A stretch of 64,000 bases of DNA, from assembly GCA_963665165.1 (NCBI GenBank), contig OY761989.1, positions 1,519,734-1,583,733 of the forward strand, given 5' to 3'. Below, piece by piece: positions 1 through 64,000 of this stretch. Position numbers and translations under genes: made by a program. This stretch comes from Arenicellales bacterium (lineage in GTDB: Bacteria; Pseudomonadota; Gammaproteobacteria; Arenicellales; Poriferihabitantaceae). Position 1 is the first letter of the stretch, and each line of letters begins with the position of its first letter. The notes below the pieces were generated by a model. It made no database searches and was not told the origin of the DNA. It saw nothing but the letters and a program-made list of their open reading frames with translations.

Positions 1-720
1 GCGTATCAGCAATAAATCAGTCAGTATGCCAATGTAGTGATTGATGCTCGCCCGTCTCACTTCAAGGTTTGTAGCCAGCTTGCTGGCATTAATCGTTTCG
101 CCTTGCAGGTGTGCAAGCATTGTCCAAAGACGTCGTAATGTCTGTGCTGGCGCATCAAAGCCCATTTGCGGGACATCTCGCTCCATATACGTGCGTATGA
201 GGTCTTCAAGCCATTCCATGGCCATTTCATCATCTTCGGCCAGATAGCTTTTTGGGAACCCACCGCGCAGCCAGACATTTTTAATGTTCTGCTTTTCAGC
301 CCCCGTTTCCAATACGTTGAGCCCGGTCATTTCGGCATAACTGATACGGCCTGCCAGACTTTCCGAGGATTGACGCAGCAAGTTCATTGACGCAGATCCC
401 AAAAGAAGAAATTGTGCGGCATTACGGCCCTGCTGGCGATTGTTGTCAATCACGCCTCGCAGAACCATGAACAAATCAGGGGCACGTTGTATTTCATCAA
501 GGATGATCAGCTTGTCGCCATTTTCTCGTAGAAATTCTGTGGGGTCTGCCAATTTTGCCAAGTCTGCTGGCGATTCAAGATCAAGATAGATGGAATCCAT
601 AGCCGTTGCCACGACTTTGGAAAGCGTTGTTTTGCCCACCTGACGTGCGCCAAGCAAGGCTACAGCCGGATTGCGGCTGATACTTTTCTCCAGTCTGTTT
701 ATGAGCCATCTTTCCAACAC
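1..720 (-). CDS. AAA+ ATPase of the DUF4143/AAA_14 type (COG1373-like); the 3' end runs off the left window edge
   Basis: Absent from the ORF track because it has no stop inside the window. My manual minus-strand translation from GTG at 718-720 gives VLERWLINRLEKSISRNPAVALLGARQVGKTTLSK (Walker A), then DKLIILDEIQ (Walker B), and stays open to base 1. The N-terminal spacing to the P-loop fits this family. Confidence 0.75.
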   Translation of the reverse strand, partial: MLERWLINRLEKSISRNPAVALLGARQVGKTTLSKVVATAMDSIYLDLESPADLAKLADPTEFLRENGDKLIILDEIQRAPDLFMVLRGVIDNNRQQGRNAAQFLLLGSASMNLLRQSSESLAGRISYAEMTGLNVLETGAEKQNIKNVWLRGGFPKSYLAEDDEMAMEWLEDLIRTYMERDVPQMGFDAPAQTLRRLWTMLAHLQGETINASKLATNLEVRRASINHYIGILTDLLLIR

Positions 721-859
721 ACCTCGTATTTTGTACAAATTTTGATCAAAATACAAGGTATTAATTACGCTCAGCCTTTCCAATCTGCACCGAAACCGAG
801 GTCAAGCCCTTATATTCCGGCACCGACAGCCACAATGGCGCTATCGCCTGTCAGAAGTT

Positions 860-1633
860 CTACATATCCACTGGCGCGCCTTCAGGATCAAATTTGTCCT
901 GGCACTCATATCGAAGCTCATGATGCTGGTAACCTCTCTGATTTGAGATGATCCTCGTCTTGCCCCTGAAATGATCATCGCATTCGTGAGTGTGCCCATA
1001 AACCCAGAGCTCCGGCTCATGCTCGTCAATTATTGCCATCATATCGGTTGAGTTAAATGCAGGCATTAGCGGGCTTCCGGCATACTTCGTCACAGGGTTA
1101 ATCACCGGGGCGTGATGTGTCACAACAACGCGGTTTCCTGTGCGTGTGGTCTCGAACCATGCAAGAAGTTTTTTCACAAATTGATAGTGAAGTTCCGTGG
1201 TGTAATGCGGGGTAAGAGAAATCCCATTTCCCATTTTGATCAGCCTGAAATCATTCATTTGTGCCATGGCTTCAAGCATTGCTTTTTTAGATCCTCCTTG
1301 AAAATCAGTCCACATGGCGCCTCCAAAAAAGTGAACCCCATCAATGGTTACATCGCTATCCTGCAAAAAATGAACATTTGGATGAGCCCTGGAGAGCCAC
1401 TCCTGAAATTTTGCAGCCTCTCCATGCATATCAGTGTTGGTATAAAATTCATGATTGCCAGCGACAAAAATGACTGGTTTCTGCCATCCTTCAAGAAATC
1501 GGCTTAGCGGTTCGTAATCTCGGAAGGTAATGATATCGCCAGCCAATATCATGACGTCAGCATCACTGCTTTTTGGCGGCTTGAAACCAGAACCAAATTC
1601 AAGGTGCAAATCGCTGAATGTTATTATTCTCAT
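860..1633 (-). CDS. Calcineurin-like metallophosphoesterase
   Basis: 257-aa ORF with the ordered motifs FSDLH (DxH), AGD (GD), GNHE (GNH[DE]), VTHH and YGHTH (GHxH). Confidence 0.8.
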   Translation of the reverse strand: MRIITFSDLHLEFGSGFKPPKSSDADVMILAGDIITFRDYEPLSRFLEGWQKPVIFVAGNHEFYTNTDMHGEAAKFQEWLSRAHPNVHFLQDSDVTIDGVHFFGGAMWTDFQGGSKKAMLEAMAQMNDFRLIKMGNGISLTPHYTTELHYQFVKKLLAWFETTRTGNRVVVTHHAPVINPVTKYAGSPLMPAFNSTDMMAIIDEHEPELWVYGHTHECDDHFRGKTRIISNQRGYQHHELRYECQDKFDPEGAPVDM

Positions 1634-1639
1634 ACGTGG

Positions 1640-1950
1640 CCATTTTGTTTGTTTTTTCTACAGTAACGCTCTTACTCAAGAAGAGCAAACAGGATTCGAA
1701 CTCAAAGGATCCTACTGAGCCGAGATTTTCGGCCAGGCTCCATAGTTGAAGCGTGTCCATCAGCTTTTTGCCGGATGCACACCGCCTTTTACTTCGAACC
1801 AAAGTATTGAACCATAGCCGCTGGCTTGTCGTTCCGCCAGTTCTTTTTGCGGGAAGGAATCCAGTCCGGGGTAATCGACGCGCTCAGCCGTCGGATGGGT
1901 TTCGAGGAATACGGCGATTTTGTGTTGACATTGACCAGCTTTCACACGTA
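1640..1950 (-). pseudogene. Decayed fragment of the 3' part of a Cys/Met-metabolism PLP enzyme gene (paralogous copy of 7337-8557)
   Basis: Bases 1717-1920 align by hand to 7503-7707 with 17 differences in about 205 positions, including a 1-nt deletion near 1776-1779 that breaks the frame. Two minus-strand ORF pieces (1760-1981 and 1599-1802) carry FLETHP..YPGLDSFPQKELA.RQASG.GS.LWFEVKGG and ASGKKLMDTLQLWSLAENLGSV, matching the intact protein. Similarity fades on both sides. Confidence 0.85.
1717..1920. repeat. Left copy of a roughly 205-bp duplicated segment (partner 7503-7707)
   Basis: Hand alignment shows the first 59 nt identical and a further 34-nt identical block. I counted 17 differences in total, including one 1-nt indel. 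Confidence 0.9.
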
Positions 1951-1972
1951 TGTTGGCCGCTTGCGAGGAACA

Positions 1973-3169
1973 ATGAAACACACTTTAACCCTCTCGGTAC
2001 GCAGGCGTGATGGCATACCTGAGTATGACAAATACATGCTGGATGTGCAGAAGGGCAATGCGAAGCTAGCAGTTACTCAGGATATCATTAGCCATGCGGG
2101 GGCTCTTGGTCGGTCGGTCTCCTTCGCCCAATTGATCGCAACTTGGGCAAATACCTGCTCCGAGCGGCATCTCCTTACGAAGCTTCCCGCAAATGCCCAA
2201 ACCCAAATCAAGCACTTCGTCTCACGCCTGCATGGGTTAGTGGCTGCCTATTACGCAGACCGCGTCACTGCTTGCGATGGGGAGACTGACCTGAAGCAGG
2301 CACTCTTGGAGGCTGCTGCCCCCCGCATAAAAGCCATGGGCAAGCGTCAGTTTGCTAAAACAGCTAAAGGTGAACTAACAGAGTTGGTCTTTGTACATCG
2401 TGCCCGATATCAGTTCCACTCTGCCGTCTACCGTAACGGACCAAGTTCGTCCGAAATTATGGACCCCCAGAGGCACGGCGAGTTGATCGTCTCTCCACAC
2501 GAGATGAACGCCCTCATGCTCGAAGTATTGAAAAGTCAGAACTTTTTTAATAGCGATTTAGACCGCATTAAACCGCTGCTTAATGAGCGCAGTTGCCATC
2601 TCGGTACGCTTCTTCACGAAACGTTCCGGAACACAGCGGAGCACGCCTACTTGGACATGGATGGTAGGATACCTTCCAAGGGCTTACGGTGTATCCTGAT
2701 TGCTAGACGGAATATTAACCCAGACTCACTTGAGCAAACGGTTTTAATTTCCGCGAAGCACCCGAAACTCAGTCCCTACTTCCAGCAACTCCGAGATCGT
2801 GCAAATCTTGGTAAACGCAGACAGGTTCACATTCTTGAACTTTCTGTTCTTGATACCGGGCCTGGGTTGGCCGAGACCATCCGTTTTCGTATGGACGCTA
2901 GGATGAACGATTTAGATCTCGTTACCAAGTGCTTCCAAGACAGGGTCTCAAGTAAACGAGGCCTTAACTCTGGACTGGGGCTTGGCCGTATCCTCTACCA
3001 TATCGATAAACTCGGTGGATTCATACGGATCCGCACCTCCACTACCGAGGCATTCTTCTCATCGCATTCTCATACACCATCAGATAATCAACTGGTTCCA
3101 CATGTCGTAGGGGAGCTCCCGAAGGCTATTGGCACCGCCTTGACGATAGCAATTCCACTTGAGTTGTAG
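1973..3169 (+). CDS. GHKL/Bergerat-fold ATP-binding protein (histidine-kinase-like / SpoIIAB-like ATPase domain) with an uncharacterised N-terminal region of about 200 aa
   Basis: The C-terminal half carries an N-box-like LLHETFRNTAEHAY, a G1 box LSVLDTGPGLAE, a G2 box GLNSGLGLGRILYHIDKLGGFIRIRTS and a terminal GTALTIAIPLE. I chose the ATG at 1973 (GAGGA a few nt upstream) because the ORF-track start at 1826 is antisense to the pseudogene fragment. Confidence 0.7.
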   Translation: MKHTLTLSVRRRDGIPEYDKYMLDVQKGNAKLAVTQDIISHAGALGRSVSFAQLIATWANTCSERHLLTKLPANAQTQIKHFVSRLHGLVAAYYADRVTACDGETDLKQALLEAAAPRIKAMGKRQFAKTAKGELTELVFVHRARYQFHSAVYRNGPSSSEIMDPQRHGELIVSPHEMNALMLEVLKSQNFFNSDLDRIKPLLNERSCHLGTLLHETFRNTAEHAYLDMDGRIPSKGLRCILIARRNINPDSLEQTVLISAKHPKLSPYFQQLRDRANLGKRRQVHILELSVLDTGPGLAETIRFRMDARMNDLDLVTKCFQDRVSSKRGLNSGLGLGRILYHIDKLGGFIRIRTSTTEAFFSSHSHTPSDNQLVPHVVGELPKAIGTALTIAIPLEL

Positions 3170-3177
3170 TATTAGGA

Positions 3178-5361
3178 ATGTACTCTTTCCACAAGTTCAT
3201 CACTATTGACGAAACCCCGACCTCCGTCCAGGTCGTCTATCCGAATCAAGAAGACAGTGAAGATCATTTAGCAAGCAATCTCGAACAAATCGTGGAGACT
3301 TACAACCGCCGCTTGCCTCCCAGCCGTCTTCTGTTTGTTTGTCCCAAGGGTGTCGAAAAACGAGTTAAGCGGGTTTTCGATAATAAATGGAGCGAGTTCG
3401 AAGGACGTTTAGCGTCAACCACCCACGTCTCGATAACTTCCTACGATAAGCATGGTGTACTAGTCCCAAATCTAATTTTTCACCAAAAGTCTTGTGGAAT
3501 CGACTGGGTCATCAATGATAACTTTCTGGAAGATCTTGGCAAGCTCGCAGTCGGCAAGATTTTCGACGAGACCAAGACCATACTACACGCCCCTCATGGG
3601 TACGTGTTTCGCAAGCTATCGGGACGTGAGGAGAACATCTTCTTACGGGCCGGAAACATGCTCCGTATGCCTGGCTGTCTTATGGTCTTCAATCACTTGC
3701 TCCTGCGCAGGCTACCGTTTGGGTGTAAAGTCATCTACATCGACAGCTTCACGATTCTCTCCTTCGCGCTGGGCTTACAGTCGCTTATCAGTTACTTCCG
3801 TCGCACCGAACCGACAGTACCCGCTCTGGCTATCGAGAACATCCACTCCTATGAGATTGCTCCCGATTTCAGGATACCGAACGATACCAACTACCTTATC
3901 CTGATCTCAGCATCCACATCTGGGGGACTTGCCAGAAAGCTCGTCGATGAGAAACAGGCCGACCTGACCCGCATTGTGCATCTACTCGGTGTCGGACCAA
4001 CAGAGAAGACATTTAAGAATTCGTGTGTCTATTTCAGGCCCTCTACTGTGAAATCGGCCACGCACCAGCATAATGCCCCTATTGAGATCAGCACTGAGGA
4101 GTTTCTCGTTTCCCAAGGTTCTCCTAGACCGGTCCACATTACACGGGATCATGTTAACCGGGACGGTGCACGCGAACTCCACAAAACCTTTTACAAAGAG
4201 GCTCTAAAGTTTTGTGAACCCGGTCCGACGACTCAAGGCTCTTACTCCATGTTTTCTGTTTCATCCACATATAAAGCCGACTATGCGGATGAAGAACCTC
4301 CTCCTATTTACAAGTGGGTATGCGGTGCCCTGGTCCATGAAATCCCGGCGTCCGTATGTGTTCTGGCCCACCTCGGGGACCCCATGTCAACCTCGGTTGC
4401 TGCATGGCTTTGCAAGGCTCTCCGTGACCGATTCCCTACTATATCCCTTGACGACTTGAACTCTGAATCTGACGATACTTACACCCATGGTTCAATTGTT
4501 GTCGTCGCACATTTCGACCCGAATCTCGAAGGTTTGCGCGAAGCGAATATCGAGTTTAGGCGGATGCGTAATGTTCACCGTCACTATGTCCTTGGCTATG
4601 CTTTCCCATCATCCTTGGCCGAACACAGACGTCTCAAGAACGACCTATGTATGGGAGGCAGCGGCCCGCAATACGGGTGGTCAGAGTATCTGGTTTTACC
4701 GGTCGGCGCGGATCGAGTGCACGAATCACTTTCTCCACATAGCTATTCCATTGGTTTTGACGCGACCGGGTTGGGCCCCGATGAACTGGATTGTAATCTT
4801 ATTGGTGCCCTAAAAGAGCGAGCTACTCGCACCAGCATCCCCCATGATAGCCTCTTTCTCCCCCGTACCGATGGGACACCTCTTGTCCTGCGGCACGGTT
4901 CGGTGTTCTTTTCTGGCACGCAGACCGACAACGTCTCCCAGACTGCGGTGTACGCTATGGTGTCTGCTGCAATGCAGGCGGCGAGAGAGCCGGTGCCTGA
5001 TAATCGAAAAAGTGCAACACGACCGGGATTCGATGATAACCCATTTGTCCGAACCGTGCTGGATCCGAGCATGTTTGCACGCTTCAACGACGGCATTCTC
5101 CAGGCATCACTGCTAAGGTCGGCGCAGCGCTCAGAACTTGACTATTCCGCGAGTAAAGATCTCAGCCACCAATTTGCTTCAATTTGCCGGTCAGTTTTCG
5201 TCAGCCACAATGATGCCGTAGGTGATGCCGCTCTTGAGTTCATCCATGCGTTGGCAACGAAGAAGGTCTCACTGCGGGAAGAGGATATTAACTGGTTATG
5301 CGAGAAAATTCAGTCGATTCCAGAACTCAAAGTCGTCTACGATTGTTTTCGAGCTCAGTAG
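3178..5361 (+). CDS. Large uncharacterised protein (727 aa) with a degenerate type-I phosphoribosyltransferase-like nucleotide/PRPP-loop region
   Basis: It starts 8 nt after the upstream stop with AGGA before the ATG. NYLILISASTSGGLARKL resembles the PRTase signature (four hydrophobics, two acidic residues, then xxTGGT), but the acidic pair is replaced by SA. It is preceded by an HGYVFRKLSG...KVIYIDSFTILSFALGL layout. A second, weaker Rossmann-like unit lies around VCVLAHLGD...GSIVVVAHFDPNLEGL. The fold-level call is tentative. Confidence 0.45.
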   Translation: MYSFHKFITIDETPTSVQVVYPNQEDSEDHLASNLEQIVETYNRRLPPSRLLFVCPKGVEKRVKRVFDNKWSEFEGRLASTTHVSITSYDKHGVLVPNLIFHQKSCGIDWVINDNFLEDLGKLAVGKIFDETKTILHAPHGYVFRKLSGREENIFLRAGNMLRMPGCLMVFNHLLLRRLPFGCKVIYIDSFTILSFALGLQSLISYFRRTEPTVPALAIENIHSYEIAPDFRIPNDTNYLILISASTSGGLARKLVDEKQADLTRIVHLLGVGPTEKTFKNSCVYFRPSTVKSATHQHNAPIEISTEEFLVSQGSPRPVHITRDHVNRDGARELHKTFYKEALKFCEPGPTTQGSYSMFSVSSTYKADYADEEPPPIYKWVCGALVHEIPASVCVLAHLGDPMSTSVAAWLCKALRDRFPTISLDDLNSESDDTYTHGSIVVVAHFDPNLEGLREANIEFRRMRNVHRHYVLGYAFPSSLAEHRRLKNDLCMGGSGPQYGWSEYLVLPVGADRVHESLSPHSYSIGFDATGLGPDELDCNLIGALKERATRTSIPHDSLFLPRTDGTPLVLRHGSVFFSGTQTDNVSQTAVYAMVSAAMQAAREPVPDNRKSATRPGFDDNPFVRTVLDPSMFARFNDGILQASLLRSAQRSELDYSASKDLSHQFASICRSVFVSHNDAVGDAALEFIHALATKKVSLREEDINWLCEKIQSIPELKVVYDCFRAQ

Positions 5362-5535
5362 GTTTAAGTGTTGGAGAGGCGATTGAGATGTTCGTTGATA
5401 ACCAAACAGCATAATTGATTGTGCGACTCAATTACCCCTTCCAATAACAATCAAGACTATTCGCTGTTATAAGGTTTCTGGATGAGTTATCATGCGACAC
5501 ACTGATTTTGGCAGACATGCTCTGGGACTTGAAAA

Positions 5536-6231
5536 ATGGAAGCTCGTATAGTTCGACTTGATACATCTTACGAAGTGGCTTTTTCCCGTCCGGCTTTCAG
5601 TCGTATAGCATCGTTTTCACAAATCATAGAACCCATCTACGACGCTTTCAGCCAGGAAATACAGATTCCGTCAGATGCGATAAAACTGGAAAATGGAGAC
5701 ACTATCGCTACTGCTGGCGTCACCCTTACCTTGTTATCCGGATTACACTCCTTTGAGGCGAAATTGGACGGGTACAAGGCTCGCTTTCTTGACCTTCGGT
5801 CACCGGAGGCGATCAGTCAAGCCAAAAATTACGCAAAGTACTTTGAAACTGCCGTATGCAAATTCCTGACTGATGCAATTCCAGCAAATCGAAGACTGGT
5901 CACTTCGTGCTGGCTGACAGTAAACGGAGGTATGGAAGTAGCTGAAAACCTTATCCGAAGCCTTACCTGGCTTCCTGAAGTTCCCGACCCATTTGGAATT
6001 GGCGCGAACAGGGTACATTCACCAGTTAAATTCGATTGTTCAAATCGAGACGAGCGATGGAATGTCGGTATTTTCATGGATAGGTCAGCTTTACCAGGTA
6101 CGCATCTGTTTCTTGAGTTTTCAGCTAACTACAAGTCAGGCACACAGTATGATACTCTTGACAGAATGAGAGAACATGTATCCAGCGTTGTCAGATCGGT
6201 CATTGCCACACTGGACTTGGTAGTGGAGTAA
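5536..6231 (+). CDS. Hypothetical protein (231 aa), no recognisable motif
   Basis: A long ORF following a 174-bp intergenic gap, on the same strand as its neighbours. There are no obvious TM segments or catalytic motifs. Confidence 0.6.
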   Translation: MEARIVRLDTSYEVAFSRPAFSRIASFSQIIEPIYDAFSQEIQIPSDAIKLENGDTIATAGVTLTLLSGLHSFEAKLDGYKARFLDLRSPEAISQAKNYAKYFETAVCKFLTDAIPANRRLVTSCWLTVNGGMEVAENLIRSLTWLPEVPDPFGIGANRVHSPVKFDCSNRDERWNVGIFMDRSALPGTHLFLEFSANYKSGTQYDTLDRMREHVSSVVRSVIATLDLVVE

Positions 6232-6240
6232 CATTATTCG

Positions 6241-6867
6241 ATGCTCAATGCCTCCCCAACCTTCTCGTCTGCATCACGTGTGGTCCCACAAGTGACCGCT
6301 GGTCACCGACAACCACCGTTCAGCCTGCAACATGATTCCTTTGAAAATCACAACAAGGTTCGGCTTCTCGAACCTACTCAGCCAAATGCTTTAACGCAAC
6401 GGTCAGGGGGCGGGCAGGACGAAATTAGCCATGGATGGTTAAGTATGTTTCCTGATGAAACAACTATATCTCTTGCCGACCTTGACTTGGTCACTTATGT
6501 GACGACCAAAACGTCCTGGTTGGAAGAATCCTTGAACGAACTGGCTGCGTGTCCCACCGATGCGCTTGATGAGGGCCTGGAAGAGCCTTCGGAATCTGGA
6601 TTGAAGAAAGCAAAACATTTGTTACAGGATGTCTCCTGTTATGTGACTGAGCAACCAGATATCTACCCGATGGATGAGGGAGCTATCGCAATTGACTTTC
6701 GAACTCCTGAGGCTGACGCTGGTGTATTGTTCTTGATTGAACAGAATGGTTCCGGTGCACTTTTCCACCGTACCCGGAACTCGAAAGGAAGACTGCGAGT
6801 TGAAGATGCGGCAGACCTGCTCCGGGAAGGCGGTCTTCGGGAGCTTGAGAGGGTCGGTATCAGGTAG
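6241..6867 (+). CDS. Hypothetical protein (208 aa); the N-terminal part is low-complexity, so the true start may be the internal Met (MFPDETT)
   Basis: The ORF starts 9 nt after the previous stop, and its stop overlaps the next start (TAGTG). The acidic central region (DALDEGLEEPSESG) suggests a partner or antitoxin-like role, but this is only an inference. Confidence 0.55.
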   Translation: MLNASPTFSSASRVVPQVTAGHRQPPFSLQHDSFENHNKVRLLEPTQPNALTQRSGGGQDEISHGWLSMFPDETTISLADLDLVTYVTTKTSWLEESLNELAACPTDALDEGLEEPSESGLKKAKHLLQDVSCYVTEQPDIYPMDEGAIAIDFRTPEADAGVLFLIEQNGSGALFHRTRNSKGRLRVEDAADLLREGGLRELERVGIR

Positions 6868-7322
6868 TGAACGAGCGGCCGGAAAAGGAAGCGTCGGATC
6901 CCATAGGTAAAACGGACAAACTCGGAAGAGAAGAACGGTCTCAAAGTAGCGCTAAACGCGCTTTCCGCCGCCGACGGGCTCCGGTCTCCAGATTTAAGCC
7001 GCCCAGGGACAGTAATGAAATCTCGGTTAATCGTATGGGTTTGGCGTCGGCAGCCACAATGGCGGAACTGGGAAAGAGAAATGCGCTCCCTTCTGGGAAA
7101 TCTTTTTGGGGTTGGTACACCCTGACCGCAGGAGACATAGAGGCGGCTGGCTGTAGGGTCAAACCGTCACCTTCAGACGGTAATCCTTACCATGCGGATA
7201 TTCTGATTCCAGTGCCGTTTGACGCCGAAGAGCGGCGAGATGCTGTAATGGAGTATGCGAGAGATCTGGCGTATCACGCTACATTTCTTCCCTGGGGCGA
7301 GTGGACCAGTGACTTAACCTGA
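6867..7322 (+). CDS. Hypothetical protein (151 aa) with a strongly basic N-terminus (KRAFRRRRAPVSRFKPPR)
   Basis: A GTG start overlaps the upstream TAG by one base. The ORF ends 14 nt before the convergent PLP enzyme gene. I could not assign a family. Confidence 0.55.
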   Translation: MNERPEKEASDPIGKTDKLGREERSQSSAKRAFRRRRAPVSRFKPPRDSNEISVNRMGLASAATMAELGKRNALPSGKSFWGWYTLTAGDIEAAGCRVKPSPSDGNPYHADILIPVPFDAEERRDAVMEYARDLAYHATFLPWGEWTSDLT

Positions 7323-7336
7323 AACGCACAGCTTTT

Positions 7337-8557
7337 TCACAACCCGTCCAGGGCCTGCTTCAGGTCGATGATCAGGTCTTCAGCCGATTCGAGTCCGGCG
7401 GAGAGCCGCACCAGGCCATCGGTGATTCCCGCCGCCATACGTTCTTCGCGAGGCATGTCGGCGTGGGTCATGGTGACCGAGTGGGTGACCAGGGATTCGA
7501 CGGAGCCGAGATTTTCGGCCAGGCTCCATAGTTGAAGCGTGTCCATCAGCTTTTTGCCGGAAGCGACCCCGCCTTTTACTTCGAACCAGAGCATGGAACC
7601 ATGGCCGCTGGCCTGCCGGTCCGCCAGTTCTTTTTGCGGGAAGGAATCCAGTCCGGGGTAAGCGACGCGCTCAACCATCGGATGGGTTTCAAGGAACGCG
7701 GCAATTTGAAGCGCATTGGCGGATTGCGCCTCGAGCCGCGTGCTCATGGTTTTGCACCCTTGCAGGGTATAGAACGCAACCATCGGGGACATGTTTGACC
7801 CGAGGCAGTTTCTGACGAACTTGATGTCCTCCAGGTGGGCTTCGCTTTCAGCGGTAATTGATCCGCCCACGCTGATATTGTGTCCTTCCATGAATTTGGT
7901 CGTGCTGTGAAGCGTAATATCCGCCCCCAGTTCCAGCGGACGCTGGTAGTAGGGCGTCAGGAATGTGTTGTCCACCACATGGGGAATTCCATTCGCCCTG
8001 GCAATTTCAGAAATCGCGACGATGTCAGTCAGCTTCAAAGTGGGGTTGGCCGGGGTTTCGGTAAAAATCAACCGGGTATTGCCGCGGATCGCCTCCTTGA
8101 CGTTGACCGGTTCCGACGTATCCACGAAGCTGGCTTGGAGGTTGAACCGGTTGAGCACTTTGGTCGTTACCCGGTGAGTGCCGCCATAAACCACATCGGA
8201 CAATATGACATGATCCCCTGCATTCAAGAGTCCCATCAGGGTACAACTGGTCGCCGCCATGCCGGTGGCGAAGCAGGCGCTGCCAAAGCCGCCTTCGAGG
8301 GCGGTTATCCGGTTTTCCAGGGCGACTACCGTCGGATTGCCCGATCGACTGTACGAATAACCCTTTTCCATGTACGTGTCGACCGATTCCTGCACGTAGG
8401 TGGTTGATTGGTAGATCGGTGTCAGGATTGCACCGGTAACCGGATCCGGGCTAACACCTGCGTGCACTTCCCTGGTTTTGAAGTCGGGTTGTCTGTCTTC
8501 GCTCATGGGCTTACTTCTATTGGGTGGTGTTAATAACATAGGCGGCGATTCTATCAC
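7337..8557 (-). CDS. Cys/Met-metabolism PLP-dependent enzyme (cystathionine gamma-synthase / gamma-lyase / sulfhydrylase family)
   Basis: Contains YSRSGNPT and the PLP-lysine motif HSTTKFMEGH, with family-typical length. The ORF-track start is a GTG at 8557. In-frame ATGs at 8539 or 8506 (MSEDRQ) are alternatives. Confidence 0.85.
   Translation of the reverse strand: MIESPPMLLTPPNRSKPMSEDRQPDFKTREVHAGVSPDPVTGAILTPIYQSTTYVQESVDTYMEKGYSYSRSGNPTVVALENRITALEGGFGSACFATGMAATSCTLMGLLNAGDHVILSDVVYGGTHRVTTKVLNRFNLQASFVDTSEPVNVKEAIRGNTRLIFTETPANPTLKLTDIVAISEIARANGIPHVVDNTFLTPYYQRPLELGADITLHSTTKFMEGHNISVGGSITAESEAHLEDIKFVRNCLGSNMSPMVAFYTLQGCKTMSTRLEAQSANALQIAAFLETHPMVERVAYPGLDSFPQKELADRQASGHGSMLWFEVKGGVASGKKLMDTLQLWSLAENLGSVESLVTHSVTMTHADMPREERMAAGITDGLVRLSAGLESAEDLIIDLKQALDGL
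7503..7707. repeat. Right copy of the duplicated segment (partner 1717-1920), inside the intact gene
   Basis: Same hand alignment as the left copy. Confidence 0.9.
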
Positions 8558-8644
8558 CTGTTTTCCGAACCGTGCATCTTGATCAAGGATATTCAGTCAG
8601 GGATGCCCTGATTGACCCCGGTCCCGGCAAAAAGGCCCAAAAGG

Positions 8645-10219
8645 TCAATCCTGGTTTTGACGGTGGAAATAATCTGCAAGAAAGGAGTCGAAAGATAATG
8701 CGTCACTTTCTTCGATTTTCTGGCGGGTGATATGCGATTGCTGTGCCAGCGAAACGTATTTCCGGTTGATCTCCCCGGACAGCGGTTCCTTCTTGAACTT
8801 GCTTTCGGATATTTCAGAGGCTTGCATGGAAAACTCATAAAAGCTCAATCCCTGGTCAAACATCCGGTTGATGATTCGGGCGGAAGGAGTGGCATTGGAA
8901 TCAGCCACTTTGGTAAATTGTTTTTCGAGAGTGGCCGAGTAATCATTGTGTCCATTCACCTGGTCCAGTAACCGGGCAATCGGGGATATCCTGTTCAGCA
9001 ACGTGTTCATTTGTTCACGGGCGTTTACGCTACCCCCGGACAACTGGATGGTTGACTGTCTGTCCCTGCCGTACATGACCATGGTTTGCTGGTTTTTTCG
9101 GGTTATGGAAAATTCTTCCGGGGTCATCTCCGGACTGTCCTCAAACAGGCAATACAACAGGAACAGGTCAAAAAACCGGACACAATCCCCATGAATTCCA
9201 ATGGGTTCAAACGGATTCAGGTCAATGCTGCGAACTTCAACGTATTGCACTCCCTGGTTTTTCAATATGCTGGACGGGCTTTGTCCGGAAGGAGTGACCC
9301 GCTTGGGCCGGATTGAAGAATAGAATTCATTCTCGATCTGCAGGAGGTTCGCGTTCAACTGCTGATAACCATTCACGGTCTTCACCCCTGTCTTCTGGTA
9401 CTCGGGGTGAGGGGTCAGGATGGCGTGGCGTAACGATTTCACAAAATCGTGGACGCTGTTATAACTGATTTGAATGCCGGCTTGCGCTTCGTTGCTGTAC
9501 CCAAGCCCACTTAAACGTAATGACGTTGCATCGGGCGCAAAAAAACTATGTCCTTCCATCTCCTTGAGCTGGTGTTCCCGGCCTCTCAAAAAGGACCTGC
9601 ATACCGCAGGGGAGGCGCCGAACAGATAGGTCGCAATCCAGGAATTCCTGTGAAAATTCCGGATCAGGTCAAAATACTTTCCCGATGTGGCATCCTGAAG
9701 CTGTTGCCCATCATCCAGTCCAAGGTAATCCTTCCAGAACAGTTCGGGCATGGAAAAGTTGAAATGGATTCCGGAAACGGTCTGCATCAACGAGCCGTAC
9801 CGGTGGCTTAACCCCTGCCGGTAGACTTCCTTCATTTTCGCGATGTTGGAACTGCCGTACCTGGCAATCGGAATTTTTTCCTCGCTCTGTACGATGCAGG
9901 GCATACTGTTGACCCACAGCTTTTCTTCGCCGATATGCTGATAGGTGAAATGGTGGATGTCGTAGAGTTCCTTCAGGAGGTCATGGATATTGTCATGCAC
10001 GCCGGTGATGAATTCCAGCAGGGATTCGGAATAATCCGTCGTGATCGAGGGATGGGTCAGGCTTGATCCAATGGCCCGGGGATGGGGGGTTTGTGCCAGT
10101 GTCCCGTCCACAGCCACACGCAGGCTCTCTTTCTCCAGCCCTCTTTGCAGATGTTTCAAATGTTTGTCGATGGACCGGGATACCAGAAAATCCAGTGTCT
10201 TTTCTATTGTTGTTGTCAC
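8645..10219 (-). CDS. gshA: Glutamate-cysteine ligase
   Basis: 524 aa. LQRGLEKESLRVAVDGTLAQTPHPRAIGSSLTHPSITTDYSESLLEFITG closely parallels the N-terminus of proteobacterial GshA. Confidence 0.9.
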   Translation of the reverse strand: MTTTIEKTLDFLVSRSIDKHLKHLQRGLEKESLRVAVDGTLAQTPHPRAIGSSLTHPSITTDYSESLLEFITGVHDNIHDLLKELYDIHHFTYQHIGEEKLWVNSMPCIVQSEEKIPIARYGSSNIAKMKEVYRQGLSHRYGSLMQTVSGIHFNFSMPELFWKDYLGLDDGQQLQDATSGKYFDLIRNFHRNSWIATYLFGASPAVCRSFLRGREHQLKEMEGHSFFAPDATSLRLSGLGYSNEAQAGIQISYNSVHDFVKSLRHAILTPHPEYQKTGVKTVNGYQQLNANLLQIENEFYSSIRPKRVTPSGQSPSSILKNQGVQYVEVRSIDLNPFEPIGIHGDCVRFFDLFLLYCLFEDSPEMTPEEFSITRKNQQTMVMYGRDRQSTIQLSGGSVNAREQMNTLLNRISPIARLLDQVNGHNDYSATLEKQFTKVADSNATPSARIINRMFDQGLSFYEFSMQASEISESKFKKEPLSGEINRKYVSLAQQSHITRQKIEESDALSFDSFLADYFHRQNQD

Positions 10220-10308
10220 TTGGCGTTGATTCCTTTATGAATAAATGATTCATGTTGAGACCACGGTGAACCTGAATCAGGTGGCAGCATGGTAAAATCG
10301 GGAGCGCC

Positions 10309-11364
10309 ATGATTGCATCACCCTTACGTAAATCTTTCTCGGTTGCGCCCATGCTCGACATGACGGACCGGCACTGCCGTTCATTCTTGCGGCTCTTTTC
10401 ACGGAATTTCAGATTGTATACAGAAATGAAAGTGGCCGGTTCGATTATTTATGGAGACCGGGAGCGATTTCTCGGATTTGACAGCACAGAGCATCCTCTG
10501 GCGTTGCAGATTGGAGGGTGTGAACCGGACCAACTCGCGTTTTGCGCGAAACTGGCCGAACAATGGGGCTATGATGAGGTCAACCTCAACGTGGGGTGTC
10601 CGAGTGACCGGGTGCAAAATGCGCAATTCGGAGCCTGTTTGATGGCAAAGCCCGGGCTGGTCGCAAAATGTGTGGAATCCATGGTCAACGCTGTAGCCAT
10701 TCCGGTTTCGGTGAAAACCCGGATTGGAATCGATGACATGGACAGTTACCGGAACCTGTCGGATTTTGTCGGCCAGGTGGCTGGAGGCGGATGCGAAACC
10801 TTTATCATTCACGCGCGCAAAGCCTGGCTGAAAGGCTTGAGTCCGAAAGAAAACCGGACGATCCCTCCCCTCGACCATGCTGTGGTGTACAGGCTCAAGA
10901 CAGAATACCCGGAATTGAATATCATCATTAACGGCGGTATCTGCAACGCCGGCCAGATTGCGACTCATTTGCGATACACGGATGGCGTCATGATGGGCAG
11001 GGAGGTGTACCGGAACCCCTGGATATTGAGAGAGATCGACCAGCGTTTCTTCGGCAGCCAGGGCGGGCCGGTTTCGCAATTCGACGAATTCCTGCTGCGC
11101 GGCGACCTGATTCGCGCATTCTTTCCCTACATTGAAAACCAGCTCACCAAAGGCGCTTGTCTACGGCATATCACCAGGCATATACTGGGGCTTTATCACG
11201 GTCAACCCGGCGCCAGAATCTGGAGGCGGCACTTGTCCACGTACGGCCCCGGAAAAAACGCAGGGCTTGAAGTGGTTCAACAGGCGTTGAAACTGGTGGA
11301 AGATTCAGCACAAATCAATCCGGTGTTTGACCCGCGCCGAACGGGGTTAGCGGCCTATGCCTGA
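10309..11364 (+). CDS. dusA: tRNA dihydrouridine synthase A
   Basis: SVAPMLDMTDRHCR...LYTEM...NLNVGCPSDRV is typical of DusA. Confidence 0.9.
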   Translation: MIASPLRKSFSVAPMLDMTDRHCRSFLRLFSRNFRLYTEMKVAGSIIYGDRERFLGFDSTEHPLALQIGGCEPDQLAFCAKLAEQWGYDEVNLNVGCPSDRVQNAQFGACLMAKPGLVAKCVESMVNAVAIPVSVKTRIGIDDMDSYRNLSDFVGQVAGGGCETFIIHARKAWLKGLSPKENRTIPPLDHAVVYRLKTEYPELNIIINGGICNAGQIATHLRYTDGVMMGREVYRNPWILREIDQRFFGSQGGPVSQFDEFLLRGDLIRAFFPYIENQLTKGACLRHITRHILGLYHGQPGARIWRRHLSTYGPGKNAGLEVVQQALKLVEDSAQINPVFDPRRTGLAAYA

Positions 11365-12151
11365 CTATCCGGATTTCGAGACACTGCTGAGGGTGGTTCC
11401 TTTCCTCTCTATACTGGCCTTGCTGGTTGTCTGGGAGTGGACTCTCCCCAGGAGGGCAGAATCCGGACGTTTGTTGCGATGGCCGTCCAATTTCGGGATT
11501 TTCCTGATTGATGTGGTCATGCTGGTCGCGTTACCGGTCTCTGCGATAACGGCCGCCCTGGTCTCGATAGAATACAAATTCGGTCTGTTTTTCTGGATCG
11601 AGGCCCCATTCTGGCCGAAAGTCATTTTCTGCCTGATCGCGCTCGATCTGCTGGTTTACTGGCAACATCGATTGTTTCACCAGTTTCACGTATTGTGGCG
11701 TATTCATCGTATGCACCATACCGATACCGCTTTTGACGTCACCACTGCCCTGCGTTTTCATCCAATAGAAATATTCCTGTCCATACTGCTGAAAGCGGGC
11801 CTGATCATCCTGCTTGGAGCCCCGGTACTGGCTGTCATTCTGTTTGAAATCATATTGAACGGCGCCGCCATGTTCAATCACAGCAACATTCGCATTCCAC
11901 TATGGCTGGACCGGATCGTTCGCTGGGTGATCGTCACTCCCGACATGCACAGGGTGCACCATTCCATTCACAAAAAGGAATACAGTCATAATTTCGGGTT
12001 TTCCCTGTCTGTCTGGGACCGGCTTTTCCGCAGTTATACCCCTCAACCTGAAGACGGGCATCAGACCATGGTCATCGGGCTGGATGTATTCAACGACCCC
12101 GAAGAGGCCAGGCTCGATAAACTGATCAGCCAGCCGTTCAGGAACGCATAG
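11357..12151 (+). CDS. Fatty acid hydroxylase / sterol desaturase family membrane protein
   Basis: Histidine boxes HRLFH, HRMHH and HRVHH sit within a multi-TM protein. Confidence 0.8.
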   Translation: MPDYPDFETLLRVVPFLSILALLVVWEWTLPRRAESGRLLRWPSNFGIFLIDVVMLVALPVSAITAALVSIEYKFGLFFWIEAPFWPKVIFCLIALDLLVYWQHRLFHQFHVLWRIHRMHHTDTAFDVTTALRFHPIEIFLSILLKAGLIILLGAPVLAVILFEIILNGAAMFNHSNIRIPLWLDRIVRWVIVTPDMHRVHHSIHKKEYSHNFGFSLSVWDRLFRSYTPQPEDGHQTMVIGLDVFNDPEEARLDKLISQPFRNA

Positions 12152-12163
12152 TTACGCCAGAAA

Positions 12164-12427
12164 ATGCCGATTCATCCGGAATTGCTCAAGGCGCTGGTCT
12201 GTCCCGTTACCAAACTGCCTGTTTCCATGCTGGATTCGAACAGGCTGGAAAAACTGAATCGCCTGATCGATGACGGCTCGGTCGAAACCCTGGGAGGCCA
12301 CCCCGTTACCGAACCTCTGACAGAAGCGCTGATCACCCGAAACAATAAAACCATTTACCGCATCAAGCAGGGGATACCGGTCATGCTGGAGGATCAGGCC
12401 ATGGCCGCGGAACAGATTGCGGGATAA
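12164..12427 (+). CDS. Trm112 / UPF0434 family small protein
   Basis: 87 aa with LLKALVCPVTK near the N-terminus and GIPVML near the C-terminus. Confidence 0.7.
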   Translation: MPIHPELLKALVCPVTKLPVSMLDSNRLEKLNRLIDDGSVETLGGHPVTEPLTEALITRNNKTIYRIKQGIPVMLEDQAMAAEQIAG

Positions 12428-12516
12428 CCAGAATTGCGATCCGTATCCTGACGGTTGCCAAATCCTGAAATTATCCGTAAAGTAAAATCGGAATTATACA
12501 AAACGAGAGTCGAATC

Positions 12517-14451
12517 ATGTCCAAAGATAAAGTCTATGAGGTAAACCGTGATATTGCCGCCAAGGCCCATGTAACAGACGCGCAATATCTGGAGATGTAT
12601 CAGAAATCCATCGACGACCCGGAGAGTTTCTGGGCGGAGCAGGCAGAAAATTTTGTGGACTGGTTCAGCCCCTGGGATCATGTGATGTCGGTCGATTATC
12701 ACTCGGCGCATATCGAATGGTTCACTGGCGGGAAACTCAATGCCTGCTACAACTGTGTTGACCGGCACTTGCCTACCCGTGGAGACCAGGTTGCGATTAT
12801 TTGGGAAGGGGACGATCCGAATGTTGATATGTCAATTACTTACAATCATCTATTCGAGCTGGTCTGCAGGTTTTCGAATGTCCTGAAATCCCGCGGTGTG
12901 CACAAGGGGGACCGGGTTTCAATCTACATGCCGATGATCCCGGAAGCCGCGGTGGCGATGCTGGCCTGCGCGAGAATCGGCGCCATCCACTCGATTGTTT
13001 TCGGCGGCTTCTCTCCGGACGCGCTGCGTGACCGCATCCTGGATTCGGATTGCCAGGTGGTCATTACCGCGGACGAGGGGCCGCGCGGCGGTAAAAACGT
13101 ACCGCTCAAGGAAAATGTGGAAAAGGCGCTTGAAGGATGCCCGAACGTGCATACGACCATTGTCGTCCGGCGAACCGGCAATCCGGTCACGGCCAGCCCC
13201 GAGCGGGACGTGTGGTACCACGAGGCCATGAATGACGCTCCCACTGAGTGTCCGCCGGAGCGCATGGACGCGGAAGATCCATTATTCATTCTGTATACCT
13301 CGGGTTCCACCGGAAAACCCAAGGGAGTTCTCCATACCACGGGCGGCTACCAGCTTTATGCCGCCATGACCCATAAGTACGTATTCGACTACCATGACGG
13401 GGATGTCTACTGGTGTACCGCCGATGTGGGCTGGGTGACGGGGCACAGCTATATTATCTATGGTCCCCTGGCCAATGGCGCGATCACCATGATGTTCGAA
13501 GGGGTGCCTGTTTATCCGGACGCGGGACGATTCTGGCAAATTGTCGACAAACACAAGGTCAATATTTTCTATACCGCGCCTACTGCCCTGAGAGCCCTGA
13601 TGGCGCAAGGGGACAGTTGGGTCAAGCGTTCGAGCCGAAGCAGTCTGCGGATATTGGGTACGGTCGGCGAACCGATCAATCCTGAAGCATGGGAGTGGTA
13701 CTATCATGTGGTCGGGGAGGGCAAATGCCCGATTGCCGATACCTGGTGGCAAACGGAAACCGGAGGTATCCTGATCGCTCCGCTGCCCGGCGCGACACGC
13801 CTGAAACCCGGCTCGGCCACCCGTCCCTTTTTCGGTATCCAGCCGGCCCTGGTGGATGCGGACGGCGCTGAACAGGAAGGAGCGACTTCCGGGGACCTGA
13901 TCATCAAGCAATCCTGGCCCGGACAGATGCGCACGGTATACGGCGATCATCAGCGCTTTATAGACACTTATTTCAAAACCTATCCCGGCAACTATTTCAC
14001 CGGAGACGGCGCGCGGCGGGATGAAGATGGATACTGGTGGATTACCGGGCGCGTGGACGATGTGATCAACGTTTCGGGGCATAGAATGGGGACCGCTGAA
14101 GTCGAGAGCGCCCTGGTGCTGCATGAAGACGTGGCCGAGGCCGCGGTCGTCGGATATCCCCACGATATCAAGGGGCAGGGCATTTATGCCTATGTGACCC
14201 TGATGGTGGGCACGGAACCTTCGGACGAACTGCATACGGAATTGACCGCCATGGTCAACAAGGAGATCGGACCGATTGCAAAGCCCGATGTCATCCAGTG
14301 GGCGCCCGGCCTGCCGAAAACCCGGTCCGGTAAAATCATGCGTCGTATCCTGAGGAAAATTGCCGCAGAAGAATTTGAAGACCTGGGGGATACCAGTACC
14401 CTGGCCGATCCTGCCGTAGTCGATGACCTGATCGGGAACAGGGCAGGGTAG
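12517..14451 (+). CDS. acs: Acetyl-CoA synthetase
   Basis: 644 aa with the AMP-binding motif [19 protein letters not shown] and a C-terminal SGKIMRR. Confidence 0.93.
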
Positions 14452-14475
14452 GACTCCCCCGGAATTGCAGACCGG

Positions 14476-15240
14476 TTACAGCCGGGATTCGATGAGTTGA
14501 ACCAGTTCACCCGGCTTTTCCACATGCAGCCAATGACCGCAATCCCCGATTGACCGGATTTCGGCATTCGGGAACAGGCTGTGGATCCGGGCATGATGCC
14601 CCGGCAGGACATAATCCGATTGTTCGCCCCGGATGAATACGATCCTGGAATCTGAGATTGCAGTCTCTTCATAATCAATCAGATACCGGATATTATTACG
14701 AATTGACTTCAGGTTTATCCTCCATTCGTACCGGTCTTTGGTTCTGGCCAGATTCTGCATCAGGTACTGCCGCAGTGCGTTTTCGGAAATGGACCGGGCG
14801 AGTTGCGTGTCAATCTCTTTCCTGGTTTTCAGCCCGGTCAGGTCCACGGCCTCCATGGCGCCGAGCAGGGCGCTGTGATCATGATCGTAATGGACCGGCG
14901 CTATATCAATCACGAAAGAGCGGTCAATCCCGATACTGAAACGCTGCAGAAGGGTCATCAGCGTTTTTCCGCCCATACTATGACCAATTACGTGAGGATT
15001 TTGTATCGAACCGGACTCCATAAAGGCCGCGACATCCCCGGCCAGATCAACATATCGCATGTTTTCATGCCAGGGAGACCGGCCGTGATTTCGAAGATCA
15101 AGGCTGATCACCCGGTAATTGCCAGCAAAGTACCGGGCAATGCTCCGCCAGTTGGCAATCGAACCGAACAGTCCGTGAAGAATCAGGATGGTTTTCCCGT
15201 TTTCCTGACCGAGAACTTCGCTGTTAAGTGGAACATGCAC
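14476..15240 (-). CDS. Alpha/beta hydrolase (YbfF-like esterase)
   Basis: LILHGLFGS, LDLRNHGRS and the nucleophile elbow GHSMGG. Confidence 0.8.
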   Translation of the reverse strand: MHVPLNSEVLGQENGKTILILHGLFGSIANWRSIARYFAGNYRVISLDLRNHGRSPWHENMRYVDLAGDVAAFMESGSIQNPHVIGHSMGGKTLMTLLQRFSIGIDRSFVIDIAPVHYDHDHSALLGAMEAVDLTGLKTRKEIDTQLARSISENALRQYLMQNLARTKDRYEWRINLKSIRNNIRYLIDYEETAISDSRIVFIRGEQSDYVLPGHHARIHSLFPNAEIRSIGDCGHWLHVEKPGELVQLIESRL

Positions 15241-15353
15241 GGGTTTGACTGCTCAATAAGTATCCATTCGAAGCGTTTTCCATGTTAGTTTAACCGACAC
15301 TTCCGGTTGGTAGTAGCCGGTTTTTATTTCAGAACCTTGAGAGACCTGCCAGA

Positions 15354-16367
15354 ATGAAACAGAATCAGGAAAACACAGCGGGACGCGGCTTGTTTCACTG
15401 TCCGTCCACCTTTATGGGAGTCCCTTCCTCAACGGATGCAAGCCAAAGCGGAGCCGCGATCCTGGGCATTCCCTTTGATTGCGGCACCCACCCGGTCCGG
15501 ATCGGGGCGCGGTACGGCCCGAACGCGATTCGGGAACAATCGGCGCTGGTGCGTCCCTGGCAGCCGCCGCACGCCGATTTCAATCCGCTGGAAAGGCTTC
15601 AGGTAGTGGATTGCGGCAATGTAGATGTCATACCCAGCGTGATCGGAGAATCTTTCGAGCGGATTGAGTATGCTGTATCAGAAGTTGCCGGGGCAGGGGC
15701 CGTCCCCATTACCATGGGGGGGGATGGCGCGGTAACCCTGCCGCAACTCCGTGCGCTGCACGCACACTACCCGGACCTCGTCGTTCTGCACATTGACGCC
15801 CACACGGATACTTTCCCGGGTGATGGAGACGCGCCTCATCATCGGTACAATACGGCGACCACCTTTACCCGCGCCGCCGAAGAAGGGGTCATTGATACTG
15901 GAAACTCAATCCATGTCGGCCCCAGGGGGACACTCTCGCAGCCCGAAGTGTTCGAACATACCCGCAAATATGGTTACGAACTCATAGATGGCCATGAACT
16001 GTACAGCCGCGGATTCAAGGATGTGGTCGCGCATATCCATGACCGCATGAACGGCCGGCCGGTTTACCTTTGTTTCGATATGGATTTCTTCGATCCATCC
16101 TGCGCTCCGGGAGTATGCACTCCCACATGGGGCGGGGCCAGCGCCCGCGAGGGATTATCCCTGCTGCAAGGTCTGGCAGGACTGAATCTGGTGGCCGTGG
16201 ATGTAAATACAGTAAGCCCGCCACACGATACAGGCGGAATGACCGCCTTTCTGGCGGGAACAGTCATGCTGGAATGTATGACTCTCGTCTGCCTGGGTTC
16301 CCGGGTGACTGATGATTTTATGGAAGAGCGCGCTTCCCGGGAACAGTCTGAGCGGGAAGCATTGTGA
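15354..16367 (+). CDS. Arginase-family ureohydrolase (agmatinase / guanidino-acid hydrolase type) with a foreign C-terminal tail
   Basis: Metal-binding motifs GGDG, HIDAHTD and FDMDFFDP. The last 20 or so residues (VTDDFMEERASREQSEREAL) look like a VapB antitoxin C-terminus rather than arginase-family sequence. Confidence 0.85.
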   Translation: MKQNQENTAGRGLFHCPSTFMGVPSSTDASQSGAAILGIPFDCGTHPVRIGARYGPNAIREQSALVRPWQPPHADFNPLERLQVVDCGNVDVIPSVIGESFERIEYAVSEVAGAGAVPITMGGDGAVTLPQLRALHAHYPDLVVLHIDAHTDTFPGDGDAPHHRYNTATTFTRAAEEGVIDTGNSIHVGPRGTLSQPEVFEHTRKYGYELIDGHELYSRGFKDVVAHIHDRMNGRPVYLCFDMDFFDPSCAPGVCTPTWGGASAREGLSLLQGLAGLNLVAVDVNTVSPPHDTGGMTAFLAGTVMLECMTLVCLGSRVTDDFMEERASREQSEREAL

Positions 16368-16525
16368 TGTTGAAATACATGCTCGATACCCATATTATCA
16401 TTGATGTAATCAAGCGACGCCCAGTGGAAGTATTGGCAACCTTACCGAACGGTTCCGGCAGGTCCTTGACTATCTGGACGGTTTCGACGCTGACATGGAC
16501 GATTCGGCAGAGCAGGGCGTCCTAA
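16367..16525 (+). pseudogene. vapC: Truncated vapC (PIN-domain toxin) remnant
   Basis: The ATG overlaps the upstream TGA (TGATG). The first 24 or so aa, MLKYMLDTHIIIDVIKRRPVEVLA, match the conserved VapC N-terminus (MLKFMLDTNICI..IK..P). Similarity is then lost, an ERFRQ-like piece appears in another frame, and the ORF is only 52 aa against roughly 130 expected. Confidence 0.7.
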
Positions 16526-17289
16526 TCCCCAAGCAAAGCGCGGACCATCAGGATTACCGACAGGAGCAACAGGACATAGAGTGAGATTTTCCTGAATTTG
16601 TCGGGGTCGGTTTTCAGGAATCCCTTGCTGCCGAGCGCCGACCCAAGGAAAAGCAGTGGCAGGAACAACGCGGTTCGCCAGTATATCGCGGGGTCGATCA
16701 GGCCCTGTGAGGCGAACATGAGCGTTCCGACGCTGTCGGTGCCGATGAAGTAGGTGATGACCGAGGCGCGGCCTACCGTCATACCGACCGGTGACGAAAA
16801 GTAGAACAGTACGACCGGTGGGCCGACAATGCCCATGCTGCCGTTCAGTACGCCCGCCGCCATGCCGACCCCGACCGTGGCGGTCTTGCCCGGGACCTTC
16901 GAAAGCGAGAAGCCGCGCAGGATCATGATTGCGGAGTAAAGGACGACCAGGGCTAATGCGATACGTACCGGCGCAGCCGGTAACGTGGTCAGGGCGTAAA
17001 TTCCGGCCGGGGTTGCGATCCAGGTGCCTGCAAGCAATAAACCGATGGAGCGCCAGTCGATCTTTTTCCAGATTCCGGGAAGAAGGTAAACACTCGATAC
17101 GACTTCGAACATCAATACCATCGGCACCAGCTGGAGCGGCGGAAGCACAAGGGAGAGGCTGGTCATCCAGAACATGGAGGCGCCGAATCCGGTAAACCCT
17201 TTGAGGTAGCCGCCAAGGAAAACGCAAACCAGGCAGAAGGCCAGTGTAAGAGGGGATAGTCCGACCGTGGCAAGAACCTGGTTGATCAT
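16522..17289 (-). CDS. TauE/SafE family sulfite/anion exporter
   Basis: 255-aa polytopic membrane protein with the Gly-rich TM pattern typical of this family. Confidence 0.7.
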   Translation of the reverse strand: MINQVLATVGLSPLTLAFCLVCVFLGGYLKGFTGFGASMFWMTSLSLVLPPLQLVPMVLMFEVVSSVYLLPGIWKKIDWRSIGLLLAGTWIATPAGIYALTTLPAAPVRIALALVVLYSAIMILRGFSLSKVPGKTATVGVGMAAGVLNGSMGIVGPPVVLFYFSSPVGMTVGRASVITYFIGTDSVGTLMFASQGLIDPAIYWRTALFLPLLFLGSALGSKGFLKTDPDKFRKISLYVLLLLSVILMVRALLGD

Positions 17290-17509
17290 GATGGAATTCC
17301 GGTCGCGGTCAGCGTCGACCTTCCGGTTCAGGCAATTCCAGGCATTCTATGCTGTATTTATACATTACTTTACATAACATACATTATGCGAAATTCATTT
17401 ATTGGAGGGGAAATGTTTGAGCAGTATCCAGACCAAGGATTGTTTAAAATAAATTACTATTTAAATACAATAAATTATGGATAACAATAAAAGTCATATG
17501 GAGAAACAG

Positions 17510-18490
17510 TTATTGGTTGTTTCTGTGATTTTCAATATTTTTCAAATGTGCGATTCGGTTTTGTGCTTCGATGAATATACGGGCAATTTCAGGATGTTTT
17601 TTCTTGATCTGGATCTCCAGTTGTGTGATGGTTTTCTCCACTTCACCCGCACTGATATAGTCGTAGTCGTGAAAGTCCAGACTGATGTTCAAAAGGACAT
17701 CTTCCGGTCCCATGTGCATGGTCAGGATTTCATTGATACTCAGAATCTCCGGTTTCCTGCTCACAATTTCCTGAATACTGGAAATTACTTCACGACTGGC
17801 CGCTTCACCAATCAGTAACCCCTTGGTTTCGTACGCCAGCAGCATGGCCGTGAAACTCAGGATCAGTCCAATCACGATGGATGCCAATGCGTCATAGACC
17901 GGATCGCCTGTCCATTGGGTCAGCAACAGGCCGCCAAAAGCGGCTATCAGGCCCAGCATTGCGGCGCTGTCTTCAAACAGCACAGTGAAAACCGTTGGGT
18001 CCTTGCTGACCTGCATGGCTTTCAGGTATCCAAGCTTGCCTTTCCTCTTGCGAAATTCCCTGAATGCGACAAGCCACGTAAATCCTTCGAATACCATGGC
18101 AAATCCCAGAACTATATAATTGATATATATATGTTTTACTTCCTTTGGATGATTGAACTTACTGAACCCTTCATACAGTGAAACCCCGGCTCCAATTGCA
18201 AAAATCAGGATTGCGACCACGAAGGTCCAGAAATACAATTCCATTCCGTATCCGAACGGATGACGTTCGTCGGCAGGTCGGGATGACCTCCTGATCCCCC
18301 AGAGCAGCAAGCCCTGGTTGCCCGTATCGACAATGGAATGCACGGCTTCGCTCAACATGGCGGAGCTGCCGGTAATCGCGGAAGCGAACATTTTGGTAAT
18401 GGCGATCAAACCATTACCGATGATGGCCGCTATGACCACCCATCTTGAGCTGGACTTGGGTTTCAACGCCTGGATTGCATCTGGATGCAA
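17510..18490 (-). CDS. Cation diffusion facilitator family transporter
   Basis: Six TM segments followed by a cytoplasmic domain, with a HSIVDTGNQ-type metal site. Confidence 0.8.
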   Translation of the reverse strand: MHPDAIQALKPKSSSRWVVIAAIIGNGLIAITKMFASAITGSSAMLSEAVHSIVDTGNQGLLLWGIRRSSRPADERHPFGYGMELYFWTFVVAILIFAIGAGVSLYEGFSKFNHPKEVKHIYINYIVLGFAMVFEGFTWLVAFREFRKRKGKLGYLKAMQVSKDPTVFTVLFEDSAAMLGLIAAFGGLLLTQWTGDPVYDALASIVIGLILSFTAMLLAYETKGLLIGEAASREVISSIQEIVSRKPEILSINEILTMHMGPEDVLLNISLDFHDYDYISAGEVEKTITQLEIQIKKKHPEIARIFIEAQNRIAHLKNIENHRNNQ

Positions 18491-18567
18491 CGCTTCCCTA
18501 CTGCAGTCACTGCGGTATTCGGGATGGTGCGGTGTTTCATGTGGCGGACTTTCGGTTTGCGGTTGGA

Positions 18568-19275
18568 TCAGATTCCAAGATAAGCCTTTTTAACGTGTTC
18601 ATTATCCGAGAGAAAGGAGGCCGACCCTTCCAGGGAAATTTTACCCATTTCGAGCACATAACCATAATCTGCCAGTTTAAGGGCGAGGTCGGCGTTTTGC
18701 TCCACCAGTATTACGGTCACGCCCTGTTGATTGATTTCTCTCAGGAATTCCCCGATTTCCTGAACGACAATGGGCGCAAGCCCCAGTGATGGTTCATCCA
18801 GCAACAAAACCCGGGGCCTTGACATCAGCGCGCGACCAATAGACAACATTTGCTGTTCACCCCCGCTCAAGGTGCGGGCATGCTGGTTTTGACGTTCAAC
18901 CAGTCGGGGAAAACGGGAAAATACTTTTTCCAGTTCCTTGTTGATTGCGGATTTGTCCTGATGAATATAAGCGCCCAGAATCAGGTTTTCAAGGACACTC
19001 AAATCCTTGAAAATACGGCGCCCCTCCGGAACATGGGCGACTCCCCTTCGTACAATCGTATCCACTCCCATCCGTTCAATCCGTTCGTCGTTCAGTCTGA
19101 TCGTCCCGTTGTCCGGTTTGACGAGGCCGGATATGGCTCTTAGTATGGTGCTTTTCCCGGCGCCATTAGACCCGATCAAAGTGGCAAATGCGCCATCATC
19201 GACTTCAAAACCAATACCTTTGAGCGCGGCTACATTGTTGTATTTGACCTCCAGGTCTTGTATGGACAATTTCAT
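18568..19275 (-). CDS. livF: HAAT-family (branched-chain amino acid type) ABC transporter ATP-binding protein
   Basis: GSNGAGKST, LSGGEQQML and LLLDEP. Confidence 0.85.
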   Translation of the reverse strand: MKLSIQDLEVKYNNVAALKGIGFEVDDGAFATLIGSNGAGKSTILRAISGLVKPDNGTIRLNDERIERMGVDTIVRRGVAHVPEGRRIFKDLSVLENLILGAYIHQDKSAINKELEKVFSRFPRLVERQNQHARTLSGGEQQMLSIGRALMSRPRVLLLDEPSLGLAPIVVQEIGEFLREINQQGVTVILVEQNADLALKLADYGYVLEMGKISLEGSASFLSDNEHVKKAYLGI

Positions 19276-19281
19276 CCAGAC

Positions 19282-20034
19282 TCACCCGCTTCCAAGATAA
19301 GCGCTGACCACATCGGGGTTGCTTCTTACCTGATCCGGTGTTCCCTGGGCCAGCAATGAGCCAAAGTTCAATACGGTAAGTTGGTCGCACAGCCCCATAA
19401 CGGCTTTCATGTCATGTTCAACCAATATGATGGTAACACCGGATTCACGTACCTTTCGGGTCAGCTCCATCATACGGCTGGTTTCTTCCGGATTCATCCC
19501 GGCAAAGGGTTCATCCAGCAGCAGCAGTCGGGGTTTCGACACCAGTGCGATGGCGACCGCCAGAGTACGCTGGGAACCGAACGGCAGTTCGGACGCCAGT
19601 TGATGTTTGCGCTCGGCAAGCCCCATGAAATCAAGCATCTGCATGGCGGATCGGGCAGCCTCGTTGCGCTGGTCCCGATCAAGCCCCAGTATGGCTGAAA
19701 CAACGTTGATCTTCATACTATTATGGGTGCCGATCAGAACATTGTCAAAAACACTGAGTTCCTGAAACAGGGTGGCCTCCTGAAAAGTACGCACCACTCC
19801 CAATTTTGAAATATCCGAAGGCTTGCGCCCCTTGACGCTGACCCCGTTGAACAGGATATCCCCGTCGGTCGGGACAAGAAATCCGGAAATATTCTTGAAC
19901 AGGGTGCTTTTGCCGGCTCCATTAGGTCCGATAAGGCCATGTATGTGGTTTGCCTCCACCGTGAAGCTGACCTTGTTCAACGCGGTCAGGCCGCCAAACT
20001 TCTTGGTCAGGTTTCTGATCTCGAGAATCGGCAT
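19282..20034 (-). CDS. livG: HAAT-family ABC transporter ATP-binding protein
   Basis: GPNGAGKSTLF, a signature region and LLLDEPFAGM. Confidence 0.85.
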   Translation of the reverse strand: MPILEIRNLTKKFGGLTALNKVSFTVEANHIHGLIGPNGAGKSTLFKNISGFLVPTDGDILFNGVSVKGRKPSDISKLGVVRTFQEATLFQELSVFDNVLIGTHNSMKINVVSAILGLDRDQRNEAARSAMQMLDFMGLAERKHQLASELPFGSQRTLAVAIALVSKPRLLLLDEPFAGMNPEETSRMMELTRKVRESGVTIILVEHDMKAVMGLCDQLTVLNFGSLLAQGTPDQVRSNPDVVSAYLGSG

Positions 20035-21002
20035 CAGGATCTTCCGAATTGTCGATTCCCCTGTCTGAAAATGCTCCTGGCTTTTTGCGGCAGGCTTTCC
20101 AGTCCGGCAGGCAGAAACAGGATGGAGGCAATCAGCAATCCACCATATATAGCCGGCCGGAGTTTATCGAATTCCCTGAACGCTTCATCCAGAACGGATA
20201 GCACAACGGCTCCCAGAATGACGCCGTAAAATGTCCTGTACCCGCCCACGATCACCCAGATCAGGATAAATACCATGAATCCGATATCGAACTGCTTGGG
20301 CGATACCGTACCGATATAGTGGACCTTGAGCGCCCCGGCGATGCCGACGAACAATGATCCGATGATAAAGGCCAGGGAGCGGTAGTTCCAGGTATTGACA
20401 CCCACTGATTCTGCCAGAGGAGCTTTCCAGTGAACGGCGTTCAGGGTCAGGCCGATTCGGGAAATTTCGATGCGGTACAGCACCAACAGGCACAGGGAGA
20501 CGATAATCAACGTCAGGTAAAAATACGGAATGGGTTCCAGGAAATCGATGTTCATCAGTTCCGGTGATGGAACGCCGCTGATTCCCCCGGTTCCGCCAAA
20601 GGGTTTGATGAAGTGGATCCAGCATAGACGAATGGCCTCTCCGGCGGCAAACGAACCGATCAGGAAGTAGAACTGGGTCATCCGGAACAGGGGAAAACAC
20701 AGGAGCGCGGCAATTATGGCGGCGGAGACGCCCGCGATCGGCATGCCAAGCCAGACCGAAAGCCCCAGGTTTTTGGTTACAAGAGCGCTGGAATAGGCGC
20801 CGACCCCCATCATCACGGCATGAATCAGGGACCATTCCCCGGTCAGGGTAACCAGTCGATAACTGACTACGACCAGAACATTGATCACCAGAAAAATCAG
20901 GAAATCCTGATGATGGTATTTCAGGAAATGCGGCAGGATAGCCAGAATGACCAGTATTCCGGCAACCACTCCCCATGATTTGATGAAGCGGGTGGCGGTC
21001 AT
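20034..21002 (-). CDS. livM: HAAT-family ABC transporter permease
   Basis: 322-aa polytopic protein positioned between the LivH-like and LivG-like genes. Confidence 0.8.
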   Translation of the reverse strand: MTATRFIKSWGVVAGILVILAILPHFLKYHHQDFLIFLVINVLVVVSYRLVTLTGEWSLIHAVMMGVGAYSSALVTKNLGLSVWLGMPIAGVSAAIIAALLCFPLFRMTQFYFLIGSFAAGEAIRLCWIHFIKPFGGTGGISGVPSPELMNIDFLEPIPYFYLTLIIVSLCLLVLYRIEISRIGLTLNAVHWKAPLAESVGVNTWNYRSLAFIIGSLFVGIAGALKVHYIGTVSPKQFDIGFMVFILIWVIVGGYRTFYGVILGAVVLSVLDEAFREFDKLRPAIYGGLLIASILFLPAGLESLPQKARSIFRQGNRQFGRS

Positions 21003-21003
21003 G

Positions 21004-21891
21004 CTATTCGCTTACCCTCCGGCCCATGATCCCCGAAGGTCGGATAATCAGCATCAATACCATGATGAGCAGGCCGGAGATTGTGGCGATGGTGCCACTG
21101 AAGTAAGTGGTAACCAGGGTATGGAACGACGCGTAAAGCAAGGAGGCGATGACCGCGCCCGACAAGCTACCGACCCCGCCCACGATGGTGACGATGAACG
21201 CGGTGATAATGATATTGTGACCCATGTGAGGATTGATATTGGTCAACGGCGCCATCAGGGCGCCTGCCAGTCCCGCCATAGCCGCGCCGATGCCAATCGC
21301 AATCATTGAAATCCGGTTACTGTTGATACCTTGCAGTTCGGCGGCTTCCCGATCCTCGGAGACAGCGCGCAGGGACCAGCCCAGTTTCGACCGTGTCAGG
21401 AAATACCAGAGCAGGGCCAGCGCGATTACAGAGATGGCGATACTGAACACACGCTGGTTCGGAATGTGCAGGAAACCGAAAAGGGTCATGGTGCCTTCAA
21501 AGGGGGGAGGCACTTGTTTCGATGGCCCGTCGCCACCCACCAGAGTCGCGATCACCTGGAGCGCGAACAGCACTCCGATCGAACAGATCAGCCCGGCCAG
21601 CGGGTCTTCACGCGTCGGACGAAACAGGAACCGCTCCATGAGCAGACCGATAGCCGACACCAGAATGATGGCGATAACAATAGTCAGCAGGAACGGGACA
21701 TTGTTCTGGGCATGCAGCAGCCAAACGGTGTAGGCTCCGACCATGACCAATTCACCATGGGCGAAATTAACCACGCCCATCACACCGAAAATCAAAACGA
21801 GTCCAACCGCTGCCAGCGCGAAAAAACCGCTTTGGATAACGCCGTAAACGATGGACTGCACCAGCAGTTCCAAATTACAACTCCATGTCAC
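21004..21891 (-). CDS. livH: HAAT-family ABC transporter permease
   Basis: 295-aa polytopic protein with VNFAHGE near the N-terminus. Confidence 0.8.
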   Translation of the reverse strand: MTWSCNLELLVQSIVYGVIQSGFFALAAVGLVLIFGVMGVVNFAHGELVMVGAYTVWLLHAQNNVPFLLTIVIAIILVSAIGLLMERFLFRPTREDPLAGLICSIGVLFALQVIATLVGGDGPSKQVPPPFEGTMTLFGFLHIPNQRVFSIAISVIALALLWYFLTRSKLGWSLRAVSEDREAAELQGINSNRISMIAIGIGAAMAGLAGALMAPLTNINPHMGHNIIITAFIVTIVGGVGSLSGAVIASLLYASFHTLVTTYFSGTIATISGLLIMVLMLIIRPSGIMGRRVSE

Positions 21892-21937
21892 GGGGAGAGG
21901 TTTGCCGCCCCTCCCCTTCTACAGATCTTTGCAAAGT

Positions 21938-23224
21938 TCAGACAGTACGCAACCCGAGCGCTTTCATGTGCTTGATCAGCACATCCTTGTTGTTTGCGAG
22001 CCAAGCGGCTACATCGCCATATTCCTGGATGCGCGCCTTGCCATCAACGATTCTCACCACCGGCCAGCGTCCGACCAGGGCATTGTCAAGTCCCCATAAC
22101 TGGCTGCCCCACCAGTCACCGCCGCCAAATACGAAATCCTGTTTCTGTCCGAGCATGGTTGCAGCGACCGCTTCGGTTTCAACACTGCCGGCAGCCTTCG
22201 CGGCTTCAAGCCAGTTAAGCAGGATTGCAGGATATTCCCAGGCGACTGCAGACCAGTCGTTCGGATGGTCTTTTCTGAATGCGGCGTCAAATCCTGCCGG
22301 ATCCGGGAAGTTCACCCCTGCTTCCTGCAATTTCGGGTCATCAAAATCCGGAAACTGGTAGATCGTGCCATTAACGAATTCTTCACTTGTCTTTGCGATA
22401 ATTTCCTCATAGTAATCCAGCGTGCAGGATATGATCAATCCATCATATCCCTGATGGAACAACTGCTCCATGATCGGCGTAACATAGAAGCTGGTCGCCA
22501 TACAGACGATGTCCGGCTTCTTGGCAAGCAGGGAACCGACAACAGGCGCAAAGTCGGTGATGTCGAATCCGTGCAGGGTGGTGTCGATCACCTCAATACC
22601 GGCCACCTCGAAAGCGGCGCTGTAGGTTGCGGCGGACTGCAGGCCGTATTCGACATCGTTGTTGGTGATGATTGCGGCCGTCTTCGCTTCCGGGTAGTTC
22701 TTCGCCAGCCATTCAACCCCGGTCACGTTATACAGCGGGTGGGATTCGCAGGTCGCCACCAGATATTTTGAATCCGGAGTAATATCACTGGGCAGGAGGG
22801 TTGTGGTCAGTACTTTTTTGCGCGTTGCCCATGGCAACACGGCCGCGACCGTGGACCCGCCCAGCATCATCACCATTTTGGCGTCATCTTCATTGACCAG
22901 TTTCTTGAATCCCTGCACGGCTTTTTCAGTGTCGTAGCCGTGGTCATAGGATGCAATGCTGATATCCCAGGTTTCGCCGCCAATGGTGACGCCGCCCGAA
23001 GAATTGATGTTATTGGCGATAATTTCGCAACCGTACAATCCAGGCAGCCCCCATGGCGCATAATCGCCCGTCATCGGGATGTTCATGCCTACGGTCAGGG
23101 TTTTGTTCTGTGCAAAAGCGCGAGCGGGAAGGAGGCTTGCGGTGGTTACAGTCGCGGCGCCAGCTATTGCGTGTTTTAGAAATTTTCTCCGATTGGTAAG
23201 TTGTGTTTTAGTTGTCATAGTCAA
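21938..23224 (-). CDS. Periplasmic substrate-binding protein (LivK/amide/urea-type) with a twin-arginine signal peptide
   Basis: The N-terminus TNRRKFLKHAIAGAATVTTASLLPARAFA matches the Tat consensus (S/T)RRxFLK followed by an AxA cleavage site. It is the first gene of the liv-type operon. The ligand cannot be assigned from sequence alone. Confidence 0.75.
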   Translation of the reverse strand: MTMTTKTQLTNRRKFLKHAIAGAATVTTASLLPARAFAQNKTLTVGMNIPMTGDYAPWGLPGLYGCEIIANNINSSGGVTIGGETWDISIASYDHGYDTEKAVQGFKKLVNEDDAKMVMMLGGSTVAAVLPWATRKKVLTTTLLPSDITPDSKYLVATCESHPLYNVTGVEWLAKNYPEAKTAAIITNNDVEYGLQSAATYSAAFEVAGIEVIDTTLHGFDITDFAPVVGSLLAKKPDIVCMATSFYVTPIMEQLFHQGYDGLIISCTLDYYEEIIAKTSEEFVNGTIYQFPDFDDPKLQEAGVNFPDPAGFDAAFRKDHPNDWSAVAWEYPAILLNWLEAAKAAGSVETEAVAATMLGQKQDFVFGGGDWWGSQLWGLDNALVGRWPVVRIVDGKARIQEYGDVAAWLANNKDVLIKHMKALGLRTV

Positions 23225-23351
23225 ATTTCCTCATCAGGTTTTGAATCAAGGAACGTTCATTGAGATAAACCGGTTCAGTTTCCCGGCAGAATACAGCCTC
23301 CTGTCGACATGGTCACCTTACTCAATCCTGAATAATACGCCACAGGTATAT

Positions 23352-24641
23352 TCAAGTCCACCCTGTTTGCCGGAAAACCTGGTCCGCACAGTGGATTGTG
23401 CGGTCAATCAGTTCTTCAGTATGCGCGCAAGAGACGAATCCCGCTTCAAATGCGGAAGGGGCAAAATAGATGCCCGATTCCAGCATTGCATGGAAAAATT
23501 GATTGAACTGCGCCTGATTGCAAGCCATTACATCCTGGAAACAGTCGACAGATTGCCGATCCGTGAAAAACAGTCCAAACATGCCGCCGACCTGGTTGAT
23601 CGCCATTTTTATTCCATGACGTTCAGCCGAGTCCGACAGGCCATTCACCAACCGCCCGGTTTTCCCTGAGAGATCTTCGAAGAATCCATCCACGCAGACT
23701 TTTGCAAGTGTCGCCAGACCGGCAGCCATCGCTATCGGGTTGCCGGAAAGAGTACCCGCCTGATAGACCGGGCCATCCGGAGCCAGACAGGCCATAATGT
23801 CTTCCCTGCCCCCGAATGCGCCTACCGGCAATCCCCCGCCAATGACCTTTCCCAGGGTTGTCAGGTCGCCCCGGACGCCATACAACCCTTGCGCCCCTCC
23901 AGGGCCCACCCGAAACCCCGTCATCACCTCATCCATGATCAATACGCTTTCATGCCGGTCGCAGATGTCGCGCAATCCCTGGAGAAACCCTTCCACGGGA
24001 GGTACGCAGTTCATGTTGCCGGCAACCGGTTCAAGAATGACCGCCGCAATCCGGTCGCCAACCTGTTCAAAGATCGAGTTGACCGAATCAGGATCATTGT
24101 AAGCCGCGGTCAAGGTATGCTCAGCCATCGCGGCCGGTACTCCCGGAGAGGTGGGGACCCCGAAAGTCAAAGCTCCGGATCCGGCTTTTACCAGCAGACT
24201 GTCGGCGTGGCCATGGTAACAGCCCTCGAATTTGAGTATCTTGTCACGTCCGGTAAAACCTCGCGCCAGACGAATTGCGGACATGGTCGCTTCAGTGCCT
24301 GAATTGACCATTCTCAGTTTGTCAATCCACGGCATCTGCCTGCAAATCAACTTCGCGATTTCGGTTTCAAGTATCGTAGGCGCCCCAAAACTCAAGCCCG
24401 AATCACACTGATTTTTAACCGCGTCGATTACCTGTGGGTCCGCGTGACCCAGGATCATCGGTCCCCATGACCCCACATAATCAATATATTCCCGGCCATC
24501 CTCCGCATAAACCATTGCACCCTTTGCATGCCGGATGAATACCGGGTCTCCACCAACAGACTTGAAAGCCCTGACCGGAGAGTTGACCCCTCCGGGTATG
24601 AATTTTCCGGCATCGGAAAAAAGCGATGAATGAGTTGTCAT
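23352..24641 (-). CDS. hemL: Glutamate-1-semialdehyde 2,1-aminomutase
   Basis: [22 protein letters not shown] at the N-terminus, with class-III aminotransferase layout. Confidence 0.92.
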
Positions 24642-24682
24642 TTGTTCAAACCCCCCAAAAACCTGTTTACATGTGCATCACA

Positions 24683-24713
24683 AAGAAAAAGGACGCTCTG
24701 AAGGAGCGCCCTT
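24683..24713 (-). terminator. Rho-independent terminator downstream of rpmE
   Basis: The minus strand reads GGGCGCTC-CTTCA-GAGCGTCC (8-bp stem with one G-U pair) followed by TTTTTCTTT, about 45 nt after the rpmE stop. Confidence 0.75.
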
Positions 24714-24756
24714 TGTCGTTCATCGCGAACATCGGAACCGGCAATCAATCATCCGG

Positions 24757-24960
24757 TCATGTTCGCTGGTATCTGTTCTGGAACTTGCTTACACGACCGG
24801 CGGTATCGATAATTTTCTGCTTGCCGGTATAAAACGGGTGGCATTCAGAGCAGATTTCCACATGGATATCCCGCCCCATCGTGGACTGGGTCTCAAAGTT
24901 GTTGCCACACGCACAAACCACCTTTATATCAGCGTATTGGGGATGTATTTCAGGTTTCAT
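24757..24960 (-). CDS. rpmE: 50S ribosomal protein L31
   Basis: MKPEIHPQY...[13 protein letters not shown]. Confidence 0.95.
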
Positions 24961-25094
24961 GATGATTTTCAGTGTTTTCTTGTATCGAGGCTATCGGTCC
25001 GGTCAACCGGAATCGAACCGGGCGGCGATAATATGAGAATTGAGTGGTTAATTCAAGTTTTATACTCGCTTTCGTTCAATTCCGTTACCAGCGC

Positions 25095-26357
25095 CTAGCG
25101 ATTCATTGATTTTATGAACTCTTCGTTGGTTTTGGTGATTTTCATTTTATCGATCAAAAACTCCATCGCCTGCAAATCGTCCATCGGGTGAATGAGTTTT
25201 CTCAGCAACCAGATTTTCTGGAGCTCGAGCGGGTCGGTCAACAATTCCTCTCTTCTTGTACTGGAACGATTGATCACCATGGCCGGATAAACCCGTTTTT
25301 CCGCGATTCTGCGATCCAGGTGAATTTCCATATTGCCGGTACCCTTGAACTCTTCGTAAATGATGTCATCCATTTTCGATCCGGTATCGATCAGCGCCGT
25401 GGCCAGAATGGTCAGACTGCCTCCTTCTTCAATATTACGGGCCGCCCCGAAAAACCGCTTCGGCCTCTGTAACGCATTGGAGTCGACACCGCCAGTCAGG
25501 ACCTTGCCCGATGCCGGGGCGACTGTATTATAGGCCCGTGCCAGCCGGGTAATGGAATCAAGCAGAATAACGACATCCTTTTTGTGTTCAACCAGCCGTT
25601 TGGCTTTCTCGATCACCATTTCCGCCACCTGAACATGGCGTGACGCGGGTTCATCGAATGTAGACGAAACCACCTCGCCGCGCACGGTACGCTGCATATC
25701 GGTAACTTCTTCCGGACGCTCATCAATCAACAGCACCATTACCACGATTTCCGGATTGACCGTTGCGATTGACTGGGCAATTTGCTGCAGCATCACCGTC
25801 TTCCCGGTTTTCGGGGCAGATACGATCAACCCCCTTTGCCCTTTGCCGATCGGCGCAATCAAATCAATAATACGTCCCGTCAAGTCTTCCGCAGACCCGT
25901 TGCGGCGCTCAAGGCGCATCCTTTCGTCGGGATGGATCGGAGTGAGGTTTTCGAAAAGAATCTTCTTCCTGGCGTCTTCCGGCGATTGAAAATTGATCTC
26001 CTCGACTTTCAGCAGCGCGAAGTAGCGCTCGGAATCCTTGGGCGGGCGGATCTGTCCGGCCACCGTGTCGCCGGTTCGCAGGCTGAATCTTCTTATCTGG
26101 CTTGGAGACATATAAATGTCATCCGGACCAGCCAGGTAGGAGGAGGTGGCGGATCTCAGGAATCCGAATCCATCCTGCAGGATTTCCACCACTCCTTCAC
26201 CGACTATTCTTTGACCCTGTTTGGCCTGAGCTTTGAGGATTGCGAATATCTGGTCCTGTTTGCGCATTCGACCGATGTTGTCGAGATTGAGGGAACGGGC
26301 AAGTTCGGCAAGTTCTGTGGGAGTTTTTAACTTTAAGTCGCGAATGTTAATAGGCAT
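25095..26357 (-). CDS. rho: Transcription termination factor Rho
   Basis: Contains the APKTGKT Walker A, an RNA-binding domain and a length of 420 aa from the ATG at 26357 ([19 protein letters not shown]). The ORF-track start at 26384 adds 9 aa and is the alternative. Confidence 0.93.
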
Positions 26358-26678
26358 GAAAGGAAAGTGTAATATGGTGGTCATTGCGCGCCCGGCAACC
26401 GGAATTCATCACTGAATCAATCGGGCGAGTATCAAGGGAGTAACTGTCATTCGAGATGCAGTCTGAACGACTGCATCGCAATCCAGTGCGTAATCATATA
26501 GAGCTTCGACAAAGATGTCCAGCCTGTGTAAAGGTCCATGTGCGATGCGTTGATATTTGCATGACGCTCCTCCAGAGGGAGCGCTATCGGTTTCTGAACC
26601 AGCACAATCAAATAATCGAATAAATATTGACCTGATTCGCTGTAAAACAGCTATTAATCACACTAAAATCCGGATATT

Positions 26679-28130
26679 GTGGCTGAATACCTATTTCAAC
26701 TTTCATCCGACAGAAAAGGGACCTTGCGGTCCCAGATCCAGGAAATGATGGTCAATTCCATTCTGGGGGGGCATCTGGCGCTGGATTCACCGCTGCCCTC
26801 GACCAGAAAGCTGGCTCGTCAATTATCCGTTGCGCGCAATACGGTTGTCCACGCCTACCAGCATCTGGTCGATGAAGGATTCCTGATTTCAAAGGAAAGA
26901 AGCGGATTTTACGTAAATACCGAAATACTGAAAGGCCGGATCAATGCGCCCAAACAATCCCGGCTCTTTGACAGCACGCTGGACTGGAGCAAAAAACTAA
27001 CCGTTGAACCGGGCATTTTCCGGCAAAACCTGAAGCCGCTCAACTGGAATCAATATCCGTATCCGTTTATTTGCGGTCAATATGACCGGAATATCTTCCC
27101 GATCGCCGACTGGAGAGAATGCGCCAGGGAAGCCATGACCGTCAACGCGATTCACAATTGGGCAAAGGACCTGATTGACCAGGATCATCCCGAATTGATT
27201 GACCAGATTCATAAGAAAATACTTCCCAGACGCGGTGTGTGGGCGGACGAAGACGAAATACTGGTGACAGTAGGCGCCCAGCAGGGGCTGTATATCACTG
27301 CGCAACTTCTGCTCAACCCGGACAGGACCATCGGCTTCGAGAATCCGGGTTATGTGGACGCGGAAAATACGTTTGCTGTTTTCACTCCGAATATTCAGCC
27401 CCTCGGCGTCGATAATTCCGGATTGATTCCGGACGAACGATTCGCGCAATGCCATTGCATTTACACCACTCCAAGCCATCATTACCCGACTACGGTGACG
27501 ATGCCAAGGGAACGGCGTAATGAATTGATGGAGCAGGCCCACCGGCATGACGTCGTCATTATCGAGGATGATTATGAATCGGAATTCAATTACATCGGCG
27601 ATCCCACCCGTGCATTGAAGAGCCTGGACAACGATGGCCGGGTGATCTATATCGGGAGTTTGTCGAAAACGCTGGCGCCCGGCATTCGTCTGGGTTATCT
27701 GGTCGCGCCGCGTAAATTCATTCAGGAGGCCCGTGCGCTGCGCAGATTGATGCTGCGCCACCCGCCGGGCAATAACCAGTTCATCATTGCCGAATTCCTG
27801 AAACGCGGGTACCACGACGCATTAATCACAAAACTCAGTCAGACACTGCATGAGCGCTGGTCCTTGCTGGGAGATTTGCTGGAACGGCATTTCCCCGGGA
27901 ACAGCCCCTCCACTTTTGGCGGTTCTGCGTTCTGGGTGGAAGGCCCGGACAACCTGGATGCCAGACAACTGGCGCAAAAGGCTGCTCAATCCGGTATCCT
28001 GTTCGAAGCGGGCGAAGTTTTTTTTCACCAGCCCGACCCTCCCAGGAATTTTTTCAGACTCGGTTTTTCTTCCATCAAAACATCCCGAATCCAGCAGGGC
28101 CTGAAAAAACTGGTCAGCCTGATTGATTGA
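26679..28130 (+). CDS. MocR/PdxR-type regulator (GntR HTH fused to an aminotransferase-like domain)
   Basis: An N-terminal PSTRKLARQLSVARNTVVHAYQHLVDEGF winged helix precedes a fold-type-I aminotransferase domain (SLSKTLAPGIRLGY). The start codon is GTG. Confidence 0.85.
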   Translation: MAEYLFQLSSDRKGTLRSQIQEMMVNSILGGHLALDSPLPSTRKLARQLSVARNTVVHAYQHLVDEGFLISKERSGFYVNTEILKGRINAPKQSRLFDSTLDWSKKLTVEPGIFRQNLKPLNWNQYPYPFICGQYDRNIFPIADWRECAREAMTVNAIHNWAKDLIDQDHPELIDQIHKKILPRRGVWADEDEILVTVGAQQGLYITAQLLLNPDRTIGFENPGYVDAENTFAVFTPNIQPLGVDNSGLIPDERFAQCHCIYTTPSHHYPTTVTMPRERRNELMEQAHRHDVVIIEDDYESEFNYIGDPTRALKSLDNDGRVIYIGSLSKTLAPGIRLGYLVAPRKFIQEARALRRLMLRHPPGNNQFIIAEFLKRGYHDALITKLSQTLHERWSLLGDLLERHFPGNSPSTFGGSAFWVEGPDNLDARQLAQKAAQSGILFEAGEVFFHQPDPPRNFFRLGFSSIKTSRIQQGLKKLVSLID

Positions 28131-28173
28131 TGCGGGGTCTGGTTGCAGGCCGGCACGCTGACCGGCCCCTACT

Positions 28174-28905
28174 CTATTCAGCGGTTTGGTTTTCCGGTTT
28201 CCCGACTTCCAGTAACTCGATTTCGAACAGCAATACTTCATTCGGGCCGATTATCGGTCCTGCGCCCCTGGCGCCATAAGCCAGCTCTGGCGGTAGCGCT
28301 ACACGCCATTTACCACCCTGTTTCATCAATTGAAGCGCTTCCTGCCAGCCGGGAATGATTGACTGCAACGAAAACGAAACAGGTTGTCCCCGATCGTAGC
28401 TGCTGTCAAACACAGTGCCGTCCGTGAGTGTACCGTGGTAATGGACCAGAACGGTATCGATCAGAGACGGACTGTCGCCCTCCCCTGCAACAAGCACTTC
28501 GTATTGGAGACCGCTTTCCGTGACGGTCACTCCTTCGATGGATTGATTGTGTGCCAGAAACGCCTTGCCGGATTCCAGTTTTTCCAGAGCCTCCCGGTTT
28601 TCAATGGCGACCAGTTCCTGTTCCCGCTTTAGAATGGCCGACTCGACTTCATCGTCACTCAACAACCTGTCTTTCCCGGATACGGATGTGACCAGGCCTT
28701 CAAGCAACGCCTGCATTTCAAAGCCGTTTTCGGCATTGAATTGCTCCAACAAACTTTCTCCGAGTTTCAGGCCGACTGCATAGCTATAGGTCTTTTGGTC
28801 TGTATCCAGTTTGAATTCCTCTTGCGCCGACACACCAATCGGGAGAAGCAGAAGGGTTGCAGAAGCCGCAGCTTGAAATTTCTTGAGCATTTTATTCCTC
28901 GTCAT
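28174..28905 (-). CDS. FKBP-type peptidyl-prolyl isomerase (FkpA/Mip-like) with signal peptide
   Basis: A signal peptide, then a helical dimerisation region, then a C-terminal FKBP domain (VHYHGTLTDGTVFDSS...IPGWQEAL...LLFEIELL). Confidence 0.88.
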   Translation of the reverse strand: MTRNKMLKKFQAAASATLLLLPIGVSAQEEFKLDTDQKTYSYAVGLKLGESLLEQFNAENGFEMQALLEGLVTSVSGKDRLLSDDEVESAILKREQELVAIENREALEKLESGKAFLAHNQSIEGVTVTESGLQYEVLVAGEGDSPSLIDTVLVHYHGTLTDGTVFDSSYDRGQPVSFSLQSIIPGWQEALQLMKQGGKWRVALPPELAYGARGAGPIIGPNEVLLFEIELLEVGKPENQTAE

Positions 28906-28971
28906 TTTTTGTTTCGACTTCTGTTTCGACTCGGTTCAGTCAGGGAGGGAGCGCGCATTATACCCGAAATC

Positions 28972-30339
28972 TCAGGCTTCCAGTATTTGAATCGCGTCTT
29001 CTATTCTCCGGGGCGCAATGATTTCCATGTCACCTGTGGGGGATTTCGGTTTGTTCGCCGCGGGAATCAACGCGCGCCTGAACCCGGACCTTTGAGCTTC
29101 CCGCAGGCGCTCGACTCCTCTTTGTACCGGGCGCAACTCCCCGGACAGGCCAATTTCACCGAATACCGCAAGGTCGCTGCCCACCGCCCGATTTTTGACG
29201 CTCGACAGGATTGCCAGCAAAACAGCCAGATCGGATCCGGTTTCAGATACCCTGATTCCGCCGGCGGCATTGACGAACACATCGTAATTGTTCAGCGAGA
29301 TACCTGCATGACGATGGGCGATGGCGAGCAACATGGACAACCGGTTCTGTTCCAGTCCGACACACAATCTCCGGGGATTCGAAAGAACGCTGTCATCCAC
29401 CAGCGCCTGAATTTCAACCAGCAGGGGACGGGTTCCCTCCTGGGTGGCGAGGACAACGCTGCCCGGTTTTTCAGCGCCGTATTTGCTGACAAACATCGCA
29501 GAAGGATTGCTCACGTCCTTCAATCCCTGTTCCGTCATTGCGAACACGCCAATCTCGTTCACGGCCCCGAAACGATTCTTGATCGCCCGGATCACACGGA
29601 AACTGTGTGAACTGTCGCCCTCGAAATACAGGACACTGTCAACCATGTGTTCAAGGACACGTGGGCCGGCCAAAGCCCCTTCCTTGGTCACATGGCCAAC
29701 CAGGATTAAACGGCAATCACTGTGTTTTGCATATCTGACCATCCTTGCCGCACATTCGCGAACCTGGGAAACACTGCCGGGAGCCGCGCTGAGGGCGTCA
29801 CTGTAAAAAGTCTGGATTGAATCTGCCACCAGAACCTCGGGAGATTCCGCGTTCACGACTTCAAGCAGGTTCTCAAGCCTGTTTTCAGCCATCACGTTCA
29901 ATCTGCCTGAGTCCAGGCCAAGCCGCTGTGACCGAAGCGCGATCTGCTCCGCGGACTCCTCTCCCGTTACATAGAGCGCCCTTGAATTGCGACTGATGCA
30001 GCACAGGTTTTGCAATAGCAAGGTGGATTTGCCAATTCCCGGGGCGCCGCCGATGAGCACAACGGAACCGGCTACCAGCCCACCCCCCAGCACCCGGTCG
30101 AATTCAGCGCTCCCGCTCGACAGTCTTTCCGTTTGACTGACCTGGATGTCGACCAGTTTCCGAACCCGCGCCTTGGGGGCGAATCCGGAAAAACGATCCA
30201 CTACCGCGGGTTTTTTCTCAATCTGATGCTCCACCAGCGTATTCCAACTGCCGCAATCCCCGCATTGTCCGGACCATTTCAGGTTTTCCGCGCCGCAGTC
30301 GGAACAGAGGAAAACCGTTTTCGATGATGATTTAGCCAT
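28972..30339 (-). CDS. radA: DNA repair protein RadA
   Basis: An N-terminal C4 zinc finger (CSDCGAE..CGDCGSWN), GAPGIGKSTL, and a Lon-like C-terminal domain. Confidence 0.93.
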   Translation of the reverse strand: MAKSSSKTVFLCSDCGAENLKWSGQCGDCGSWNTLVEHQIEKKPAVVDRFSGFAPKARVRKLVDIQVSQTERLSSGSAEFDRVLGGGLVAGSVVLIGGAPGIGKSTLLLQNLCCISRNSRALYVTGEESAEQIALRSQRLGLDSGRLNVMAENRLENLLEVVNAESPEVLVADSIQTFYSDALSAAPGSVSQVRECAARMVRYAKHSDCRLILVGHVTKEGALAGPRVLEHMVDSVLYFEGDSSHSFRVIRAIKNRFGAVNEIGVFAMTEQGLKDVSNPSAMFVSKYGAEKPGSVVLATQEGTRPLLVEIQALVDDSVLSNPRRLCVGLEQNRLSMLLAIAHRHAGISLNNYDVFVNAAGGIRVSETGSDLAVLLAILSSVKNRAVGSDLAVFGEIGLSGELRPVQRGVERLREAQRSGFRRALIPAANKPKSPTGDMEIIAPRRIEDAIQILEA

Positions 30340-31465
30340 GTTGCGAGCCCCCGCCCCCGGTCACCACCCTGGGAATCCGGAGTGTCACCTTGCTTAATAA
30401 TTCATAAGGAATGGTTTGCGCCCATCCGGCCACTTCTTCCACGGGCAAACCATCCCCCCACAATGTAACTTCATCGCCGACCTCGACAGCGCCATGGTCT
30501 GTAACGTCCACCGCAATCATATCCATCGAAACCCGGCCTGTGACCGGCGCCCTCCTGCCGTGAATCAGGACACAGGCCCTGGCATCGACATTCCAGGGAT
30601 ACCCATCTCCATAGCCCAGTCCGGCAATACCGATACGAGACCGGCGCCGGGTACGATAGAGGCCGCCATAGCCGATTGGCTGATTCCTGTCGACGAACTT
30701 GACCGAGATCAGCCGGGCCTTGAGTTGCATCACCGGGTGCAGATCGACATCGTCTGGCCCCTTGTCAACGAACGGCGAAACGCCATACAGCATCAAACCG
30801 GGGCGAACCCAGTCCTTGTGTGTGTCCTTCCTTCTCATTATTCCGGCTGAATTTGCCAGGCTCTTTTCATATCGCAAAGACAAACAGGCGGATTCAAAGT
30901 TTGCAAGTTGTCTGTCCGTATACCGGTCATCCGGAATATCCGCGTTGGCCAGATGGGAAATGACCTTGACTGCCTTGACTGATTCAAGTGTTTGCAGTGA
31001 GGCGCAGATTTTCTCCAGTTGCTGGCCGGGGATGCCCAGTCGATTCATGCCTGTATCGAATTTGACCCAGACAGTCAACGGCTTTCCCGGCCAGGCTTGC
31101 AACCAGTCAACCTGCTGGCCGCTGTGAACCACAGGTTGCATACCATATCTCTCGAATTCCACCAGCTGCGACGCGTGCCAGAATTCAGACAGCACGACAA
31201 TCGGCCTGCAATCCTGGACCTGGCGGCAAAGGATGCCTTCGGGCAATGTCGCCACAGCGAACCCGTCTACCTGTCGGCATATCGATTCAGTAATGGCGGC
31301 CAGGCCATGTCCATAGGCATCCGCCTTGATTACCGCAATGATTCCGGAATGGGGAGCGAGTTTCCGTATAACGGAAATATTATGGTGGAGCGCCTGCAAA
31401 TCAATTTCAGCCCAGGCGCGCAGCAGTCCATTGTCTGGTGATGAACGGGTCGCGGTCAGGGACAA
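30332..31465 (-). CDS. alr: Alanine racemase
   Basis: The PLP-lysine motif AVIKADAYGHG. Confidence 0.9.
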   Translation of the reverse strand: MSLTATRSSPDNGLLRAWAEIDLQALHHNISVIRKLAPHSGIIAVIKADAYGHGLAAITESICRQVDGFAVATLPEGILCRQVQDCRPIVVLSEFWHASQLVEFERYGMQPVVHSGQQVDWLQAWPGKPLTVWVKFDTGMNRLGIPGQQLEKICASLQTLESVKAVKVISHLANADIPDDRYTDRQLANFESACLSLRYEKSLANSAGIMRRKDTHKDWVRPGLMLYGVSPFVDKGPDDVDLHPVMQLKARLISVKFVDRNQPIGYGGLYRTRRRSRIGIAGLGYGDGYPWNVDARACVLIHGRRAPVTGRVSMDMIAVDVTDHGAVEVGDEVTLWGDGLPVEEVAGWAQTIPYELLSKVTLRIPRVVTGGGGSQHG

Positions 31466-31497
31466 TTTGATATCCGGATGATGATCAGCAGCCCGGG

Positions 31498-32850
31498 TTA
31501 CGGATTGGCCATATGGGGCATCGCAAAATTCTCGAAGCGTGTAAACTCCCCTCTGAAGGTGAGTCTCGTGGTGCCAACCGGACCATTTCTCTGTTTGCCG
31601 ATAATCAGTTCAGCCACCCCTTTTTGACTGGTATCCTCGTTGTAGACTTCATCCCTGTAAATGAAGAAGATCACATCCGCGTCCTGCTCGATGGCGCCGG
31701 ATTCCCTCAAGTCCGACATCACGGGGCGCTTGTTGGGTCTTTGTTCAAGGCTCCGGTTCAACTGCGAGAGCGCGACCACGGGAACATGCAGTTCCTTGGC
31801 CAGGATTTTCAATGCCCGTGTAATGCCGGAAATCTCGGTGGCGCGGTTTTCATTGCTGTCCGGGGAATTCATCAATTGCAGATAATCAATAATGATCAGC
31901 CCCAGTTGCTGGTTTTCACGCTTCAGTCGCCGCGCTCTTGATTGTAAATCCAGCGTGTTCAACCCGGCGGAATCATCAATAAAGATAGGCGCCTTGTCCA
32001 GTATACTGACCGCAGAAGTCAGTCTCGGCCAGTCTTCATCGCTCAAGCGTCCGGTTCTGACCTTGTTGGAGTTGATCTGGCCCAGCGAAGACAACATGCG
32101 CATAGCCAACTGTTCACCCGGCATTTCCATACTGAAAATCGCGACCGGCAGTTTTTTCTCCACGGCGACATATTCAGCAATATTCATCGCAAATGATGTT
32201 TTACCCATCGAAGGCCGCCCCGCGATGATGACCAGGTCACCTTGCTGCAACCCGGATGTCTGGCTATCGACATCTGAAAAACCGGTCGGGACACCGGTAA
32301 CCGCTTCCTTCGATTCGGATAACAACTCGATTCGATTGATTGACCGCCTGACCAGATCATGCAGCTCGGTAAATCCCCGCTGGCGCGCTCCATCGCGCTC
32401 CGAAATATCGAAAACCAGATTTTCCGCGTGGTCCAGTATTTGCCGCGGAGTTCTTCCTTCGGGATTGTAGGATGAATCGGATATCTCATTGGCCGCCGAT
32501 ATCAACGACCTCAAGATAGCCTGGTCCCTGACAATTCTGGCATAGGTGAGGATGTTTGCCGTGCTCGGCGTATTATTCGCCAGAGTTCCGATATAGGTCA
32601 GGCCGCCCACGGCTTCCAGCTTGCCTTGTGAAGCCAGCCATTGCGAAGCGGTGATCGCATCCGCTGGTTGTCCGGCGGCCTGTAAACCGCCAATTGCCTG
32701 AAAAATCAAACGATGGTTCTGATTATAAAAATCCTGGTCGCCCACCTGCTCAACGACCTCATCCCATTTCATGTTATCCAGCAACAACCCTCCGAGGAGA
32801 GATTGTTCGGCCTCCAGTGCCTGGGGAGGAAGCTTGGGTGAAACCGCCAT
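31498..32850 (-). CDS. dnaB: Replicative DNA helicase
   Basis: PPQALEAEQSLLGGLL at the N-terminus and GRPSMGKTSF as Walker A. Confidence 0.95.
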   Translation of the reverse strand: MAVSPKLPPQALEAEQSLLGGLLLDNMKWDEVVEQVGDQDFYNQNHRLIFQAIGGLQAAGQPADAITASQWLASQGKLEAVGGLTYIGTLANNTPSTANILTYARIVRDQAILRSLISAANEISDSSYNPEGRTPRQILDHAENLVFDISERDGARQRGFTELHDLVRRSINRIELLSESKEAVTGVPTGFSDVDSQTSGLQQGDLVIIAGRPSMGKTSFAMNIAEYVAVEKKLPVAIFSMEMPGEQLAMRMLSSLGQINSNKVRTGRLSDEDWPRLTSAVSILDKAPIFIDDSAGLNTLDLQSRARRLKRENQQLGLIIIDYLQLMNSPDSNENRATEISGITRALKILAKELHVPVVALSQLNRSLEQRPNKRPVMSDLRESGAIEQDADVIFFIYRDEVYNEDTSQKGVAELIIGKQRNGPVGTTRLTFRGEFTRFENFAMPHMANP

Positions 32851-32917
32851 CAGTGGATCAAGTCATACCGGATACTTCGTGCTTCTTTTGTGAACTTGAA
32901 AGGCGGTTTTCCGGGGG

Positions 32918-33379
32918 TTACTCCGGACTCCCGGGTTCTCCGGCCTCGACATGGACGCGGACTGTGAAACGCACCTCCGGGTGGAGGACCACCTCCGCCT
33001 CGAATTCGCCGATCTGTTTGATTGGTCCGTCGGATTGATGGATTTCGGATTTGTCCATGTCCGATCCGGCCCGGTTCATCTCTTGTGCGATATCGGCTGG
33101 CGATACGGAACCATAGAGCTGGCCTTCTTCGCCACAAAGCCGTGACAATGATATTTCCCGGACCGCCTGTTCCGCGCGCATCTGCGCCTTCTGCAGTCGG
33201 CTGGCCTGGTCCGCGGCAATCTTCAGGCGCTTTTCCTCGGCCAGGGCTTTTGCCTCAGGCGTTGCCCGCATGGCTTTTTTTTGTGGAATCAGGAAATTCC
33301 TGGCATGGCCGTTACGGACATTGACCAAATCGCCAATATCCCCGGTATTAGGTATTTTCTCCAATAGAATGACTTCCAT
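32918..33379 (-). CDS. rplI: 50S ribosomal protein L9
   Basis: MEVILLEKI..GD.GDLV.V..G.ARNFLIP. Confidence 0.93.
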   Translation of the reverse strand: MEVILLEKIPNTGDIGDLVNVRNGHARNFLIPQKKAMRATPEAKALAEEKRLKIAADQASRLQKAQMRAEQAVREISLSRLCGEEGQLYGSVSPADIAQEMNRAGSDMDKSEIHQSDGPIKQIGEFEAEVVLHPEVRFTVRVHVEAGEPGSPE

Positions 33380-33387
33380 GACGCCTC

Positions 33388-33618
33388 CTAGTTTTCGTGT
33401 TGGTCCGTATATTGAATCAGAGCAAGAAACCGGGCGCGTTTGACCGCGGTGGACAATTGCCGCTGAAAATGCGTTTTCGTTCCGGTGCTTCTTCGCGGCA
33501 GGATCTTGCCGGTGTCGCTTGTGTTCGCGATCAGGATATCAAGGTCCTTGTAATCGATGGATTCGATTCCTTCGGCGGTAAACTTGCAAAACCGGGGTCT
33601 TCGTTGAAATCTGGCCAT
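33388..33618 (-). CDS. rpsR: 30S ribosomal protein S18
   Basis: [22 protein letters not shown]...ILPRRSTGT. Confidence 0.95.
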
Positions 33619-34109
33619 CAGGCTGCCTCCATAATTTTGTCATCATCAACTGGTTCGGCTGTTTTTCCAGATTCAGGCTTGTCTCGGGGCGCTTCTGGTT
33701 TCGGGGCTTTTTCTTCGGCTGTGGCTGTATGGCTGCCTGAACCACTGGCCGAACCCGCCTCTTTTGCGGCTTCCGCCGCGTCTTCCCGCGCCTTGGCTTT
33801 GGCCATACTGGATTCTTCGGTAATGGCCTGTTTCCGGCGTATCACCAGGTGGCGAAGAACCGAGTCGTTGAATCTGAAATTCCGTTCGATATCCCGCAAT
33901 ACATCCAGGCCGCATTCGATATTGATCATGACGTAATGCGCCTTATGAACGTCATTGATCATATAGGCCAGACGCCGGCGTCCCCAGTCTTCGACACGGT
34001 GGATCCTGCCGTCTCCGGATGTGACCATATCCTTGAAACGATCAATCATCGCCGGTACCTGTTCGCTCTGGTCCGGGTGAACCAGAAAAACGATTTCATA
34101 GTGTCTCAT
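33618..34109 (-). CDS. rpsF: 30S ribosomal protein S6 (with a long Ala/Glu/Lys-rich C-terminal tail)
   Basis: [19 protein letters not shown] starts at the ATG at 34109, preceded by GGGAGA. The ORF-track start at 34253 is an unsupported 48-aa extension. Confidence 0.9.
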
Positions 34110-34304
34110 ACATTCTCCCTTTGGGTTGTATCCTCCCCCTGGAAACAGGATTCCGCCAGGAGTGAGGAAAGGAGTTGAAAGAAATTTGTGGCGCCGATTG
34201 TACAGAAATAAAGTCCGTTTCACAAGGTTGTCCTGCCCGCAGGTCATCCACATTCAGACTCCGCATCATGATAAAATGAATTCAACGTGAACGCTGCGAC
34301 CGAT

Positions 34305-36977
34305 ATGCCTGATTCCGACAATAAAATGGATATGGACGCCACCGAGACAAGGGAATGGCTGGATGCCCTGACATCCGTTGTTCAGGCGGACGGCCATGAG
34401 CGCGCGCATTTTTTGATTGAATCCCTGATAGACCATGCCAGGAGAACGGGAATTCACATCCCCTATCAGGCCAATACCGCTTATCTGAACACCATTCCAA
34501 CCCACATGGAACAACCGAGTCCGGGCGACCATGGACTGGAGAGAAGAATCCGTGCATTGATTCGCTGGAATGCAATGGCGATGGTGATCCGGGCCAATCG
34601 AATCTCCAGTGAACTCGGTGGGCATATTGCCAGCTTCGCGTCTGCGGCGACCCTGTACGATGTCGGTTTCAACCATTTCTGGCGCGCCAGTACCGCCGAC
34701 CATCCAGGTGACATGATTTTTATCCAGGGGCATTCCGCTCCCGGAATTTATGCAAGGGCCTATCTCGAAGGACGCCTTCATAAAGAGGACCTCCGGTTGT
34801 TTCGCCAGGAAGTGGACGGTTCCGGGCTGTCCTCTTACCCCCATCCGTGGCTGATGCCCGATTTCTGGCAATTTCCCACGGTTTCCATGGGGCTCGGACC
34901 GATCATGGCGATTTACCAGGCCAGATTCATGAAGTACCTGCACAATCGCGGATTGATCGATGCCGGTGACCGAAAAATCTGGGTATTTCTGGGCGATGGG
35001 GAAATGGATGAACCCGAATCCATGGGAGCGCTGGCTATCGCAGGCCGCGAAAAACTGGATAATCTGATCTTTGTGGTGAATTGCAATTTGCAAAGACTGG
35101 ACGGTCCGGTGCGGGGGAACGGCAAGATCATCCAGGAGCTGGAAGGCGATTTTCGCGGATCAGGCTGGAATGTCATCAAACTGATCTGGGGCGGATACTG
35201 GGACAAGCTGTTGATACGTGACGACAAGGGATTGTTGAAACAGCGCATGGAAGAAGCCGTAGATGGTGAATACCAGGCATTCAAGGCTAATGACGGCGCC
35301 TATGTCCGGGAAAAGTTTTTCGGAAAAAATCCGGAATTGAAAGCCATGGTCGCCAATATGACCGACGAGGATATCTGGCGATTGAATCGGGGCGGCCACG
35401 ACCCGCATAAAATCTATGCGGCCTACCACGCGGCTGTTCATCATACCGGCCAGCCTACGGTAATATTGGCGAAAACAGTAAAGGGTTATGGTATGGGTGA
35501 GGCGGGAGAGGGCCAGAACACCACCCACCAGCAGAAAAAAATGGGGGAGGAATCGCTGCTGGCGTTCCGGGACCGGTTCAACATCCCGCTGACTGACGAG
35601 GAAGTCGCCAAGGCGCCCTTTTACCGCCCTGAACGGGATTCTCCGGAGGTGCGGTATATTCTGGAACGAAGGGAACAACTGGGTGGTTTCATGCCGGCCC
35701 GCAGAAGTGTATGCGTCCCTGGATTCCGGTTTCCGGAGGCGGACATTTTCAAGTCCCAGCTTGAAGGCACAGGCGACCGCAAAATTTCGACGACCATGAC
35801 TTTTGTCAGGATCCTGTCCGCATTGTTCAGAAACAAGGAATTGAAGGATTACATCGTACCGATCATTCCGGATGAATCCCGCACATTCGGCATGGAAGGC
35901 ATGTTCCGGCAACTTGGCATCTACTCCCCTGAAGGACAACTGTATGAACCGGTCGATTCGGATCAATTGATGTTCTACCGCGAAGACAAGACGGGACAGG
36001 TGCTCCAGGAAGGCATTAACGAAGCAGGCGCAATGTCGTCATGGATTGCCGCCGGAACCTCTTACAGCAACCATAACCTGTTCACCATTCCATTTTTCAT
36101 CCTCTATTCGATGTTCGGATTCCAGCGCATCGGCGACCTGTGCTGGGCGGCTGGCGACAGTCGGGCGCGCGGATTCATCATCGGAGGGACCGCTGGCAGA
36201 ACCACACTGGCCGGTGAGGGACTGCAACACCAGGACGGACACAGCCTGATTCTGGCGTCCACGGTTCCGAACTGTGTTTCCTACGACCCCGCATACTGCT
36301 ATGAGCTGGCTGTGATCATTTATGACGGATTGCGCCGCATGTACCAGAAACAGGAAAGCATTTATTACTACATTACGGTGATGAATGAAAATTACTCCCA
36401 TCCCACGATGCCAGAAAACGCCGAAGAAGGCATCCTGAAAGGAATGTATCTGCTCAAGCGGACCGGCAGGAAGGAGAATGTTCACAAGGTACAGTTGCTG
36501 GGGGGTGGCGCGATCGTGCGGGAGGTTGAAGCGGCAGCGGCATTGCTGGACGAGGATTATGGGGTCAGCGCCGATATCTGGAGTGTAACCAGTTTTAACG
36601 AACTGGCCCGGGACGGACACAATGTCCAGCGGGAGAACCGGTTGCGTCCTACGGATACGCCGAGGCAAAGCTATGTGGAAATGTGTCTGGGCAATACCAA
36701 GGGGCCGGTGATCGCGGCCACCGACTACATTCGACTGTATGCCGAGCAGATCCGGGCGTTTGTGCCCAACCATTATCATGTATTGGGGACAGATGGATAC
36801 GGGCGCAGCGATACCCGGGACAAGCTGCGCAAATTCTTCGAGGTGGACCGCTGCCATATCGCGCATACGGCGTTGAAGGCGTTGTCCGATATGGAGTCGC
36901 TCTCACTTGAGGATCTTGAAGAAGCGCGCCAGAATCTGGGTATCGATGTCAATAAACCGAACCCGGTTACGGTATGA
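34305..36977 (+). CDS. aceE: Pyruvate dehydrogenase E1 component (homodimeric type)
   Basis: About 890 aa. DATETREWLDALTSVVQADG parallels the E. coli AceE N-terminus. The ATG at 34305 gives the expected N-terminal length. The GTG at 34287 from the ORF track is the alternative. Confidence 0.93.
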   Translation: MPDSDNKMDMDATETREWLDALTSVVQADGHERAHFLIESLIDHARRTGIHIPYQANTAYLNTIPTHMEQPSPGDHGLERRIRALIRWNAMAMVIRANRISSELGGHIASFASAATLYDVGFNHFWRASTADHPGDMIFIQGHSAPGIYARAYLEGRLHKEDLRLFRQEVDGSGLSSYPHPWLMPDFWQFPTVSMGLGPIMAIYQARFMKYLHNRGLIDAGDRKIWVFLGDGEMDEPESMGALAIAGREKLDNLIFVVNCNLQRLDGPVRGNGKIIQELEGDFRGSGWNVIKLIWGGYWDKLLIRDDKGLLKQRMEEAVDGEYQAFKANDGAYVREKFFGKNPELKAMVANMTDEDIWRLNRGGHDPHKIYAAYHAAVHHTGQPTVILAKTVKGYGMGEAGEGQNTTHQQKKMGEESLLAFRDRFNIPLTDEEVAKAPFYRPERDSPEVRYILERREQLGGFMPARRSVCVPGFRFPEADIFKSQLEGTGDRKISTTMTFVRILSALFRNKELKDYIVPIIPDESRTFGMEGMFRQLGIYSPEGQLYEPVDSDQLMFYREDKTGQVLQEGINEAGAMSSWIAAGTSYSNHNLFTIPFFILYSMFGFQRIGDLCWAAGDSRARGFIIGGTAGRTTLAGEGLQHQDGHSLILASTVPNCVSYDPAYCYELAVIIYDGLRRMYQKQESIYYYITVMNENYSHPTMPENAEEGILKGMYLLKRTGRKENVHKVQLLGGGAIVREVEAAAALLDEDYGVSADIWSVTSFNELARDGHNVQRENRLRPTDTPRQSYVEMCLGNTKGPVIAATDYIRLYAEQIRAFVPNHYHVLGTDGYGRSDTRDKLRKFFEVDRCHIAHTALKALSDMESLSLEDLEEARQNLGIDVNKPNPVTV

Positions 36978-38350
36978 CGGAAATGACACGGATCACGATC
37001 CCCGATATTGGCGATTTCGATGAGGTCGAGGTCATTGAAGTGCTGGTTGGCGTCGGCGATCCGGTCGCCGTTGAAGATCCGGTCATTACACTGGAAAGCG
37101 ACAAGGCGACGATGGAGATTCCGAGTCCGGTTGGTGGAATCGTGGCGAGTATCGAGGTTTCAATCGGGGACCGGGTTCGTGAAGGAGCGCTGGTAGCGGA
37201 AATTATAGAGCCTGTGGAACACGGGCCCGGGGACAGCTCCAAAAAGTCGGCGGAAAAGATGGCCGGGATGGAACCCCGCCTCCACGGGAATGGCGAAGAT
37301 GGAGAGCGTGAGGACGATTCATCGGGCCTGTCCGACGTCGATGAAGCGGCAGAGAAGATAGCCGGGGGCGACGAAGGAGCGGATTCCCGCTCCCCGTCCG
37401 GAGCCGGAGACCGCCTCCGCGGGAATGGCGGAATATCCCTCCCGCTTCCCCCCCATGCGAGTCCGGGGATTCGACGTTTTGCCCGGGAACTGGGCGCCGA
37501 TTTGAGTCTGATCGCTGGCAGCGGGCCAAAAGGCAGAATCCTGAAGGAGGATGTAAAAAGCTGGGTCAAGCGGCAATTGGCGAAGTCCCGGTCGATTGAT
37601 CGGCAGGAGGAGGTTGGAATTCCCGCCGTCCCGGAAATTGATTTTTCTGAATTTGGCGACTTTGAAACCGTTCGGTTGAGTCGCATCAGGAAACTGTCCG
37701 GGCCACACCTGCAACGGGCGTGGTTGAACATACCCCATGTCACCCATCATGATGAAGCCGACATTACCGAACTGGAAGCGTTCAGGCAATCGCTGAAAGC
37801 AGAGGCTTCAATGAAGGGATTGCGCGTCACCCTGCTGTCTTTCGCCGTCAAGGCCCTGACCGGAGCATTGAAAGAGTACCCGAATTTCAATGCTTCGCTG
37901 GCGCCTGGTGGAGAACAGTTGATATTGAAACGGTATTTCAATGTCGGCATCGCGGTCGATACGCCCGATGGACTGGTGGTGCCGGTGATTCGCGATGTGG
38001 ACCGGAAAAGCATCTTCAATCTGGCGCGGGAGCTCGCGGATTTAAGTGAACGGGCACGTAACAACAGACTCCGGCCGGATGACCTGAAAGGCGGGTGCAT
38101 CAGCATCTCAAGCCTGGGAGGAATCGGAGGGGTCGCATTCACTCCCATCGTCAATGCCCCGGAAGTGGCCATTCTGGGGATATCCCGCGCCAGAACGATG
38201 CCTGTCTGGGATGGTCAGGATTTTGTTCCGAGATTGCTTTTGCCGTTGAGCCTGTCTTATGACCATCGCGTGGTGGACGGCGCCGAAGCGGCGCGGTTCG
38301 TCTCCTGCCTGACCCGGTTGTTTGCCGATGTCCGGCGGTTATCGCTGTGA
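36974..38350 (+). CDS. aceF: Dihydrolipoamide acetyltransferase E2 with a single lipoyl domain
   Basis: The start overlaps the aceE stop (ATGA). It has the lipoyl motif ESDKATMEIPSP, a subunit-binding domain (ASPGIRRFARELGADL) and a catalytic DHRVVDG. Confidence 0.92.
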   Translation: MTEMTRITIPDIGDFDEVEVIEVLVGVGDPVAVEDPVITLESDKATMEIPSPVGGIVASIEVSIGDRVREGALVAEIIEPVEHGPGDSSKKSAEKMAGMEPRLHGNGEDGEREDDSSGLSDVDEAAEKIAGGDEGADSRSPSGAGDRLRGNGGISLPLPPHASPGIRRFARELGADLSLIAGSGPKGRILKEDVKSWVKRQLAKSRSIDRQEEVGIPAVPEIDFSEFGDFETVRLSRIRKLSGPHLQRAWLNIPHVTHHDEADITELEAFRQSLKAEASMKGLRVTLLSFAVKALTGALKEYPNFNASLAPGGEQLILKRYFNVGIAVDTPDGLVVPVIRDVDRKSIFNLARELADLSERARNNRLRPDDLKGGCISISSLGGIGGVAFTPIVNAPEVAILGISRARTMPVWDGQDFVPRLLLPLSLSYDHRVVDGAEAARFVSCLTRLFADVRRLSL

Positions 38351-39768
38351 GCATGGCGGGAGAGCGTCACGCTCAACTGGTTGTACTCGGTTCGGGACCG
38401 GGTGGCTACACTGCCGCGTTTCGGGCGGCAGATCTTGGATTGCAGGTTCTGCTGGTTGAGCGCTACCCGTGTCTGGGCGGAGTCTGCCTGAATGTCGGCT
38501 GTATCCCTTCCAAGGCGTTGCTTCATGTCGCGAAAATCATCTCGGAGCTCTCGGAGGCCGGTAAAATCGGGCTGACCTGCCCGCCTCCGGAGATTGACCT
38601 GCGACAAACACTCAAGTGGAAAAACGGGATCGTCCAGCAGTTGACCCGGGGACTGGCGGGACTGGCCGGGAAGCGAAAGGTCACCCTCATGCAAGGCGCC
38701 GGGAAATTTACCGGGCCGAACAGGATGGAAGTCGAATCGGAAGGCAAAACCGAATCCATATCCTTTGACCAGGCGATTATCGCGGTCGGCTCGCATGTGA
38801 CAGAAATTCCAGGTTTCCCGGTCGGGGACGGGCGGGTGATGGACTCGACCGGGGCGCTCGAACCGGGCGACATCCCGCAAAAACTGCTGGTTATCGGTGG
38901 TGGAATCATTGGTCTTGAGATGGCGACGGTCTATCACTCGCTTGGCAGCAAAATCAGTATCGTTGAAATGATGGATGGATTGATAGCCGGCGCCGATGCG
39001 GACCTGGTCCGGCCGTTAATGAAAAAAATCAGGGAACAGTATGAGCACATCTGGCTGAACACCCGGGTTACCCGAATGGATTCGCTGGAAAATGGAGTCC
39101 AGGTTTATTTTGCAGGGGAAGACGCCCCGAAAAGCAGGACATTCGACCGCGTTCTGGTTGCAGTGGGCCGTACCCCCAATGGCCACCTGATCAACGCGGA
39201 ATCGTCTGGCGTGGTGGTTGATAAACAGGGATTCATCCGGGTGGACAGGCAGCAACGGACCTCTGTTCCTCATATTTTCGCGATTGGCGATGTCGTTGGG
39301 CAACCGATGCTGGCCCACAAGGCGGTTCACGAGGGCAAGGTCGCGGCTGAAGTGGCGGCAGGCATGAAAAGTGGTTTCGATGCGCGTGTTATCCCGTGCG
39401 TCGCCTATACCGATCCGGAAATTGCCTGGGCGGGGATCACCGAATCCGAGGCAAAAGCCAAAGGACTTGAATATGGCAAGGGGGTTTTCCCCTGGGCCGC
39501 CAGCGGCCGTTCCCTGTCCCAGGGGCGTAACGAAGGGTTGACCAAACTGTTGTTCGACAAGGCCAATGACCGTATTATCGGAGCGGGCATTACCGGTAGC
39601 AACGCGGGTGACCTGATCGCCGAAGCGGTGCTCGCAATGGAGATGAATGCCGATGCCCGTGACATCGGACTGTCCATCCACCCACACCCTACCCTGGCCG
39701 AGACCCTCGGTTTTGCCGCCGAGGCTTTCGAGGGGACCATCACCGATTTGTACATGCCGCGGAAGTGA
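38347..39768 (+). CDS. lpd: Dihydrolipoyl dehydrogenase E3
   Basis: GSGPGGY FAD-binding motif and redox disulfide GGVCLNVGCIPSK. The GTG at 38347 overlaps the aceF stop, and the ATG at 38353 is an alternative. Confidence 0.93.
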   Translation: MSMAGERHAQLVVLGSGPGGYTAAFRAADLGLQVLLVERYPCLGGVCLNVGCIPSKALLHVAKIISELSEAGKIGLTCPPPEIDLRQTLKWKNGIVQQLTRGLAGLAGKRKVTLMQGAGKFTGPNRMEVESEGKTESISFDQAIIAVGSHVTEIPGFPVGDGRVMDSTGALEPGDIPQKLLVIGGGIIGLEMATVYHSLGSKISIVEMMDGLIAGADADLVRPLMKKIREQYEHIWLNTRVTRMDSLENGVQVYFAGEDAPKSRTFDRVLVAVGRTPNGHLINAESSGVVVDKQGFIRVDRQQRTSVPHIFAIGDVVGQPMLAHKAVHEGKVAAEVAAGMKSGFDARVIPCVAYTDPEIAWAGITESEAKAKGLEYGKGVFPWAASGRSLSQGRNEGLTKLLFDKANDRIIGAGITGSNAGDLIAEAVLAMEMNADARDIGLSIHPHPTLAETLGFAAEAFEGTITDLYMPRK

Positions 39769-39788
39769 CCGGAAAATACGTATTCCGG
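39769..39788. terminator. Small hairpin between convergent lpd and recO (possible bidirectional terminator)
   Basis: CCGGAA-aatacgta-TTCCGG fills the 22-nt gap between the two stops. There is no clear U-tract on either strand. Confidence 0.3.
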
Positions 39789-39790
39789 CC

Positions 39791-40555
39791 TTACGGTTGC
39801 CCCTCAGGCGAAGAAGGTTCAGGGCAAGATGACCGGCTGTGCCGGAAACGTTTCATTTCACGCATTACCCGGCGGCTACGCAGGGGTTTCCCGTTCAGTT
39901 GAAGATCAATCAGATACCTGGTCAGCCTGTTGGCCTGCCGATGGTTTTCACGGGTCGGGAATCGTTCCTTGTCCAGTGCGATCAATGTGGATCCACGGAT
40001 GCCCCCTTTCTCGCCGCTGGCCGCCAGTACCGGCCCTTTCTCAGGAAAGTAGTGGTAATTCATGTCGGGTCTGATCGCCTCTCCGGATTCAACATCGTGG
40101 TCGAGTATCAGGCCGAAACCAATCTCCCTGAGCAGATATTTTTCGAAAATCCGTAATACGACAAACGGGTCCTGCCGATCTGCCAGGGCCAGAATCTGTT
40201 CCTGGTATTTTTCGAACAGCGTCTCATGCGCGTCATGCCGGTGCAACAATTTCAAAATCAACTCGTTGATGTAATATCCGCAACTGATTCCCGTACTCGA
40301 TAAGGGCGGTGCGAAGCCGGGTTGCTCAATCCCGGTCAGGATTGGCAGTTCCCCCTTTCCGGTCCAACTGACCAGCAGGGGCTTAAAGGGCAGAAACAAC
40401 CCCTGGGGCTGCGTTTTTTTCTTTCTGCATCCCTTGGCAATCAGCGTCAATCGGCCGAATTCGCGGGTAAAAACCTCCACCAGCAGGCTGCTTTCACTGT
40501 ATGGCCGCCGATGAAGGATGAACCCGGCCTGCTGATCCACCTTTTTCCGGTTCAC
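39791..40555 (-). CDS. recO: DNA repair protein RecO
   Basis: GFILHRRPYSESSLLVEVFTREFGRLTLIAKG. The GTG at 40555 overlaps the era stop (GTGA). The ORF-track start at 40594 would overlap era by 43 nt. Confidence 0.88.
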   Translation of the reverse strand: MNRKKVDQQAGFILHRRPYSESSLLVEVFTREFGRLTLIAKGCRKKKTQPQGLFLPFKPLLVSWTGKGELPILTGIEQPGFAPPLSSTGISCGYYINELILKLLHRHDAHETLFEKYQEQILALADRQDPFVVLRIFEKYLLREIGFGLILDHDVESGEAIRPDMNYHYFPEKGPVLAASGEKGGIRGSTLIALDKERFPTRENHRQANRLTRYLIDLQLNGKPLRSRRVMREMKRFRHSRSSCPEPSSPEGQP

Positions 40556-41421
40556 AATGGACTGGCTCCGGGCTCTTTTTTGACCCTGACCCACAAATTC
40601 AGGAATACTCTGCGCGAAAATTTCTTCTCGATCTGGAATCTCGCATCCGCCCCAATTTGCTTCAACTGATTTCCGTTCTTGCCGATAATGATTGATTTCT
40701 GGCTGTTTTTCCCGACTCGTACAACCGCATCGATATAGAGAATACCACGCTCATTGACCTCGAACCGGACCACCTCGGTCGTAATTTCATAGGGCAATTC
40801 CTCTCTCAGCTTCATGAAGATCTGTTCCCGGACCAATTCAGCGGCGATGAAGCGGTCGGAGCGGTCCGTGACCTGGTCTTCCGGGAAACCGGGCGGCCCA
40901 TCGGACAAGTGGCCGGCAACCAATGCCAGAAAGCCGTCCCTGTCGTCCAGTCTTAACGCCGACAACGGGATTATTTCCCTGAAGTCATGAATTTGTCCGG
41001 ATTCCCGCATAATCGGCAGCAACCGGGATTTGTCTTTTAACCGGTCGATTTTATTGATAATCAGGATAACCGGGATATTCCTGGATTTTACCGGATCGAA
41101 TATCCGGATCAGTTCCTGGTTCCAGCCGCGGTGATCGATCATGAAAAGAATGATATCAACATCGGACAAACTGCTTATTGCGACCCGGTTGATCTGCCTG
41201 TTGAGATTTTTATGCTGGTTGCCATGCAGTCCGGGCGTGTCAACAAAAGCGATCTGGTAATCCGGGGCGGTCGTGATACCGAGAATCCGGTGCCATGTAG
41301 TTTGCGGACGCCGGGAAATAATCGAGATTTTCTGTCCGACAATCTGGTTCAGCAATGTCGATTTTCCTGCGTTCGGTGGACCGATCAACGCCGCGAAACC
41401 GAATTTGTGGTTGTCAGTCAT
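40552..41421 (-). CDS. era: GTPase Era
   Basis: GPPNAGKSTLLN, DTPG, NKID and a KH domain. The ATG at 41421 (MTDNHKFGF) overlaps the end of rnc. The ORF-track start at 41502 lies inside rnc. Confidence 0.92.
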   Translation of the reverse strand: MTDNHKFGFAALIGPPNAGKSTLLNQIVGQKISIISRRPQTTWHRILGITTAPDYQIAFVDTPGLHGNQHKNLNRQINRVAISSLSDVDIILFMIDHRGWNQELIRIFDPVKSRNIPVILIINKIDRLKDKSRLLPIMRESGQIHDFREIIPLSALRLDDRDGFLALVAGHLSDGPPGFPEDQVTDRSDRFIAAELVREQIFMKLREELPYEITTEVVRFEVNERGILYIDAVVRVGKNSQKSIIIGKNGNQLKQIGADARFQIEKKFSRRVFLNLWVRVKKEPGASPL

Positions 41422-42112
41422 CGCACTCCTGTTCGTCCAGGGCAGACAGCACCCGCTCGGCTGCCGCCTGTTCCGCGGCCTTACGGCTTCTGCCATGGGC
41501 AATAAACGCCCGCTTGATTCCAGGTACTGAACAGGAAACCTCGAAGGTCAGGCTGTGCGCTTCACCTTCCTGCCCCAAAACACGGTAGACAGGCAACAGG
41601 CTGTCGTCTTTCTGCAGCCTCTCCTGCAACCGGGTTTTGCTGTCCTTGAGACCGCGCGGCTGAATATCCTTCAACAGCGTCCGGTACATTCCATCGAGGA
41701 ATTGATTGACCGATTCAATGCCTCCATCCAGATAAATAGCGCCGGCGACCGCTTCGAAAGAGTCAGCCAGGGCGGAAACACGGTTACGACCGTTATTTTT
41801 CAATTCTCCACTGGCCATGATCAAATATTTGTCAAGGCGCAATTCCCGCGCCAGGGACGCCAGTGTGGTATTACGGACCAGCCGCGCCCTCATCGCAGTC
41901 AGGTCACCTTCATTCAACTGAGGGAAAAGCCGGTACAATGACTGTGATATGAAGAACCCTATAATGCTGTCGCCAAGATATTCCAGGCGCTGATTGTTCG
42001 GTAGTCCCATATTACTGCGGTGCGACAATGCCAGACACAGCAGGTCACGATGGTTGAATCGATAGTCAAGCGCCCGTTCAACCGCGTCGATGTCAATCAC
42101 CCTGGTAGCCAA
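41414..42112 (-). CDS. rnc: Ribonuclease III
   Basis: The RNase III signature NQRLEYLGDS plus a C-terminal dsRBD. Confidence 0.93.
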   Translation of the reverse strand: MATRVIDIDAVERALDYRFNHRDLLCLALSHRSNMGLPNNQRLEYLGDSIIGFFISQSLYRLFPQLNEGDLTAMRARLVRNTTLASLARELRLDKYLIMASGELKNNGRNRVSALADSFEAVAGAIYLDGGIESVNQFLDGMYRTLLKDIQPRGLKDSKTRLQERLQKDDSLLPVYRVLGQEGEAHSLTFEVSCSVPGIKRAFIAHGRSRKAAEQAAAERVLSALDEQECDD

Positions 42113-42136
42113 CCGATTTGCCCGCGCCGAATGGGT

Positions 42137-42892
42137 TTACTCGATCGTGTTGCCGATGCGGCTCCACTCTATACCGCCACCGCTGGCGCTTTTCCAACTG
42201 AACCAGATGAAAAAGGCCTCGCCGACTACATTATCTTCCGGCACAAAGCCCCAGTATCGACTGTCATTGCTGTGGTCCCGGTTATCCCCCATAACAAAAT
42301 ATTGTCCCGCAGGGACAGTGACTTTTTCAAGATTGCGCGTAAAACCCTGGTCATCCAGTATGATGAGATGTTCATCGCCGTCAATCGTTTCCACCAGTTG
42401 ACCCGCTGATGTCCCCTTCAACTTGTCCTGTACGTATGCGTATCGTCCGTCATCCTGCGTTTCAACCGGTTCTCCGTTGATCGTTATCCTCTTGTCTATA
42501 TAGGAAAGCGTGTCGCCAGGCAGGCCAATCACGCGCTTGATGAAATTCAGCTTGGGATTCTGGGGATATCGGAACACGATCACATCTCCGCGTTCAGGGC
42601 TGTCGATCGGAATGACCTTCAGGTTGACCACCGGCAGGCGTATTCCATATTTGAATTTATTGACCAGAATGAAGTCCCCGATATGCAAGCCGGGCAGCAT
42701 GGACCCCGACGGAATCCTGAACGGTTCAATCACGAATGAGCGCAATACAAAAACGAACAGGATAACCGGGAACAACGCCCTGGCATATTCGACGACAATC
42801 GACTTCCTTCTCCTGCGACCCAATAATTTCGCAAGCAACAGAACGCCCCCGGTAACCAGCAACGCGATAAACAAGATGAGTGAAAAATCCAT
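42137..42892 (-). CDS. lepB: Signal peptidase I
   Basis: An N-terminal TM segment, the catalytic IPSGSMLP, and YFVMGDNRDHSNDSRYWG. Confidence 0.92.
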   Translation of the reverse strand: MDFSLILFIALLVTGGVLLLAKLLGRRRRKSIVVEYARALFPVILFVFVLRSFVIEPFRIPSGSMLPGLHIGDFILVNKFKYGIRLPVVNLKVIPIDSPERGDVIVFRYPQNPKLNFIKRVIGLPGDTLSYIDKRITINGEPVETQDDGRYAYVQDKLKGTSAGQLVETIDGDEHLIILDDQGFTRNLEKVTVPAGQYFVMGDNRDHSNDSRYWGFVPEDNVVGEAFFIWFSWKSASGGGIEWSRIGNTIE

Positions 42893-42944
42893 ACAACCCC
42901 TTTGAATTTCAATTTGGCTTAAATGGTGACGATTCTAACCCATA

Positions 42945-44774
42945 TCAGTCCCGACTGACTTTCAATACGGAAAGAAAGGCTTCCTGCGGGATTTCAACCG
43001 AACCGATCTGCTTCATCCGCTTTTTCCCCGCCTTCTGTTTTTCCAGCAGTTTCCTTTTGCGCGTAACATCGCCGCCGTAGCATTTTGCGGTGACATTCTT
43101 TCTCAGGGCCTTTACGGTTTCCCGGGCAATGATCCGGGTCCCGATCGCCGCCTGGATCGCCACATCGAACATTTGTCTCGGGATCAGCCCCCGCAAGCGT
43201 TTGACCAGTTCACGGGCGCGATACTGGCTCTGCTCCCTATGCACAAGAACTGCCAGCGGCCCTACTTTCTCTCCGTTGATCAGGATATCCACTTTCACCA
43301 TGTCGGCAGGCCGGCTATCGATATACTCATAATCCAGCGAACCATAACCCCGGCTCGCCGATTTCAGTCGATCAAAAAAATCCATGACGATTTCGGTCAA
43401 AGGCATCTCGAATTCGATCATCACCTGGCGTCCGTGGTAATGAATGTTTTTCTGTATTCCCCGTTTTTCGACACACAGCGTAATGATTGCGCCGACATAG
43501 TCGTGCGGGGCCAGTATCCGGGCAACGATGAATGGTTCCCGGACTGTTTCAATGAAAGACGGGTCCGGCAAATCGGCCGGATTGTCAATCAATATGGATT
43601 CCCCGTTTTTTTTCAGCACATCGTACACAACGGTAGGCGCAGTAGTAATCAGGTCGAGTCGATACTCCCGTTCGAGACGTTCCTGAACAATTTCCATATG
43701 CAGCATACCCAGAAAACCGCACCTGAAGCCAAACCCGAGCGCTTGTGAGGATTCGGGTTCGAAAGACAGGGAGGCGTCATTCAGGCTGAGTTTGTTCAAA
43801 GCCACCCGGAATGCCTCGAAATCGGCGCCGTTGACCGGGTACAGGCCCGCGAACACGGTCGGCTGGACCTCCTTGAAGCCCGGCAGCGGGGATTCCGCAG
43901 GCCGACTGCCCAACGTGATGGTATCGCCGACCCGGGCTGACCTGATTTCCTTCAAGCCCGCGGTCAGATAGCCGACATTGCCCACACTGAGAGATTCAAC
44001 GTGAACCGGTTTCGGGGTAAACACCCCGATGTTTTCAACCTGGAACTCACGTCCGGACGACATCATTCTGATCTTGTTTTTTCCGGTCGCCATCTGCCCC
44101 TGCATGATCCGTATCAACACCACCACTCCAAGATAATTGTCGAACCAGGAGTCGAGAATCAGGGCGCTGAGCGGCGCATCCACAGAACCTGTGGGCGGGG
44201 GCAGCGACAATACGATCTGCTCGAGTATTTCCTCAACCCCCTGTCCGGTTTTCGCGCTGACCGACAAGGCGTCGCTGCTGTCGATACCGATGACGTCCTC
44301 GATTTCCTGAATCACCCGTTCCGGTTCCGCGGCCGGCAGGTCGATTTTATTGAGCACGGGAATTACAGTCAGTCCGAGATCGACTGCGGCATAACAGTTT
44401 GCCACAGTCTGCGCCTCCACGCCCTGGGCGGCATCCACCACCAGCAACGCCCCTTCGCAAGCGTTCAGTGAACGGGACACTTCGTATGAAAAATCGACAT
44501 GGCCCGGTGTGTCGATCAGATTCAATTGATACCGATGACCATCACGAGCCCGGTAATCCAGAGTGACACTTTGCGCTTTTATGGTAATCCCCCGCTCTCG
44601 CTCAAGTTCCATCGAATCCAGCACCTGTTCCTTCATTTCACGTTTTTCCAATCCACCGCAAAACTGGATAAAACGGTCAGCCAGGGTGGACTTGCCATGA
44701 TCGACATGGGCGATAATCGAAAAGTTCCGAATCCGGGCCGGCTCGTAATTACGGGGAATCGGTTCGGGCATCAC
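42945..44774 (-). CDS. lepA: Elongation factor 4
   Basis: [28 protein letters not shown], and the LepA-specific C-terminal region. Confidence 0.95.
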
Positions 44775-44799
44775 TGCGTCACATTGATTCGGGTTGATA

Positions 44800-44969
44800 T
44801 TGTTTCGGGAGGTCTGGTCTTCAGGTCGTCAGGTCGAACGGGCTGCCAGTCCGGACGGAGCTTGCCATACGGTGGTCAGACCGGGTATTTTAGCGTAGAC
44901 CTCGGATAAAATATCAAATATCGGGCGAACACCTCCCTGCCCCGGTTAAACGACGAAATTCAGGAGAAC
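44800..44969 (+). promoter_or_regulatory. Structured 5' leader of the tupBC-like/mobA operon (candidate riboswitch-like element, possibly the Moco class)
   Basis: GGGAGGTCT (44807-44815) can pair either with AGACCTC (44897-44903) or perfectly with ACCTCCC (44931-44937). The CCTCC segment is also complementary to the AGGAG Shine-Dalgarno at about 44961. The class assignment rests only on the downstream genes and an ACCUCCC-type 3' element. Confidence 0.3.
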
Positions 44970-45677
44970 ATGAAAGTGGAATCACTGTCTGGCGCGACAC
45001 TGGAAGCATTTTCACTGCTGTTGAGCGGTGACCGGGAGCTGTGGGAGATTATTGGAATCTCATTTCGCGTGTCCGGAACCGCCATCCTGGTTGCCTGTCC
45101 GCTCGCATTGTTTGTCGCCTTTGCCCTGGCCTATTTCAATTTCCCCGGACGACGACTGGTCATATCGCTGTCAAACACCTTTCTCGCATTCCCCGCTGTT
45201 GTGGTCGGGCTGGTTCTATACCTGCTGCTTTCAAGGCAAGGGCCGCTGGGAGATTGGAAATTGCTGTTCACACAAACGGCGATGGTGCTCGCGCAAATCA
45301 TCCTCTGCCTGCCAATACTGATTTCAATGGGTCATTCAGCCTTTCAGGCGATTGATGTCAGGGCTTGGGAAACAGCTCGAACTATGGGATGCAATCCTTT
45401 GATATCATTCATACATGTTTCGAACGAAGCTAAATTTGGATTGCTGGCCGCAATGCTCGCCGGGTTTGGGAGAATCATAGCGGAAGTGGGCGCGTCCATG
45501 ATGGTGGGCGGCAACATCCTGCATCATACCCGTAACATTCCGACTGCGATTGCGCTTGAAACCACTAAAGGTAATTTTTCCCAGGGCATAGCGCTCGGCA
45601 TCGTTCTGGTTGTACTGGCATTTTTATTGAATTTGCTTCTGCAATATTTCCAGGGTCGGGGTAAACTGTCGATATGA
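44970..45677 (+). CDS. ABC transporter permease, tungstate/molybdate-type (TupB-like)
   Basis: 235 aa with five or six TM segments, an EAA-loop region (ETARTMGCNP...EAKFGLLAAMLAGFGRIIAEVGASMMVGGNI) and TRNIPTAIALETTKGNF, which resembles TupB. Confidence 0.6.
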   Translation: MKVESLSGATLEAFSLLLSGDRELWEIIGISFRVSGTAILVACPLALFVAFALAYFNFPGRRLVISLSNTFLAFPAVVVGLVLYLLLSRQGPLGDWKLLFTQTAMVLAQIILCLPILISMGHSAFQAIDVRAWETARTMGCNPLISFIHVSNEAKFGLLAAMLAGFGRIIAEVGASMMVGGNILHHTRNIPTAIALETTKGNFSQGIALGIVLVVLAFLLNLLLQYFQGRGKLSI

Positions 45678-46399
45678 TCGATCATCCAGCAATACAGTTC
45701 ACGGAAATATCGAAAGCGTTTCCCCGCACGAAAATCCTGACCGGCGTCACGGTCACGATTCACGGCGGGCGGATTTACCTGCTGTCCGGTGAAAATGGCG
45801 CAGGCAAGACCACGTTGCTGAAGATACTTTCCGGATTGCTCAACCCGGATCAGGGTTCTGTTAATTTCGGGTTTCACAGCAAGTCGATCCGGAAAAGCAG
45901 AAAGGAGTTGTTGCGTTATCTGATGTACATGCACCAGACTCCTTATATGTTCGAGGGTAGCGTGTCCAGGAATCTGTCCATCGCCCTCAAACCTTTCCGG
46001 GCTGCGGGGCGCCGGGATCGGGATATCAACGACGCTTTGCAATGGGCCATGCTGTCGAAGCACAAATCGGCGCCGGCAAAATCCCTGTCCGGCGGCCAGC
46101 AGCAACGGGTTGCGCTGGCCCGCGCCTGGCTTCGGCAATCGCCGTTCCTGTTGCTGGACGAACCGGTCGCCAATATGGATATCCCCTCCGCGTTGCGAAC
46201 GCTTGAGCTTTTGCAACGCCTGAAAGAGTCTGGCGTTGGTATCGTGATCAGCAGCCACAATTTCCAGTTTTTCAACGAACATGTCGATCAGCGCCTGATT
46301 TTATCGAATGGGGAATTAACCAACGTTGAAGACCTCGACTACAGCGGTAATGTGACACCCATCCACCGGGATAACAGTGCAAAATCGAATTCCGGCTGA
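45674..46399 (+). CDS. ABC transporter ATP-binding protein (TupC-like)
   Basis: GENGAGKTTLL, LSGGQQQRVALARAW and LLLDEP. Its start overlaps the permease stop. Confidence 0.75.
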   Translation: MIDHPAIQFTEISKAFPRTKILTGVTVTIHGGRIYLLSGENGAGKTTLLKILSGLLNPDQGSVNFGFHSKSIRKSRKELLRYLMYMHQTPYMFEGSVSRNLSIALKPFRAAGRRDRDINDALQWAMLSKHKSAPAKSLSGGQQQRVALARAWLRQSPFLLLDEPVANMDIPSALRTLELLQRLKESGVGIVISSHNFQFFNEHVDQRLILSNGELTNVEDLDYSGNVTPIHRDNSAKSNSG

Positions 46400-47030
46400 G
46401 CGGCCGGATAATCTGACGGCGCTCATACTGGCCGGCGGCAGGGCCAGAAGAATGCAGGGCCGGGACAAGGGCTTGCTGACGCTGGACGGCCAGACGATGA
46501 TCGGACTGATCCTCAGGCAACTGGCGCCTCAATGTAAAATTATCCTGATCAATGCGAATCGCAACCTTTCTGAATATCGCCAGTACGGGTACACCGTGAT
46601 TCCGGACCAGCATCCGGATTTCCAGGGACCGCTGGCGGGAATGTATTCAGGCTTGAGCCATGCCACGACCGACTGGATGATCACGGCGCCGTGTGATGGA
46701 CCGATTCTGGCGGCAGACTATTGCCAGAGAATGATGACGGCGGCGGTTCGGGAAGACTGCAAAATCGCGGTAGCCCGGCTGCGGGACCGAATCCAGCCGG
46801 TATACGCGCTGCTTCACCGTTCCCTCACGGACAGTCTGGCCGCCTGCCTGCATTCGGAGGAAAGAAAAATCGACCGCTGGTATCACCGGCATGGTTTTTG
46901 CAGGGTCGATTTTTCCGACAACCCCGACATGTTCGAAAACATCAACACCCCGGACCAATTACTCGCCGTTTCAGCCAAAATTCGAGCTGGAACCGGCGAA
47001 GACCGGGGAAAGACGCGGGATACCACTTGA
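46377..47030 (+). CDS. mobA: Molybdenum cofactor guanylyltransferase
   Basis: LILAGGRARRMQGRDKGLL and PCDGP motifs. The GTG start overlaps the ABC ATPase gene by 23 nt. Confidence 0.85.
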   Translation: MQNRIPAERPDNLTALILAGGRARRMQGRDKGLLTLDGQTMIGLILRQLAPQCKIILINANRNLSEYRQYGYTVIPDQHPDFQGPLAGMYSGLSHATTDWMITAPCDGPILAADYCQRMMTAAVREDCKIAVARLRDRIQPVYALLHRSLTDSLAACLHSEERKIDRWYHRHGFCRVDFSDNPDMFENINTPDQLLAVSAKIRAGTGEDRGKTRDTT

Positions 47031-47046
47031 GCGACCGGGAATCCGG

Positions 47047-47769
47047 TCAGGCGAACTTGATGGTAATCCGGCGATTCTGTTTGCCCTTGTTCTTGATGCT
47101 TTCGACCTGAACCAGCCCGATTTCACCACTACTGGCGACATGGGTGCCGCCGCAGGGTTGCAGATCCGCTCCGCCGAATTGAACCAGCCTGACTTTACCG
47201 GCGCCCATCGGCGGCTTGACCGACATGGTGCGGATCAACTCCGGCTGCGCCGCCATTTCCTCGTCTGTGATCCAGCGCAGGCTCATCCGGTGGTTCTGCT
47301 GGATTATTTCATTCAACCGCCGCTCCAGGTCGGCCTTTTCAGGCGGATCCGGCAAATCGAAGTCAAGCCGGCCGCTGCCGTCCCGAATCGAACCTCCGGT
47401 GACCGGAGCCGGAACCGCTACGCACAGCATGTGCATGCAACTGTGCATTCTCATCAGGCGATAGCGCCGCTCCCAATCCAGTGAAAGCATGACCTCTTCC
47501 CCGGTCGTCGGCACATCGTCACACGGGTTGACAAGGTGCAGATGCTGGCCGCTCGTTCTGTCCCTGTAGCAATCCATCACCTCGATGACCGTGCCATCAG
47601 CGCGGGTCATGATGCCCGTATCTCCAGGCTGCCCGCCGCCCAGCGGGTAAAACACGGTTTGATCCACCGATATGCCATACTGTTCGCCAGCCGGACTAAC
47701 AGCCGTCACCCGCGCCCTGCAGGATTTCAGGTAGCCGTCTTCACGAAACAATTCTCTGGTCATCGTCAT
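47047..47769 (-). CDS. Alanyl-tRNA editing protein (AlaX-type)
   Basis: Zinc motifs HSCMH and CGGTHV in a 240-aa protein. Confidence 0.8.
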   Translation of the reverse strand: MTMTRELFREDGYLKSCRARVTAVSPAGEQYGISVDQTVFYPLGGGQPGDTGIMTRADGTVIEVMDCYRDRTSGQHLHLVNPCDDVPTTGEEVMLSLDWERRYRLMRMHSCMHMLCVAVPAPVTGGSIRDGSGRLDFDLPDPPEKADLERRLNEIIQQNHRMSLRWITDEEMAAQPELIRTMSVKPPMGAGKVRLVQFGGADLQPCGGTHVASSGEIGLVQVESIKNKGKQNRRITIKFA

Positions 47770-47818
47770 GTTCCTGTCATGGTTCCGGTCATTACCGCAT
47801 ACGCATTCGATTTGCCGG

Positions 47819-48772
47819 TCAACAGCCCGACTGGAAAATCCTCGCTCTCACCATTTCCGCCACTTCGACCGCAACCAGGCCGTCTTCGCCACTGACCAAA
47901 GGCTGCCGGTCGTGGCTGACACAGTCAATGAAGTGGGCCAACTCGACATTCAGGGGTTGTTGGGGAGAGACCTCGATATCCCGGCGTTCCATTTCCGGGA
48001 AGTTGCTGCCTTCCTTTTTCCTGCCCGTCCTGACTTCAGATAATTGCTGGGTCAGATAATTCAATCCAAGATATCGGTCCTCGGAAAACACCCGGATCCG
48101 GCGAAATCGCTGGGTCGATACCCGACTGGAAGTGACATTGGCAACCGCTCCGTTTTCAAATTCCAGACGCGCGTTTGCGATATCGACATGATCGGTCACA
48201 ACCGGCGTACCGGTGGCCGAAACGGACTTCAGTCCCGACCGGATCAACGAAAGCACGATATCGATATCATGGATCATCAGGTCGGTGACGACATCGACAT
48301 CGGTTGCGCGTTCACTGAATTCCCCCAGCCGGTGGACTTCGATGAACCGGGGGTTTTGCGCCAGTTCCACTATTTTCATGACCCCTGCGTTGAAACGCTC
48401 CAGATGCCCGATCTGCAATATGACGCCGGACGCTTCCGCGATGCGGACAATCCTTGCGCTTTCCTCTACAGTCGGCGCAACCGGCTTTTCGAGCAGGGTA
48501 TGGATCCCGGCTTCAAGAAACGGACGCGCAACCGGCAGGTGGACACTGGTGGGAACCACAATGCTGACCGCGTCGATCCCACCCAGAACCTCTTGTGCGC
48601 CAGTCAGCGCCTGACAGTCACAATCTTTGGCGACAGACTGTGCCACGGTCGCATCGGTATCCACTACCGCAATCAGGTCGACGTTATCCATTTCATGGTA
48701 GATTCTGGCGTGAATCCGGCCCAGATACCCTGCCCCGATCACCGCGACCCTGATCTTCCTGTTATTATTCAA
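47819..48772 (-). CDS. Gfo/Idh/MocA family oxidoreductase
   Basis: An N-terminal Rossmann motif IRVAVIGAGYLGRIH and EKP. Confidence 0.8.
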   Translation of the reverse strand: MNNNRKIRVAVIGAGYLGRIHARIYHEMDNVDLIAVVDTDATVAQSVAKDCDCQALTGAQEVLGGIDAVSIVVPTSVHLPVARPFLEAGIHTLLEKPVAPTVEESARIVRIAEASGVILQIGHLERFNAGVMKIVELAQNPRFIEVHRLGEFSERATDVDVVTDLMIHDIDIVLSLIRSGLKSVSATGTPVVTDHVDIANARLEFENGAVANVTSSRVSTQRFRRIRVFSEDRYLGLNYLTQQLSEVRTGRKKEGSNFPEMERRDIEVSPQQPLNVELAHFIDCVSHDRQPLVSGEDGLVAVEVAEMVRARIFQSGC

Positions 48773-48973
48773 TTTGACAGTTCAGTTATATGTGGTAGAA
48801 ATAGCGGGGATGCCCGGTCTCGAACATCAGCGGATTCTAGTGGACAATCGGAAATTAATCCATTCGACCGGAGCAATCATCGTAAAACGGGGCCGGTCAT
48901 TCAACGCAGATCCTGCCCTTGACCCTGACCGGGGGCAGGAATCCGGATATCAACCGTACAGGCGGAAAACCCG

Positions 48974-49810
48974 ATGAATAAAAACAACCCGGTTCTGATC
49001 ACCGGCTGTTCGACCGGCATTGGCCGTTGTCTGGCTTTGGGTTTGCATGCCCGGGACTACCATGTCATAGCCAGTTGCCGCAACCCGGACGACCTGTCCG
49101 GTCTGGTTGAATCCGGCCTGGACGCGGTTGCGCTGGATCTGGATGATTCCGACTCCATCGGGGATGGCCTTGCCAAAACCCTCGAACTGACGGGCGGCAA
49201 ACTGTTCGGACTGATCAATAATGGCGCTTACGGACAACCGGGCGCGGTTGAGGATCTGACCCGGGCCAGTTTGCAGGCCCAGTTTGAAACCAATGTTTTC
49301 GGAACCCAGGAACTTACCAACCGGGTGATCCCGATCATGCGGCAAGGCAATACAGGGCGGATCATACAGATCAGTTCGGTCCTCGGCTTTGTCTGCCTGA
49401 AATACCGTGGCGCTTACAACGCCAGCAAGTATGCCCTGGAAGGGTTGACCGACACCATGCGCCTGGAACTGGCCGGTTCCGGGATTGAACTGAGCCTGAT
49501 CGAACCCGGTCCGATCACCAGCGAATTCAGGGTCAATTCCCTGCGGAAATTCATCGAACTGATCGAACACATTGATCGAAGCCGCAGCGCCCACCAGGCA
49601 GAATACCAGGAACTGGAAAAACGCCTGAAGAGTGACCACCCGACCCGTTATACGTTGCCGCCCGAAGCGGTACTGGAAGCCACCGTCCAGGCGCTGGAAA
49701 GTCCCCGCCCCAGGATCAGGTACCGGGTAACGACACCGACCAAAGTGCTGGCGCTACTGAAGCGCGTCCTGACCGACCGGATGCTGGACAACTACCTGCT
49801 CAAACGCTGA
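48974..49810 (+). CDS. Short-chain dehydrogenase/reductase
   Basis: TGCSTGIGR cofactor motif and catalytic YNASK. Confidence 0.85.
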   Translation: MNKNNPVLITGCSTGIGRCLALGLHARDYHVIASCRNPDDLSGLVESGLDAVALDLDDSDSIGDGLAKTLELTGGKLFGLINNGAYGQPGAVEDLTRASLQAQFETNVFGTQELTNRVIPIMRQGNTGRIIQISSVLGFVCLKYRGAYNASKYALEGLTDTMRLELAGSGIELSLIEPGPITSEFRVNSLRKFIELIEHIDRSRSAHQAEYQELEKRLKSDHPTRYTLPPEAVLEATVQALESPRPRIRYRVTTPTKVLALLKRVLTDRMLDNYLLKR

Positions 49811-49824
49811 TCGGTCGAACCCGG

Positions 49825-50310
49825 TTACAGCAGCGCCAGGATGGTTTCGGCGTCGCTCACTTCAAGCGCCGGGCCGGATGACTCGACATTCAGGTGAGTG
49901 ACCACCCCGTCCTCGGCAATCAGCGCATAGCGCTGCGAGCGAATGCCGAAGTTGCGGGCGGTCAGGTCCAGTTCCATACCCAACGCTTCAGTCAATGAGG
50001 CGCTTCCGTCCGCCAGCATCAGAATATGATCCCCGGCGTTTTGCGCCTTACCCCATGCGTCCATCACAAAGGCATCATTCACGGACAGGCAGGCGACTGT
50101 ATCCACGCCTTTCGCCTGGATCGCGTCGTGGTGGACCACATATCCCGGCAAGTGGGCATTGGAACAGGTCGGCGTAAACGCCCCCGGCAACGCGAACAGG
50201 ACCACTTTCCTGCCGGCGAAAATCTCATCGGTCGTGATGTCTTTCGGGCCGTCAGCGGTCATCGTGGAAAGCGATACATTGGGAATCCGGTCCCCGATTT
50301 TTATGGTCAT
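49825..50310 (-). CDS. Peroxiredoxin (Prx5 subfamily)
   Basis: LPGAFTPTCS peroxidatic cysteine motif. The ATG at 50310 (MTIKIGDRIP) is preferred over the ORF-track start at 50346. Confidence 0.85.
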   Translation of the reverse strand: MTIKIGDRIPNVSLSTMTADGPKDITTDEIFAGRKVVLFALPGAFTPTCSNAHLPGYVVHHDAIQAKGVDTVACLSVNDAFVMDAWGKAQNAGDHILMLADGSASLTEALGMELDLTARNFGIRSQRYALIAEDGVVTHLNVESSGPALEVSDAETILALL

Positions 50311-50459
50311 GGAAAGCGCCTCATCAAGTTGTGAATGAATAATCATCGCGTGTTACGCGATTGCACGGGAATTATACACATCATCATCCATTTTGCCCTG
50401 CCCGGTGGAGGAAACAGGCGCTTCCAACCGCAAGGCGGATACCGGAGATACCGTAAAAG

Positions 50460-51326
50460 TCACAGCAGCCACCACAGTACGATTGACAGTATGCCGACGG
50501 ACATCGTATTTGAAATCAGGACGATGGAGGCCACCACTTCCGGCTGCTGGTTGTATTGTTCCGAAAACAGGAAATTCAGCACCGCCGGCGGCAATGCGGA
50601 AAACAGGATCAGAATCCCGATCTGGAACGGAGTCAGGGGCAGTATCCAGGCTGCGACGGCGGCAAACACAAGCCCCGACAACGGACAGAGCAGGCCGGCT
50701 ACCACTCCGATTTTCCAGTGTTCCATCTGCGTCTTTCGCATCCGTACGCCCAGGGAAAAAAGCATCAGCGGAATCCCGACCTGGCCGAGCATGGTGATTG
50801 GAAACTGTATGACCTCGGGAAGCCTGGTCCCGGTGAAATTGAACACGAGCGCCAGCAGGGTCGCGATATTGACCGCGTTCCCAAGCAGGTTCTTCCACGA
50901 CACCGCCCCTCCGAACAGATAGACGCCAAACGTGAAATGCCCCAGGTTGCTGACCAGAAACAATATGATTGCGGCTTCCAGCCCCTGCTCGCCAAACGCC
51001 AGGACGGCTACCGGCAATCCCAGATTCCCGCAGTTGTTGAACATCATGCTCGGCACGAACGCGCGACCGGGATATTTCAGCATCCGTCCCACCGGCCAGG
51101 CAATCAGCCCCGATCCGAGAATAACCAGAATCCCGCCGACGATCAACCAGCGGTAGGTGACAATCGCAAACTCCCCGCCCGCCACGACATCGAATATCAA
51201 CGCCGGCAGGAACACCCGCAAAACGAGTCCGTTCGCCACCCCCATATCGGGCTCGAACCTGCGGGCATACAGGAAGCCGAGCAGTACGATGAAAACGACG
51301 GGAAACAGAATCGAGATAATTTCCAA
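50460..51326 (-). CDS. AEC (auxin efflux carrier) family transporter
   Basis: 288-aa polytopic membrane protein with a family-typical N-terminus, MEIISILFPVVFIVLLGF. Confidence 0.7.
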   Translation of the reverse strand: MEIISILFPVVFIVLLGFLYARRFEPDMGVANGLVLRVFLPALIFDVVAGGEFAIVTYRWLIVGGILVILGSGLIAWPVGRMLKYPGRAFVPSMMFNNCGNLGLPVAVLAFGEQGLEAAIILFLVSNLGHFTFGVYLFGGAVSWKNLLGNAVNIATLLALVFNFTGTRLPEVIQFPITMLGQVGIPLMLFSLGVRMRKTQMEHWKIGVVAGLLCPLSGLVFAAVAAWILPLTPFQIGILILFSALPPAVLNFLFSEQYNQQPEVVASIVLISNTMSVGILSIVLWWLL

Positions 51327-51357
51327 CAGGGTCTCCGGACGTATCGGGACAGGAACC

Positions 51358-52008
51358 CTACCGATAAATCTCCAATTGGCGGATTATATTCTGCCTTGCC
51401 CGGTTTTCCAGACGGGTATTGAAATATTCCGTATAAAAAATGCGGCTCCGGTTCATGAGCCGGTTCATGAATTCAATCTGCCCGCAAACAAACATCTCGT
51501 CATCCAATTGATGGTTTTCCTCTCTTATTTTTTGCCCGTCCGCGGCAAATCCCTCCCAGTGCTGTCCAAGACCGCTCAAGTCGATATCCACCATGTACAG
51601 GGAACAGGGGTCGGCTGGCATTTCCTGGTGGGTGGTATACAAAATACAACGGTTAACCGCGCGGATGATATCCGGATTCAGCCGGCCGGACGCCAGGGAG
51701 GAAAACCAGCGGGCGCTTTCGGCCTCATTATCGCTGGCCGCGATTTCATAAATGGCGTCATGGAACCAGATCGACAACTCGATAATATCCCGGCTGGTTT
51801 GCGTAAGGGCGGTATTGATCGAATCGAATTCTGCCAGGCAATGGCGGATGTGGTCGCCGTTATGGTAGACACGATGGGATTCATCGTACCGGTCTTCCAG
51901 CGCCCGGAATATCCCAGGGCATGCGGGGTCATCAGGCTCAGCGCATCGTTTCCAGAGAGCGGCGAAGCGGTCAGCTTTCATATCCGGCGATTCCTGTGTA
52001 TGGGTCAA
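51358..52008 (-). CDS. HD-superfamily predicted phosphohydrolase (COG4339-like)
   Basis: YHNGDHIRH and WFHDAIY motifs. Confidence 0.6.
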   Translation of the reverse strand: MTHTQESPDMKADRFAALWKRCAEPDDPACPGIFRALEDRYDESHRVYHNGDHIRHCLAEFDSINTALTQTSRDIIELSIWFHDAIYEIAASDNEAESARWFSSLASGRLNPDIIRAVNRCILYTTHQEMPADPCSLYMVDIDLSGLGQHWEGFAADGQKIREENHQLDDEMFVCGQIEFMNRLMNRSRIFYTEYFNTRLENRARQNIIRQLEIYR

Positions 52009-52017
52009 TACCGGGGG

Positions 52018-52407
52018 TCAATGCCAGCACACAACCTCGATTTTATTGCCATCGGGGTCTTTTATGAATGCGGCATAATATCCTTTTCCGTATTCGGTTC
52101 TGTAACCCGGTTCGCCGTCAGGTTCAGCCCCGTTGCGAATCGCCGCCTGCCAGAACCGGTCCACCTGCCCGGTTGAAACCGCCCTGAAGGCAGTATGGAC
52201 ACCGTTCCCGGGCGTCGCGTCCGCATTATCGAGCGGTGTATTGATCCAGAATTCATAATCGTCTCCATAGGCAATCGCCTGTCCCGGGATTTCATGTTTC
52301 CGGTAAATACCGATCGCAGACAAGACATGATCATAGAACTCACCCGCAGCATTCAAATCGTTCACGCCCATGGATACATGGTCAATCATGGTTTTCATCG
52401 GATCCAC
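52018..52407 (-). CDS. VOC/glyoxalase family protein
   Basis: 129 aa with MIDHVSMGVNDL at the N-terminus and DPDGNKIEVV at the C-terminus. Confidence 0.8.
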   Translation of the reverse strand: MDPMKTMIDHVSMGVNDLNAAGEFYDHVLSAIGIYRKHEIPGQAIAYGDDYEFWINTPLDNADATPGNGVHTAFRAVSTGQVDRFWQAAIRNGAEPDGEPGYRTEYGKGYYAAFIKDPDGNKIEVVCWH

Positions 52408-52426
52408 CCATACTCACTGGCCATAC

Positions 52427-53035
52427 TCACTGGAGGAAATCCACCCGGCCGGTGACGAGATCGTATTCAGCGCCTACCAGCATGAGCCTGCCCGCTTCGA
52501 TGAGCTGCCCGAGCAGTTCCGAGCCTTGGGCGAGAGCAGCCACCTGGGCCCGGACATTGGCCCTCACCGCTTGTCGAACCAGCGTATCGTGATCGGCATG
52601 CACAGCCGTGTCCGGCAGCGACTGCACTGCCGGGCGGATGCGGTCCAGGATGGCATCCAGGTTTCCGGAACCGTTTTCGGGAAAGTGGCCAGGTTTTTTC
52701 AGCGCCGCCTGAATGGCGCCGCACCGGGTGTGTCCCAGCACCACCACCAGCCCGATGCCGAACATGCCGACGGCGAACTCCACGCTGCCCACCTGGGACG
52801 GCGCCGCCACGTTGCCCGCTACACGAATGACGAAGAGGTCGCCAAGCCCCTGATCGAACACCAACTCCACGGGCGCCCGTGAATCGGAACAGCCAAGGAT
52901 GATGGCGAACGGGGTCTGGCCATCAACGAGCCGGGCGCGCAGGCGCCAACCGATAGCGCCGCTCCGCCGCCGACCGGCGACGAAACGCCGGTTCCCTTCC
53001 TTCAGTCGTTCGATTGCTTCCAGAGCGGTGGTCAT
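52427..53035 (-). CDS. Beta-class carbonic anhydrase
   Basis: CSDSR and HTRCGA zinc-ligand motifs. The ATG at 53035 is chosen because the ORF-track start at 53107 overlaps greA. Confidence 0.88.
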   Translation of the reverse strand: MTTALEAIERLKEGNRRFVAGRRRSGAIGWRLRARLVDGQTPFAIILGCSDSRAPVELVFDQGLGDLFVIRVAGNVAAPSQVGSVEFAVGMFGIGLVVVLGHTRCGAIQAALKKPGHFPENGSGNLDAILDRIRPAVQSLPDTAVHADHDTLVRQAVRANVRAQVAALAQGSELLGQLIEAGRLMLVGAEYDLVTGRVDFLQ

Positions 53036-53036
53036 C

Positions 53037-53516
53037 CTACTGGTAACTGACCCCCAGAATTTCGTAAATTCTTTTGCCGCCGGGCGCGGCAACCTCGATT
53101 TCGTCACCGGTATTCTTGCCCAGAAGTGACCTGCCGATCGGGGAACTGATCGAAATTCTTCCCTGGCTCAGGTCGGCTTCAAGATTTCCGACCAACTGGT
53201 AGGTGACTGATTGGTCTTCATCGACATCGTAAAGATCGACATAAGCGCCAAATACCACCCGGTCTTCGCGGCCGATTTTCACCGGGTCGATGACCTCTGC
53301 GATGGAAAGACTCGATTCGAGTTCGGCAATCCGGCCTTCGATAAAACCCTGTTGCTCCTTCGCGGCATCGTATTCGGCGTTTTCGGAAAGGTCGCCATGG
53401 GATCGGGCTTCCGCAATAGCGGCTATGATTCTCGGCCGATCGACACTCTTCAGTTTTTTCAGTTCCTCACGCAGGGCCTCGGCGCCCTTGCGGGTCAATA
53501 CTACTCTTTTACTCAT
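53037..53516 (-). CDS. greA: Transcription elongation factor GreA
   Basis: [17 protein letters not shown]...[18 protein letters not shown]. The ATG at 53516 is preferred. Confidence 0.93.
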
Positions 53517-56500
53517 ACGGAATCCGGACAAGTTGTTCATGCAACGCCTGCAACTGGTTGACAGTAATCGTGCCGGCGTATCGATGAGCTTCGGCGGAAG
53601 CCCTGGCCGCCGCCAGGGTCGTGTAATACGTCACCTTGTGCAGTAATGCCTGTCGACGAATTGTATAGGAATCTTTCAGGCTCTGCTTGCCGGATGTGGT
53701 ATTGACGATCAGGTCGAATTCATGATTCTTGATCATGTCTACGACATGGGGCCGGCCTTCAATGACCTTGTTGACCAGCCTGACCGGAATACCCGCCTCC
53801 CGGATCACGTTGCCGGTCCCTTCAGTGGCCAGGATTTCAAACCCGGCGTTGTAAAAATACCGGACAATCGGCACGGCTTCGCGCTGGTCTTCCTTGCGCA
53901 GGCTGAACATGATCCTGCCGGATCCGGGGATGCTGTATCCCGCCGCGTTCTGGGATTTCTCGAAGGCTTCACCAAAGCTGTCGCCAATGCCCATCACCTC
54001 ACCGGTACTTTTCATTTCCGGGCCGAGCACCGTGTCCACCCCCGGAAATTTGATGAACGGGAATACCGCTTCCTTGACCGAGTAGAAACCCGGCGCCTGT
54101 TCACCCACGATACCCTGTTCGGCCAGGGAGCGCCCGGCCATGCAGCGTGAGGCAATCCGGGCCAGCGGCCTGGCGGTCGCCTTGGAGACGAACGGCACCG
54201 TTCTCGATGCCCTGGGATTGACTTCGAGAACGTAAATCCGATCGTCCTTGACCGCAAACTGCACATTCATCAAGCCGACCACATTCAGCGCCAGCGCCAG
54301 CGCGCGGGTCTGTGTCTTCAGTTCCTCCTGCAGGTTGCGGGACAGGCTGTACGGCGGCAGCGAGCAGGCGGAATCACCCGAATGGACTCCGGCCGCCTCG
54401 ATATGCTCCATGATGCCGCCAATCACGACCTGTTCGCCGTCGCTGACCGCGTCCACGTCCACCTCGACGGCGTCATTCAGGAACCGGTCCAGCAAAATCG
54501 GCGAATCGAACGAGGTTCCGGCTGTGGAATGCAGGTAGGTATCGAGATCCTGCGCATTGTAGACGATTTCCATGCCCCTTCCACCCAGAACATAGGACGG
54601 GCGGACAACCAGCGGATAACCGATAACCGAAGCCAGGTCAAGCGCTTCATGCCGACTGGTCGCGGTCCGGTTCGGTGGTTGCAGCAAGTCCAGGTCAGCC
54701 AGCAGTTTCTGAAAGAACGCCCGGTCCTCCGCATGATGAATCGAGGCCGGTGTCGTGCCGATAATCGGAGTTCCCGCCTTTTCAAGATCGCGAGCCAGCT
54801 TCAGCGGAGTTTGACCGCCAAACTGGACAATAACCCCAAGCGGCTTTTCTATCCGGACAATCTCAAGCACATCTTCCAGAGTCAGCGATTCGAAATACAA
54901 CCGGTCGGACGTGTCATAGTCGGTGGATACGGTTTCCGGATTGCAATTCACCATGATCGTTTCGTATCCATCCTCACTGAGCGCCATTGAGGCATGCACG
55001 CAGCAATAGTCGAACTCGATTCCCTGCCCGATCCGGTTGGGTCCGCCGCCGAGCACGATTATTTTCTTTTTTCCGGTCGGGTTGGCTTCACATTCCTCTT
55101 CGTAAGTCGAGTACAGATACGCCGTGGCGGTATTGAATTCGGCGGCGCAGGAATCGACTCGTTTGAATACCGGATGAATCGCATGACCGTACCGATAGTC
55201 CCTGACCTGCCGCTCATCGAGCTTCATCAACTTCGCGATACGGCAGTCCGAAAACCCTTTTGCCTTCCAGCCTCTCATGATGGCGGGAGAAAGACCGGTC
55301 AATTCCGACCCGGCAATCCCTTTCTCGGTTTCCACCAGATCCTGGATCTGGGCCAGGAACCAATAATCAATCTTGCAGGTTTGATAGATTGTGTCGATGT
55401 TCATGCCGGCTCGAAAAGCCTCGGCAAGATACCAGGGCCTCCTGGCGCCGGGGATTCTCAGCTTCGAGGTCAGGTAATCGCGGGCGTTGCCGTTATCCGG
55501 CATCGTCTGGTCATCCAGCCCGCTGCTGCCGATCTCCAGTCCCCGCAACGCCTTCTGGAATGATTCCTGAAAGGTTCGCCCGATTGCCATGACTTCACCC
55601 ACCGACTTCATTTGTGTGGTCAGGGTCGCATCCGCCTGCGGAAATTTCTCGAAATCGAACCGGGGAATCTTGGTCACGACATAATCGATGCTCGGCTCAA
55701 ACGAGGCTGGCGTCGCGCCATCGGTAATTTCATTCCTTAATTCATTCAGGGTCAATCCGACCGCAAGCCTGGCCGCCACCTTGGCAATCGGGAAACCGGT
55801 GGCCTTGGACGCCAGCGCCGAAGACCGTGACACCCTGGGATTCATTTCAATGATTATCATCCGGCCATTATCGGGGTTGATTGCGAACTGGACGTTCGAA
55901 CCTCCCGTATCCACTCCGATCTCCCGCAACACAGCGATACTGGCGTCCCGCATGATCTGGTATTCCTTGTCGGTCAGTGTCTGCGCCGGCGCGACCGTGA
56001 TGGAATCGCCGGTATGTACGCCCATCGGGTCCAGATTCTCGATTGCGCAAACAATAATGCAGTTGTCATTCCGATCCCGAACCACTTCCATTTCATATTC
56101 CTTCCAACCGATGATGCTTTCCTCGATCAGAAGCTCACTGGTCGGCGATGCGTCCAGGCCCCGATTGCAGATTTCATCGAACTCATCCATGTTGTAAGCA
56201 ATCCCTCCGCCGCTGCCGCCCAGGGTGAACGAAGGTCTGACAATCACCGGGAAACCGATTTTCCCGACAATCCTGTGGGCGTCCGCCAGGGAATGCGCCA
56301 GGTCACCGTTTGCAGTATCCAGATTGATCGCCGCCATGGCCTGGCGGAATTGCTCCCTGTCTTCCGCCTTGTCTATCGCTTCACGGGTCGCTCCGATCAT
56401 TTCAACATGGAACTGTTCCAGCACGCCATGCCGATTCAGGTCCAGGGCGCAATTCAGCCCGGTTTGCCCTCCCATGGTGGGCAGGATCGCGTCCGGCCTT

Positions 56501-56742
56501 TCCGCCTCGATGATTTTGGATACGGTCTCCCACCGGATCGGTTCTATATAGGTCGCATCGGCAAAACCCGGATCCGTCATAATGGTGGCGGGATTCGAGT
56601 TGACCAGTATGACCCGGTAACCCTCCTGCTTGAGCGCCTTGCACGCCTGAACCCCTGAATAATCGAATTCACAGGCCTGACCGATAATAATCGGCCCCGC
56701 TCCGATAATGAGAATGGATTCAATGTCCTCCCTTTTAGGCAT
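53509..56742 (-). CDS. carB: Carbamoyl-phosphate synthase large subunit
   Basis: 1077 aa with [30 protein letters not shown] and duplicated ATP-grasp halves. Confidence 0.96.
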
Positions 56743-57880
56743 CGGACTTCCACGGCTGGCCTGTTTCCATCATCCGGATGAAACGGTCGAATAAATAACC
56801 GATATCCTTCGGTCCGGGGCTGGCTTCGGGATGTCCCTGGAATGAGAAGGCGGGAACATCAAGACGTTCGACCCCCTGTATCGTGTGATCGAACAAGGAG
56901 CGATGAGTGACCCGAATATGGTCTCCCAGTGATTCCGGTTCCACGGTAAACCCATGGTTCTGGCTGGTGATCAGGACCTGGCCGGTATCGAGATCCTGCA
57001 CCGGATGATTTGCGCCATGGTGGCCGAATTTCATTTTTTCGGTTTTCGCGCCGCTCGCCAGGCACAGCAACTGATGCCCCAGGCAGATCCCGAATACGGG
57101 AACACCGGCATCCAGGATATGGGCGACCGCGTTTACCGCGTAATCACAGGGTTCGGGGTCGCCGGGGCCATTGGACAGAAACACGCCGTCGGGATTCATT
57201 GCCAACACCTCTGTGGCTGTGGCAGTTGCCGGAACCACCGTGACATCGCATCCCCGCCCGGCCAGTAGCCGCATGATGTTGTGTTTGATGCCGAAATCGA
57301 AAGCGACCACTGAGTATACGGATCGTCCTGCCGCCTGATAACCCGATTCCAGGTTCCATATCCCGTCATCCCATTTATAAATCCGGTCTGTTGTCACGAC
57401 CGACGCCAGGTCCATGCCGGCAAGGCCGGGGAACGACCGGGCAGCGGCCAGCGCACCCGCCTCGTCCGGGGATTCCTGTGCGCTGATACAACCGCGTTGA
57501 GCGCCCTGGTCGCGCAGGATACGGGTCAACTTCCGGGTATCGATTTCGCTGATTGCCACCACCCCCCGGCGTTTCAGGTAACCAGGCAGGGATTCCGTGG
57601 AGCGCCAGTTACTATACCGGCCGGGCACATTTTTCACGATCAGCCCGGAACAGAAGATTCTGCCGGATTCCACATCCTCGGAGTTGGCGCCGACATTACC
57701 GATATGGGGATAAGTCAGTGTGACCAGTTGCCGGGCATAAGAAGGGTCTGTCAGAATTTCCTGATAGCCGGTCATCGAGGTATTGAAAACAACTTCCCCG
57801 GCGCTCAGGCCATTGGCGCCGATTGATTTGCCATGGAACGAACTGCCGTCTTCAAGAACCAGCAGAGCAGGTGTGTTCAA
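56735..57880 (-). CDS. carA: Carbamoyl-phosphate synthase small subunit
   Basis: A glutamine amidotransferase domain with GICLGHQ, overlapping the carB start. Confidence 0.95.
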
Positions 57881-57928
57881 TAAAACCCCCAGTTAATCCT
57901 CAAACATCCCGGACCCGAAAAACACACC

Positions 57929-57961
57929 TAAAAAAAGGGAGAAACCGGGCGGTTTCCCCCT
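57929..57961 (-). terminator. Rho-independent terminator between dapB and carA
   Basis: The minus strand reads GGGGGAAACCG..CGGTTTCTCCC followed by TTTTTTT, about 50 nt after the dapB stop. Confidence 0.8.
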
Positions 57962-58011
57962 GTTCCATCGGGTCAATGAACCACGTATTCTACCGGCTGA
58001 ACGAATTTCAA

Positions 58012-58809
58012 TCAATCCAGATCAAGCACATCCTGCATACTGTAGAAGCCCTTTTTCTGTTGCGCCAGCCAGACCGTGGCACGCACCGCCCCGCGTGCGA
58101 AAATCTTCCGGTCGGTTGCCCGATGGGTGATCTCGATACGCTCGCTGTCACCGATGAACAGGACGGTATGTTCGCCAGCGATATCACCGCCTCGAATCGT
58201 AGAGAAACCGATGGTGCCGGATTCGCGCTCGCCGGTTTGACCGTGCCGGACAAATGTGCCGCAACCCGGGAAGTCCCGGTCCAGCGCATGCGCCGCCGCC
58301 CTGCCAAGCAACAGCGCGGTTCCCGATGGCGCGTCTGCCTTGTGGCGATGATGGGCTTCAACCACTTCAATATCCGCAACGTCACCGACCACCTTGCTGG
58401 CCATTTCGACCAGAGCCACACACAGGTTGATGCCGACACTGGTATTGGCGGCCAAAAGCGTCGGTATTGAATCGGCCGCCTGGACGACCCTTTGATTTTG
58501 CGTCGGATCCAGCCCGGTCGTACCGATCAGGATTGCCGCATTGGATGATTCGCAGATATCGAGGTGGTCCACTACCGCGGCCGGACTCGAGAAATCGATC
58601 ATCACATCGAATTCGGGATTTTCAATCCGGTCGGTGATCCGGACGCCCGGCTCAGGCAACCCGGCCACTTCCCCGATATGGCGGCCAACCGCGTCGCTGC
58701 CTGTCTTTTCAAGCGCGCCGACAACGGCCAGATCGTCTACCAGGTATAGTTCACGGGCAATCGCCGCTCCCATTCGACCGGCAGCCCCGGAGATGACGAT
58801 TTTCAGCAT
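58012..58809 (-). CDS. dapB: 4-hydroxy-tetrahydrodipicolinate reductase
   Basis: KIVISGAAGRMG and EAHHRHKADAPSGTA. Confidence 0.93.
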   Translation of the reverse strand: MLKIVISGAAGRMGAAIARELYLVDDLAVVGALEKTGSDAVGRHIGEVAGLPEPGVRITDRIENPEFDVMIDFSSPAAVVDHLDICESSNAAILIGTTGLDPTQNQRVVQAADSIPTLLAANTSVGINLCVALVEMASKVVGDVADIEVVEAHHRHKADAPSGTALLLGRAAAHALDRDFPGCGTFVRHGQTGERESGTIGFSTIRGGDIAGEHTVLFIGDSERIEITHRATDRKIFARGAVRATVWLAQQKKGFYSMQDVLDLD

Positions 58810-58821
58810 TTTATACCCCCA

Positions 58822-60521
<1,700 letters not shown>

Positions 60522-60523
60522 GA

Positions 60524-61174
60524 CTATTCGGTGTTGTCGATGATGTCCACTCCGTCAGGAGGGACAAAATTGAAAACACTCTGTGAAATGGGTTCGTTTT
60601 CTTTCAGGTCAACAAAGCTGATCCGGGTTCTCTGGCCCAGGTTATCCAGCAATTCCATCAGCCTCAAACGGTTGTCTTCGAATCCGATCCGTATTTCCCG
60701 GAATTCGTTTTCCGGGTCTTTCGGGATCAGGTTGACCCAGTCGAATCGCCCCTGTGTCCCAATCTCTTCGAGCACATGGGTTTTTTCAATATCTCCGGAC
60801 TCGGACAGCAGCAGGGCCGGAGAGCTGCCCAATGCCCGGGTCTGGCTTTGCACCGTGACCTGCTCGAGTTCAATGTCATAGACCCACACGTTTTCGCCGT
60901 CACCGACAATTTCCTGGGCTTCGGGAAGTTCGTAGTTCCATCGAAACAGTCCCGGCCGGCTGACCCACACCGTGCCCTGGCCGTCATTGATTTCGGTTAA
61001 CGATTCATCCAGGACAACCTGGCCGAATCGGGCCTTGAACGACTGGATTTCATCGAAGAAATAGTTCAATGAATCGACGCCGGGACCGGCTGTGGAGCTG
61101 GTCGTCAGCAACACGGACAACGCGATTCCCGACAGCAGGTTCAGTATCGGTTTTTTCATGGTTTTCCGATTCAC
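60524..61174 (-). CDS. lolA: Outer-membrane lipoprotein carrier LolA
   Basis: A signal peptide, a ...F.Q... beta-barrel pattern, and a position downstream of ftsK as in many Proteobacteria. Confidence 0.85.
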   Translation of the reverse strand: MNRKTMKKPILNLLSGIALSVLLTTSSTAGPGVDSLNYFFDEIQSFKARFGQVVLDESLTEINDGQGTVWVSRPGLFRWNYELPEAQEIVGDGENVWVYDIELEQVTVQSQTRALGSSPALLLSESGDIEKTHVLEEIGTQGRFDWVNLIPKDPENEFREIRIGFEDNRLRLMELLDNLGQRTRISFVDLKENEPISQSVFNFVPPDGVDIIDNTE

Positions 61175-63477
61175 TCGACTTCAGGCGGTCCGGGGGCGAG
61201 CACCTCCCGTTTACCGTTGACCGGAGGCGATACCACCCCGGTCCGTTCCATGGTTTCGATCATTCTGGCCGCCCGATTGTAACCCACCCGCAAGACACGC
61301 TGCACGGAGGAAATGGAAGCTTTCCCGCTTTGCGTGACGAAACGAACGGCCTCGTCATACAGCGGGTCTTCCTCCCCTTCCCCGTCGGCCGCCATACCTG
61401 GAGCGCCGTCGTCCGGGATACCTTCGGTGATCTCCTCATTGTAGACAGGTTGCCCCAGTTTTTTCAGATCAGCCACAATCTTCGCGACCTCTTCATCCGA
61501 GACGAAAGAACCATGAACCCGCTGGGTAAAACCGGTGCCCGGGGGGAGAAACAGCATGTCGCCCTGCCCCAGGAGCTGCTCGGCGCCCATCTGGTCAAGC
61601 ACGGTTCTGGAATCAACGCGCGATGAAACCTGAAAGGCCATTCTGGCAGGCACATTCGCTTTGATCAGGCCAGTCACCACATCCACGGAAGGCCGCTGGG
61701 TCGCAAGCACCAGATGGATACCCGCGGCCCTGGCGCGCTGCGCGATGCGTATGATGATTTCCTCGATTTTCTTGCCCGCCACCATCATCAGGTCGGCCAG
61801 TTCATCCACGATCACGACAATATAGGGTAATGCCCCGAGGATCTCCGGCCCGGCGCTTTCCTCCTCTTCCTGGAGAGGGTTGACCAATGGACTGCCGGTA
61901 TGGGTCGCAGTTTCCACTTTCCGGTTGAAGCCTGCGATGTTTCGTACGGAAACTTCCGCCATCAATCGAAACCGGCGATCCATCTCGACAATGCACCAGC
62001 GCAGCGCATTCGCCGCCTTGTTCATGTCGGTCACGACAGGGGTCAGCAAATGGGGGATGCCGTCGTAGACGGACAGTTCAAGAAACTTCGGGTCCACCAT
62101 GATCATCCGCACCTGTCCGGGAGTGGATTTGTAGATCAGGCTCAGGATCAGGGCGTTGACACAGACGGATTTCCCCGACCCGGTGGTCCCCGCAATCAAC
62201 AGATGCGGCATTGCGGAGAGATCGGAAATTACGGGATTACCGGCGATATCCTTGCCCAGCACCAGTGTCAACGGCGAGGCGCTGATTTCATATTCCTTCG
62301 AAGAGAGGCCCTCTATCAGGCGCACGACTTCGCGGTGTTCATTCGGAACCTCGATGCCAACGGTCGATTTACCCGGAATGTTTTCAACCACCCTGACACT
62401 GGCGACCGACAGGGAACGCGCCAGGTCGCGGGACAAACCCACAATCTGGCTCGCCTTGATACCAGCGGCGGGTTCTATCTCGAAACGCGTGATGACCGGT
62501 CCGGGGCAGACCGCTTCCACGGTAATATCGACATTGAAGTCTTTCAGCTTTTTGACCAGTAATCGGGACATCGTTTCCAGAACTTCCGTGGAGTAACCCC
62601 TGCCGTCCGGAATCACAGGGTCCAGCAAAGACAATTCCGGTAACACGCCCCCATCTCTTTTCTGCTCCCGAGAACCGGTCCGGCTTTCCGGCTGTTTGCG
62701 TTCGTCCCGCCCGATGTCCTGAATCCGGGGTTCTATCTTCGGCGGTTTATTCTCTGGCGGCTCCGGCCCGGTTTTTTTAGCCGTGGGCTTTTTCACCTTG
62801 CCGGACTTTTTACGCTTCCTGTTCCTGTCATCGAGCAAACCTTCGGTTTTCCTTCTGATCCAGCCTGCGAAAACGAAAGCCTGATAGCCGGTACGATCCA
62901 TCAGGGCAAGCCACGAAACGTGCCCGACCAGCGTAATCCCGGTAATCAGCAGGGCGAGCAGAATCACCGTGGCGCCAACGGTTCCAAAATTCAACTGGAG
63001 CGGCCGGGCTCCGTATTGGCCAATGATTCCACCCGCGTGGAAATTGATCGCAGGGTCATGGACAGGAAAATAGATGTGCTCCAGGACACAGGCCCCTGTC
63101 ATCGCCGACACGAACCCGAAAATCGTCAGGAAATATCTTAAATCCGTTGCCTTGTCCATAAAGCGTTCCCGGTATCTGCGCCATACCATGACACATAAAA
63201 GAATCAGGAACAGCCAGGACACCCGCCCGAACACGGTAAACAGCAAGTCGGATATCCAGGCGCCCACCTTCCCCCCGGTATTGACGATTTCCTTTGCACT
63301 GCCTGTGTGCGTAGGTCCGGGATCGACGGGAGACCAGGTGAGCAGGGAAATGAACAAATATCCAAGCAGCGCCACAAGAGCGATTATCCCGGCTTCCCGC
63401 AACATGGGTCCGAGGTTTTTTGATAAACCCGAGCCGGAACCCAGTGTTTTCAGGATTTTCTTTTTGGTTTCATTCAC
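61171..63477 (-). CDS. ftsK: DNA translocase FtsK
   Basis: N-terminal TM segments, a Pro/Lys-rich linker, the motor domain with GTTGSGKSV, and a C-terminal gamma winged helix. Confidence 0.95.
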   Translation of the reverse strand: MNETKKKILKTLGSGSGLSKNLGPMLREAGIIALVALLGYLFISLLTWSPVDPGPTHTGSAKEIVNTGGKVGAWISDLLFTVFGRVSWLFLILLCVMVWRRYRERFMDKATDLRYFLTIFGFVSAMTGACVLEHIYFPVHDPAINFHAGGIIGQYGARPLQLNFGTVGATVILLALLITGITLVGHVSWLALMDRTGYQAFVFAGWIRRKTEGLLDDRNRKRKKSGKVKKPTAKKTGPEPPENKPPKIEPRIQDIGRDERKQPESRTGSREQKRDGGVLPELSLLDPVIPDGRGYSTEVLETMSRLLVKKLKDFNVDITVEAVCPGPVITRFEIEPAAGIKASQIVGLSRDLARSLSVASVRVVENIPGKSTVGIEVPNEHREVVRLIEGLSSKEYEISASPLTLVLGKDIAGNPVISDLSAMPHLLIAGTTGSGKSVCVNALILSLIYKSTPGQVRMIMVDPKFLELSVYDGIPHLLTPVVTDMNKAANALRWCIVEMDRRFRLMAEVSVRNIAGFNRKVETATHTGSPLVNPLQEEEESAGPEILGALPYIVVIVDELADLMMVAGKKIEEIIIRIAQRARAAGIHLVLATQRPSVDVVTGLIKANVPARMAFQVSSRVDSRTVLDQMGAEQLLGQGDMLFLPPGTGFTQRVHGSFVSDEEVAKIVADLKKLGQPVYNEEITEGIPDDGAPGMAADGEGEEDPLYDEAVRFVTQSGKASISSVQRVLRVGYNRAARMIETMERTGVVSPPVNGKREVLAPGPPEVE

Positions 63478-63516
63478 CGGGCAATCAATCAGGTTGGATC
63501 AGGCCGGATTCTAGCA

Positions 63517-64000
63517 TCAAGTATGTTCTCTGGTATGGAGTCTTTCCAGCACCGAGCTCAATTGTTCCGGCAAGGGCGCGTCGAAACTCACTGGCCTGCC
63601 CGAATCCGGGTGTACGATAGAAAGGGCATGAGCATGAAGGAACAGGCGGCCCAACCCCGGTTTCCTCATTGCCCGGTTGAAATCGCGATTGCCATAAGTG
63701 CGGTCACCGGCGACAGGATGGCCCGCCGCGGCGCAGTGTACCCGCGCCTGATGCATCCTTCCGGTTTCAAGCTCAAGTCGCACCAGAGTCCCCTCCGCAT
63801 ATCTGGAAACGGTGGAAATCACACTGGCCGCTCTCTGGCCATTCGGATCCACCCTGGTTTTTTTCATATCGCCGGCCGCCATTCTCAACAAGGGAAGGTC
63901 AATTCTCTGATCCGTTGCGCGCCAATCCCCCTCCACCAGGGCCAGATAGATTTTTTCCGCCGGACGTTCCGCGCTGAATTGTGATTGTATCGCCAGCAGG
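63517..64000 (-). CDS. RluA-family pseudouridine synthase; the 5' end lies beyond the right window edge
   Basis: EKIYLALVEGDW and GRMHQARVH...AGHPVAGDRTYG. The frame stays open from 63936 to base 64000 in my manual translation. Confidence 0.85.
   Translation of the reverse strand, partial: LLAIQSQFSAERPAEKIYLALVEGDWRATDQRIDLPLLRMAAGDMKKTRVDPNGQRAASVISTVSRYAEGTLVRLELETGRMHQARVHCAAAGHPVAGDRTYGNRDFNRAMRKPGLGRLFLHAHALSIVHPDSGRPVSFDAPLPEQLSSVLERLHTREHT

Follow-up and report, generated by a model that had tools for sequence, protein, structure and literature searches.

Two mobile gene modules with putative defence- or addiction-like roles in a variable genomic slot of an Arenicellales bacterium

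Gene content of the region and its flanking repeat

The analysed window is a stretch of 64,000 nucleotides from an Arenicellales bacterium (GenBank assembly GCA_963665165.1, contig OY761989.1, positions 1,519,734 to 1,583,733 of the forward strand). ORF reading of the window yielded five ORFs on the plus strand at exactly the positions given in a preliminary description of this DNA: gene 1 (1973-3169, 398 aa), gene 2 (3178-5361, 727 aa), gene 3 (5536-6231, 231 aa), gene 4 (6241-6867, 208 aa) and gene 5 (6867-7322, 151 aa). The spacing is likewise as first described, with gaps of 8 nt between genes 1 and 2 and 9 nt between genes 3 and 4 and a 1-nt overlap of genes 4 and 5 in a TAGTG stop/start junction; a spacer of 174 nt lies between genes 2 and 3. 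Since each of them has full-length homologues in other genomes, all five are evidently real genes. A longer reading of gene 1 from a TTG at 1826 is improbable, as it would cross a fragment of a PLP-enzyme gene; it is also disfavoured by the relatives of gene 1, whose ~390-400 aa begin to align at the ATG of 1973. Just upstream of gene 1 lies a sigma-70-like promoter match on the plus strand (1925-1954; TTGACA, 18 nt, TATGTT), which may serve as a weak lead for this gene; the total of promoter-like sites in the region is not above shuffled expectation. Nucleotide similarity to other genomes delimits genes 3-5 as a mobile three-gene module on the plus strand (5463-7335), hereafter module B, and genes 1 and 2 are referred to as module A.

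To the right, the five genes are bordered by an intact PLP-enzyme gene of Cys/Met metabolism on the minus strand (7337-8557; Pfam Cys_Met_Meta_PP, 1.7e-137), a core gene found in colinear arrangement with gshA and dusA in relatives, which forms the right border of the hotspot. The left flank contains, all on the minus strand, a PLP-enzyme pseudogene fragment (1707-1920) at the left edge of the PDC-M65-type module A, a metallophosphoesterase gene (860-1633; Pfam Metallophos, 4.9e-14) and a partial AAA_14/DUF4143 ATPase gene (1-750; Pfam AAA_14, 7.7e-25; DUF4143, 5.7e-09), which six-frame reading shows as an ORF continuing past the left end of the window. The pseudogene fragment and the PLP-enzyme gene share a direct repeat of ~214 nt with ~90% identity (1707-1920 and 7493-7707). 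This repeat had been taken for a duplicated 3' end of the gene; the duplication is real, but it comprises an internal, 3'-proximal piece (about codons 283-355 of 406) and not the very 3' end. The right copy is part of the intact gene and lies 156 nt from the stop codon. When aligned together with the intact gene and the orthologue of the relative L005, the left copy proves to be cut short at either end and to contain a 1-nt deletion, and it is therefore a pseudogene fragment; it is 82-86% identical to the PLP genes of relatives.

The three-gene module

The impression that genes 3-5 match nothing known was borne out, as none of them belongs to an annotated family in Pfam, NCBIfam, PADLOC or the PDB. 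Gene 5 is the most conserved member of the trio, with ~609 representative clusters and an identity of 85% in L089, compared with 60% for gene 4. Its residues R21, F43, G82 and H109 are invariant. Sequence searches of Pfam, NCBIfam, PADLOC and the PDB gave no match for gene 5, and its AF2 model (pLDDT 89.2) retrieved no structural relative with Foldseek (best E-value 0.41 against the PDB and 0.02 against BFVD). The N-terminal half of gene 4 is variable; its C-terminal domain of ~120 aa is conserved and forms 732 clusters, mostly of stand-alone proteins of 124-140 aa. Gene 4 lacks Pfam and PDB matches and shows a weak match (1e-5) to the C-terminus of PADLOC PDC-M32A. Relatives of gene 3 were detected by HMM in 25 of 79 gene-5 loci, exclusively in the subfamily nearest to the window, and in distant gene-5 loci an unrelated family of ~236 aa takes its place. 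Gene 3 has no PDB match, a partial and weak Pfam match to HpaP and a weak PHROGs match (E-value 0.19).

In most of the 79 loci the C-terminal domain of gene 4 is encoded directly upstream of the gene-5 relative, and at the junction 24 loci show a 1-nt overlap, 24 others a 4-nt overlap and 25 a gap of <30 nt. These two elements evidently constitute the conserved core of module B and are predicted to be translationally coupled. Elsewhere, the neighbours of the trio include PIN/Phd, HsdR, AbiEii, HipA, Fic and HEPN genes. We propose that module B may function as a toxin-antitoxin (TA)-like addiction or abortive-infection module, in which gene 5 would be the effector or putative toxin, with its invariant Arg and His and a hitherto unseen fold, gene 4 its fast-evolving neutraliser (putative antitoxin or partner) and gene 3 a swappable third component; which of the partners would be toxic, if either, is a guess. 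Like type II TA modules, genes 4 and 5 are small, adjacent and co-directional, with tight or overlapping junctions across loci and a more conserved downstream protein, and the pair is mobile, decays readily and is found beside TA and defence genes. Unlike these modules, genes 3-5 match no known toxin or antitoxin family or fold, a third gene (gene 3 or a member of the unrelated 236-aa family) is present, and the toxicity of the present pair is putative.

Alternatively, genes 3-5 or the core of genes 4 and 5 could be small regulators or could serve an anti-defence function or a role in symbiosis that has spread among sponge-associated bacteria. Module B contains no detectable toxin, antitoxin or DNA-binding domain, and the gene-5 loci found stem largely from lineages of many phyla with names marking sponge association, which could reflect a habitat-specific function. 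We nevertheless regard such a role as rather unlikely, given the TA-typical layout of two small coupled genes with the more conserved one downstream, the mobility of the module and its decay in relatives, the TA, restriction-modification (RM) and Abi genes in its neighbourhood, and the occurrence of the gene-4 domain in the PADLOC candidate PDC-M32A.

The PDC-M65-type gene pair

Gene 1 encodes an N-terminal domain of ~200 aa followed by a C-terminal GHKL (Bergerat-fold) ATP-binding domain with the N box (E-x-x-x-N), G1 box (D-x-G-x-G) and G2 box (G-x-G) following one another as expected. Among 41 relatives, N220, D294, G296, G298, G334 and G336 are invariant and E216 is nearly so, which upholds the fold proposed earlier. 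The protein encoded in the window has no Pfam HATPase_c match at E<=1; HATPase_c matches eight of the 41 relatives (best 1.9e-4), HATPase_c_2 matches two of them, and a search of the PDB with a gene-1 profile retrieved nothing. Based on the motifs and the weak matches in relatives, gene 1 is predicted to encode a GHKL ATPase or kinase-like protein. It does not qualify as a two-component sensor histidine kinase, as the family has neither an invariant His N-terminal to the ATPase domain nor a HisKA match; gene 2 gave no Response_reg (receiver-domain) match either, and the pair is not a two-component phosphorelay.

Gene 2 encodes an orotate phosphoribosyltransferase (OPRTase)-like fold domain at about residues 115-290, together with another alpha/beta domain and a C-terminus that is helical and conserved. 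Its AF2 model (pLDDT 90.4) retrieved OPRTases, HP1257, PurR, APRT and HGPRT as top Foldseek matches, with a probability of ~1.0, E-values of 5e-5 to 3e-2 and target TM-scores of ~0.5, up to 0.59. Type I PRTases carry a PRPP motif (PROSITE-type) of four hydrophobic and two acidic residues followed by a T/S-x-G-x-T loop. The corresponding loop of gene 2 is degenerate (ILISASTSGG): I243-S244 stand in place of the acidic pair, S244 and A245 are invariant and the phosphate-binding T-S-G-G loop is kept, whereas a PRPP-binding motif with the acidic pair is present in none of 62 gene-2 relatives. The degenerate type I PRTase-like loop noticed in the preliminary description is thus corroborated by both model and family. 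A Pfam search of gene 2 gave no Pribosyltran match, and a sub-profile of residues 108-300 found no PRTase in the PDB. The relation to PRTases appears to hold at the level of the fold only, and enzymatic PRTase activity is doubtful because the relation is confined to the fold, a sequence match is lacking and the acidic residues of the catalytic pair are replaced.

Genes 1 and 2 match the PADLOC models PDLC04764 (PDC-M65A; E-value 2.4e-21, residues 18-361 of 398) and PDLC04765 (PDC-M65B; 8.7e-61), respectively, and we assign them to the candidate system PDC-M65. The pair agrees with this system in the match to both HMMs, the order of A before B, the shared strand and the protein sizes, and nothing in it is structurally different; relatives of gene 1 lie directly upstream of relatives of gene 2 on the same strand in ~65 of 84 loci. 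PDC-M65 (CAS_00195, FAM_00905>>FAM_02964) is one of 145 computational-only candidates; it was assigned by guilt-by-embedding after being found embedded in defence systems (bioRxiv 10.1101/2024.01.29.577857, Payne et al.). The GHKL and degenerate OPRTase-like assignments do not appear in the searched portions of the text and supplements of that study. The earlier claim that no catalogued system has the composition of this region is not supported: genes 1 and 2 fall within a catalogued candidate, while the trio of genes 3-5 is uncatalogued and in no annotated family.

Several established defence systems employ PRTase effectors, namely type III retrons, ShosT, PsyrT and OpnC (PMC12746101; PMC12961424; bioRxiv 10.1101/2025.09.30.679545), and in ShosT the D-D pair is needed for PRPP binding and the D331A/D332A exchange abolishes toxicity (PMC12961424). 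The pair described here resembles ShosTA, PsyrTA, Retron-Eco11 (type III) and Ophion (OpnC) in having a PRTase-fold protein in a small defence-island module, plausibly linked to nucleotide or PRPP metabolism. Gene 2 was nonetheless rejected as a PRTase of the ShosT, PsyrT or retron type, as it matches only PDC-M65B among the PADLOC models and lacks the D-D pair. At 727 aa with extra domains it also differs from these toxins, and its partner is a predicted GHKL ATPase instead of a DprA-like antitoxin, a reverse transcriptase or a radical-SAM enzyme. Detocs couples a histidine-kinase-type (GHKL/HATPase) ATP-binding module to a partner protein in the setting of defence islands. A GHKL/HATPase-type module is likewise coupled to a second protein in AbrB/AbrC of Ambrosia (bioRxiv 10.1101/2025.09.30.679545). 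Genes 1 and 2 share this arrangement and context with both systems, but differ from them in the missing His, HisKA and receiver-domain features noted above, and no Detocs model matched genes 1 and 2.

Defence genes recur in the genomic surroundings of PDC-M65 pairs. In ~31 loci, the two nearest ORFs on each side include GajA, Old, AriA, mad2/3/8, HsdR/M/S and integrases; pairs elsewhere adjoin Gabija, OLD, type I RM, MADS, PARIS-like and Qat genes, and on the Pseudomonas aeruginosa plasmid pBJ86 the pair adjoins QatC/QatD. Some pairs lie among ordinary genes, for example on a Pantoea plasmid. In module A, the PRTase-like domain would serve as sensor or effector by binding a nucleotide or a phosphoribosyl compound, and the GHKL partner would use ATP to switch the PRTase-like protein, which might result in growth arrest or a disturbance of the nucleotide pool during phage infection. 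This scheme would parallel that of the PRTase-type defence toxins already known, to which module A is not homologous. A defence- or conflict-type module, as suggested in the preliminary description, is plausible in view of the PDC-M65A and PDC-M65B matches and the defence-gene neighbours of both pair and trio; we infer the biochemical and defence functions of modules A and B from these features.

Genes 1 and 2 might instead represent a niche regulatory or metabolic pair that is not immune and is linked to defence only through mobile DNA, for example an ATP-dependent regulator with a nucleotide- or PRPP-binding protein. Such a role would be compatible with the resemblance of the PRTase-like domain, devoid of the acidic pair, to non-catalytic regulators (PurR) as well as to enzymes, with the ordinary context of loci such as that on the Pantoea plasmid, and with the status of PDC-M65 as a computational candidate. 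We consider it unlikely, because the pair is patchily distributed over unrelated phyla, bona fide defence genes recur among its immediate neighbours, PDC-M65 was first found embedded in defence systems, and genes 1 and 2 are absent from close relatives of this genome.

Modularity of the island and its genomic slot

The pair and the trio recur separately in other genomes. In L089, the trio stands alone at another site with unrelated flanks, matching 5463-6344 and 6456-7335 with 83-85% nucleotide identity, and the similarity begins exactly at 5463. In L178, similarity to the window begins at 5455. L005 and L178 contain trio versions without genes 1 and 2 at the same locus as in the window; module B is decayed or partly deleted in these two relatives, L005 lacking exactly 5463-6456. 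The region 1921-7335 is accordingly best described as two unrelated mobile modules stacked side by side, module A at 1921-5462 and module B at 5463-7335. That the genes are decaying, pseudogenised remnants without current function is very improbable: a PLP pseudogene fragment adjoins them and the trio is broken in L178 and L005, but the five ORFs of the window are full length for their families and their proteins keep all family-invariant residues. The view of the preliminary description that the five genes form one cassette, functioning and acquired as a unit, is barely credible, for although they are adjacent on one strand between the repeat copies with only the 174-nt spacer between the two units, the five genes do not recur together elsewhere (genes 3-5 in 0 of 84 loci of genes 1 and 2, genes 1 and 2 in 0 of 79 gene-5 loci), the trio occurs alone in L005, L178 and L089 with a sharp boundary at 5455-5463, and the PDC-M65 pair is found alone in many phyla and on plasmids.

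Seven close relatives (L173-L179) encode a PLP protein 94-98% identical to that of the window and keep the dusA-gshA-PLP synteny, and none of them contains genes 1 and 2. In L179, just 41 nt separate the PLP gene from tRNA-Ser(GCU), which represents an empty site; in the other close relatives, this interval holds 0.8-6.7 kb of different cargo, including hipBA-like genes, decayed trio remnants and an element with a tRNA-Ser copy on each side. The genes are therefore not conserved at this position, and horizontal acquisition of accessory DNA, as proposed at the outset, is substantiated by their absence, the empty site and the kept synteny. The tRNA gene is convergent with the PLP gene in relatives, and the proposed insertion at the 3' end of a housekeeping gene gives way to a variable slot that starts at the 3' end of the PLP gene and extends to tRNA-Ser(GCU). 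As duplicated tRNA-Ser copies flank an element at the slot in one relative, the tRNA is more likely to be the integration target than the PLP gene. A slot beside tRNA-Ser(GCU) with different cargo in each relative, and with duplicated tRNA copies around an element in one of them, resembles tRNA-linked hotspots and defence islands; the window's part of the island differs from these in having neither a tRNA nor an integrase and in containing a stray internal fragment of the PLP gene.

We favour, as somewhat more probable than its alternatives combined, the reading that a GHKL and OPRTase-fold PDC-M65 pair (module A) and a TA-like trio (module B) accreted in the slot between the PLP gene and tRNA-Ser(GCU), as accessory cargo with a defence or addiction flavour that is made up of a known candidate and an uncatalogued family. 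More tentatively, we think it possible that genes 4 and 5 represent an undescribed TA or abortive-infection family and that PDC-M65 could be a new defence mechanism. If so, PDC-M65 would consist of a GHKL ATPase controlling a catalytically altered OPRTase-fold protein, and gene 5 would provide an effector fold of ~140-150 aa that lacks a solved or viral-predicted relative and is built around the invariant Arg21 and His109. The family of genes 4 and 5 would then be horizontally spread over at least ten bacterial phyla, mostly among sponge-associated lineages, and its third component would be exchangeable, with gene 3 serving in one clade and the unrelated 236-aa protein in another.

No tRNA was found in the window, so the island extends beyond its left edge, with tRNA-Ser(GCU) placed beyond the left end. 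The five genes had been regarded as the only accessory cargo in the window; the left flank, however, also holds the metallophosphoesterase gene and the partial AAA_14/DUF4143 ATPase gene, neither of which occurs at the orthologous locus in close relatives. The ATPase gene belongs to the same variable region, which is evidently not contained wholly within the window. The metallophosphoesterase gene is probably accessory as well; the best relatives of its product, 54-65% identical, are encoded in genomes of Alphaproteobacteria and Thermodesulfobacteriota and in Ca. Tethybacter MAGs.

Gene content and partitioning of the region

The region encodes five plus-strand ORFs, gene 1 (1973-3169), gene 2 (3178-5361), gene 3 (5536-6231), gene 4 (6241-6867) and gene 5 (6867-7322), with gaps of 8 nt between genes 1 and 2 and 9 nt between genes 3 and 4, and a 1-nt overlap (TAGTG) between genes 4 and 5. 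All coordinates, gaps and the overlap given in a preliminary description, which was made from the sequence alone, were reproduced. A metallophosphoesterase gene (860-1633, minus strand) is located on the left flank, following a partial AAA_14/DUF4143 gene at the left end of the window. The right flank is formed by a Cys/Met-metabolism PLP-enzyme gene (PLP gene; 7337-8557, minus strand; Pfam, 1.7e-137), beyond which gshA-like and dusA-like genes are encoded. The region is not distinct from its surroundings in base composition.

The preliminary description interpreted the five genes as a single cassette, which is refuted by their distribution: genes 3, 4 and 5 were found beside gene-2 relatives in none of 84 loci, and genes 1 and 2 were absent from all 79 gene-5 loci. 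Genes 1 and 2 (module A) represent an already catalogued candidate system, PDC-M65, and genes 3-5 (module B) an uncatalogued family without structural relative. None of the five proteins yielded a usable match in Pfam, NCBIfam or PHROGs, and PDB sequence searches with genes 1 and 2 alone, with profiles of all five families and with the phosphoribosyltransferase (PRTase) sub-region of gene 2 returned chance-level matches only. Genes 2 and 3 are separated by a spacer with a 7-bp inverted repeat (TAATTGA-N9-TCAATTA, 5412-5434), and the 59 nt around it (5404-5462) are conserved in the metagenomic contig L005; this repeat could be an operator or could have arisen by chance. No Rfam family was detected at the gathering threshold in the 64-kb window (1-64000).

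Genes 1 and 2 as a PDC-M65 pair

Genes 1 and 2 match the PADLOC models PDC-M65A (2.4e-21) and PDC-M65B (8.7e-61), respectively. PDC-M65 (cassette CAS_00195, for which a count of 40 is given) is one of 145 untested phage-defence candidates that were curated from gene cassettes located within BREX, DISARM or type I restriction-modification (RM) systems (Payne et al., bioRxiv 10.1101/2024.01.29.577857), and no paper mentioning it by name was found in a full-text literature search. The protein collection contains 119 full-length gene-2 relatives, all ~730 amino acids long and none annotated. A single-sequence scan of species genomes for close gene-2 relatives found none, and an alignment query against one genome per species identified 261 loci in Proteobacteria, Bacteroidota, Verrucomicrobiota, Planctomycetota, Cyanobacteria and other phyla. 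A gene-1 relative of ~390-400 amino acids is encoded directly upstream of the gene-2 relative in ~65 of 84 loci. Furthermore, 12 plasmids carry relatives, which are always annotated as hypothetical proteins; no gene-2 relatives were found in phage genomes. Maribacter aquimaris encodes two separate PDC-M65-like pairs on two contigs of one genome (L030, L032). On a 1.4-Mb metagenomic contig (L002:6800-7990), an intact gene-1 relative (tblastn, 55% identity over residues 1-398) is not called as a gene in the source annotation; such missed calls could make PDC-M65 pairs seem incomplete in automated surveys.

The genomic neighborhood of PDC-M65 pairs was sampled as 124 ORFs located within two positions of the pairs at ~31 loci. 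Pfam identified SMC_N/AAA_21/AAA_23/AAA_15 ATPases, type I RM subunits, OLD-type TOPRIM proteins, Eco57I and integrases among these neighbors, and PADLOC identified GajA, Old, AriA, PtuA, mad2/3/8 and HEC-02A. Metagenomic neighbors include SIR2, a dCTP-deaminase-family (DCD) gene, Mrr, a resolvase and IS elements. The pair adjoins QatC/QatD on the Pseudomonas aeruginosa plasmid pBJ86 and is surrounded by ordinary genes on a Pantoea plasmid. At the level of context, the reading of the region as accessory and conflict-related, as put forward in the preliminary description, is supported.

Among 41 gene-1 relatives, N220, D294, G296, G298, G334 and G336 are invariant and E216 is nearly so; judged by sequence, these residues make up the N, G1 and G2 boxes of a Bergerat-type (GHKL) ATP-binding fold. 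Pfam HATPase_c is matched by eight of the 41 relatives (best 1.9e-4) and not by the window's gene 1 itself. As the family lacks both an invariant histidine upstream of the ATPase domain and a HisKA match, gene 1 does not encode a classical histidine kinase.

The confident AlphaFold model of gene 2 (pLDDT 90.4, pTM 0.86) has its best structural matches in the PDB among type I PRTases, including the orotate PRTases (OPRTases) 4rv4, 2aee and 2wns as well as HP1257, APRT, HGPRT and PurR (probability ~1.0, E-values 5e-5 to 3e-2, target TM-score up to 0.59). A sequence profile of gene-2 residues 108-300 retrieved no PRTase from the PDB, and the predicted kinship is at the level of the fold only. The PRPP-binding motif is present in none of 62 gene-2 relatives: I243-S244 replace the acidic pair, S244 and A245 are invariant, and the T-S-G-G phosphate loop is retained. 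Gene 2 has three further invariant serines, S148, S190 and S224. Because the PRTase fold and the phosphate loop are kept while the PRPP motif is lost, the earlier designation of a degenerate type-I PRTase-like loop was accurate. In contrast to gene 2, the defence PRTase toxin ShosT possesses the equivalent acidic pair, D331/D332, on which its toxicity depends (PMC12961424).

By analogy with PRTase effectors of defence systems (retron III, ShosT/PsyrT and OpnC), the OPRTase-fold domain of module A probably binds a phosphoribosyl ligand. As the acidic pair is lost, gene 2 would more likely function as a sensor or altered enzyme than as a canonical PRTase, and its GHKL partner, gene 1, may supply ATP-dependent switching or phosphorylation. 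If a defence role of PDC-M65 is confirmed, a GHKL ATPase would be tied to a degenerate PRTase fold, a combination that differs from the PRTase effectors of ShosT, PsyrT, retrons and Ophion, and the theme of nucleotide-metabolism-based immunity would be widened.

Genes 3 to 5

Gene 5 has 70 close relatives, and an exhaustive profile search retrieved 609 representative clusters, all of which are stand-alone proteins of ~80-185 amino acids; none were found on plasmids. In species genomes, the gene-5 family counts 98 loci. Most of a set of 79 species-genome loci encode the gene-4 C-terminal domain directly upstream of gene 5, with the gene-4 stop and gene-5 start overlapping by 1 nt (24/79) or 4 nt (24/79) or separated by <30 nt (25/79). 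Gene 3 is present in 25 of these loci. More distant gene-5 loci contain an unrelated ~236-amino-acid family in place of gene 3, or encode gene 4 as a short protein of 124-140 amino acids, the predominant form among the 732 clusters of the gene-4 domain family. The 236-amino-acid family, which has no Pfam match, is located directly upstream of the gene-4-like gene at 21 loci and at three more in a related cluster (L128, L131, L132, L134, L136-L139, L146 and others); hhalign detected no relationship to gene 3 (probability 0.14%).

Genes 3-5 also lack a usable match in the PDB. The PADLOC comparison proposed in the preliminary description, which identified genes 1 and 2, yielded only a weak match (1e-5) for module B, between the conserved C-terminal domain of gene 4 (residues 91-169) and the C-terminus of PDC-M32A; this domain is therefore common to another untested defence candidate. 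The type III secretion protein family HpaP (Pfam) is partially matched by 13 of 24 gene-3 relatives (best E-value 3e-6). This identity was set aside since the match covers only ~28 residues and the window protein (residues 170-197) scores 14.5 bits, below the cutoff of 23.8.

Gene 5 is the most conserved of the three genes, with 85% identity to its homolog in L089, a Ca. Poriferihabitaceae MAG; the corresponding values of genes 3 and 4 are 76% and 60%, respectively. R21, F43, G82 and H109 are invariant among 92 diverse members, and G20, S53, D/N55, R56, W83, N106 and A110 are nearly so. Foldseek searches with the confident AlphaFold model of gene 5 (pLDDT 89.2) returned nothing significant in the PDB (best E-value 0.41) or BFVD (best E-value 0.02, an unnamed protein). 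The ADP-ribosyltransferase lead AvrPphF/HopF was too weak (TM 0.38, E-value 1.8), and motif resemblance to RES-domain or HEPN toxins was supported by neither profile nor fold.

Module B may be built around a toxin-antitoxin-like pair, in which gene 5 would be the effector and gene 4 its neutralizer, joined by a third component that varies. None of the libraries searched annotates the gene 4-gene 5 family, which comprises hundreds of clusters. If it is shown to be a toxin-antitoxin or abortive-infection module, it would represent a new effector fold and would also help to trace gene flow among the genomes of sponge symbionts. According to record titles, the family occurs in MAGs of ~ten phyla (loci L089-L167), and many hosts are, judging by their names, presumably sponge-associated (Ca. 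Poriferihabitaceae, Poribacteria, Ca. Porisulfidus and sponge-microbiome bins). This distribution suggests habitat-wide horizontal spread.

The locus as a variable hotspot

The preliminary description regarded a duplicated gene 3' end as an insertion scar bracketing the cassette. The direct repeat is real (1707-1920 and 7493-7707; ~214 nt, ~90% identity by repeat search and alignment), yet the duplicated segment is internal to the PLP gene and merely 3'-proximal. Since the left copy is truncated at both ends and contains a 1-nt deletion, it is a pseudogene fragment. Campbell-type integration via the repeated segment was rejected because the intact gene has both repeat flanks and the left copy neither.

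The metallophosphoesterase gene failed as a marker of the orthologous empty site because it is itself accessory, and the PLP gene was used instead. Seven close relatives (L173-L179) share 94-98% identity in the PLP protein, retain the dusA-gshA-PLP synteny and have, past the 3' end of the PLP gene, a tRNA-Ser(GCU) gene in convergent orientation. The intervening slot is variable: it is empty in L179, where 41 nt separate the PLP stop codon and the tRNA, spans 0.8 kb in L177, and contains 1.4 kb of decayed remnants of genes 3-5 in L178, ~1.7 kb of hipBA-like sequence in L173-L175 and 6.7 kb with two tRNA-Ser copies in L176. Genes 1 and 2, the metallophosphoesterase and the AAA_14 gene are present in none of the seven. 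The locus thereby offers a clean natural comparison of a slot that is empty, differently filled or decaying in close relatives.

Two further sequences carry parts of the region. L005 is colinear with window positions 6457-14000 (82.6% identity), lacks 5463-6456 and encodes HigB, HipA, Fic and HEPN_Toprim_N where the window encodes PDC-M65. In L089, genes 3-5 (5463-7335, 83-85%) occupy a different genomic site, flanked by a PIN/Phd pair on one side and a type I HsdR gene on the other.

On the downstream side of the PLP gene in L176, two tRNA-Ser(GCU) copies (12944-13031 and 17865-17955) bracket a segment of ~4.8 kb. Two tRNA copies around an element are the classic signature of integration at a tRNA 3' end, and this duplication therefore suggests that the hotspot has its attachment site in the tRNA and not in the PLP gene. 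As no tRNA gene was detected in the 64-kb window and its left end truncates the AAA_14/DUF4143 gene, the island extends past the window. Moving outward from the PLP gene, genes 3-5 come first, followed by PDC-M65, the PLP fragment, the metallophosphoesterase gene and the AAA_14 gene; such an order is consistent with stepwise accretion beside the tRNA, from which we infer that genes 3-5 are the oldest residents. A hipBA-like module (~82-97% identity to L174) is located in the PLP-to-tRNA-Ser slot of L173, L174, L175 and L176 and in L005 (3117-4701), where it is annotated as HipA and an HTH protein.
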